Positions 1-34,527 of a stretch of DNA of 34,527 nucleotides are shown here, piece by piece. The stretch is from the IMG/VR virus record IMGVR_UViG_3300048630_000409, positions 1 to 34,527 of that record; one strand, written 5' to 3'. The position numbers and the translations under genes are program-made. The notes under the pieces were generated by a model. The model saw only the letters and a program-made list of their open reading frames with translations, was not told the origin of the DNA and ran no database searches. Position 1 is the stretch's first letter; every line of letters begins with the position of its first letter. The stretch comes from a virus. Taxonomy: Duplodnaviria > Caudoviricetes.

Positions 1-677
1 CCCGGCCGAGCGCCGCGGAACCGGCCGCGCCCACGCTGACCGAGCGCCTTTCCGCCGCCGGCCGCGCGGTGCGCGTGGTCCACGCCTTCCCCCCCTGCGA
101 CTGGGACGAGCTGGTCGGCGAGGCGTTCGACGCGCGGATCGAGTTCGCCGGCGGCACCCTGCTCCTCGCCCCGACGCCGGGCATGACCGTGATCGACATC
201 GACGGGGCCTTGCCCCCGCGCGAACTGGCGTTCGCGGCCTGCGCCCCGATCGCCGCCGCGCTGCGCCGTTTCGGGCTGGGCGGGACCATCGCGATCGATT
301 TCCCCACCCTCTCCGCGCGGGAAGAACGCCGCGCGGTCGACGCGGCGCTGGGCGCGGCGCTGGAAGGCTGGCCGCACGAGCGCACGGCGATGAACGGCTT
401 CGGCCTCGTCCAGATCGTCGCGCGGCTCGAACGGCCCTCGCTCCTCCACCTCGCGCATGTCGCGCCCGCCGCCCTCGCCGCGCGGCGCCTGCTTCGCCGG
501 GCGGAACGGGTGGCGGAGCCGGGCGCGCTGCTGCTCGCCTGCCACCCGGCGGTGGCCGCGCAGCTTGCCCCGCCCTGGCTGGAGGAGCTGACCCGCCGCA
601 CGGGCCGCGCGGTGCGGATCGAATCCGACGCCGCCCTTGCCCCGGAGGCCGGTTTCGCGCAGGCGGTGGCGGCATGA
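1..677 (+). CDS. Host ribonuclease E/G family protein, 5' truncated by window edge
   Basis: Frame open from position 3; MTVIDIDG and GTIAIDFP motifs plus GFGLVQIV match the RNase E/G catalytic domain; sits directly upstream of yacG. Confidence 0.85.
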   Translation, partial: RPSAAEPAAPTLTERLSAAGRAVRVVHAFPPCDWDELVGEAFDARIEFAGGTLLLAPTPGMTVIDIDGALPPRELAFAACAPIAAALRRFGLGGTIAIDFPTLSAREERRAVDAALGAALEGWPHERTAMNGFGLVQIVARLERPSLLHLAHVAPAALAARRLLRRAERVAEPGALLLACHPAVAAQLAPPWLEELTRRTGRAVRIESDAALAPEAGFAQAVAA

Positions 678-841
678 CCAGCCCCCGCCCCTGCCCGATC
701 TGCAAGAAGCCGCGGCGCGAGGAATTCGCCCCCTTCTGCTCCGCCCGCTGCCGCGACCGCGACCTCGCCCAGTGGTTCAACGACGGCTATGCCGTGCCCG
801 GCCGCCCCGCGTCCCCGGACGAGATCGCGCGCGAGGACTGA
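674..841 (+). CDS. yacG: DNA gyrase inhibitor YacG (55 aa)
   Basis: Manual translation MTSPRPCPICKKPRREEFAPFCSARCRDRDLAQWFNDGYAVPG; CxxC...PFCSxRCxxxDLxxW signature; ATGA overlap with upstream gene. Confidence 0.95.
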   Translation: MTSPRPCPICKKPRREEFAPFCSARCRDRDLAQWFNDGYAVPGRPASPDEIARED

Positions 842-849
842 TTCCCCCC

Positions 850-878
850 TTGCCAAGCCCGGCAGCCTTCGCCATAGG
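850..878 (+). promoter_or_regulatory. Putative sigma70 promoter for tRNA-Phe
   Basis: TTGCCA (850-855), 17-nt spacer, CATAGG (873-878); alphaproteobacterial-type -10. Confidence 0.5.
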
Positions 879-929
879 GCCGCTTCCAACCGCTCGCCGG
901 CCTTTTCCGAAGGGTCGTTCGCAGAGTGC

Positions 930-1005
930 GCCCAGGTAGCTCAGTTGGTAGAGCATGCGACTGAAAATCGCAGTGTCGGCGGTTCGATTCCGTCCCTGGG
1001 CACCA
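930..1005 (+). tRNA. tRNA-Phe (GAA); prophage integration target
   Basis: 76 nt; acceptor GCCCAGG/CCTGGGC, D-arm AGCTCAGTTGGTAGAGC, anticodon loop CTGAAAA, T-loop GGTTCGATTCC, encoded CCA. Confidence 0.98.
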
Positions 1006-1011
1006 CCCCAT

Positions 1012-2130
1012 CTATTTTTCGGTGTCTTTCCAGTCGCTTGCCGAGGTTCGGCAATTTTCCGGCGCACTAGGTTCGGCAAATTGCGACTCTAATCGCGCAA
1101 GCGCGCTGTCCGCGAGGCGGGCACGGTTGGCCTTGGCGCGATAGTGCACGAAGGTGTCAGACTTCCTGTGGCCGGTCACTGCCTGGCCCTCGGCGTCGGT
1201 GGCGCCGCGCTCGACCATCTGCCGCGATACGGACTTGCGCAGCCCATGAAGCGAGCACTGCGGTAGCCCGGCTTCATCGCACCACTTGCGCACGCGATTG
1301 CCCAGCCCTGCATCGGTGAAGGGTTTGCCGTAAACGGTGGTGATGAGGAAGCGGATCGGAGCGGCGGGAAGCGCGTCGATCGCTGCTCGCGTGGTCGAGA
1401 GCATCGGGACGCTCGTCTCATGGCTGCCCTTCGCGTGCGCGACGTAGATCCGCCCGCTGCGGATATGGTCGCGCTCGATCTTGTTTACGTTGCAGCGTCG
1501 CCCCGCGGTGTTGAGCGTCAGCTCCAGCGTCAGGCGGGCCATAGTGCCGAGAGGATGCGTTGCCCGGAACTGCTCGATCTCCTCGTCGGTCCAATCGTGG
1601 AACCCGGCGCCGTCCTTGTATTTGGCGGTCAGTTCGACCGGATTGCTGTTCCGCCACCCGAGGCGAATGGCGTGGTTCATCAGGCCCTTGAGCTTCTTAC
1701 GCAGGTCGTTCGCTGCCCCCGGTCTGTCGGCCATCTCCGCAAGCTTCGCGTCGAGCCATCCGACCGTCACCTTGTCGACTGGACGGCGGCCATAGCGCCG
1801 CCCCTTCTTGTCCTCCCGGTTGAGAAAGCGATCAATGACCTGGCCAGCGACATGCTGATATCGCGGACTATTCTTGGTCCAGTGCGCCGAGGCCTTGTAG
1901 CGCCGGAAGAGATCGTCGAGCGACCGCGGATCGACGGGCTTCGGGCTCTTGGCTCCGCCCTTCGGTATTCTGCCATCGCGCAAGATCGCCGCGACCGCTT
2001 CGAGCATCTCGGGCGAACCGGGCGGCCCGGGCACCATTGCGCTGCGGTAACCGGCCTTGCGGAAGCGATATCGGATCTTGCCATGCCGGTCGCGTTCCGG
2101 TCGAACGTTGCGCGGCAGGTCAGTCGTCAT
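1012..2130 (-). CDS. int: Tyrosine recombinase/integrase (372 aa from ATG 2130)
   Basis: Catalytic R (TAGRR), K (HAKG), HGLRK, GHR, Y (VHYR); N-terminal DRHGKIRYRFR arm-binding-like segment; adjacent to tRNA. Confidence 0.95.
   Translation of the reverse strand: MTTDLPRNVRPERDRHGKIRYRFRKAGYRSAMVPGPPGSPEMLEAVAAILRDGRIPKGGAKSPKPVDPRSLDDLFRRYKASAHWTKNSPRYQHVAGQVIDRFLNREDKKGRRYGRRPVDKVTVGWLDAKLAEMADRPGAANDLRKKLKGLMNHAIRLGWRNSNPVELTAKYKDGAGFHDWTDEEIEQFRATHPLGTMARLTLELTLNTAGRRCNVNKIERDHIRSGRIYVAHAKGSHETSVPMLSTTRAAIDALPAAPIRFLITTVYGKPFTDAGLGNRVRKWCDEAGLPQCSLHGLRKSVSRQMVERGATDAEGQAVTGHRKSDTFVHYRAKANRARLADSALARLESQFAEPSAPENCRTSASDWKDTEK
1038..1079. repeat. Direct repeat AGGTTCGGCAA x2 plus palindrome TTGCCGA-GGT-TCGGCAA; candidate integrase arm sites
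   Basis: Copies at 1044-1054 and 1069-1079; palindrome 1038-1054; 30-75 nt from the att-containing tRNA end. Confidence 0.5.
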
Positions 2131-2299
2131 CCGTCCATTCCTCCTCCGCCGCTGGCGGGGGCGGCGATTCGCCGATGATGACTTCGATCTCTGCTTTTTC
2201 CAAGCGCATGACGATCCGCGCGCAGTGGAACCCGGCCCTCGCAACCGCCTTGGTCGCCCGGTTCATGTCGTCCTGCGTGATGCGCGCGGGGGCTGTCAT
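2120..2299 (-). CDS. Small protein upstream of integrase, candidate excisionase/RDF (59 aa)
   Basis: MTAPARITQDDMNRATKAV...; overlaps int start, a position typical of xis. Confidence 0.55.
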   Translation of the reverse strand: MTAPARITQDDMNRATKAVARAGFHCARIVMRLEKAEIEVIIGESPPPPAAEEEWTDDD

Positions 2300-2931
2300 C
2301 GGTTGATCCTGTCGATATTCCCGTGCTTCACGTCGAAGCTGACCGCGACGACCCACGGGTTGTCCTCCCAACGCTGACCGGGTCTGTCGTGGAGCCTGTT
2401 CCAAAGGAGCTCGAACATGCGCCGCTGGCTGATCGCCGCCCCGCGGATGAAGCTGTACTCGGCGCCCTCCGCGATCGCATCCTCTTCGCTGATCTCCGCC
2501 ACTCGCTGCACCCGGACGTCGGTCACAAGCAGCGTCAGGCGCGAGGCCCAGCGGGGCATGTGGATGGATGGATTCCACGGTCCCCAATACGGTTGCCATC
2601 CATGGTCCGGGTCGGCCCGGTAGTGAACCCTTCCGCCCCTCGCTTGGCTTGGCTTCTTTCCCCAGCCTATGCCGCTGACTGCGAAAGCCTCGCGCACGTA
2701 GAGCCGGTCGCCGGGGGCGTAGGGCATCTTCTTGACGAAGTTCCGCGTGCAGGGGCGGCCATCGATGTTCTGCCCCCAGTTCCAGATCTTGCCCTTGCGA
2801 TCTGGCGCACAGAAGTTGCCCATGTTGTCGATGAATGGCGCCGGCTTGATCAGCCGCCGCGTCTGCGTCTTCCGCCCGTCGAGCAGCGCGCGAACCATCG
2901 GGGCTGCGAAGATGATGCCCTTATCGCTCAT
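2296..2931 (-). CDS. ASCH/PUA-like phage protein
   Basis: IIFAAPMVRALLDGRKTQTRR (GxKxxTxR), GDRLYVREAF, SIHMPRWASR, ISEEDAIAEG, WEDNPWVVAV motifs. Confidence 0.85.
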   Translation of the reverse strand: MSDKGIIFAAPMVRALLDGRKTQTRRLIKPAPFIDNMGNFCAPDRKGKIWNWGQNIDGRPCTRNFVKKMPYAPGDRLYVREAFAVSGIGWGKKPSQARGGRVHYRADPDHGWQPYWGPWNPSIHMPRWASRLTLLVTDVRVQRVAEISEEDAIAEGAEYSFIRGAAISQRRMFELLWNRLHDRPGQRWEDNPWVVAVSFDVKHGNIDRINR

Positions 2932-3194
2932 CGCGCCGCCCTCCCCCAATCGATCCCGCTCAGCAGGATCCCAGCGAGGCACTTCGCAAACGGAAGCCCC
3001 GCATTCGCCTGGATCGTGAAAATCTCCAACGCCTGCCGCTCCAGCATTTCTGATTGGTCCCGCGTGAGGCTCACCCGGTTCAAGCCGCGCAAGCTGCCGA
3101 GCATCGTGTGTGCCACGATCGGATGGCCCTCGCGGCAATGCCCGCGCGGCGGGAGGCCCGAAACGGTGCGGAGCGTGACTTCGCCCTTACTCAT
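2928..3194 (-). CDS. Hypothetical phage protein (88 aa)
   Basis: 4-nt overlaps with both neighbours in the leftward operon; GGAGG upstream. Confidence 0.65.
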   Translation of the reverse strand: MSKGEVTLRTVSGLPPRGHCREGHPIVAHTMLGSLRGLNRVSLTRDQSEMLERQALEIFTIQANAGLPFAKCLAGILLSGIDWGRAAR

Positions 3195-3454
3195 TCCGAA
3201 ATCCTCCTCCGCGGCAGATGCCCGGTCGAAATCAACTGCGCCCTCGCCTCGTCACGACTGATGCGGCGCCCGGCCGACCACGGTCCGAACGCTGCCGACA
3301 CCGCAGCCTGGGCTTGGCGATAGGCTTGTTCGGCCGCGTCGAGCTGCGCGAACGCATCGGCCAGGGCGCGGGTGCGCTGGAGTTGCGTGTCTTCGGCGCT
3401 CGGCAAATGGAGAACCTTGCCCGGCACCGGATGCTTCTTTGATCGCGCAGTCAT
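3191..3454 (-). CDS. Hypothetical phage protein (87 aa)
   Basis: ATGA-coupled start MTARSKKHP; helical, Ala-rich. Confidence 0.65.
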   Translation of the reverse strand: MTARSKKHPVPGKVLHLPSAEDTQLQRTRALADAFAQLDAAEQAYRQAQAAVSAAFGPWSAGRRISRDEARAQLISTGHLPRRRISE

Positions 3455-3759
3455 TGCTTGCAGCTTTCCCATGTGGAAAGGGCTTCGCGGCACTGCTTAA
3501 CCCAGGGGTTGTCGTCCTTGTCCTTGGCCAAAAGCCAAAGCTGGTCGGACGCCTCCCTCAGCGCCTCAGCCATTTTCTCGGCTGCCTCTGCCTGTGCTGT
3601 GGTGGATGCGAGGCGGTGGGCAGTTCCGCGGAGGGCCTCGGCTGCTTCGATTGTCAGGCGAACGTGCGAGAAGCCCTGTCGTTTGTTCGAGCGGATGCGA
3701 TACTCCGCATATTCCGCCAGGGCGTCGAGGCCTTCCTGCGTTACCTGTTCTTGTGCCAT
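3451..3759 (-). CDS. Hypothetical phage protein (102 aa)
   Basis: GAGG SD, operon packing. Confidence 0.7.
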   Translation of the reverse strand: MAQEQVTQEGLDALAEYAEYRIRSNKRQGFSHVRLTIEAAEALRGTAHRLASTTAQAEAAEKMAEALREASDQLWLLAKDKDDNPWVKQCREALSTWESCKQ

Positions 3760-3760
3760 G

Positions 3761-3994
3761 TTAGTTGTCCTCGCGTTCGGCGAGCATGGCGTCAGCCCAA
3801 GCGTAGGCCCGGCGAGCAGCTGCTTTTGCGTGGTCTTTGCCGCGCCTGCCCCAATCGTTGTCGTAGCTGTCGGCGAAGCAGACGAACATTGCCTGTCCCG
3901 CGAAGTAATCGCGCAGGGTCATGCCGTCTTGCATACCGGCCGGCTGTTCGAAGCCGGGACGCGGGAACGCGGGCGGGTTGTTCTCACTCGCCAT
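3761..3994 (-). CDS. Conserved phage protein of the GMTLRDYFA family
   Basis: PAFP...GMTLRDYFAGQAM...AYAWADAML motif typical of a widespread small phage protein family. Confidence 0.85.
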   Translation of the reverse strand: MASENNPPAFPRPGFEQPAGMQDGMTLRDYFAGQAMFVCFADSYDNDWGRRGKDHAKAAARRAYAWADAMLAEREDN

Positions 3995-4226
3995 GACGGT
4001 TCCCCACCATGCGGTCGTATGCGGCCTTGGCCTCGCGAAGGGAGTAGCCGTTAACGGCCCGAAGCTTCTTGATCGCCGCAATGGGGTCCAGCCCTTCGAT
4101 GAGCTTTGCATCGTTGGGAGCCGCCTCGGCAGCAAGTAAGTCGATGGCTTGTTGCTTCAGCCGCTCGAAGTCTGCCGCATCGGACACGGACAGATCGATC
4201 GCCAGGAACTTGAACGGGCTAGTCAT
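3984..4226 (-). CDS. Small protein with ribosomal protein L7/L12 C-terminal-like motif (80 aa)
   Basis: IAAIKKLRAVNGYSLREAK resembles the bL12 CTD consensus IxVIKxVRxxTGLGLKEAK. Confidence 0.7.
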   Translation of the reverse strand: MTSPFKFLAIDLSVSDAADFERLKQQAIDLLAAEAAPNDAKLIEGLDPIAAIKKLRAVNGYSLREAKAAYDRMVGNRHGE

Positions 4227-4644
4227 GACGGTTCCCCTGACTGGTGGTGGACGCTTGCGGATCGAAGAAGCCAAGCGCGCCCTTGCACGGGATGGGCTTC
4301 GCAAGGGGCTGGGGATCGCGCAGGACAAAGCCGTACCTGCCGAAAAACCACGGGCTGTCGGATTGGCTGACGCAATCGACAACCTCGACCGTGCCGACCA
4401 AATGGCCGCCTAGGTCGCGCATGTCGCGATAGGTCAATCCGGTGTCGCAAGGCTCGCCACCCCCAGAGCGGTAGGTGTGCCGCACGAAAGCAGTGTCGTC
4501 GGTCACCTCGCCAAGGTTCCACCACTTGCTCGCGTGGATATAGACACGCCCGCGAAACTTGGTCGGCCAGTCGCGATTTTCGATGTCTTTGCCCGCGTAC
4601 AGGATTGCCCACCACCAAGGCGCGCGGATGGAAATGGCTCTCAC
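4219..4644 (-). CDS. ASCH domain protein
   Basis: AISIRAPWWWAILYAGKDIENRDWPTKFRGRVYIHAS ... GTVEVVDCV ... PIPCKGALGFF. Confidence 0.9.
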   Translation of the reverse strand: MRAISIRAPWWWAILYAGKDIENRDWPTKFRGRVYIHASKWWNLGEVTDDTAFVRHTYRSGGGEPCDTGLTYRDMRDLGGHLVGTVEVVDCVSQSDSPWFFGRYGFVLRDPQPLAKPIPCKGALGFFDPQASTTSQGNRHD

Positions 4645-4907
4645 GCCACACCTCCCGCCCGGTTAGGGGCATTCTGGGCGCGCTCCCGGGGAGCTTCGTG
4701 CAAAGGCCCGTAGTCATCTCTCTCATGCAGTCCCGCCGCGATCTCGTCGCGAGCGACAGCGAACCGGCGCAGACTGTCCTCGGCGGGCTCGCCAGCGCGG
4801 CGGCATGCGGCAATCTTGGCATCGAGCCAGGCCAGCGTATCGGCACGCTCGCTCGTGGCGCTGCGTGGCAGATCGAGCGCCGCGCGGATAAGGCCGGAGC
4901 CGCTCAT
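4641..4907 (-). CDS. Hypothetical phage protein (88 aa)
   Basis: 4-nt overlaps at both ends; start MSGSGLIR. Confidence 0.6.
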   Translation of the reverse strand: MSGSGLIRAALDLPRSATSERADTLAWLDAKIAACRRAGEPAEDSLRRFAVARDEIAAGLHERDDYGPLHEAPRERAQNAPNRAGGVA

Positions 4908-5587
4908 GTCGCCGCCCTTTCGTCCTGCTGGGCCGCGCCGCCCCACTGCTCCGCCATCGCAGCGGCGATGCCAGGGAAGAACCGACTGCGCTCCCGCTCG
5001 CGCGCCTCACCCGGCGGCATTCGATGAACGCGCGCAGACGGCTTGGCATCGGCCGGCAAGTCCAGCTCCCTGCGCGCATCATCCATCGTTCGGTAAGTCG
5101 GCACGAGCGGATCGAGCCCGCGCAGCCAGAGGCAGGTCCGCTTCGTCTCCCAATCGCCGAACTGCCACGGCTGCACGGACTGCGCGGACTCGCGATAGTT
5201 GGCGATGCGGGCCTTCGCATGGCGATGCATGACGGGGTTCTCGACGGCGACGCGATCGACCGGCGCGTTCCACATCGCGGAGAACAGGTCAGCGCCCTCG
5301 TCCAGCTCGCGCCACAGTTCGTCACGCGTGCGGCCCGGCGGCGGCACCGAAAGCCACCGCACACCGCTGTTGCAGAGCCGCGTGCAAGGCGGATGCGCAA
5401 GGATGAGCAAGTCCCAGCCCCAGAGCACGACTTCCCGCGCGTCGCCAACGACATGGCGATTGCTGCCATCCTCGGCCGTGCGCAGGTCGCAGGACCAAGC
5501 ATCGTGACCGAGGCGTTCGAATGCACGACGAACGGTGCCCGTAAACTCGCAGGCGATCAGGACGCGGAGGGGCGCCGAGAGCTTCAC
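4904..5587 (-). CDS. DNA cytosine-5 methyltransferase-like protein (compact phage type)
   Basis: VLIACEFTG (divergent motif I), WSCDL, AHPPC (catalytic PC), VENP (motif VI), KRTCLW, RSRFFPGIAAAMAEQWG. Confidence 0.75.
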   Translation of the reverse strand: MKLSAPLRVLIACEFTGTVRRAFERLGHDAWSCDLRTAEDGSNRHVVGDAREVVLWGWDLLILAHPPCTRLCNSGVRWLSVPPPGRTRDELWRELDEGADLFSAMWNAPVDRVAVENPVMHRHAKARIANYRESAQSVQPWQFGDWETKRTCLWLRGLDPLVPTYRTMDDARRELDLPADAKPSARVHRMPPGEARERERSRFFPGIAAAMAEQWGGAAQQDERAAT

Positions 5588-6822
5588 TTGTCCTGCCCAT
5601 CCCCATCCGCCGAAAGCGCCTTGCGCTTCGCCGTGATGAGCCCGTCGACCTCCTTCGCGACATCATCGTCATACGCGGCGCGGGCGTTGATCCAGCTCTC
5701 GTCGATCTTCTTGAGATAGGCGAGGTTCTTCGCCGCGTTGATGCCGCCGCGGATTTCGCGGAGCTTGGCCTCCGAGGGGCTTTCTTCGGGCTCGTCGGCC
5801 TCCTCGCCCTCGTCGTCGTCGCCGCCGCTCTCTTCGCCAGCGTCGAGCTTCCGCGCGGTTTCCTCGTCGACCTCCGTCAGGCCGGTGTTCGGGTCGGTCT
5901 TGATCTCGCCGGTTTCGGCGTCGACCGCCTCGCCGCTATCCTGCTCGTCCAACTCCTCTCCCGACGGCAGCGCGACCGGTTCATCCGGCTCGACCGAGTC
6001 GAGCGCCGCGACGGCGGAGCGAGCGGCGCGATCGATCTCCTCGCCTTCGACATCGCGGAAGATGTCGCCGCTCATCGGCAGCACTTTCGAGTGCCGGCGC
6101 ATGACGGTCTTCTTCGCCATTTCCGCGAAGTGGTCGACCCAAGGACCCTTCGGCTCGATCGGCTTGCCCTTGTTCGCGCCGAACTTCACGACCTGCCCGA
6201 CGGCGCCGGTCTGGCTAAGCTGCCTGATCTTGTTGATCTCGGCGCGGCGCATGACTTCGGCCGACCAGGAGCCGTCCTTGAACTTCACCAGCGAGAACGC
6301 GGCGACAATCTCGCCGTCCTCGGTTTCCTCGACCGATAGCGAGAGGTCGGGCCGGTAGCGGATCGGCGGCTCCATGCCGAGCTCGAACAGGAACCGGCCG
6401 CTCTCGTACTCGGCCCTGTAGACCACGCCGACCTGCATCACGCTGATCTCGTCGGACTGCATGATCTTCTTCCGCAGGCCGTAGACCATCGGCATGTACT
6501 GGACCTGCTTGACGGTCACCCACTTGCCCTGCCCGTCCTTCTCGCGGGTGTTGAACGGCACGAGCGCAGCCTCGCGACCGTCGGGCAGAAGTCCATCCTG
6601 CGCGGCCTTCATGCACGACAGGATGAGGCTGCGGCGATCCGCCTGCAGGATGGTCGGGTTCTGCTGTGCCGCCATCAGCACGGTGCGCTGCAGATCCTCC
6701 GGCTTGATGTGCGAGGGAAGCGCCATGCGGAACGATTCCGCGCGCTCTTCGAGCTGGCTCTTGAGTACGACCAGCGGCGGTTGCTCGCGCTGTTCGGCGA
6801 TGGCGGTGGACTGTGCATTCAT
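5584..6822 (-). CDS. recT: RecT family ssDNA-annealing recombinase with long acidic C-terminal tail
   Basis: ALPSHI, SCMKAAQDGLLPDGREAALVPF, QYMPMVYGL, GPWVDHFAEMAKKTVMRR motifs; start MNAQSTAI with GGAG SD. Confidence 0.92.
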   Translation of the reverse strand: MNAQSTAIAEQREQPPLVVLKSQLEERAESFRMALPSHIKPEDLQRTVLMAAQQNPTILQADRRSLILSCMKAAQDGLLPDGREAALVPFNTREKDGQGKWVTVKQVQYMPMVYGLRKKIMQSDEISVMQVGVVYRAEYESGRFLFELGMEPPIRYRPDLSLSVEETEDGEIVAAFSLVKFKDGSWSAEVMRRAEINKIRQLSQTGAVGQVVKFGANKGKPIEPKGPWVDHFAEMAKKTVMRRHSKVLPMSGDIFRDVEGEEIDRAARSAVAALDSVEPDEPVALPSGEELDEQDSGEAVDAETGEIKTDPNTGLTEVDEETARKLDAGEESGGDDDEGEEADEPEESPSEAKLREIRGGINAAKNLAYLKKIDESWINARAAYDDDVAKEVDGLITAKRKALSADGDGQDK

Positions 6823-6847
6823 GGTGGTTGTTCTCCGGGAGTGTGGG

Positions 6848-7129
6848 TCAGGAGGGCAGCGGATCGCCGTCGAGCAGCGAGGTCTCGTCGTCGCCGTCGT
6901 CAGGGGCATCGGCGTCCGGCTCGGTGTCGGGGTTGTAGAGGCCGAGGATCGGCTTGCAGGCGAGCGCCGGGGCGTCATCGCTGATCGCGTCGACCGTGAC
7001 GCGCTGCCAGCCATCGCCCGACTTATCGGGCACCTTGACGATGTCGCCCTTGGTCAGCGGCTCACCGTCCCATTCGTAGGTGTAGGTGCGCTTGTCCTCG
7101 GAGCGGAATTTGCATGCGACGTACTGCAT
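6848..7129 (-). CDS. Hypothetical phage protein (93 aa)
   Basis: MQYVACKF...RTYTY...GDIVKV, small beta-rich domain; AAGGA SD. Confidence 0.75.
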   Translation of the reverse strand: MQYVACKFRSEDKRTYTYEWDGEPLTKGDIVKVPDKSGDGWQRVTVDAISDDAPALACKPILGLYNPDTEPDADAPDDGDDETSLLDGDPLPS

Positions 7130-7153
7130 CGGATCGGTCCTTTCGTTCGCGCG

Positions 7154-8014
7154 TCAGCGGTAGTTGGCCTTGGCGACCGGCCAGATGCGGACGCCTTCGA
7201 TCGTGCGAGAGCCGGCGCGGACGCGGCGAGCGATGGCCTTGTCGATCGCCTCGCGAACCTTGTCGTCGTCCGACACAGCCATGAACGCGACCTCGTAGTC
7301 CTGGACCTCGCTCTTCCATTCGCGCTTGCCCGAGATGGTCGCGCCAGCATCGGAGCGGACAGGCTCGGGCGCGGCACTTGCCGAGGGCGCGAGCGAAGCC
7401 TTGGACATGGCCTCTTCGGCTTCGGCCGTAGCGGCAGCGGCGCGCTCTTCTGCAGCCCGACGCTCCTCTTCGTTCGCGGCGTTCTGAGCGGCGGCGCGGG
7501 CATCAGCCTCCGCCTGCTGGCGCTTCCGCTCCGCTTCTGCGGCGCGCTCCGCCGCCGCTCGCTCCTCGGCAGCGACCCGCTCACGCTCGGCCCGCAGCGC
7601 GGCTTCGCGCTTGGCAACGAAGGCGTCCCCGATCGATTCCACCTTCTTCTTCGCCGCGTCGACCCGCTCTTTCAGGGCCTTCTTCTCGGCGTCGACGAGG
7701 CGGCTGCCATCGAGGTAGGGCTGCTTCACGACCTTGTGCGTCGCGTCGATGTGCGAAAGGCAGGCGCGGTACGCTTTCACCAGGTCGCCGCACTTGCCGA
7801 GCGTCTCTTCGTCTTCGGCGCAGGCGCGATCCGCGGCGCCGACCAGCTCGTCCAGCCGTTCAAGGAACTGCGGCCGCTCGCGCAGCAGCTCGGCGCGAAA
7901 CTCCTCGGGAATGATCTCTTCGAGAGGCGGCTTGTTGTGGCCGATGTGGGCCGCGGCAGGCGCGGCATCGTCCGGCCATTCGGGCGCGTCGTCGAAGATG
8001 GGTGTCGTGGCCAT
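7154..8014 (-). CDS. Coiled-coil phage protein in recombination module (286 aa)
   Basis: HIGHNKPP, long EAERA/AAEE coiled coil, C-terminal IEGVRIW; AAAGGAG SD. Confidence 0.8.
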   Translation of the reverse strand: MATTPIFDDAPEWPDDAAPAAAHIGHNKPPLEEIIPEEFRAELLRERPQFLERLDELVGAADRACAEDEETLGKCGDLVKAYRACLSHIDATHKVVKQPYLDGSRLVDAEKKALKERVDAAKKKVESIGDAFVAKREAALRAERERVAAEERAAAERAAEAERKRQQAEADARAAAQNAANEEERRAAEERAAAATAEAEEAMSKASLAPSASAAPEPVRSDAGATISGKREWKSEVQDYEVAFMAVSDDDKVREAIDKAIARRVRAGSRTIEGVRIWPVAKANYR

Positions 8015-8028
8015 GTCAGAGGCTCCTT

Positions 8029-8427
8029 TCAGAACGGAAGCGGCTCGCCGGGATCGAGCGGATCGCGGCGCTTGCGGTGGTCGGCGTAAGCGGAATCGGG
8101 GGCGTGCTGTCTGGCCCACTCCTGTCGGGCGATGGCGCGGCGATAGTCCTGCTCGGTCACGGGCTCGCCGGCACAGTCCGGCCAGACGCGATCGAGATCG
8201 ACGGACTCGCCATTGTACTCGGCCTGCCAGCGCCAGGAGCGGTCAAGCTCCTCGCCGGTGACCGGATCGTGCGGCGGCCCGAACCAGATGCGCACGACAC
8301 CGCGGACGCCGCCCGAACGCATGCGGAAGCGGTAGAAGCCCGCCTCCGGCTTGGTGATGTCCGTGCCGGCGAACACGCGGCGCATGGTTCGCGCAGCATC
8401 AGCATAGGTGACGGGCGCGCGGCTCAT
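8029..8427 (-). CDS. Hypothetical phage protein (132 aa)
   Basis: PEAGFYR...VRIWFGPPHDPVTGEELDRSWRWQA; GAGGTG SD. Confidence 0.8.
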   Translation of the reverse strand: MSRAPVTYADAARTMRRVFAGTDITKPEAGFYRFRMRSGGVRGVVRIWFGPPHDPVTGEELDRSWRWQAEYNGESVDLDRVWPDCAGEPVTEQDYRRAIARQEWARQHAPDSAYADHRKRRDPLDPGEPLPF

Positions 8428-8549
8428 TTCAGCACCACCTCGCCAGTCGCCACGGCAGCGGCACCGGCAGTGAGGCCGTTCGCCATGAACGCGACGAGCA
8501 GGCCGAGAGCGAGTCCGAGGGCGGCTCCGAGGGTGTGGTGGCGGGTCAT
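8424..8549 (-). CDS. Small hydrophobic membrane peptide (41 aa)
   Basis: MTRHHTLGAALGLALGLLVAFMANGL...; ATGA overlaps on both sides. Confidence 0.55.
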   Translation of the reverse strand: MTRHHTLGAALGLALGLLVAFMANGLTAGAAAVATGEVVLK

Positions 8550-8794
8550 TGGGAATCGTCCCAATGCTCGTTGAGGATCGCAGCGACCTTCTCGGCCACA
8601 GCCTCGGGATTTTCGACGTATCCCGCGATGATAAGCAGCGGGAAGCAAAGGCCGATACTCGTTCCGCCTTCGACCTGCTTCGGTGCCCGCTGATAATGCA
8701 CAGCGACCGCGTTACGCATGTCCTCGCGCGAGAGGTTGCGTAGGTAGGCGGTCGCGCTGACCGTGAAGCACTTGTGGGGTTCTGTCGTCGCCAT
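8546..8794 (-). CDS. Hypothetical phage protein (82 aa)
   Basis: MATTEPHKCF; GAGGGG SD; TGATG coupling. Confidence 0.65.
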   Translation of the reverse strand: MATTEPHKCFTVSATAYLRNLSREDMRNAVAVHYQRAPKQVEGGTSIGLCFPLLIIAGYVENPEAVAEKVAAILNEHWDDSQ

Positions 8795-9000
8795 CACCCC
8801 TCTCCCGTCAGCGATGCAGCGCGGGCGCGTACGGCGGCCGCACACGGACCGCAGAGGTCGGTGTTTGGATCGGTCGCGCCAATCCGCCCGCAATCACCAC
8901 AGGACGCGACTGCCAAATCGAGCAGTTCGTGATCGCTGCGGGACCGCCCAAAGCGGCACCGATCCTCTGCTCGCGCAAATAGGGTTTCGGCCCGGCTCAC
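8794..9000 (-). CDS. Small Cys-rich (CxxC...CxxC) protein
   Basis: SCGDCG...LCGPCA; coupled overlaps. Confidence 0.6.
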   Translation of the reverse strand: MSRAETLFARAEDRCRFGRSRSDHELLDLAVASCGDCGRIGATDPNTDLCGPCAAAVRARAASLTGEG

Positions 9001-9443
9001 GATCCGACGCCCACAATCGACCGATCCACCCCCACAGCATCATCCCGCAGCGCATCGAACGGCCGCTCCGGCTCGAAATCGAACACCGGCAGCGCGAACA
9101 GCTCGTCGGCGTAGAGCGGGCGAACCGCCTTCGGCGCCCCGGTGACCTCGCACTTGCGCCAGATTGCCTGCGACTTGCGCTTGATCGCGTAGCTGCGCAG
9201 GGCGCCGGCCCGGCGCGCTTCATCGCGCGCGTGGATCAGCAGCGCATCCTTGTGCTGCAGGCCGGTTGCGTCCTGGGCATTGGCGAGCGCGTCGGTCAGA
9301 TCGGCGGGGGTGCCGATGTCGAGCGGGATTGCAGGGTGCAGCGAGCCGTGCGGGACGCGCCATGCCCGAAACGTGGTCGTCCTGGCTCCGTATGCGACGG
9401 CCGGGGCCAGCGAGAGGCGGTGAAGGCGTTCGGGCTGGCTCAT
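8997..9443 (-). CDS. Hypothetical phage protein (148 aa)
   Basis: Start MSQPERLH in ATGA overlap; GGAGG SD. Confidence 0.7.
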   Translation of the reverse strand: MSQPERLHRLSLAPAVAYGARTTTFRAWRVPHGSLHPAIPLDIGTPADLTDALANAQDATGLQHKDALLIHARDEARRAGALRSYAIKRKSQAIWRKCEVTGAPKAVRPLYADELFALPVFDFEPERPFDALRDDAVGVDRSIVGVGS

Positions 9444-9877
9444 GCTGCAGCCCTCCGCGTCTCCGCGACGTGGACGAACGTCTTCTTCGAGATGGGATCG
9501 CGGTTTTCGTCGAGCGTCAAGATCGTGATGCTGCGGATCGCGGACCACGGGATCAGTTCGCAGCCCTTGTAGAAGAAGTCTTCGACACCCTCTTCGGTCA
9601 GCGAGCGCAAATCGGCATCGCCGCGATAGCTGACGTGCTGGATGTCGAGGCACGTCCGACGCGGCAGCGCATAGCCGTTTGCATCGCGTGGGGGATGCAG
9701 CTTCGCACCGACGAAGGGCCGGATCAGATCGGCCAGCTCGGCAGTGGTGACCTCCGTGAAGGCCTGTCCACGCCCGCCCGCTACCTCAGCGGACGTGGAG
9801 GTTGCGCCGGCGGAGCGCGCTGGGGGGACGGCGCGCGGACGGTGGGGGGCGGTAGCGACGGCAGAAGAGAGTGCCAC
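9440..9877 (-). CDS. First gene of leftward early operon, hypothetical (145 aa)
   Basis: GTG start with GGAG SD just downstream of the PL-like promoter. Confidence 0.65.
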   Translation of the reverse strand: MALSSAVATAPHRPRAVPPARSAGATSTSAEVAGGRGQAFTEVTTAELADLIRPFVGAKLHPPRDANGYALPRRTCLDIQHVSYRGDADLRSLTEEGVEDFFYKGCELIPWSAIRSITILTLDENRDPISKKTFVHVAETRRAAA

Positions 9878-9941
9878 GGTTCGATCTCCAACTTGGAACC
9901 GGGGTCTTCGGCCCGAAGGCGATCACCCGGTGTTGGAGATA

Positions 9942-9994
9942 CTTATGGTTGGACTAATCCAACCTGTCAACAGAAAAGTTGGATTGCTCCAACC
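9942..9994 (-). promoter_or_regulatory. PL-like promoter with two repressor operators (OL)
   Basis: Minus-strand TTGACA (9970-9965), 17 nt, CATAAG; operators GGTTGGACTAATCCAACC (9947-9964) and AGTTGGATTGCTCCAACC (9977-9994) flank the -35. Confidence 0.85.
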
Positions 9995-10011
9995 TTACCG
10001 AAAATGCGCGC

Positions 10012-10269
10012 CTACTCGTCGGCAATCGCCAGCCAGGCCTGATACATGCAGGCGCACTGGTCGGGATGAGGGCACTCGAAGAATGGCACCGGCTCGATCT
10101 GGTCGATTGGAATGCGGGCCTCGTTCATTTCCGCCGCTCTAGGACAAGGCCCGGCGGCCATATTGGAGGCGCGAAATCGGAATAGCTCAATGCCTGCATC
10201 GCGCGCCTGCTCAATTCGGCGACTGCAGTGCTGACGCTTCTCATCTGGCGTAGGGTATCGCTTACTCAC
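10012..10269 (-). CDS. Cys-rich protein co-transcribed with cI (85 aa)
   Basis: GTGA overlap with lipoprotein gene; GPCPRA...PVPFFECPHPDQCACMY. Confidence 0.65.
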   Translation of the reverse strand: MSKRYPTPDEKRQHCSRRIEQARDAGIELFRFRASNMAAGPCPRAAEMNEARIPIDQIEPVPFFECPHPDQCACMYQAWLAIADE

Positions 10270-10595
10270 GCGCAGTTGCGGAAGCGATTGCGCCACTTGC
10301 CTGACAAGATGGGCCCACCCCAGCGCATCTCTGCACGCGTCGGGTCGGCCTCATGGATCGTAATGGTCCACATGGTGAACCCACCCTCTTCCCATACCAT
10401 AATGCGGCGATTCTCGGTTCGGATCGTCGAGGGCGTGCCGGCGTTCGCCAGTGCCAGCGCGATACACTCCTCCAGCTCACCCGGCGACTTGCTCGTTTCA
10501 TAGGAAATCTGTGCTTCGCGCTGATCCAGATCGCCCGCCGTGGCACACCCGGCGATCGCCGCAGTTGCAATGGCGGCCAGAGCTTTGCGAAACAT
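10266..10595 (-). CDS. Lipoprotein in immunity region, candidate superinfection exclusion
   Basis: MFRKALAAIATAAIAG-C signal peptide II with lipobox; AGGAGG SD; directly downstream of cI. Confidence 0.8.
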   Translation of the reverse strand: MFRKALAAIATAAIAGCATAGDLDQREAQISYETSKSPGELEECIALALANAGTPSTIRTENRRIMVWEEGGFTMWTITIHEADPTRAEMRWGGPILSGKWRNRFRNCA

Positions 10596-10603
10596 ATCCC
10601 CTC

Positions 10604-11230
10604 CTATTGAACGTCGATTATTGCCCTCGCTCGCGCCGGCAGCACGAACATGACAGGCGTCGCCCAGGCGACTTCCACGTCTTCGATATCCGCAGCGTTT
10701 AGAGAGCGAAGGGTGAACAGCCCGTCGCCCGATCCTTTCGCGAGTTGCTTCAGATAGGTCTCGCCAGTCTCCAATCTGATCGCGCAATCTTCGCCTATAT
10801 AATCTGGTAGAACGCCTTCATGCTGACGCTGAATGTAAATGATGTCGCCATCCTTATACTTCGGCAACATTGAGTCGCCGCGGACTAGCAGTGCGACCAA
10901 TTTTCCCGAAACGCCCGGGGCGGCAGGAACCGTGTGGTCGGGCTCCAGCACTTCGCCGATGTCTTCAAAAACTACCGTTCCGCCGGCACCGATATAACCG
11001 ACGACAGGGACGCGCGGCCGAGCAAGTAGGCGATCAACGGAGACGTCCAGCGCGCCAGCCAGCTTGACCAGCGTGCTCAGTCGAACGTCATCGGTCTTTT
11101 CGAGTAGATCCTTCACCAAGGATTTATTCGTGCCGACTCGCTGCGAGAGCGTCGTGGGAGCGATATTCTTCTGGGTCATCACCGCTCGCAGCGCCTCACG
11201 GATGCTCGCGATGTCGATGTCCTTTTCCAT
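10604..11230 (-). CDS. cI: CI-like repressor (XRE HTH + S24 autopeptidase)
   Basis: N-terminal HTH (TLSQRVGTNKSLVKDLL...STLVKLAGAL), GYIGAG cleavage region, VRGDSMLP (Ser) and YLKQL (Lys); divergent from cro. Confidence 0.93.
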   Translation of the reverse strand: MEKDIDIASIREALRAVMTQKNIAPTTLSQRVGTNKSLVKDLLEKTDDVRLSTLVKLAGALDVSVDRLLARPRVPVVGYIGAGGTVVFEDIGEVLEPDHTVPAAPGVSGKLVALLVRGDSMLPKYKDGDIIYIQRQHEGVLPDYIGEDCAIRLETGETYLKQLAKGSGDGLFTLRSLNAADIEDVEVAWATPVMFVLPARARAIIDVQ

Positions 11231-11282
11231 GCGCGCATTTAGCCCGCCAGACCACGCTCCGGGTAGGCAGGACAAATCCGTC

Positions 11283-11311
11283 TTGACGGTTGGATTAATC
11301 CAACCTACTCT
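11283..11311 (+). promoter_or_regulatory. PR-like promoter with perfect palindromic operator (OR)
   Basis: TTGACG (11283-11288), 17 nt, TACTCT (11306-11311); GGTTGGATTAATCCAACC (11288-11305) fills the spacer and matches the OL sites. Confidence 0.9.
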
Positions 11312-11319
11312 CACGAACC

Positions 11320-11520
11320 ATGTCCACGCTGCTTCACGACATCGACGCCTTCAGGAAGCGCCACAAGCTTTCGCGGAGTGCATTCGGCCAGCTCGCCCTG
11401 AACGACAAGGCATTTGTCTTCCAGATTGAGGGTGGCCGCCGCGTTTGGCCAGAGACGGAGGAAAAAGTTCGCGATTTCATGGCGACCTACTCCCCCGACC
11501 AGCGGGAGCAGGCGGCATGA
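11320..11520 (+). CDS. cro: Cro-like regulator (66 aa)
   Basis: LSRSAFGQLALNDKAFVFQIEGGR HTH, divergent from cI. Confidence 0.88.
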   Translation: MSTLLHDIDAFRKRHKLSRSAFGQLALNDKAFVFQIEGGRRVWPETEEKVRDFMATYSPDQREQAA

Positions 11521-11669
11521 GCGGCTCGCGCTACGTTGTGGGCACGGCTGCCCCAACTCTCTTCATCCCGGAGTCGGCGGGCCACGTCCTGCTTAGCGAC
11601 GGTTCGTCCGTAGATGCGCCATCGCGTCGTCAAAAATCTTCTCAAGGAAAATCTGACAATGCTGCTTGA
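11517..11669 (+). CDS. Small hypothetical protein (50 aa)
   Basis: ATGA-coupled to cro; 3' part overlaps an antisense gene. Confidence 0.4.
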   Translation: MSGSRYVVGTAAPTLFIPESAGHVLLSDGSSVDAPSRRQKSSQGKSDNAA

Positions 11670-11880
11670 TCGCATACACGCGGTCTGCCCCGATCGTATT
11701 GGGCATGGCGTCGGCCTTCTCGGTTTGACGCAAGATCGCATCGAACAGTTCTCGGGCCTGCGCATCCGAGTAACCGGCCTGAATGACGGCGAACGCCCAA
11801 AGGTGCGCGGTCGCGACATTCTGCGCGGCGAGACTGCCGAAAATCTGATCTGTGGTCGCAAAGTCTTCGGGTGTCGCCAT
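11593..11880 (-). CDS. Antisense moron-like gene, hypothetical (95 aa)
   Basis: MATPEDFATTDQIF...; AAGGGG SD; protein-like helical composition. Confidence 0.65.
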   Translation of the reverse strand: MATPEDFATTDQIFGSLAAQNVATAHLWAFAVIQAGYSDAQARELFDAILRQTEKADAMPNTIGADRVYAIKQHCQIFLEKIFDDAMAHLRTNRR

Positions 11881-11945
11881 TCCGAATCCCCTTCCGGTGG
11901 TTCGATAGCAAGCCGACCCTTTCGCCACCACCAGGATGAAGCGGC

Positions 11946-12380
11946 ATGAGCGCGCAGACGGGCCCCGTTCATCTCATCCTCTCGGCGGACAGCGCATCGC
12001 TGAGCGCTGCAATTGCCTCACTTGGCTCGGTAGCGGACGTGCTTGTTTCCACGGGTGCCGCGCTTGAGGCCATCCCGGATGGCTTCGGCGTATTTTTCGG
12101 CCCCGAATTTCCCGGCTGCCTGCCTGACCTGATACTTGATCGAAGCGACCTGTTCTTCGCTGAAGCGGTCCTTCGCCCCGCAGGTGGGGCACTCGAATTC
12201 ATCTTCAATCCGAGCGATCGGTACCTCGAATTTGTGACCGCAATCGCCGGTTGTGGGCACGTGACCTGTGACGCCGATCTCCATGGCTGGCCGATCCTCT
12301 CTGTTGCTCCTGACAGTGCAACAGTGGCCGAAGCGGGCGGGGAGTCAATATTCTCCGCCCGTGGAGGGCTGCGCTCATGA
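11946..12380 (+). CDS. Hypothetical ORF fully spanning an antisense gene
   Basis: ATGA overlaps at both ends; may be a shadow ORF. Confidence 0.35.
   Translation: MSAQTGPVHLILSADSASLSAAIASLGSVADVLVSTGAALEAIPDGFGVFFGPEFPGCLPDLILDRSDLFFAEAVLRPAGGALEFIFNPSDRYLEFVTAIAGCGHVTCDADLHGWPILSVAPDSATVAEAGGESIFSARGGLRS
12018..12284 (-). CDS. Antisense Zn-ribbon-like protein (88 aa)
   Basis: DCGHKF...FECPTCG; GAGG SD; TTGACT -35 on minus strand at 12348-12343. Confidence 0.7.
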   Translation of the reverse strand: MEIGVTGHVPTTGDCGHKFEVPIARIEDEFECPTCGAKDRFSEEQVASIKYQVRQAAGKFGAEKYAEAIRDGLKRGTRGNKHVRYRAK

Positions 12381-12466
12381 TCCGCGCGACCCTCATCCTC
12401 GCCGGCCGCCGCTACTTCTTCCAGTGGTCGCGCCTCGCGCGTCCCGCGAACGACGGGAGGGCGTGA
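12377..12466 (+). CDS. Small peptide MIRATLILAGRRYFFQWSRLARPANDGRA
   Basis: GGAGG SD and ATGA start; manual translation. Confidence 0.45.
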   Translation: MIRATLILAGRRYFFQWSRLARPANDGRA

Positions 12467-12469
12467 GCC

Positions 12470-12727
12470 GTGGAGGACGTCGCAACCGCCATCTACGCCT
12501 GCATGGTTCTTGCGGTGCCGTTCCTCTTCGGCCTCGCCATCGGCCGCGGCATTCGTCGTCCCAAGCCGACGCTTGAGCACACCTTCGGCTCGCGGGTCAT
12601 CACCGCAATCCATGACGTCCGATCCCGCCGCCAGTTCGTCGGCGAAGGAATGATCGTCAGCAACACGATGCGCATCCAACTGCCGGACGCGCGAGCAATC
12701 GACATCGAAATCCGGGAGCGCACCTGA
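12470..12727 (+). CDS. Hypothetical protein with N-terminal TM helix
   Basis: AIYACMVLAVPFLFGLAIG; GGAGG SD. Confidence 0.65.
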   Translation: MEDVATAIYACMVLAVPFLFGLAIGRGIRRPKPTLEHTFGSRVITAIHDVRSRRQFVGEGMIVSNTMRIQLPDARAIDIEIRERT

Positions 12728-12931
12728 ATGTCCACCGTCACCATCGACACGTCCCCGCCCGGCTCCTGGCGCAACGCGCTCGATCCCGAGGGTCCGCGCT
12801 GCGCCGCCTGCGGACAGAACACCTGCGCCCACAGCGATCTCGTTTTCCACGGCGTCGCGCCTCTGATCGAGCTGAGCGATGCGGCTGGTCCTTCCTCCTT
12901 GCATGATCGGAGTATCGCCCGTGACCGATAG
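12728..12931 (+). CDS. Small Cys/His protein (CAACGQNTCAH)
   Basis: Abuts upstream stop; GGAG SD. Confidence 0.55.
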   Translation: MSTVTIDTSPPGSWRNALDPEGPRCAACGQNTCAHSDLVFHGVAPLIELSDAAGPSSLHDRSIARDR

Positions 12932-13439
12932 CCCTGTCGTTCCGAACCGCACTCCGCTGTCGGAAACGCAGTTCCGCGCCAACTGGCTCGTGGCCCTCGC
13001 GCGCCTTTGCCGCGCGCATGGCGACGACCAGGTCGCGCTCTGGCTTGGCGTGTCCGAGCGTCACCTGCGGAACCTCAAGAGCGGCCAGTCCCTCCCGAGC
13101 GCCGACAAGATCTGGAACCTGCTGGCTTACGACGCCTCGGCCCATGACGAACTGGATGCTGCGTTCGGCGTGAAGAACGTCGACGAGGCCGCGGTCTGCA
13201 CCACCGATCCGCTGACGCTCGACATGATCTCTGTCGCGCAGGAGGTCGCCGAGCACGAGTGCCCGACCAGTCACGGCGGGTCGAAAACCACCGATCACGA
13301 ACTTCGCCAGAAGGACGAGCCCCGTCTGCGCCGGGTGCACGGCATCATCGGCGGCTGGCTTCATCGCCTCGACGCGATGCGCGGCGTGGTGACGCTTCCG
13401 ATTCACCGCCCTTCCCCCACGAAAGCCGAGAGGAACTGA
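12921..13439 (+). CDS. HTH protein in CII-like position
   Basis: DDQVALWLGVSERHLRNLKSGQSLP HTH; GTG start with GGAG. Confidence 0.7.
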   Translation: MTDSPVVPNRTPLSETQFRANWLVALARLCRAHGDDQVALWLGVSERHLRNLKSGQSLPSADKIWNLLAYDASAHDELDAAFGVKNVDEAAVCTTDPLTLDMISVAQEVAEHECPTSHGGSKTTDHELRQKDEPRLRRVHGIIGGWLHRLDAMRGVVTLPIHRPSPTKAERN

Positions 13440-13441
13440 CC

Positions 13442-13816
13442 ATGAATACGCACATCATCGCCGCGCTCATCATCATTCTGTCGAGCAGTGTGGCACTTGC
13501 CACCACCATCCTCTGGCTTCGCGAGCGCAGCCGCCACCGGCAATCGAAGCGCTGCATGCGACAGGCGTTGCAGCTCGCCGACCGGCGGGCTTCACAGATC
13601 GACCGCCTCGAGAACCAGGCGGCAAGTGACGGCAATCGCCTCAGCGAGCTCAGCGTCAGGAACGCCGAGCTGACCAACGAGCGGAACACGCTGCGCGACA
13701 AGATCGCCAAGCTCCAGCCCCTCGCCGACAAGGCCATCGCCGCCCAGCAGCAGCGCCTCCGCGCTTCGCAGGCCGCTGCGCAGAAGCGCCGCAAGGCCAA
13801 GGCCGCCGCACAGTGA
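13442..13816 (+). CDS. Membrane-anchored coiled-coil protein
   Basis: N-terminal TM (IIAALIIILSSSVALATTILWL) then heptad repeats; GAGGA SD. Confidence 0.7.
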   Translation: MNTHIIAALIIILSSSVALATTILWLRERSRHRQSKRCMRQALQLADRRASQIDRLENQAASDGNRLSELSVRNAELTNERNTLRDKIAKLQPLADKAIAAQQQRLRASQAAAQKRRKAKAAAQ

Positions 13817-13830
13817 TCCCGGCGCGGGAC

Positions 13831-13939
13831 GTGGCGGCCGCGAGAGAGGGAGGATGGGTCGTTCATGCCTGTCGCGCCGTCCGGGCGGTGGTCGCCGCTC
13901 CTTCGACCTGAGCCGCCGGCGTGAATCCTCCCCCGCCAC
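13831..13939 (+). ncRNA. Putative structured intergenic RNA
   Basis: Nested complementary segments GTGGCGG/CCGCCAC, GGGAGGAT/ATCCTCCC, TTCATGCC/GGCGTGAA, plus possible pseudoknot GGGTCG/CGACCT. Confidence 0.45.
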
Positions 13940-13964
13940 AGAAATCCCGAATTGGATCGTGACC

Positions 13965-14513
13965 ATGAAAGCCTTCCGCCACCGTCTCCTGCCCTACCTG
14001 CGCGAACTGGCGCGCGACGGCGAGGTCTGCCCGACCAATCGGCAGATCGCAGCGCACTTCGGCGTCGGCATGGAATGCGTGCGCGATGCCTTCGACCGGC
14101 TGCGCGAGCTGCACCGCATTTCGATCGAGCGCGCCGGCAACCGTCGCATCGTGACGATATTGGGCGATGGCCTCACGACAGCCGACCCGCGACCTGCGCC
14201 GGAGCCCATACTGGCCCGCCCTCGCGTTCGGGAGCTCATCGAGGCGGCGTCCCAAGTGTTCGATGTACCGGTCTGCGAAATTGCCTCGGCATCGCGAACC
14301 CGCCGCCACGCGCGCCCCAGACAGGCCGTCTACTATGCCGCATATCAGCATGGCTGGACGTCCGGTCAGATTGGGCGCGTCCTCGGTCGCGACCATTCGA
14401 CGGTCCGGATCGGTCGCGAACGCGCAGCCTCACTCCAAGCGGCCGATCCGGCATATGCGGCGAAGATCGCCGAGCTTCTGAAGCGCGCACCTGCTCCGCG
14501 CGGGGGAGCGTGA
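13965..14513 (+). CDS. wHTH + DnaA C-terminal-like DNA-binding protein
   Basis: CPTNRQIAAHFG (wHTH); EIASASRTRRHARPRQAVYY...QIGRVLGRDHSTV (DnaA domain IV signature). Confidence 0.85.
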   Translation: MKAFRHRLLPYLRELARDGEVCPTNRQIAAHFGVGMECVRDAFDRLRELHRISIERAGNRRIVTILGDGLTTADPRPAPEPILARPRVRELIEAASQVFDVPVCEIASASRTRRHARPRQAVYYAAYQHGWTSGQIGRVLGRDHSTVRIGRERAASLQAADPAYAAKIAELLKRAPAPRGGA

Positions 14514-14515
14514 CA

Positions 14516-15895
14516 ATGCAGATCACGCTGCGTCCTTATCAGCAGGCAGCGATCGACGAGGCGCGCGCAGCCTATGCCCGCGGCGCTCGGTCCGTTCTGT
14601 TCCAACTCCCCACCGGTGGCGGCAAGACGATCACGGCATCGACAGTCGTTCATGGTGCGGCTGAAAAGCGCAACTCCGTCTGGTGGCTAACCCACCGCCG
14701 CGAACTCGCCTCCCAGGCAAGCCAAACCTTCTACGGCCTCGGCATCCCCCATGGCACGATCCAGTCGGGCCACGTCTCGAACCCTCACGCGCTGGTCCAG
14801 GTCGCGAGCATTCAGACGATTGCCCGGCGAATCTCCGATCTACCGCCCCCCAAGCTGATCGTGTTCGACGAGGCGCATCACATCGGGGCGAAGAGCTGGG
14901 ATCAGCTGTTCCACGCATTCCCTGACGCGCGCATCCTCGGGCTGACTGCAACGCCGTGGCGGCTCGACGGTCAAGGCCTCGGGCGCTGGTTCGAGCACAT
15001 GGTCGAGGGCCCAACGACGCGCGAGTTGATCGCCGAGGGAAGCCTGTGCGAGTTCCGATTGTTCGCGCCGTCCAATCCCGACCTCTCGGGTGTTCGAACA
15101 TCGGCTGGCGATTACCAACGCGGCGCGCTCGCGAAGGCCATGGACAAACCCACGATCGTCGGTGACGCGATCGGCCATTATCGTGCGCTCTGCCCCGGCA
15201 AGCGCGCCGTCGTGTTCGCGGCCGGCGTCGAAAACTCGCGCAACATCGTGGCGCAGTTCCGTGCAGCCGGAATCGCCGCCGAGCACGTCGATGGCGGAAT
15301 GGCGAACGAGGAGCGCGACGCGGCGGTCGATCGCTTCCGTCGCGGCGAGACGCTGATCCTCTCGAATGCCGACTTGTTCGGTGAGGGCTTCGATGTGCCC
15401 GCGATCGAAGCGGCGATACTGCTGCGGCCGACGAAGTCGCTCAGCCTGTATCTGCAGCAAGTTGGTCGCGCGCTGCGGCCGATGGACGGGAAGGCCGAGG
15501 CGATCATCCTCGATCACGCCGGCAATTCGCTGACCCATGGCCTTCCCGACGATGCGCGAGAGTGGAGCCTGGACGACCGAGAGAAGAAGCGCCGCACCGC
15601 ACCGACCGAGGTGCCGGTGCGCCAGTGCTCGGAATGCTTCTTCGTCTACCGGCCCGCCGCGAAATGCCCGCAGTGCGGTCATGCACCCGTAGCGGCCCCG
15701 CGCGAGATCGAGCAGGTCGACGGTACGCTCGCCGAGGTGAAGCGCGCCGAGGAGATGATGAAGCGCGCCCGCCGGCTCGAGGAGCGCGACTGCGAGACGC
15801 TGGAGGATTGGCAGAACTTGGCCCGGCAGCGCGGCTATAAGCCCGGGTGGGCGCATCATCGTTGGGTGGCGCGGCAGCGGAGGGCGGCGGCATGA
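14516..15895 (+). CDS. SF2 DEAH helicase with C-terminal Zn ribbon
   Basis: LRPYQ, PTGGGKT, DEAHH, GLTATP, EGFDVP, QQVGRALR, CSEC...CPQCG. Confidence 0.95.
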   Translation: MQITLRPYQQAAIDEARAAYARGARSVLFQLPTGGGKTITASTVVHGAAEKRNSVWWLTHRRELASQASQTFYGLGIPHGTIQSGHVSNPHALVQVASIQTIARRISDLPPPKLIVFDEAHHIGAKSWDQLFHAFPDARILGLTATPWRLDGQGLGRWFEHMVEGPTTRELIAEGSLCEFRLFAPSNPDLSGVRTSAGDYQRGALAKAMDKPTIVGDAIGHYRALCPGKRAVVFAAGVENSRNIVAQFRAAGIAAEHVDGGMANEERDAAVDRFRRGETLILSNADLFGEGFDVPAIEAAILLRPTKSLSLYLQQVGRALRPMDGKAEAIILDHAGNSLTHGLPDDAREWSLDDREKKRRTAPTEVPVRQCSECFFVYRPAAKCPQCGHAPVAAPREIEQVDGTLAEVKRAEEMMKRARRLEERDCETLEDWQNLARQRGYKPGWAHHRWVARQRRAAA

Positions 15896-16026
15896 GCCGC
15901 CCCGCCGCCCCCAACTGGAAACCCGGGCGCTGCATCGACTGCGGTGCGCCCCATCCCTGCCTCTCGCGCGAGGGTCGGCATGGCCCTTGGCGCTGTGCCT
16001 CTTGCCATTTCGGGAGGCGCGTATGA
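15892..16026 (+). CDS. Small Zn-finger protein (44 aa)
   Basis: Manual translation MSRPAAPNWKPGRCIDCGAPHPCLSREGRHGPWRCASCHFGRRV; ATGA overlaps at both ends. Confidence 0.6.
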   Translation: MSRPAAPNWKPGRCIDCGAPHPCLSREGRHGPWRCASCHFGRRV

Positions 16027-16661
16027 GCCAGAACCGCTCGTCAGCCGTGATGCAGCAGCGCAGCGAGCCGCACGACAGCCTCGACGACTTCCCGACTCCG
16101 CCTTGGGCGACGCGGGCGCTGTGTGAGTTTCTGCGGCATGGCCCTCCTTCTCTCCCCTTGGGCGACTTCACTGTCCGCGAGCCCTGCGCAAACCGCGGCT
16201 ACATGGTGCGGCCGCTGAGCGAGTATTTCCGCTGCGTCGTCGCCAGCGACGTGCATGATTACGGCGTCGGATTCGAGGTCGAGGACTTCCTGTTTCCCGC
16301 CCCGATCGCCGAGGTCGACTTCACCTGCATGAACCCGCCATTTCGTCTGGCGGAGCAATTCATCGAGCGGGCACTTTCAACGTCGCGCTTCGGTTGCGCG
16401 GCTATCCTTCGCAGCGCTTTCCTTGAAGGAATCGGACGCCACGAACGCTTGTTCTCGGAGCGCCCCCCCTCCTACGTGCTGCAGTTCGTGGAGCGCGTAC
16501 CGATGGTTAAGGGTCGCGTAGATCCCGAAGCAGCAAGTGCAACGGCCTACGCCTGGCTCGTCTGGCTCCATCGGGAGCACGATTCACGGGTCCGCTGGAT
16601 TCCGCCCTGCCGAAAGCGCCTGGAGCGCCCCGGCGACTATCCGGAGGTCGCCGCGGCATGA
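16023..16661 (+). CDS. Amino (N6-adenine) DNA methyltransferase
   Basis: DDFPTPPWAT, EPCANRG (SAM-binding), ASDVHDYG, catalytic NPPF. Confidence 0.88.
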   Translation: MSQNRSSAVMQQRSEPHDSLDDFPTPPWATRALCEFLRHGPPSLPLGDFTVREPCANRGYMVRPLSEYFRCVVASDVHDYGVGFEVEDFLFPAPIAEVDFTCMNPPFRLAEQFIERALSTSRFGCAAILRSAFLEGIGRHERLFSERPPSYVLQFVERVPMVKGRVDPEAASATAYAWLVWLHREHDSRVRWIPPCRKRLERPGDYPEVAAA

Positions 16662-16987
16662 GCCAGCGCCACACCGACCTCGTCAACCGCATCCGCCTCT
16701 ACCTCTCGGAGATCGGCGCCGTGTCGGTCCCCGTCGACACACCCGGCCTGCTCTACACTCGCGACGGCCGTCCCGCGAAGTTCGGCACCAAGGGGGCGCT
16801 CGACATCGCCGCCACCTTCAAGGGCCGCGCGATTTGGATCGACGCGAAGACCGGCCGCGACCGGCTCAAGCCCGCGCAGGTGAAGTTCTGCGAGGCGCAG
16901 GAGCGCGCCGGGGGCATCGCGTTCGCCGCATGGAGCGTCGAGGACGTCGCCAACCGCCTGCGGATGGAAGGGCTGCTCGATGCTTGA
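16658..16987 (+). CDS. VRR-NUC / PD-(D/E)xK nuclease
   Basis: GALDI...IWIDAKTGRDRLKPAQVKF...GGIAFAAWSVED. Confidence 0.85.
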   Translation: MSQRHTDLVNRIRLYLSEIGAVSVPVDTPGLLYTRDGRPAKFGTKGALDIAATFKGRAIWIDAKTGRDRLKPAQVKFCEAQERAGGIAFAAWSVEDVANRLRMEGLLDA

Positions 16988-17675
16988 AGCCCTCGCGCCT
17001 ATCGTCGCCGAAGCCTATCAGCCCGCAAAGCTCGAGGAGATCAACAGCGTCTCCGCCTGGCTACACGCGCTCGGTAAGGAAAGCCCTGCCAAGGCATGGT
17101 GGGAGGCGCCGGGGTGGCATCCGGCGATCGGGCGCGCGCTGCGCATCGATCGGCGAGAGGCCGGGGCCGTCTACGCACTCGCGCCGTTCCGCCTTCTCCG
17201 GCTCGAGGATCGCCATGTCATCGCCGCAGCGTGGCCGGCTCCGCGCATGCTCGACGATCCGGACTTCGACTGGCTCGGGATCGAGAGCGTGATCGCTTGG
17301 GACCCGGTGGGTCGAACGACCGAGGTCCTCGGCGATCCCGCTCCTCAGATCGTCGGGACCTTCACCAACGAACCCGCGCTCTTCGGCGACACGCACGCGT
17401 TCTTCGTCGCCTGGGCGCGGCGGCGCGCGGTATTCTTCCAGCGCTGGCTCGACTCGCGCACCGGAAAGTGGGCCCACACAGCGCCCGAACGTGACGAGGT
17501 GCCCGGCTGCCTCGCTGTGGGCGCGCTCGAGAAGATCCGCTGGAGTCCAGCCTCTTTGCCCGAAACGCTCAATGTGGTCGGCCTCGATGCCGGCAAACTC
17601 AACAAGGTGCTGCTGAAAGCTGCGCGCGTTCCCCGCGCCGTCAACGCGCCCTCGCCGATCAGAGAAGCAGCATGA
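16980..17675 (+). CDS. Hypothetical replication-module protein (231 aa)
   Basis: Coupled between VRR-NUC and the VapE ATPase. Confidence 0.75.
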   Translation: MLEALAPIVAEAYQPAKLEEINSVSAWLHALGKESPAKAWWEAPGWHPAIGRALRIDRREAGAVYALAPFRLLRLEDRHVIAAAWPAPRMLDDPDFDWLGIESVIAWDPVGRTTEVLGDPAPQIVGTFTNEPALFGDTHAFFVAWARRRAVFFQRWLDSRTGKWAHTAPERDEVPGCLAVGALEKIRWSPASLPETLNVVGLDAGKLNKVLLKAARVPRAVNAPSPIREAA

Positions 17676-18892
17676 TGGCCGATGTGATCTCGCTCGAAGC
17701 CTGGAAGGGCAAACTCCAGACCAACGGAAAGGGTGGCGCGAAGAAGAGCGTCACCAACTTGATGCTCTACCTGCAGAACCTGCGCGACTTCGGCGCCACG
17801 ATCCGCTGGAACGAGCTGGCGCAGCGCGCGGAGTGGAACGGCCGACCGATCGAGGACAGCGACCTTATCGACATCAGGCTGATCCTCGAGAGCCACCACT
17901 TCGAGCCCCCCGTCGCGGACATTCTCCCCGCCGTCATCAGGCATGCGAAGGACAACGCATTCCACCCGGTGCGCGATTACCTGCGCAGCCTGAAATGGGA
18001 CGGCACACCGCGGCTCGATCACTGGCTCCAGCAGTGCCTGGGCGCCCCGAACGTCGAGTTCAATCGCCTGGTCGGACGCAAGACCCTGATCGCGGCAGTT
18101 GCGCGCGCGTTCAAGCCTGGGTGTAAGGTCGACACGGTTCTGGTCCTCGAGGGACCGCAAGGCGTCAAGAAATCGACCGCGATCGCGACGCTGTTCGGCG
18201 AGGACTGGACAGCGGAATCGGTAAACCTCTTCGACCAGCACAACAAGATGGTCATGGCGATGATGGGCGCCTGGGTCGTCGAGCTCGCGGAGTTCATCGC
18301 GATCGCGAAGCGGGACCAGAACACCGTCAAGGGCATGCTTTCGATGCGCAACGACAAGGTGGTCCTGCCTTACGCCAAGATGGCAACGGAGCATCCTCGG
18401 CAGTGCATCTTTTTCGGGACGATCAACCCGGGCGAAACGGGCTATCTGACCGATGGCACCGGCAATCGCCGGTACTGGCCGGTCGAGGTGGTCAGGGCAG
18501 ACATCGACCTCATCCGCGATCGCCGCGACCAGCTGTGGGCCGAAGCGTACAAGGCCTTCCGCGACGGTGAGCGTTGGTGGCTCGAGGAGTCCGAGCAGAC
18601 GCTGGCAAAGGATACGGTGGACAGCCGGGAAAAGTATGACGTCTGGGATGAAGTACTCGCCGAGAAGATTGAGCGGGTGGAGGCCGAGCAGGACGGCCCT
18701 ATCGCATCTCTGACGCTTGCCTCAGCACTTCAGCTGATAGGCGTTCCCAGCGAGCGCATGGACGAACGTGCTCGCGACCGCGTGGCCTCGTGCCTGCGGC
18801 GTCTCGGATATGTCAGCCGACCGCGAAAAGTGCGCAACCCGGTGACGGGAAAACGCGACCCGATCCGCGTCTACGTGAGGGAGTCCGGATGA
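17672..18892 (+). CDS. VapE/VirE family P-loop ATPase (phage replication helicase-like)
   Basis: FHPVRDYL..LKWDG.PRL, PGCKVD.VLVLEGPQGVKKST, RQCIFFGTIN, LTDGTGNRRYWPV, RDQLWAEA. Confidence 0.93.
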   Translation: MMADVISLEAWKGKLQTNGKGGAKKSVTNLMLYLQNLRDFGATIRWNELAQRAEWNGRPIEDSDLIDIRLILESHHFEPPVADILPAVIRHAKDNAFHPVRDYLRSLKWDGTPRLDHWLQQCLGAPNVEFNRLVGRKTLIAAVARAFKPGCKVDTVLVLEGPQGVKKSTAIATLFGEDWTAESVNLFDQHNKMVMAMMGAWVVELAEFIAIAKRDQNTVKGMLSMRNDKVVLPYAKMATEHPRQCIFFGTINPGETGYLTDGTGNRRYWPVEVVRADIDLIRDRRDQLWAEAYKAFRDGERWWLEESEQTLAKDTVDSREKYDVWDEVLAEKIERVEAEQDGPIASLTLASALQLIGVPSERMDERARDRVASCLRRLGYVSRPRKVRNPVTGKRDPIRVYVRESG

Positions 18893-18902
18893 TGCGACCA
18901 CC

Positions 18903-19181
18903 TGACTACTGGCCTGACTACAGGGGTGACTACAGCCCACAGGATAGCTGCGTCTGCTGTAGTCAGGCTGTTCATATTATTGGGCAGCATGATGAACGGA
19001 TGACTACGCCCTCGCCTTCATGGAGCGGCTCGGTAGTCACCCCTGTAGTCAGCCAAAACCCGCAGAAATCCGCAGTTCCCACCCCCCTGACTACTAGACT
19101 ACTCTTAAAGTTACAAAAGAAGAATATGGAGAGAAAAAAGCCCCCAGAAGGAAACGCGCGCGCGAGCGTAGTCAGTAGTCC
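18903..19181. repeat. GACTAC/GTAGTC repeat cluster; putative replication origin
   Basis: 11 copies counted by eye in both orientations; perfect 20-bp inverted repeat 18914-18933/19033-19052; A-rich tract about 19104-19140. Confidence 0.75.
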
Positions 19182-19195
19182 GAAGGAAATTCGAC

Positions 19196-19510
19196 ATGCA
19201 TGCAGATGATCACCTCCCCCACCCCACAATCGTTCCGGCGCAAGATGGCTGGCTCGTATATTACGTCTCGGATGAGGATGGCCCTGCGGATTTCGAAGAC
19301 TTCCACGCACGCCAGCCTGACGTCGTCATTGCCTTCCACTGCACCACAGATGGCTGGACTCGTCCGATCGTCGCCGGTGAGCAATTCGCATTTCGCCAAG
19401 AGTACATCTTGCGCGATCCCGAAGGCCGGTTCGTCACGGAAAATTGCGGCACCTTCGGCAGTCTCCTGGACGCCTACCGCCAACTTCGCCCCGAGGAAGC
19501 AACGCCATGA
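19196..19510 (+). CDS. Hypothetical phage protein (104 aa)
   Basis: AAGGA SD; IVPAQDGWLVYY; ATGA coupling downstream. Confidence 0.7.
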   Translation: MHADDHLPHPTIVPAQDGWLVYYVSDEDGPADFEDFHARQPDVVIAFHCTTDGWTRPIVAGEQFAFRQEYILRDPEGRFVTENCGTFGSLLDAYRQLRPEEATP

Positions 19511-20064
19511 ACGCCGTAGCCACGATTGAGCAGGACCACGCCCCGGCTCTCACCCTTCCCGATGACCTACCGTTCGAGCGCTGGTTGTCGATCGGCCGCG
19601 ACTTGATCCAGCGCGACCGGGAGACGAAGTGGCAGGCCGCGGACTGGTTCGCGTACGGCCGAAGTCGGGCGAAGGCTGATCCCGAGTTCGCCCGGCAGAT
19701 GGAGCTCGCGCTGCCAGCGATCCTGGAGGACCCAAAGCGCCTCGAATCCATCGCCAAGGTCGCGGAGAATTTCCCGGTCGAGGATCGCAGTACGGCGCTG
19801 TCGTTCGACCACTATGCCGCGCTCTCCCGCCTGCCGCACGGTGAGGCTCGCAAATTGCTCGCCAAGGCGACCCGGGATCGCACGCCCGCTCGTGATCTGC
19901 GCTACGAGGCCCTGGGCCAGCAGCGCAGCCTCTCACGCCTTGAGCCCACGCATGACGACCTGCTTTCGTCTTTCCTCCGCCACTGGAACCGCCTGCCGAT
20001 GTGCATCCGGCTCGAAGCCGCTGAGATGATCGCCGAGAGCCACGGTGAGGAGATCGAGCCATGA
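19507..20064 (+). CDS. LmbU-like putative transcriptional regulator
   Basis: LPDDLPFERWLSIG...WQAADWFAYG...VAENFP...R...LSFDHYAAL pattern recalled from LmbU-family proteins. Confidence 0.6.
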   Translation: MNAVATIEQDHAPALTLPDDLPFERWLSIGRDLIQRDRETKWQAADWFAYGRSRAKADPEFARQMELALPAILEDPKRLESIAKVAENFPVEDRSTALSFDHYAALSRLPHGEARKLLAKATRDRTPARDLRYEALGQQRSLSRLEPTHDDLLSSFLRHWNRLPMCIRLEAAEMIAESHGEEIEP

Positions 20065-20276
20065 CGATCGAAGCCAAGAGGCACCCCCCCATGCCTGAGC
20101 GCTTCCGGGAGCGGTTCATCAAGGATGGATGGCGCGGGATCGAGCGCTACTACGGGCCTCGGACCGACGTAATGCAGCAGTGGATCGCGGAATGCGGCGG
20201 CCTGGCGGCGCTCAAGGAGGAGAGGCGTCGGTATCGCGAGAGCGTACGGACGGGGCAGGTGGTGACGCATGGCTAA
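20061..20276 (+). CDS. Small hypothetical, possibly HTH (71 aa)
   Basis: GAGGAG SD, ATGA overlap. Confidence 0.65.
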   Translation: MTIEAKRHPPMPERFRERFIKDGWRGIERYYGPRTDVMQQWIAECGGLAALKEERRRYRESVRTGQVVTHG

Positions 20277-20751
20277 GCGATCCGCCAAGTTCTCGAACGC
20301 CCTTGCGGCGAGGATCTGCAATCGGCTCGCAGAAGGGGAGAGCCTGCGGTCGATCTGCCTCGACGAGAAGATGCCAGCGCAGTCGACTGTGTTCCGATGG
20401 CTGGGGGATGATCGATACGCCAAATTCCGCGAGCAATACGCGCGCGCGCGCGAGGCCCAGGCAGATGCGATCTTCGACGAAATTCTCGACATCGCAGACG
20501 ACGGCTCCAACGACTGGATGGAGCGTCGCCGCGAGGACGGCTCGGTCGATGAGGTCGTGAACCACGAGCATATCCAGCGATCCAAGCTGCGCGTCGACGC
20601 CCGCAAGTGGATGGCCGGCAAGCTGGCTCCGAAGAAGTACGGCGAGAAGGTGCAACTTGACCACGGTGTGACCGATCAGGCGGCGGAACTGATCCGGCAG
20701 GGCATGTCCGCGAAGGAAGCGGCCGAGCGGTATCGGGAGGAATTGGGGTGA
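20269..20751 (+). CDS. terS: Terminase small subunit (Sf6 gp1-like)
   Basis: ICNRLAEGESLRSIC..MP..STVFRWL...YARARE.QAD...KLRVDARKWMAGKLAPKKYG. Confidence 0.93.
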   Translation: MAKRSAKFSNALAARICNRLAEGESLRSICLDEKMPAQSTVFRWLGDDRYAKFREQYARAREAQADAIFDEILDIADDGSNDWMERRREDGSVDEVVNHEHIQRSKLRVDARKWMAGKLAPKKYGEKVQLDHGVTDQAAELIRQGMSAKEAAERYREELG

Positions 20752-21029
20752 TCGGGTGGATATGGCGGCGGCGCCGGAAATCACCGACGGTCATACCGCG
20801 TGCGCCAGAGCCGAAGCGTAAGCGATATATCGAGCTGAGCAATCCTCGCGGTGTCACTGAGGCTGATGTTGAGCTCATCGAGCAAAACAAGTCCCGCGTC
20901 ATGCTCGCTCACGCCCTCGGTCTCGATCTCGCGCTACATCGCGGCCAGCAACGTCACGAGTGGCTAATCGCCGGTGATGAGCCCTCTCGCCAAAACGGCT
21001 TCGTCATCATCAACAATTTGGATGCATGA
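20748..21029 (+). CDS. Hypothetical protein between terS and terL
   Basis: GTGA/ATGA overlaps with both terminase genes. Confidence 0.6.
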   Translation: MIGWIWRRRRKSPTVIPRAPEPKRKRYIELSNPRGVTEADVELIEQNKSRVMLAHALGLDLALHRGQQRHEWLIAGDEPSRQNGFVIINNLDA

Positions 21030-22681
21030 CCACCACGATCGCCCCCGAACGAAGCAAAGCCGAGACGTGGCCCCCCAACTACGTCGAGCACCTGATTGCC
21101 CGCCAAAACCGCGTGCGCAAGCTTCGCGAACGCCCAGACCTGCGCCTCGGCCTGCCCGAACGCTATCGCAGCGATCCCGTCGCGTGGATCAACCACTGGG
21201 CCGTCACCTACGACCCGCGCAAGGCCGGTGATCCCGATATCCCAACCACGATGCCGTTCGTGCTCTTCCGCCGACAGGAGGAGCTTGCCGAGTTCCTGCT
21301 CGCCTGCATCACCGAACAGCAGAACGGGCTTGCCGAGAAAGCCCGCGACATGGGCGCGACTTGGCTCTGCTGCGCGTTCTCGGTCTGGCTCTGGCTATAC
21401 TGGCCAGGTGCCGCGGTAGGATGGGGCAGCCGCAAGGAGCAGCTCGTCGACAAGATCGGCGACCCCGATTCCATCTTCGAGAAGATGCGGATCATCATCC
21501 GCAACCTGCCCGCCTTCATGCTTCCGGCCGGATTCGACGCGCAGACGCACATGCCGTTCATGAAGATCGTCAATCCCGAGACGGGCGCGACGATCACCGG
21601 TGAGGCAGGCGACAACATCGGTCGCGGCGGCCGCAAGCTGATCTACTTCAAGGACGAGAGCGCCCACTACGAGCGGCCGGAGAAGATCGAAGCTGCGCTT
21701 GCCGATAACACGAATTGCCAGATCGACATCTCGAGCGTGAACGGTCTCGGCAACGTGTTCCACCGGCGACGCGAGGCAGGCGAGGAATGGTCGCCGGGCA
21801 ATTCCCTCGTTCGGGATCGCGCCAATGTGTTCGTCATGGACTGGCGCGACCATCCGGCGAAAGATCAGGACTGGTATGACCAGCGGCGAGCAAAGGCTGA
21901 GAGCGACGGGTTGCTCCATGTGTTCGCGCAGGAGGTCGACCGCGATTACTCGGCAGCCGTTGCTGGCGTGATTATCCCCTCGGCTTGGGTGTCCTCGGCG
22001 ATCGACGCGCATATCCGTCTCGGCTTCGAGGATAGCGGCGGCTGGCGGGCCGCGCTCGACGTGGCCGACGAGGGAGCGGACAAGCACGCGCTCGCCATCG
22101 CGAAAGGCTCGGTCGTGCACAGCGTGGAGGATTGGGGCTCGGGCGATGTAGGCGAGGCAACGCGCAAGGCGATCGATGACTTGCGGGGGCGCACGGTCGA
22201 GCTCCAGTACGACTGCATCGGAGTTGGCGCCGGGGTGAAGTCGGAGGCCAATCGACTTGCTGGCGAGGACAAGCTGCCGAACGGCATCTCTTTCGCGCCG
22301 TGGAGCGCGAGTGCAGCCCCGCTCAATCCGGATCAGCACTTCATTCCCGGCGACAAGGAGAGCCCGCTGAACCGCGACTTCTTCGCCAACCTGAAGGCTC
22401 AGGCGTGGTGGGAACTGCGCGGCCGGTTCGAGCGCACGCACAAGGCGGTCACCGAGGGCGAACAGCACGATCCCGACACGATGATCAGCCTGCCGTCGAA
22501 CATGCCGGGGCTTGCGACGCTGCGGAAGGAGTTGAGCCAGGCGACGCGCGGGCGGACGGGCGCGCTCAAGATGATCGTGAACAAGACGCCTGAGGGCACG
22601 CGCTCGCCGAACAAGGCTGATGCGCTGGTGATGGCGTTCTGGCCGGTTGCGGCGCAGCGATCTTCGCTCGATGCGCTGTAG
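21026..22681 (+). CDS. terL: Terminase large subunit
   Basis: KARDMGATW (Walker A variant), IYFKDESA (Walker B), ISSVNG, LDVADEG, YDCIGVGAG, SPNKADA. Confidence 0.93.
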   Translation: MTTTIAPERSKAETWPPNYVEHLIARQNRVRKLRERPDLRLGLPERYRSDPVAWINHWAVTYDPRKAGDPDIPTTMPFVLFRRQEELAEFLLACITEQQNGLAEKARDMGATWLCCAFSVWLWLYWPGAAVGWGSRKEQLVDKIGDPDSIFEKMRIIIRNLPAFMLPAGFDAQTHMPFMKIVNPETGATITGEAGDNIGRGGRKLIYFKDESAHYERPEKIEAALADNTNCQIDISSVNGLGNVFHRRREAGEEWSPGNSLVRDRANVFVMDWRDHPAKDQDWYDQRRAKAESDGLLHVFAQEVDRDYSAAVAGVIIPSAWVSSAIDAHIRLGFEDSGGWRAALDVADEGADKHALAIAKGSVVHSVEDWGSGDVGEATRKAIDDLRGRTVELQYDCIGVGAGVKSEANRLAGEDKLPNGISFAPWSASAAPLNPDQHFIPGDKESPLNRDFFANLKAQAWWELRGRFERTHKAVTEGEQHDPDTMISLPSNMPGLATLRKELSQATRGRTGALKMIVNKTPEGTRSPNKADALVMAFWPVAAQRSSLDAL

Positions 22682-22684
22682 CCG

Positions 22685-22694
22685 CCGTCCGTAG
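22685..22694 (+). promoter_or_regulatory. CCGTCCGTAG late-gene motif (before portal)
   Basis: Identical copies at 26674 and 32802, variant at 30884; 33 nt before the ATG. Confidence 0.65.
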
Positions 22695-22727
22695 CACCTC
22701 CCCGCCCCGCCGCCGCACAAGACCGCC

Positions 22728-24668
22728 ATGTCCGGCCGCATCGTCAACGTCCGCCCCAAACCCGGCTTCGTGTTCGACGGACAGATTGTCCTGCCGTCCA
22801 ACGTCATTCCGATGCGCGATGGTCTGATCAATGCGCTCTCCGGCCGGGGCACGTCGATCGACCGCAGCCGCTACACGGCATGGTTCTTCCGGCAACTGCC
22901 GCCCGACCAGCTGCTCGCGGCCTATCGGTCGTCCTGGCTGATCTCCAAGATCGTAGGCCTCCCGCCCATGGACATGGTCCGCGAGTGGCGCGAGTGGGAG
23001 GCCGACGAGGCCGACACGAAGCGCATTGAAGCGGAGGAGGCACGACTGCGCCTGCCGCGCGCCGTGTTCGAGGCGCTGGAGTTTGGCCGGCTGGGCGGCG
23101 GCGCGGTGCTGCTCGGCACGAATGCGGCGAGCCTCGCCGAGCCCGTCCGCGCCGGCGAAAAGCTCGTCTATGTGAAAGCCCTGTCGCGGCGCCGGCTGAC
23201 GCCCGGGCCGATCGACTACGACCCGCGTAGCTCCACCTTCGACGAGCCGGAGTACTTCACGCTCAGTGGCCAGCACGGCTCCGATCAGATCCATCCTTCC
23301 CGGCTCCTGGTCTTCCGCGGCGAGCGGGTGCCCGACATCCTGGGCAGCCAGTCGGCCGACGATTGGTGGGGGGATTCGGTCATCGATCGGGTCGACCGCG
23401 CCGTGAAGGACGCCCAGCGCGTCTCGGAAGGCTATGCGGACCTGGTCGAAGAGGCGAAGCTCGACATCTACCGCATCGCTGGCATGACCGATCGCCTGCT
23501 GCAGCCGGGCGGCGAAGAGGCGATGCGCAAGCGGTTCGAGGCGACTGCGCTCGGCAAATCGAACTACCGCGGCATCTTCCTCGACAAGGAAGACGAGTGG
23601 GATCAGCGCCAGATCACCTGGGCCGGGATGCCAGAGATGGTGCGGACCTACCTCGCCATCGTGGCAGGCGCAGCCGACATCCCGGCGACCAGGCTGCTCG
23701 GCAAAGCGCCCGATGGGCAGAACGCGACCGGCGAGCACGACGAGAAGAACTACCGCAGCATGATCGCCACGCGGCAGGGCATGGAGCTGCGGCCGCAGCT
23801 GGCGAAGCTCGACGCCATCTTGCTGCCTTCGCTCGGCCTGGCTCCCGATCTCTACTGGAAGTTCTCGCCGCTCGACGTCCCCGACGAGGAGACGCGCTCC
23901 AAGATCGACAAGACCGATGCCGAGACCGCTCGCATCTATTCGGACAGCGGTCTCGTGCCGTCGCAGGCACTTGAAAAGGGTGTGCAGTCGAAGCTCATCG
24001 AAAAAGGCACATTCCCCGGGCTGAAAGACGCTCTCGACGAGCTGCCGGACCTGGAGGCGGGCGAAGGCGACGAGGGCGATTTCCTGACGGAGGAGGAGCG
24101 CCGAGCGAAAGGAGGTGATCAGCAGGTATCTGCCGGGGGCGGGCCCAACGCGTCCGCTCGCCGTGCCGCGAACGATGCCCGGTTCCTCGAGGACGCGGCT
24201 CCGAAGACGCTCTACGTCCAGCGCAAGCTGCTGAACGCGGACGAGCTGATCCGCTGGGCGAAGTCGCAGGGCATCGAAACCACCCTCGCCGCCGACGACA
24301 TGCACGTCACGATCGCTTACAGCCGCGCGCCGGTCGACTGGTTCGCCGTCGGCACGGACTGGAGCGGCGACGAGAACGGTCATGTGCGCGTCCGTCCGGG
24401 CGGCCCGCGCGATGTCGAACGCCTGGGCGACGGCGATGCGCTCGCGCTGATGTTCGTCGACGACCAGCTCGAGTGGCGGCACAACCGGATTCGCGAGGCT
24501 GGAGCGTCGTGGGATTGGCCGGATTATCGGCCGCACGTGACGCTGACCTGGCAGGCCGAGGGCGTCGATGTGTCGCAGATCGAGCCGTATACCGGGCCGC
24601 TGGTGTTCGGGCCGGAGTTGTTCAGCGAGGTCGATGAGGGGTGGAAGGCGAAGATTGAGGAAGCCTGA
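22728..24668 (+). CDS. DUF1073-type portal protein fused to C-terminal 2H phosphoesterase (Acb1-like) domain
   Basis: Portal motifs YRSSWL..KIV..P..DMVREW, IHPSRL, WGDSV, AGAADIPATRLLG..P.GQNATGE.D..NY; C-terminal HVTIAYS (aa 526) and YRPHVTL (aa 603). Confidence 0.9.
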   Translation: MSGRIVNVRPKPGFVFDGQIVLPSNVIPMRDGLINALSGRGTSIDRSRYTAWFFRQLPPDQLLAAYRSSWLISKIVGLPPMDMVREWREWEADEADTKRIEAEEARLRLPRAVFEALEFGRLGGGAVLLGTNAASLAEPVRAGEKLVYVKALSRRRLTPGPIDYDPRSSTFDEPEYFTLSGQHGSDQIHPSRLLVFRGERVPDILGSQSADDWWGDSVIDRVDRAVKDAQRVSEGYADLVEEAKLDIYRIAGMTDRLLQPGGEEAMRKRFEATALGKSNYRGIFLDKEDEWDQRQITWAGMPEMVRTYLAIVAGAADIPATRLLGKAPDGQNATGEHDEKNYRSMIATRQGMELRPQLAKLDAILLPSLGLAPDLYWKFSPLDVPDEETRSKIDKTDAETARIYSDSGLVPSQALEKGVQSKLIEKGTFPGLKDALDELPDLEAGEGDEGDFLTEEERRAKGGDQQVSAGGGPNASARRAANDARFLEDAAPKTLYVQRKLLNADELIRWAKSQGIETTLAADDMHVTIAYSRAPVDWFAVGTDWSGDENGHVRVRPGGPRDVERLGDGDALALMFVDDQLEWRHNRIREAGASWDWPDYRPHVTLTWQAEGVDVSQIEPYTGPLVFGPELFSEVDEGWKAKIEEA

Positions 24669-25507
24669 TGGCCGCCTTCGACCTCCCCGCCCTTGCGCGC
24701 CGTGAAGGCATCCGCCGCGATGTGACACTCCGGCCGATCGAGCCGACGCAGGCACATGCGAAGGAACTGGCGGCGCTCTACCTCCCGATCGTTCGCGCGT
24801 GGGCCGAAGGGATCGAAGCGATCATGGCGGGATATACCCTCCCCACGGTGGACGCCCTAACCTTGGATGCGCCCGCCGACCAGCAAGCGGCCATCGACCG
24901 CACCGCCGAGGAAGTGTCCCGCCTGATCGTCGCGTTCGGCGTCGGGATCGAGCGTCTGGCCGTCCGCATCGAGCAATGGCACCGGGCGAAGTGGATCGCG
25001 GGCGTGAAGGCCGGCACGAAGGTCGACCTCTCGACCGTGCTGACGGCGCAACCGGTGCGAGAAACGCTGGAGGCGTGGATCGCGCGCAACGTCGCGCTGG
25101 TCACCGACATCAGCGACCAGGCGAAGGGTCGCATCTCGGATGCCGTGTTCCGGGCCTATCAGAACCGGACGCCGACGCGCGAGCTGGCGCGAGAATTGCG
25201 CGAGGCGGTCGGCATGGCGCGATCCCGCGCGATCAGGGTTGCCGCCGACCAGAACACGAAGCTCAGCGGCGCGCTGGACGCCGAGCGCATGGCGGAGGCC
25301 GGCGTCGAGTGGTTCAAATGGAGGCATTCGGCAAAAAGGCATCCGCGCGAAAATCATCTCGCCCGCAACGGGAAGATCTACGACCTCAAGACGGGTAAGC
25401 GGCGTGGTGGCGGGGAGACGATCCCTAGCGATGATCGGCCCGGCATGCAGCCTTATTGCGGCTGTCGCGCTCAAGCGTGGCTTTCCATCCAAGAGGAACT
25501 GGAGTAG
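24668..25507 (+). CDS. Minor head/morphogenesis protein (Mu gpF / SPP1 gp7 family)
   Basis: RAIRVAADQNTKL, FKWRHS...PRENHLARNGKIY, PGMQPYCGCRA. Confidence 0.9.
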   Translation: MAAFDLPALARREGIRRDVTLRPIEPTQAHAKELAALYLPIVRAWAEGIEAIMAGYTLPTVDALTLDAPADQQAAIDRTAEEVSRLIVAFGVGIERLAVRIEQWHRAKWIAGVKAGTKVDLSTVLTAQPVRETLEAWIARNVALVTDISDQAKGRISDAVFRAYQNRTPTRELARELREAVGMARSRAIRVAADQNTKLSGALDAERMAEAGVEWFKWRHSAKRHPRENHLARNGKIYDLKTGKRRGGGETIPSDDRPGMQPYCGCRAQAWLSIQEELE

Positions 25508-25574
25508 AACAGGCGGGCCGGAACAGCGCGCCAACGCTGCCCGGCCCTGACCATAACGATGATTGGAGCATCGC

Positions 25575-26174
25575 ATGGCTGACCGAGCCGATATCACGCC
25601 CGAACTGTGTCGCAAACTACTCCGGTATGAACCGGAGACGGGGAAGCTCTACTGGAAGCCCCGCCCGGCAAGCATGTATCGCGATAGCCGCTGTCATGGT
25701 GGGGTCCGCACTGCTCAATGGGCAGCTGATTGTTGGAACCGGAAGTACGCTGGTCGGGAGGCATTCACGGCGAAGAACGAAGGCGGGTACCGCGTCGGAA
25801 CCATTCTCGGCGTAATGCAGCGAGCGCATCGCGTCGCTTGGGCAATCCACTACGGTGAATGGCCTTCGCATCAGATCGACCATGACGACGGGAACCGCTC
25901 CAACAACCGCATCCTGAACCTCAAGGCCGCCACCAACCGTGAGAACCATCTGAACGAGGGGCTTTCGAGCAACAATACGAGCGGTTTCACTGGGGTTTGT
26001 TGGTGCAAGCAAACGGGCCGCTGGCGCGCAATGATCCGGGTCGATGGCAAGACGCGCCACCTGGGCCGCTTCGTCTCGTTCGATGATGCTGTTGCAGCCC
26101 GCCGTGCCGCGAACGTTCGCTACGGGTTTCACCCGAACCATGGTATGCGGCCGGCATGGGAGAAAGCAGCATGA
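25575..26174 (+). CDS. HNH homing endonuclease with AP2 domain
   Basis: LLRYEPETGKLYW, AHRVAW, IDHDDGNRSNNRILNL, NNTSGFTGVCW...WRAMI...HLGRF. Confidence 0.93.
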   Translation: MADRADITPELCRKLLRYEPETGKLYWKPRPASMYRDSRCHGGVRTAQWAADCWNRKYAGREAFTAKNEGGYRVGTILGVMQRAHRVAWAIHYGEWPSHQIDHDDGNRSNNRILNLKAATNRENHLNEGLSSNNTSGFTGVCWCKQTGRWRAMIRVDGKTRHLGRFVSFDDAVAARRAANVRYGFHPNHGMRPAWEKAA

Positions 26175-26452
26175 CCCCGCTCGAACGCGCCGCGCGGGCG
26201 GTCCGCGAGGAAGCCGGCGCCTATGCCCACCCGAGCGGCGGCTTCATGACCGAAGGCGGCATCGTGGACGAGCAGCACTTCCGAGACATCGTCCGCGCCG
26301 TCCTGCAGGCGATCCGCGAGCCGAGTGAGGGGATGGAGCGAGCGGGCTATGGCAACAGCAAGGGCGACCCCGACAATGCCGGCGTCATCGACAACCCCGC
26401 CCCTATCATGGCTTGGCAAGCCATGATCGACGCCGCGCTGGAGGAAGGGTGA
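26171..26452 (+). CDS. Hypothetical phage protein
   Basis: MTPLERAARA...AIREPSEGM...WQAMIDAAL, a recurrent alphaproteobacterial phage motif. Confidence 0.75.
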   Translation: MTPLERAARAVREEAGAYAHPSGGFMTEGGIVDEQHFRDIVRAVLQAIREPSEGMERAGYGNSKGDPDNAGVIDNPAPIMAWQAMIDAALEEG

Positions 26453-26673
26453 TGGAACTCACTCCACTGGAGCCGCTCACCATCGTTGCGTCGGATCAGG
26501 AAGTGGACACCCTGCGCTCCGCGCGCGGCGGAAGAACGACGAAGATGGGGACCATGGACCACGCGCTTTTCACCGCCATGTCGTTCAAGGGCTGGGTCAA
26601 GGAAGCCATGATCCTTGGCGACGGCATTGCATGGCGCCTGACACGGGACGGGTTGACGCTGGCGGATAGCTAA
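26452..26673 (+). CDS. Hypothetical protein (73 aa)
   Basis: TGATG coupling; GGAGG SD. Confidence 0.6.
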   Translation: MELTPLEPLTIVASDQEVDTLRSARGGRTTKMGTMDHALFTAMSFKGWVKEAMILGDGIAWRLTRDGLTLADS

Positions 26674-26716
26674 CCGTCCGTAGAGACGCGCCCATGCGTG
26701 CGGCATTCCCCGCCGC

Positions 26717-27814
26717 ATGGTTCAGCTCACCGATACTCTCACGCTAGACCGAGAAGCCCGCATCTGCGCGGACGGCTCGCTCGTCGCTGAGGTATTTGCG
26801 GCCAGAACGGGCCTGCAGGACTACCTGGGCCGCGAGGTCGACCCCGAGAACAAGCACGGCCTCCGGGATAAGGCGGTCGTCAAGGTCTATCGTCCCGAAA
26901 GCGAGGTGTTCAAGACCGACAGCCTCGCCACGTTCGCGGCAGCACCGGTCACCATCGATCACCCCTCGGAAGCCGTAACCGCCGACAACTGGCGCACGCT
27001 CGGCGTCGGCGAGATCAACGGCGACATTGCGCGCGATGGCCAGCGCGTTCGCGTGCCCATCATCGTGCGCGATTCCGCCGCTGTGAAAGCCGCGACCACG
27101 ACGCACAAGCAGCTCAGCATGGGCTACGCTACCGATTTGCAGGTGCCGGCAGACGGCAAGCACCCGGACGGAACGGTGTGCGACGCCTACCAGACCAATA
27201 TCCGGATCAACCACATCGCACTTGTTCGGGCCGCTCGGGGCGGGCCGGAGCTTCGCGTGGTCGATGAACGCAGCCCCGCCACCCCTTCATCACAGGAGAC
27301 TCGCGTGAAGATCACCAACCTCGACGGTATGTCCGTCAATCTCACCGACGCCGCAGCGGTCGAGGCGGCTCTCACGAAGCTCGACCAGAAGGTGACCGAA
27401 GCCACCGAAGCGAAGGACAAGGCCCTCGCCGACGTCGCCACCCTGACCACCGACAAGGCGACGCTCGACGCCAAAGTGACCACGCTCGAGAAGCAGGTCG
27501 CCGATGCCAAGCTGACGCCGCAGCAGCTGCGCGACGCCGCCAAGGCCTACGCCGAGGTCTGCGACAAGGCCAAGGCGCTCGGCGTCACCGTCTCGGACGA
27601 CATGGACGAGCCGGCCATCATGAAGGCCGCTGTCTCGGCCAAGATCGGCGACGCCGCCAAGGACTGGAACGATGCGCAGATCGCCGCCTCGTTCGCGACG
27701 CTGACGGCGGACGCGAAGGCCGGCGCGACGGTTCCGAGCGGCCTCACCAACCCCGCCGCTTTCGCCGACGGCGCCAGCGTTCGCGACCTCGCTCGCACCG
27801 CGCAGTACAACTGA
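26717..27814 (+). CDS. DUF2213 prohead protease/scaffold
   Basis: ARTGLQDY, VYRPESEVF, PVTIDHP, QLSMGY, NHIALV..ARGG; C-terminal coiled-coil scaffold. Confidence 0.9.
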   Translation: MVQLTDTLTLDREARICADGSLVAEVFAARTGLQDYLGREVDPENKHGLRDKAVVKVYRPESEVFKTDSLATFAAAPVTIDHPSEAVTADNWRTLGVGEINGDIARDGQRVRVPIIVRDSAAVKAATTTHKQLSMGYATDLQVPADGKHPDGTVCDAYQTNIRINHIALVRAARGGPELRVVDERSPATPSSQETRVKITNLDGMSVNLTDAAAVEAALTKLDQKVTEATEAKDKALADVATLTTDKATLDAKVTTLEKQVADAKLTPQQLRDAAKAYAEVCDKAKALGVTVSDDMDEPAIMKAAVSAKIGDAAKDWNDAQIAASFATLTADAKAGATVPSGLTNPAAFADGASVRDLARTAQYN

Positions 27815-27826
27815 AGGGACTGAGCA

Positions 27827-28294
27827 ATGGCTGAACTCCAGACCAACTACGGCGAGAACCTCGCCAAGGGCTACGCGGGTATGGTCGCCAATGGCGAGAC
27901 TTCCAACCGCATCACCCGGACCTGCGAGGACGCTGCCGGTATCGGCTTCGGCGTGCCGGTCTATCGCGGGGCTGGCGACCACGGCTGCACTGCCACGGTG
28001 GGCACGCTTGCGACGTTCCTCGGCTTCTCGATCGCGACTTCGGCGCAGGCCGTCGTCGTCGGTGCCGACCCGGACGAATACGCGCAGCACGACAATGTGC
28101 CGGTCATGACCAGCGGCGCGATCTACGTCGAGGTGACCGGTGCGGTGGCCGATGGCGCTGCCCTGACCGTCGGGACGGGCGCCGACGCCGCCGACGGGAT
28201 CGGGGCCACCGCGGCCGACGCGACCCACATCGCAACCGGCTGGATTGCCGACGAAACTGTCACGGACGGCCTCTGCCGCATCGTGAAGCGCTGA
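27827..28294 (+). CDS. Head decoration/cement protein
   Basis: IGFGVPV...VPVMTSGAIYV; lies between protease and capsid. Confidence 0.8.
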   Translation: MAELQTNYGENLAKGYAGMVANGETSNRITRTCEDAAGIGFGVPVYRGAGDHGCTATVGTLATFLGFSIATSAQAVVVGADPDEYAQHDNVPVMTSGAIYVEVTGAVADGAALTVGTGADAADGIGATAADATHIATGWIADETVTDGLCRIVKR

Positions 28295-28305
28295 AGGGGG
28301 AAACC

Positions 28306-29403
28306 ATGAACGCGATCACCACCAACTTCTACGACAGCGCTTCGGGCCGGATCACCGATCCCGTGGCGTTCCTTGCCGCAGACGCCGACGTGAAGAAGCA
28401 CGTCATCGGCCTCTGGGCCGCGGACAACGCCCGCCATGCCGCGAGCTTCGCCGACAAGGTCGATGCCTTCATGAGCGATGCGCAGGTCGGCTACGCCTTC
28501 CTGACACCGCAGCTCTACCGCATCGAAACCGAAGTCTACATGACGAAGTATCCGAGCTTCGACATCAGCCGGTTCATGTCGGTCGATAGCTCGGGCGACA
28601 TGTGGGACGTCGGCACGCTCGTGTATTCGATGGACCAGGTCGGCCAGGCCGAATTCCTCGCCGCCGGCGCTTTCGACGTTCCCTACGCCAGCACGAAGAT
28701 GGCGCAGAGCACGCACAACTTCCACCTGGCCGGTATCGGCTACGAGTGGAACACGCAGGAACTCCAGCGCGCCGCCAAGCTCGGCCGGTCCCTGACGAGC
28801 GACAAGGCGCAGGCCGCCAAGCTGTCCGCCGACCGCTTCATCTACGGCATCGCGATGACGGGACAGACGCCGCGCGGCGAGAGCGAGAAGGGCTGGACCG
28901 GGTTCGTGAACAACGGCTCGGCGCCCAGTGCCCAGGTCGCCAACAACGCCGGCGGCACGTCGCGGTTGTGGTCGGAGAAGACCGCAGACGAGATCCTCGC
29001 CGACATCAATGAAGCGCTGACCGCAGTCGAGACCGGCACCGGCGAAACGATGGTCGCCGATACGCTGGTGCTCCCGACCTCGCGCTACAACTTCATCGCG
29101 ACGCAGCGGGTCGGCGACACCAACGCGACGATCCTGTCGTTCCTGCTCGCCAACAACGTGGCCGGCGAGGGCCTGACGATCCTCAAGAGCCGCGCGCTCG
29201 AAACGGCGGGCACCGGCAACAGCACCCGCATGATCGCCTACGCGAACAACCCGCAGGTGCTGAAATTCCACCTGCCCGGCCCGCACCAGTTCCTGCCGCC
29301 CTTCCAGAAGGCCAGCATGGTCTACGAGGTCGCCGGGATCATGAACGTGGGCGGCGTCGAGGTTCGACTGCCCAAGGCCCTCGTTTACCGCGACAGCTTC
29401 TGA
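28306..29403 (+). CDS. Major capsid protein (DUF2184-type)
   Basis: QLYRIETEVY, GYEWNTQELQRA...GRSL..DKA, DTLVLP, GGVEVRLP; position in head module. Confidence 0.9.
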   Translation: MNAITTNFYDSASGRITDPVAFLAADADVKKHVIGLWAADNARHAASFADKVDAFMSDAQVGYAFLTPQLYRIETEVYMTKYPSFDISRFMSVDSSGDMWDVGTLVYSMDQVGQAEFLAAGAFDVPYASTKMAQSTHNFHLAGIGYEWNTQELQRAAKLGRSLTSDKAQAAKLSADRFIYGIAMTGQTPRGESEKGWTGFVNNGSAPSAQVANNAGGTSRLWSEKTADEILADINEALTAVETGTGETMVADTLVLPTSRYNFIATQRVGDTNATILSFLLANNVAGEGLTILKSRALETAGTGNSTRMIAYANNPQVLKFHLPGPHQFLPPFQKASMVYEVAGIMNVGGVEVRLPKALVYRDSF

Positions 29404-29414
29404 GGAGACGCGAC

Positions 29415-29618
29415 ATGCCGAAGCTCAAGAACATCTCGAACGGCCCGCGTGGGCTCCACACCACCAAGGGTCTCGTGATGGTCGAAGCCGGGCAGGAAGT
29501 GGACGTGGAACTCGCGAAGGGTGAGGAGCCGGTGAAGGACTGGTTCGCGGCGCCCGGCAGCAAAGCCGCCAAGGAAGCCGACGCGGATGACGCCAAGGCC
29601 GACGACAAGAAGTCCTGA
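29415..29618 (+). CDS. Small head-associated protein (67 aa)
   Basis: GAGGAG SD; KNISNGPRGL motif; follows capsid gene. Confidence 0.75.
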   Translation: MPKLKNISNGPRGLHTTKGLVMVEAGQEVDVELAKGEEPVKDWFAAPGSKAAKEADADDAKADDKKS

Positions 29619-29647
29619 CGGTCAACCTCCCGATCGTCACGCATAGG

Positions 29648-29674
29648 GGGCGGGCCTGAGCGCCCGCCCTTTTT
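29648..29674 (+). terminator. Rho-independent terminator after capsid operon
   Basis: GGGCGGGC-CTGAGC-GCCCGCCC followed by TTTTT. Confidence 0.85.
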
Positions 29675-29688
29675 CATAGGAGGCCACG

Positions 29689-30123
29689 CTGGCTTACACC
29701 GCGCCCACCCGAGCCGACTTCATCGAGGTCTTTCCGGCCTTCTCCGCCGTCACCGATGCGCAATACGACTTCTGGAGCGCTGCCGCGGTGCGCGTGACCG
29801 AGCCCCTGCAATCCTGCCTCGGCGACAGCATGGATCTCGCGACGATGCTCGCCACGGCGCACTATCTGACCGAACAGGGCATCGGCACCGGCGCGGAAAG
29901 CGAGATGGCCGCGCAGGGCATGAGCGGCTTCAAGCGCATCAAGTCGGGATCGCTCGAGCTGCAGCGTGGGGAAGGCACCGGTGGCTCGCCCGGCAAGTGG
30001 AGCTCGACCAGCTACGGGGCGCGATTCTTCGAACTGACGAGCGGCTGCGTTGGCGGGCCCGGCGTGGCGCGCTCGGGCACCGTGCCGCTCGATCGCAACA
30101 GGTGGCCGCATGGGACTGCTTGA
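29689..30123 (+). CDS. Head-tail adaptor (DUF4054-like), probable CTG start
   Basis: AGGAGG 5 nt before CTG; (M)AYTAPTRADFIEVFPAF...AHYLT...STSYGARF. Confidence 0.8.
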   Translation: MAYTAPTRADFIEVFPAFSAVTDAQYDFWSAAAVRVTEPLQSCLGDSMDLATMLATAHYLTEQGIGTGAESEMAAQGMSGFKRIKSGSLELQRGEGTGGSPGKWSSTSYGARFFELTSGCVGGPGVARSGTVPLDRNRWPHGTA

Positions 30124-30466
30124 CGAAGGCATCGCCGCGGTCTTCGGCGCGGCGTTCGGAGGCCTATACCTCGACGCGACCCTTCACGCCGGCACCGGGG
30201 AGCCGATCTACGACGCGGGCGGCAACGTCATCGGGTATGAAGACGGCGACACGGCCTGCAAGGCGCAGGTGGACGCCGCGACAGACGCAATGCGGCGGGC
30301 GGATGGATACGCCGAGGGCGACGCACGGATCATCGTGCTCGCGCAGTGTATCGGCACGATCGACAGTGATTCCGAGATCACGGTGCGCGGACAGCGTTGG
30401 CGGCTCCTCTCGGCCGAGCTGGACGCCGCGGCGTCGCACTGGATCTGTCGCGCGAGGGCGGTCTGA
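30110..30466 (+). CDS. Head-tail joining/stopper protein
   Basis: MGLLDEGIAAVFGAAF...CKAQVD; position. Confidence 0.75.
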   Translation: MGLLDEGIAAVFGAAFGGLYLDATLHAGTGEPIYDAGGNVIGYEDGDTACKAQVDAATDAMRRADGYAEGDARIIVLAQCIGTIDSDSEITVRGQRWRLLSAELDAAASHWICRARAV

Positions 30467-30882
30467 TGCCGACCAAGTTCCGGGGCGCCGACAAGCATCT
30501 GCGCAGGCTCAAGGCGATGGGGCCGCGCGCCGAGCGCGAGGCATCGAAGCTCGTCTACACGCTGGCCGATATGCACGTCGCCGAGGCGTCGCACCTGATC
30601 ACCCAGGGCGCGGTATCCGGTGCGAACCACGTGCCCAGCGCGCCGGGTGAACCCCCGAACGAGGACACGGGCGACCTGCGCCGTTCCGGGCACGTCGAGA
30701 AGGCGGGGCCCTTCAAGGCGAAGTCCGTCTTCGATGCGCCCCACGCGGTCCCGCTGGAGTTGGGCACGATCAATATGGCGGAACGTCCATTCGCCGGCCC
30801 CGCTGCGAAGACTGTGCGCAGGGAGGCCGAGGCACTCGCGAAGGCCGCGGCGAAACGCATCACCAAGGGCGGTACGATCTAG
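30466..30882 (+). CDS. HK97 gp10-like neck/tail completion protein
   Basis: SAPGEPPNEDTGDLRRS, LELGTINMAERPF. Confidence 0.85.
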   Translation: MPTKFRGADKHLRRLKAMGPRAEREASKLVYTLADMHVAEASHLITQGAVSGANHVPSAPGEPPNEDTGDLRRSGHVEKAGPFKAKSVFDAPHAVPLELGTINMAERPFAGPAAKTVRREAEALAKAAAKRITKGGTI

Positions 30883-30925
30883 CGCGTCTGTAGCATTCAC
30901 GTAGCGAACGCGGCTTCATCCCCGC

Positions 30926-31255
30926 ATGGCATGGGCTCGCTTCTCAGAACGCTACGATCACCGCTGGCCTTCGCGCGCCGTATCGCTCTACCGGCCCGAT
31001 CGCGGCGTGGACGGCAAAGGCCTCTACTGCGTCAAGCGCGAGGTGCTCGAAGCGGCCAAGGCGGCTGGCAAGGCGACAGAGGCGAAGAAACCGGCTAAGC
31101 GGGCATCCGATGGGCCTGAGCGTATCCCGCCTGACAGCTTGGCTGACCGCGATCATGCGGCGGGTCGAGACGACGCACCCCGAGACGAATTGGAACCTGA
31201 TGATCGCGCTGGGCGAGGTCATGTCCTTCCCGAGCCTGATCGCGCCGGACAATGA
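30926..31255 (+). CDS. Hypothetical virion-module protein
   Basis: MAWARFSERYD; preceded by motif variant; ATGA coupling downstream. Confidence 0.6.
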   Translation: MAWARFSERYDHRWPSRAVSLYRPDRGVDGKGLYCVKREVLEAAKAAGKATEAKKPAKRASDGPERIPPDSLADRDHAAGRDDAPRDELEPDDRAGRGHVLPEPDRAGQ

Positions 31256-31659
31256 CGATCAGTCCGACCGTTCATGCGCGGCAGACGATCCTGGCGGCGT
31301 TGAAAGCTGACCCTGCGGTCACTGCGCTAGTTCCATCTGAGCGCATCTATCCCGCCAAGACACCGAACGCGCCGGCCAAGCCCTTCGGGCGCTACGGGAG
31401 CGCAACCACCGAGCCCGATCGGTATTCGTGTTGGCGGGGGGGTGATGTGTCCGGCGCGTACCACTTCTTCGCAGGCGTCTCCGGGACCATCCTCGATCCC
31501 GAAGCCTGGATGGGCAGCCTGGTCGACGCAGCGGCGGAGGTGATCGACGGGATCGAGGATGCCTATGTCGAGCGGACGCAGGTTCTACCGGACCCGGAAG
31601 AGCCTGATGTTTGGCACGGGGTCGTATTTTTCACCGTGAAGGCGCTGGCGGAGGCTTGA
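31252..31659 (+). CDS. Tail terminator (DUF3168-like)
   Basis: ILAALKADPAVTALV..RIYP...PF..YG...WHGVV. Confidence 0.85.
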   Translation: MTISPTVHARQTILAALKADPAVTALVPSERIYPAKTPNAPAKPFGRYGSATTEPDRYSCWRGGDVSGAYHFFAGVSGTILDPEAWMGSLVDAAAEVIDGIEDAYVERTQVLPDPEEPDVWHGVVFFTVKALAEA

Positions 31660-31672
31660 GGGGCAAGCCTGA

Positions 31673-31960
31673 TCACGCCTCGGCCAAAGCCTCAGCGGCA
31701 GCGCCGGGATTTCTCTCGATAATCGTCAGCAGCGCACGAGCCGGGGCATCGGGCTGACGTCGGCCTTGCTCCCAATCCTTCAAAGTCCCGAGCGGGAGGC
31801 GATATGTGCGCGCGAACTTAGCCTGGCTCATCTCCGCGCGTGCGCGAATAGCCTTGATGTCGAGCGGCTCGTGAACGGCAAAGCCCTTGCGCTCGCCATC
31901 CATATAGGCCTGCACTTCATGCAGGCCGCCCATGATCTTGTCGAATGCTTCCTTGGCCAT
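31673..31960 (-). CDS. higA: HigA-like XRE antitoxin
   Basis: FDKIMGGL.E...DIKAIR...MSQAKFA...GTLKDWEQGRRQP..PARALL. Confidence 0.9.
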   Translation of the reverse strand: MAKEAFDKIMGGLHEVQAYMDGERKGFAVHEPLDIKAIRARAEMSQAKFARTYRLPLGTLKDWEQGRRQPDAPARALLTIIERNPGAAAEALAEA

Positions 31961-31973
31961 GATCGCCTGTCTC

Positions 31974-32306
31974 CTATGCAATCGAGCCGGTGAGGCTCTT
32001 CGTAAATTCTGCCAGAGCGTTCCGCTCTGCCTTCGTAAGGTTGGCCTTCTCCCCTTTGCCGAACACAGTCAGCAAAAAGGTCGGATAATCGGTGCCCGCG
32101 TAATAGGTGATCACGCGATAACCGCCCGACTTGCCCCTACCGGGCTTGGCGAAACGCAGTTTACGCGCGCCGCCGCAGCCCGGCATAATTTCGCCCGCTT
32201 CCGGGTTCTCGGCAATCAGCGCCACCACTGCCTCACGCTCTTCGTCGGTCATGTTCGCCGACTTGGCAGCGCGGAGATATCCGGGGGTTTCGACTACCGT
32301 TTGCAT
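31974..32306 (-). CDS. higB: RelE/HigB-family toxin (toxin-first order)
   Basis: MQTVVETP.Y...[19 protein letters not shown]...[12 protein letters not shown]...LLTVFGK.EKANL. Confidence 0.9.
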
Positions 32307-32341
32307 AGGCGGTATATACGGCACTGCCGCCTATTTTGCAA
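32305..32341 (-). promoter_or_regulatory. higBA promoter with overlapping inverted-repeat operator
   Basis: TTGCAA (32341-32336), 17 nt, TATATA (32318-32313), ATG at 32306; IR ATAGGCGG...CCGCCTAT 32305-32334. Confidence 0.75.
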
Positions 32342-32380
32342 GAACAAAAGGACGGCATTGCCGCCCAAACGACGGGGACT

Positions 32381-32773
32381 CTACCGCAGCCCGAACTGGG
32401 CCTTTTGAACAAGCTCTCCGTTCTGGAACATGACGCTCGCGTTTGCCCCGAGGTCGCCCTCTCCTTCGAGCTGATACATCTGCGTATTCACCCCGCCGAG
32501 TTCAGATTCCGAGATCAGCTGCCCTGTCGAGCCTGTGATCTCGGCAACCTGCTCGTGCGACATACCCGTCTGTAGGGCTTCAAATTCTGCAAGCGTGATA
32601 GTGGAACCATTCGCCGGGCCAACCTCGCCATCGGTCGAAAATTGAACGGCGTTTGCATCCGCGGCAGCGAGAATACGATCTTCGTCTGCATCCACCCCGC
32701 TCTGCAGCGAGAACAAGGCTGCGAACACGACCGCCAACACGAGGGCGATCACAATCCAGATCCATTTCGACAT
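32381..32773 (-). CDS. Membrane-anchored BLIP/BamE-like (DUF3862-like) protein, moron
   Basis: N-terminal TM; ITLAEFEALQTGMSHEQV.EI.G...GANASVMFQNG.LV.KAQFGL. Confidence 0.75.
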   Translation of the reverse strand: MSKWIWIVIALVLAVVFAALFSLQSGVDADEDRILAAADANAVQFSTDGEVGPANGSTITLAEFEALQTGMSHEQVAEITGSTGQLISESELGGVNTQMYQLEGEGDLGANASVMFQNGELVQKAQFGLR

Positions 32774-32870
32774 ATGTCCCCCACGCGATGCTCACGCGGT
32801 TCCGTCCGTAGAGCGTCCCGCCCGGCCCCGCCAAAGTCCGCCAGACCAATCACCAGCGGGACACCTGACG

Positions 32871-33323
32871 ATGGCTTACACCACCGGCCGGATCAAAGGC
32901 AATTACTGCGATATTCTGTTCGGCGACGGTGCCGATCCCGAGGTTTTCACGCAGCTCTGTGGCCTCAAAAACTTCAGTCTGTCTGTCACCTATGCCAGCG
33001 CGTTCGAGGAAGAGGACTTCGACTGCGCCGACCCGGAAGCGGTCGCGCAGACGCTCCGCGAAGTCGGGGCGCAGGACTGGTCCATGACTGGCTCGGGCCT
33101 CTACAATCGATCACAGGGCGCGGCGCTCCGCGAACTGCTCGGCAAATCGCAGAATTGGCGTTTCGCCTCGGGCGAGCCCGCTGGCGATGCGATCGAGGAC
33201 GGCTACTGGCAGGGGCCCGGCTTCATTTCCTCTTGGGAAGAAGGCGCGGAGAAGGGCCGATGGAAGCAGCTGAGCATCACGGTAACCGGCACCGGGCTAC
33301 TCACCTGGGCGGACGCGGTCTGA
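32871..33323 (+). CDS. Major tail tube protein
   Basis: GDGADPEVFTQLCGL, DCADP, WSMTGSG, GYWQGPGFIS; siphovirus/GTA-like TTP. Confidence 0.88.
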   Translation: MAYTTGRIKGNYCDILFGDGADPEVFTQLCGLKNFSLSVTYASAFEEEDFDCADPEAVAQTLREVGAQDWSMTGSGLYNRSQGAALRELLGKSQNWRFASGEPAGDAIEDGYWQGPGFISSWEEGAEKGRWKQLSITVTGTGLLTWADAV

Positions 33324-33324
33324 C

Positions 33325-33750
33325 ATGCAGACCAACCTGACCCTCGACTGGGCGGATGGCACCTACGACTTTCGCCTGCCCTGGGCGGCCTGCGCCGAAA
33401 TCGAACGCAAGGGCGGCGCCGGCATCCAGGCGATCTACGAGCGCGTCATGATCGGGCAGGCGCACCTCGTCGACGTGTCAGAGATCATCCGTCAGGGGTT
33501 GCTCGGCGGCAGCGGAGGCATGGTCGATGGTCAGACGGTCGAGTGCAAGCCCCACGTCGTCGAAGCCCTCCTCAATCGCTACGTCACCGGCGACGAGGCT
33601 CGCCCGTTCACGGAAAACTGGAACCTGGCGAAAGCCATCCTGCACACGTTCATAGTCGGTTTTGTGGCGGAGGAGGGCGACGGCTCAAAAAAAAAGCCGA
33701 AGGAAGCGGTCGAATCGACCTCGGAGAGTTCTTCACGAACTGCTCGGTGA
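33325..33750 (+). CDS. Tail assembly chaperone (gpG-like)
   Basis: LDWADGTYDFRL...EIIRQGLLG; lies between TTP and TMP; slippery A9G. Confidence 0.85.
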   Translation: MQTNLTLDWADGTYDFRLPWAACAEIERKGGAGIQAIYERVMIGQAHLVDVSEIIRQGLLGGSGGMVDGQTVECKPHVVEALLNRYVTGDEARPFTENWNLAKAILHTFIVGFVAEEGDGSKKKPKEAVESTSESSSRTAR

Positions 33751-33938
33751 TGGGCGTCGGCCATGAGGCCGCGCGCAACCTGACCCTCTGGGAATACGGG
33801 ATGCTCATCGATGGATGGGATCGCGCCCACTCCGACGACCGGCAGGCCCCTCCCCCACCCCTTACTGATGAAGAGATCGAAGCGGCCGAGGGGCGCATGC
33901 GCGACCTTGAAGCGCGCGGTGTGAGAGTGCTGCACTGA
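33687..33938 (+). CDS. -1 frameshift extension of tail chaperone (gpGT-like)
   Basis: The -1 frame is open from the A-run: KKAEGSGRIDLGEFF...LTLWEY..., ending at the TMP start. Confidence 0.8.
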   Translation, partial: KKKAEGSGRIDLGEFFTNCSVMGVGHEAARNLTLWEYGMLIDGWDRAHSDDRQAPPPPLTDEEIEAAEGRMRDLEARGVRVLH

Positions 33939-34527
33939 TGGCGACAGCTGATGAAGTGATCGTCGAGTTCGAGGCGCGGATCGGCAAATATCAGGCCGAT
34001 CTTCGGCGCGCACAACAGTCGTTCGAGCGCTCCACGGGAGCGCAAGAGGCCCGGATGCAGCAGTTCGAGCGACGGGTCAGCGCTGGAGCGGGCCGCGTCG
34101 GCGCCGCTCTTGCGGGCATCGCGACAGTCGCCACTGCACGGGAATTTCTTCGCCTGGTCGACGCATCCAAGCAGATCGAGGCGCAGCTTCGTCTCGCCAC
34201 GCGGGAGACTGGCAATTTCGCACAGGCGCAGGAGGATGTGCGCCGGATCGCGATGGCTTCACGCAGCGGGCTCGAGGAAACCGCGCAGCTCTACGCGACG
34301 TTCCAGCGTAACGCGGTAGAACTCGGTATCTCCCAACAACAGGCGGCGCGCGCAACCGAGACCATCACGAAAGCGTTTCAGGTGTCGGGCGCCACTGCTG
34401 CCGAGGCTGCCGGCGGCCTACGGCAGTTTCTGCAGGGCATTCAGTCCGGCACCCTCCGCGGCGAGGAGTTGAACAGCGTTCTCGAGAACGCGCCACGGCT
34501 CGCCCGCGCACTCGCCGACGGCTTGAA
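33938..34527 (+). CDS. Tail tape measure protein (3' truncated)
   Basis: MATADEVIVEFEARI...SRSGLEETAQLY...SGATAAEAAGGLRQFLQGIQSGTLRGEELNSVLENAPRL; open to window end. Confidence 0.93.
   Translation, partial: MATADEVIVEFEARIGKYQADLRRAQQSFERSTGAQEARMQQFERRVSAGAGRVGAALAGIATVATAREFLRLVDASKQIEAQLRLATRETGNFAQAQEDVRRIAMASRSGLEETAQLYATFQRNAVELGISQQQAARATETITKAFQVSGATAAEAAGGLRQFLQGIQSGTLRGEELNSVLENAPRLARALADGL

What the first reader, a model, noticed from the sequence alone, without database searches (positions are those of the whole stretch)
22728..24668. Portal protein fused to an Acb1-like 2H phosphoesterase: possible virion-borne anti-CBASS nuclease
Seen: one uninterrupted 646-aa ORF. About 440 aa carry DUF1073-type portal motifs, then an acidic/Gly-rich linker, then about 155 aa with two HxT motifs (MHVTIAYS, YRPHVTL) 77 aa apart. 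Known: paired HxT/S motifs define 2H phosphoesterases, and T4 57B/Acb1 is a 2H enzyme that degrades CBASS cyclic nucleotide signals. Inference: the fusion ties the counter-defence enzyme to capsid assembly, when CBASS is thought to be triggered, and could put about 12 copies in each virion. Similar fusions may already exist in databases; I know of no functional description.
Basis: partly seen in the sequence, partly recalled or inferred. Interest (0 to 1): 0.85.

Follow-up and report, generated by a model that had tools for sequence, protein, structure and literature searches.

The report
Phage portal carrying detachable Acb1 enzyme
This phage's DNA-entry (portal) protein ends in a domain of the Acb1 family, predicted to destroy bacterial alarm nucleotides; such fusions are common and already in print, but a conserved junction motif suggests the head-maturation protease likely cuts the domain free inside the assembling virus head.

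Summary
Observation confirmed: one 646-aa ORF, PF06381 portal (aa 61-402), disordered linker, PF23474 Acb1 domain (aa 493-641). The domain folds closest to Acb1 (Z 16.8 vs LigT about 10.5) with an intact HxT/HxT tetrad; two pocket residues differ. The fusion is not new: 646 long homologs, cultured phages including Pam3 (8HDS), NCBI 'Acb1 family' names; Iyer 2017/2022 describe 2H-portal fusions as packaged counter-signalling cargo. The domain is accessory: 84 of the 120 closest portals carry it, scattered over the tree. The same motif closes the leaders of this phage's capsid, protease, MuF and portal, and becomes K in HK97/XkdF/ChaB carriers (D 57 of 61 vs 0 of 20). So the prohead protease likely releases a 17.7-kDa enzyme inside the head, rather than leaving 12 tethered copies. 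Cleavage, substrate and ejection are untested. This scan reached the same reading earlier on two other genomes. New member of a known kind; interest 0.42.

The parts
22728..24668 (+). Portal-Acb1 fusion ORF, 646 aa (P0001)
   Evidence: TIGR01555; phrog_146 over aa 30-640; full-length match to Pam3 portal 8HDS, E 2e-115
22728..22823 (+). Portal N-terminal leader ending in predicted protease site D31|G32
   Evidence: D31 in 104 of 107 homologs; pLDDT under 50 at aa 1-9 and 21-31; cleavage inferred
22824..24044 (+). Portal core (PF06381/DUF1073), about aa 33-439
   Evidence: VIA Z 27.6, rmsd 5.2, 394 aligned to 8HDS
24045..24194 (+). Acidic/Gly linker aa 440-489, variable and disordered, with no in-frame ATG/GTG/TTG
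   Evidence: mean top-residue frequency 0.28; pLDDT; start-codon check
24109..24120 (+). 12-nt complement of the 16S rRNA 3' end inside the linker, followed by ATCT and a GC-rich stretch; function unknown
   Evidence: 14 of 105 non-redundant linkers, two reading frames; widespread phage element
24192..24197 (+). Predicted prohead-protease site D489|A490 that would release the 2H domain
   Evidence: D 95%, A 90% of 198 fused homologs; 102 of 107 each; motif switch; cassette breakpoint
24195..24665 (+). Acb1-family 2H phosphoesterase domain aa 490-646 (17.7 kDa)
   Evidence: PF23474 156.5 bits; 7T26 E 8e-12; Foldseek E 4e-10, VIA Z 16.8
24303..24311 (+). First HxT motif, H526-V-T528
   Evidence: 107 of 107 H and T
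24534..24542 (+). Second HxT motif, H603-V-T605
   Evidence: H 106 of 107; T/S 107 of 107
20269..20751 (+). Terminase small subunit
   Evidence: PF20901
21026..22681 (+). Terminase large subunit
   Evidence: phrog_2
24668..25507 (+). MuF minor head protein; conserved D67 motif (nt 24866)
   Evidence: PF04233; D in 96% of 24 homologs
26717..27814 (+). DUF2213 prohead protease-scaffold, the predicted cutter; conserved D6 and D183
   Evidence: PF09979, phrog_530; D6 96%, D183 100% of 47 homologs; related to Drexlerviridae head maturation proteases
27827..28294 (+). Capsid cement protein
   Evidence: PF22758
28306..29403 (+). Major capsid protein; variable-length leader ends at invariant D58|A59 (nt 28477)
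   Evidence: PF09950; D in 31 of 31 homologs

Best explanation
The portal gene encodes a portal protein joined by a disordered linker to an Acb1-family 2H domain that is predicted to hydrolyse cyclic di/trinucleotide immune signals, is likely cut off by the phage's own prohead protease at D489|A490 inside the assembling head, and is then likely carried in the virion and ejected into the next host cell. Shown: architecture, fold, catalytic tetrad, conserved junction Asp, accessory and swappable nature. From established knowledge: the portal C-terminus faces the capsid interior and there are 12 portals per head; prohead proteases cut head proteins at short motifs; prohead protease activity can trigger CD-NTases. 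Inferred: cleavage, retention and ejection, substrate. Unassembled portal and escaped fragments could also act in the producing cell.
For: Fold: Acb1 7T27 Z 16.8, rmsd 2.0, 135 aligned, against LigT Z 10.2-10.6. Pfam Acb1 156.5 bits vs LigT_PEase 20.7, below its cut-off. H526, T528, H603, T/S605, Y496 (103 of 107) and W639 (90 of 107) are conserved. Junction: D489 is in 102 of 107 while the linker averages 0.28; solo homologs (DSS3P8, RcXuper, FBB1, T4) lack it. Among 150 listed 50%-cluster representatives, 93 were assigned a carrier family and 81 entered the test: six residues before the first strand, D occurs in 57 of 61 PF06381/DUF2213 carriers vs 0 of 20 HK97-portal/S78/XkdF/ChaB carriers, K in 0 of 61 vs 13 of 20. 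On the C-side of continuing proteins D is 9 of 12 vs 0 of 13. Four HK97-portal loci repeat a K motif at the portal N-terminus and at the junction, and an S78 protease was confirmed in the two scanned. In D-type loci the same Asp ends the leaders of capsid (31 of 31), protease (96% and 100% of 47), MuF (96% of 24) and portal (89% of 53). E217 capsid reads AMD64|S65 and the Pa193 capsid is modelled from residue 66. Two prophages 98.8% identical over 1,568 nt diverge right after ...VNDA, one into the 2H domain and one into a 22-aa tail. Fusion partners are head or polyvalent virion proteins: three portal families, three protease families, MuF, ChaB, ART-bearing polyproteins. Pam3 8HDS models 442 of 621 residues, so no 2H. 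Literature: packaged cargo; proteases activate CBASS; portal is a protease substrate in SPN3US.
Against: No peptide, gel or enzyme data were found for any portal-fused domain. Missing cryo-EM density fits a flexible tether equally well. Clusters are not independent, so the Fisher P values (2e-15, 2e-10) overstate the case; the 2H tree is poorly resolved (8 of 99 branches starred) and carriers cluster on it. Many Asp in folded cores are equally conserved, and plain motif density does not separate head from other proteins. Five PF06381-type loci have N|A, not D|A. The Pa193 portal is modelled from residue 94, not from the AMD72 motif. Identity to T4 Acb1 is only 29%, on a very long branch. T4 W74 has no aromatic counterpart and E141 aligns to S633 (E in 49 of 107). 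Some viral 2H groups cleaved none of 18 messengers. Twelve copies per virion is a small dose against a late-acting defence.
Confidence: 0.5

Rival explanations
1. Released but acting in the producing cell: the fusion couples enzyme synthesis and release to late head assembly, when prohead protease trips CBASS; the fragment leaves the prohead with scaffold pieces, and virion delivery is incidental.
For: CBASS activation appears late, at 14 min for T4, and is triggered by prohead protease; Drexlerviridae escapers map to the related protease-scaffold; many more portal copies are made per cell than the 12 per virion (inference).
Against: A plain late gene would do this without repeated targeting to head-interior carriers; solo homologs often begin with leaders resembling T4 internal-protein starts.
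Confidence: 0.22
2. One reading: the 2H domain stays covalently tethered to the portal dodecamer and works there or on unassembled portal; the D-A dipeptide is a recombination joint or cap, not a cut site.
For: No cleavage data; the cassette breakpoint at DA could itself explain conservation; the 8HDS sequence record is full length, 621 aa; the missing density fits flexibility.
Against: A recombination joint does not explain the same Asp ending capsid, protease and MuF leaders, nor the switch to K with HK97/XkdF/ChaB carriers; a tethered domain stays in the empty capsid outside the cell after ejection.
Confidence: 0.15
3. Active 2H enzyme with another substrate: an RNase, a 2'-3' cyclic-phosphate or ADP-ribose cyclic-phosphate enzyme, or a non-CBASS signal; the PHROG label 'RNA ligase' points to RNA repair.
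For: Iyer 2017 offers an RNase role as an alternative; W74 and E141 equivalents differ; PBECR3 and InPase cargo occupy the same position; phrog_755 is labelled RNA ligase.
Against: Fold and profile are nearer Acb1 than LigT or Usb1; the C-terminal lid Trp is kept; T4 57B itself carries the RNA ligase label; no RNA ligase among the 40 window proteins scanned; all nine extra Acb1 homologs tested by Hobbs cleaved cGAMP and cAAA.
Confidence: 0.12

Closest known systems
Acb1 of phages T4 (gp57B) and FBB1 (PDB 7T26/7T27; Pfam PF23474; Hobbs 2022, PMC9117128)
   Same: 2H fold, HxT/HxT tetrad, Y12, aromatic at F107 (W597), lid W147 (W639)
   Different: Fused to a portal; 29% identity to T4; no aromatic at W74; S at E141; never assayed here
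2H phosphoesterase fusions to portal or MuF in phage polyvalent proteins (Iyer 2017 PMC5512222; Iyer 2022 PMC9503650)
   Same: Same architecture and same predicted role: packaged, injected, counters nucleotide-activated defence
   Different: The passages read do not mention protease release or carrier-matched junction motifs
Cyanophage Pam3 portal gp3 (PDB 8HDS; PMC9942802)
   Same: Full-length homolog including the 2H domain and the D|A junction; same head module
   Different: The passages read do not mention the domain; 442 of 621 residues modelled; second motif is HxS
T4 internal proteins and Alt; SPN3US protease-processed head proteins (PMC10052503)
   Same: Head cargo matured by the prohead protease at a short motif
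   Different: Those proteases cut after Glu; here the cargo rides on the portal C-terminus with a predicted Asp site
ICP3/T7-like Gp15 (bioRxiv 10.1101/2025.07.23.666291, abstract only)
   Same: A virion protein that counters CBASS
   Different: Inhibits the CapV effector and does not degrade cGAMP
LigT/Usb1-type 2H enzymes
   Same: 2H superfamily fold
   Different: Z about 9-11 vs 16.8 for Acb1; Pfam scores below cut-off

Membership tests
Acb1 (PF23474) | Profile match above curated cut-off | tested here: met
   156.5 bits vs cut-off 27; T4 202.7, FBB1 196.7
Acb1 (PF23474) | Compact 2H fold nearest to Acb1 structures | tested here: met
   pLDDT 93; top hits 7T26/7T27
Acb1 (PF23474) | HxT/HxT catalytic tetrad (T4 H44, T46, H113, T115) | tested here: met
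   H526, T528, H603, T605
Acb1 (PF23474) | Base-stacking aromatics Y12, W74, F107 and lid W147 | tested here: inconclusive
   Y496, W597 and W639 present; W74 aligns to V563 or E564, no aromatic; conserved W545 may substitute
Acb1 (PF23474) | Adenine-selecting E141 | tested here: inconclusive
   Aligns to S633 (E in 49 of 107 homologs); adjacent E634 in 92 of 107
Acb1 (PF23474) | Hydrolysis of 3'3'-cGAMP, cUA, cA3 and CBASS evasion in vivo | not testable with these tools
   needs enzyme and plaque assays
PF06381/DUF1073 portal (Pam3, E217, T1 type) | Portal fold and place between terL and head genes | tested here: met
Portal/MuF-borne polyvalent cargo (Iyer 2017) | Effector domain fused to a head protein, variable among relatives | tested here: met
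   84 of 120 portals carry it; PBECR3 replaces or follows it
Portal/MuF-borne polyvalent cargo (Iyer 2017) | Packaged in virion and injected | not testable with these tools
   no peptide-level virion data found for the domain
Prohead-protease substrate | Motif shared with the phage's other head-protein leaders | tested here: met
   the motif's meaning is inferred
Prohead-protease substrate | Actual cleavage at the motif | not testable with these tools
   indirect only: E217/Pa193 capsid start
LigT-like RNA-repair 2H | Profile above cut-off | tested here: not met
   PF02834 20.7 < 23.3; PF13563 17.3 < 27

The most novel reading that the evidence does not exclude
Acb1-family 2H domains are a general protease-released virion payload: unrelated phages hang the domain on portal, MuF, ChaB or the protease itself and re-tailor the flanking site (D, K, N, E, FA) to their own prohead protease, the very activity CBASS senses, so that the enzyme is freed in the head and injected ahead of the alarm. 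The same data define an Asp-specific cleavage motif for DUF2213 proteases, and T4 Acb1 itself may carry a capsid-targeting start.
Probability: 0.35. Interest if true: 0.75.

Novelty: new member of a known kind. Interest (0 to 1): 0.42.

Why it matters
The fusion itself is catalogued, so this locus is one more example. The value is in the testable twist. If the junction is a protease site, an anti-CBASS nuclease is delivered from the virion, and its release is wired to the protease that trips CBASS. It also predicts the cut specificity of the large DUF2213 protease family (T1-like, PB1-like, Pam3). Cultured phages with the fusion exist (Pam3, RHEph04-06, phiPSA1, HMSP1-Susan), so one virion proteomics run could settle it.

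Tried and rejected
(1) Assembly artefact: rejected. (2) Naturally split or frameshifted form in phage Yong-M3-232: the split coincides with an exact 127-nt direct repeat and its relative Ssp-JY40 is fused; most likely an assembly artefact. (3) Internal in-frame start for a free 2H protein: no ATG/GTG/TTG between codons 419 and 525, none at ribosome-binding spacing in relatives. (4) 'Prohead protease' labels on DSS3P8 and ZHS hits: these are solo 2H proteins. (5) Motif density per protein: not discriminating, as tube and cement score as high as portal; the TerL conservation control had only 5 sequences. (6) 2H tree for origin or transfer direction: unresolved. (7) Rfam and folding of the linker element: no family, and the fold is no better than shuffles, z +1.5. 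(8) Expression: no RNA holder listed. (9) GTDB scan with the portal gave only 2 loci. (10) Literature: searches listed no paper that tests a portal-fused Acb1 domain or a DUF2213 cleavage motif; most listed papers were seen as title and abstract start only. Hobbs 2022 text and nine supplements do not contain 'portal'; the names of the nine tested homologs were not found in the text I searched (figure images are not held). Doherty 2025 main text has no 'portal' or 'fused'; its table of 13 multidomain 2H proteins was not available. (11) Sequence look-up in earlier scan findings returned nothing. (12) No complex prediction was run.

Full report
Observation. The ORF at 22728-24668 (+) is 646 aa without a break. 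Pfam gives PF06381 Phage_portal_3 at aa 61-402 (E 7e-88) and PF23474 Acb1 at aa 493-641 (E 1e-44). Neighbours are terS, terL, MuF, an HNH nuclease, a DUF2213 protease-scaffold, cement, major capsid and siphovirus tail genes, with an integrase, a CI-like repressor and RecT further left. The window is the whole 34.5-kb contig. The nearest named relative is in Pelagerythrobacter (79% in the portal), so the host is probably a sphingomonad (inference). Contigs from two other marine studies bridge the junction unchanged.

The domain. AlphaFold of aa 485-646 gives pLDDT 93. Foldseek ranks Acb1 7T26/7T27 first (E 4e-10, 2e-9). VIA gives Z 16.8 (rmsd 2.0, 135 aligned), then BCSR5 PDE 14.0, and LigT about 10.5. 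With T4 numbering checked on the fetched T4 gene and a profile alignment at 99% probability, H44/T46/H113/T115 map to H526/T528/H603/T605, Y12 to Y496, F107 to W597 and W147 to W639. W74 has no aromatic partner and E141 falls on S633. In 107 fused homologs H526 and T528 are invariant and H603 is in 106; position 633 is E in 49. Identity to T4 is 29%. So it is an Acb1-family member by profile, fold and catalytic residues, with substrate range open. Doherty 2025 (parts 1-2 of 5 read) shows that viral 2H specificity varies and some groups cut nothing tested.

How common. 646 of 1,086 candidates of 355-1131 aa match the domain; 119 of the 120 listed carry PF06381 and one an HK97 portal. A profile search of 1.84 billion representatives found 4,135 hits, 1,313 below 1e-30. 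Cultured carriers include Pam3, phiPSA1, RHEph04-06 and HMSP1-Susan. NCBI and UniRef name such proteins 'anti-CBASS Acb1 family', even one that carries PBECR3 and no 2H. Of the 120 closest portals, 84 carry the domain and 36 do not. On a portal tree (one truncated row dropped) the trait needs 31 changes, at least 26 forced, no fewer than shuffles (330 of 500 as low). Some domain-less proteins could be gene-call truncations. DNA showed no 2H match in portal loci L006, L170, L212, L214 and L241. L178 and L212 are 98.8% identical over 1,568 nt and part exactly after ...VNDA. The domain is an accessory cassette.

What is in print. Iyer 2017 (passages) reports 2H fusions to MuF or portal and proposes RNase activity or degradation of immune nucleotides. 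Iyer 2022 (passages) says they are packaged and injected to counter SMODS, cyclic-mononucleotide and CRISPR signalling. Hobbs 2022 (passages, supplement 1 whole, keyword search of nine supplements) includes 112 prophage homologs and found all nine extra homologs active, without mentioning portals. I recall reviewed UniProt Acb1 entries for long fused proteins of Caulobacter and Sphingomonas; this comes from no call and, if right, a fused-type domain may already have been assayed. [quoted passage not shown]

The junction. D489-A490 is conserved in 95% and 90% of 198 fused homologs and 102 of 107 inside a linker whose mean conservation is 0.28 and which AlphaFold leaves disordered. Solo homologs start after it. 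In related loci the same Asp ends the variable capsid leader (D58, 31 of 31), flanks the protease domain (D6 96%, D183 100% of 47), and marks MuF D67 (96% of 24) and portal D31 (89% of 53). Other Asp in folded cores are as conserved, so position rather than conservation is the argument. Of the 150 listed representatives, 55 matched the query portal and 88 of the other 95 were scanned with Pfam. The domain also sits on HK97 and Mu portals, on DUF2213, S78 and XkdF proteases, and on MuF, ChaB and ART/NUDIX/InPase polyproteins. Ninety-three had an assignable carrier; 8 Mu-portal rows were left out of the test and 4 had no usable junction. D six residues before the first strand: 57 of 61 PF06381/DUF2213 vs 0 of 20 HK97/S78/XkdF/ChaB; K 0 of 61 vs 13 of 20. 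Clusters are related, so the P values are too small. In 100 non-redundant viral loci, by my reading of the printed junctions, 88 of 89 query-like portals have D there and one has it a residue earlier; four HK97 portals have K and repeat it at their own N-terminus; five divergent PF06381-type loci have N. HK97 protease cutting after Lys is recalled, not from a call; T4 I/LxE and SPN3US AXE come. Indirect support for Asp processing: E217 capsid reads AMD64|S65 and the same-length Pa193 capsid is modelled from 66. The first 93 Pa193 portal residues were not seen by LC-MS, and residues 529-765, which in E217 include an InPase cargo, have no density (passages). The portal start does not match the motif exactly.

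Mechanism. Late transcription makes portal-2H. Twelve subunits seed the prohead with the C-termini inside (established; Pam3 lists barrel and crown as innermost). The DUF2213 protease likely trims the leaders and cuts D489|A490, giving a 51-kDa portal and a 17.7-kDa acidic enzyme. Repeated targeting to head carriers argues that the enzyme is kept and ejected with the DNA, like T4 internal proteins. Action in the producing cell is the main rival, because prohead proteases activate many CD-NTases late in infection (Hobbs and Kranzusch 2026, parts 1-2 of 4) and CBASS escapers map to the Drexlerviridae protease-scaffold (passages), a family this protease matches. The two are not exclusive. A permanently tethered domain and an RNA substrate are less likely.

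Earlier scan notes. After I had reached this reading (note), two unreviewed agent notes on other genomes turned up with the same idea. They are not independent evidence; one pointed me to Iyer 2022.

Verdict. Real, ordinary in architecture and predicted in print, so a new member of a known kind. The protease-release model was not found in the ten literature searches and is cheap to test. Interest 0.42; bold reading probability 0.35, interest 0.75. Unseen supplements (Doherty Table S2, Hobbs figure labels, Pa193 and Pam3 peptide tables) could change the novelty or settle cleavage.

Noticed in passing
window 24109-24165; L171-L290: A 10-16 nt complement of the 16S rRNA 3' end sits in the portal linker of 14 of 105 loci, in two reading frames, usually followed by ATCT and a GC-rich stem, with no start codon at normal spacing. 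The same element occurs in about 810 viral stretches, mostly outside long ORFs (31 of 120 inside; 7 in this portal family). No Rfam match. Possible pause or regulatory signal.
   Followed up: partly
L089:953-1411 (-) and L089:592-879 (-): T4 Acb1 begins MMEFKDF, in register with neighbouring internal protein IPI (MKTFKEF); several solo homologs start with similar xE leaders (P0153, P0155, P0141). A 57B homolog had 2 peptides in Morganella phage MP1 virions, which the authors class as possible impurity.
   Followed up: partly
P0244: Named 'anti-CBASS protein Acb1 family protein' although it has a portal plus PBECR3 and no 2H domain: the name has spread through the portal domain.
   Followed up: yes
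L004:1467-1720: Exact 127-nt direct repeat splits the portal-2H gene in the Yong-M3-232 record; likely an assembly artefact.
   Followed up: yes
L060, L080-L083: Divergent PF06381-type portals with an N|A junction; L080 has a weak DUF2213 hit nearby, suggesting an Asn-specific protease subgroup.
   Followed up: partly
P0326, P0342, P0365, P0381, P0389, P0414; L033: The 2H domain is fused directly to the prohead protease itself.
   Followed up: partly
L006:4975-5334: Rhizobium phage N28_2 has a portal without 2H followed by a separate PBECR3 ORF.
   Followed up: no
L169:5854-6984: About 1.1 kb extra DNA between portal-2H and MuF in the Pelagerythrobacter prophage; not examined.
   Followed up: no
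window 25563-26673: HNH endonuclease and short unknown ORFs inserted between MuF and the protease.
   Followed up: no
window 69-2244: Integrase lies beside a weak RNase E/G-like fragment, probably the left prophage edge.
   Followed up: no
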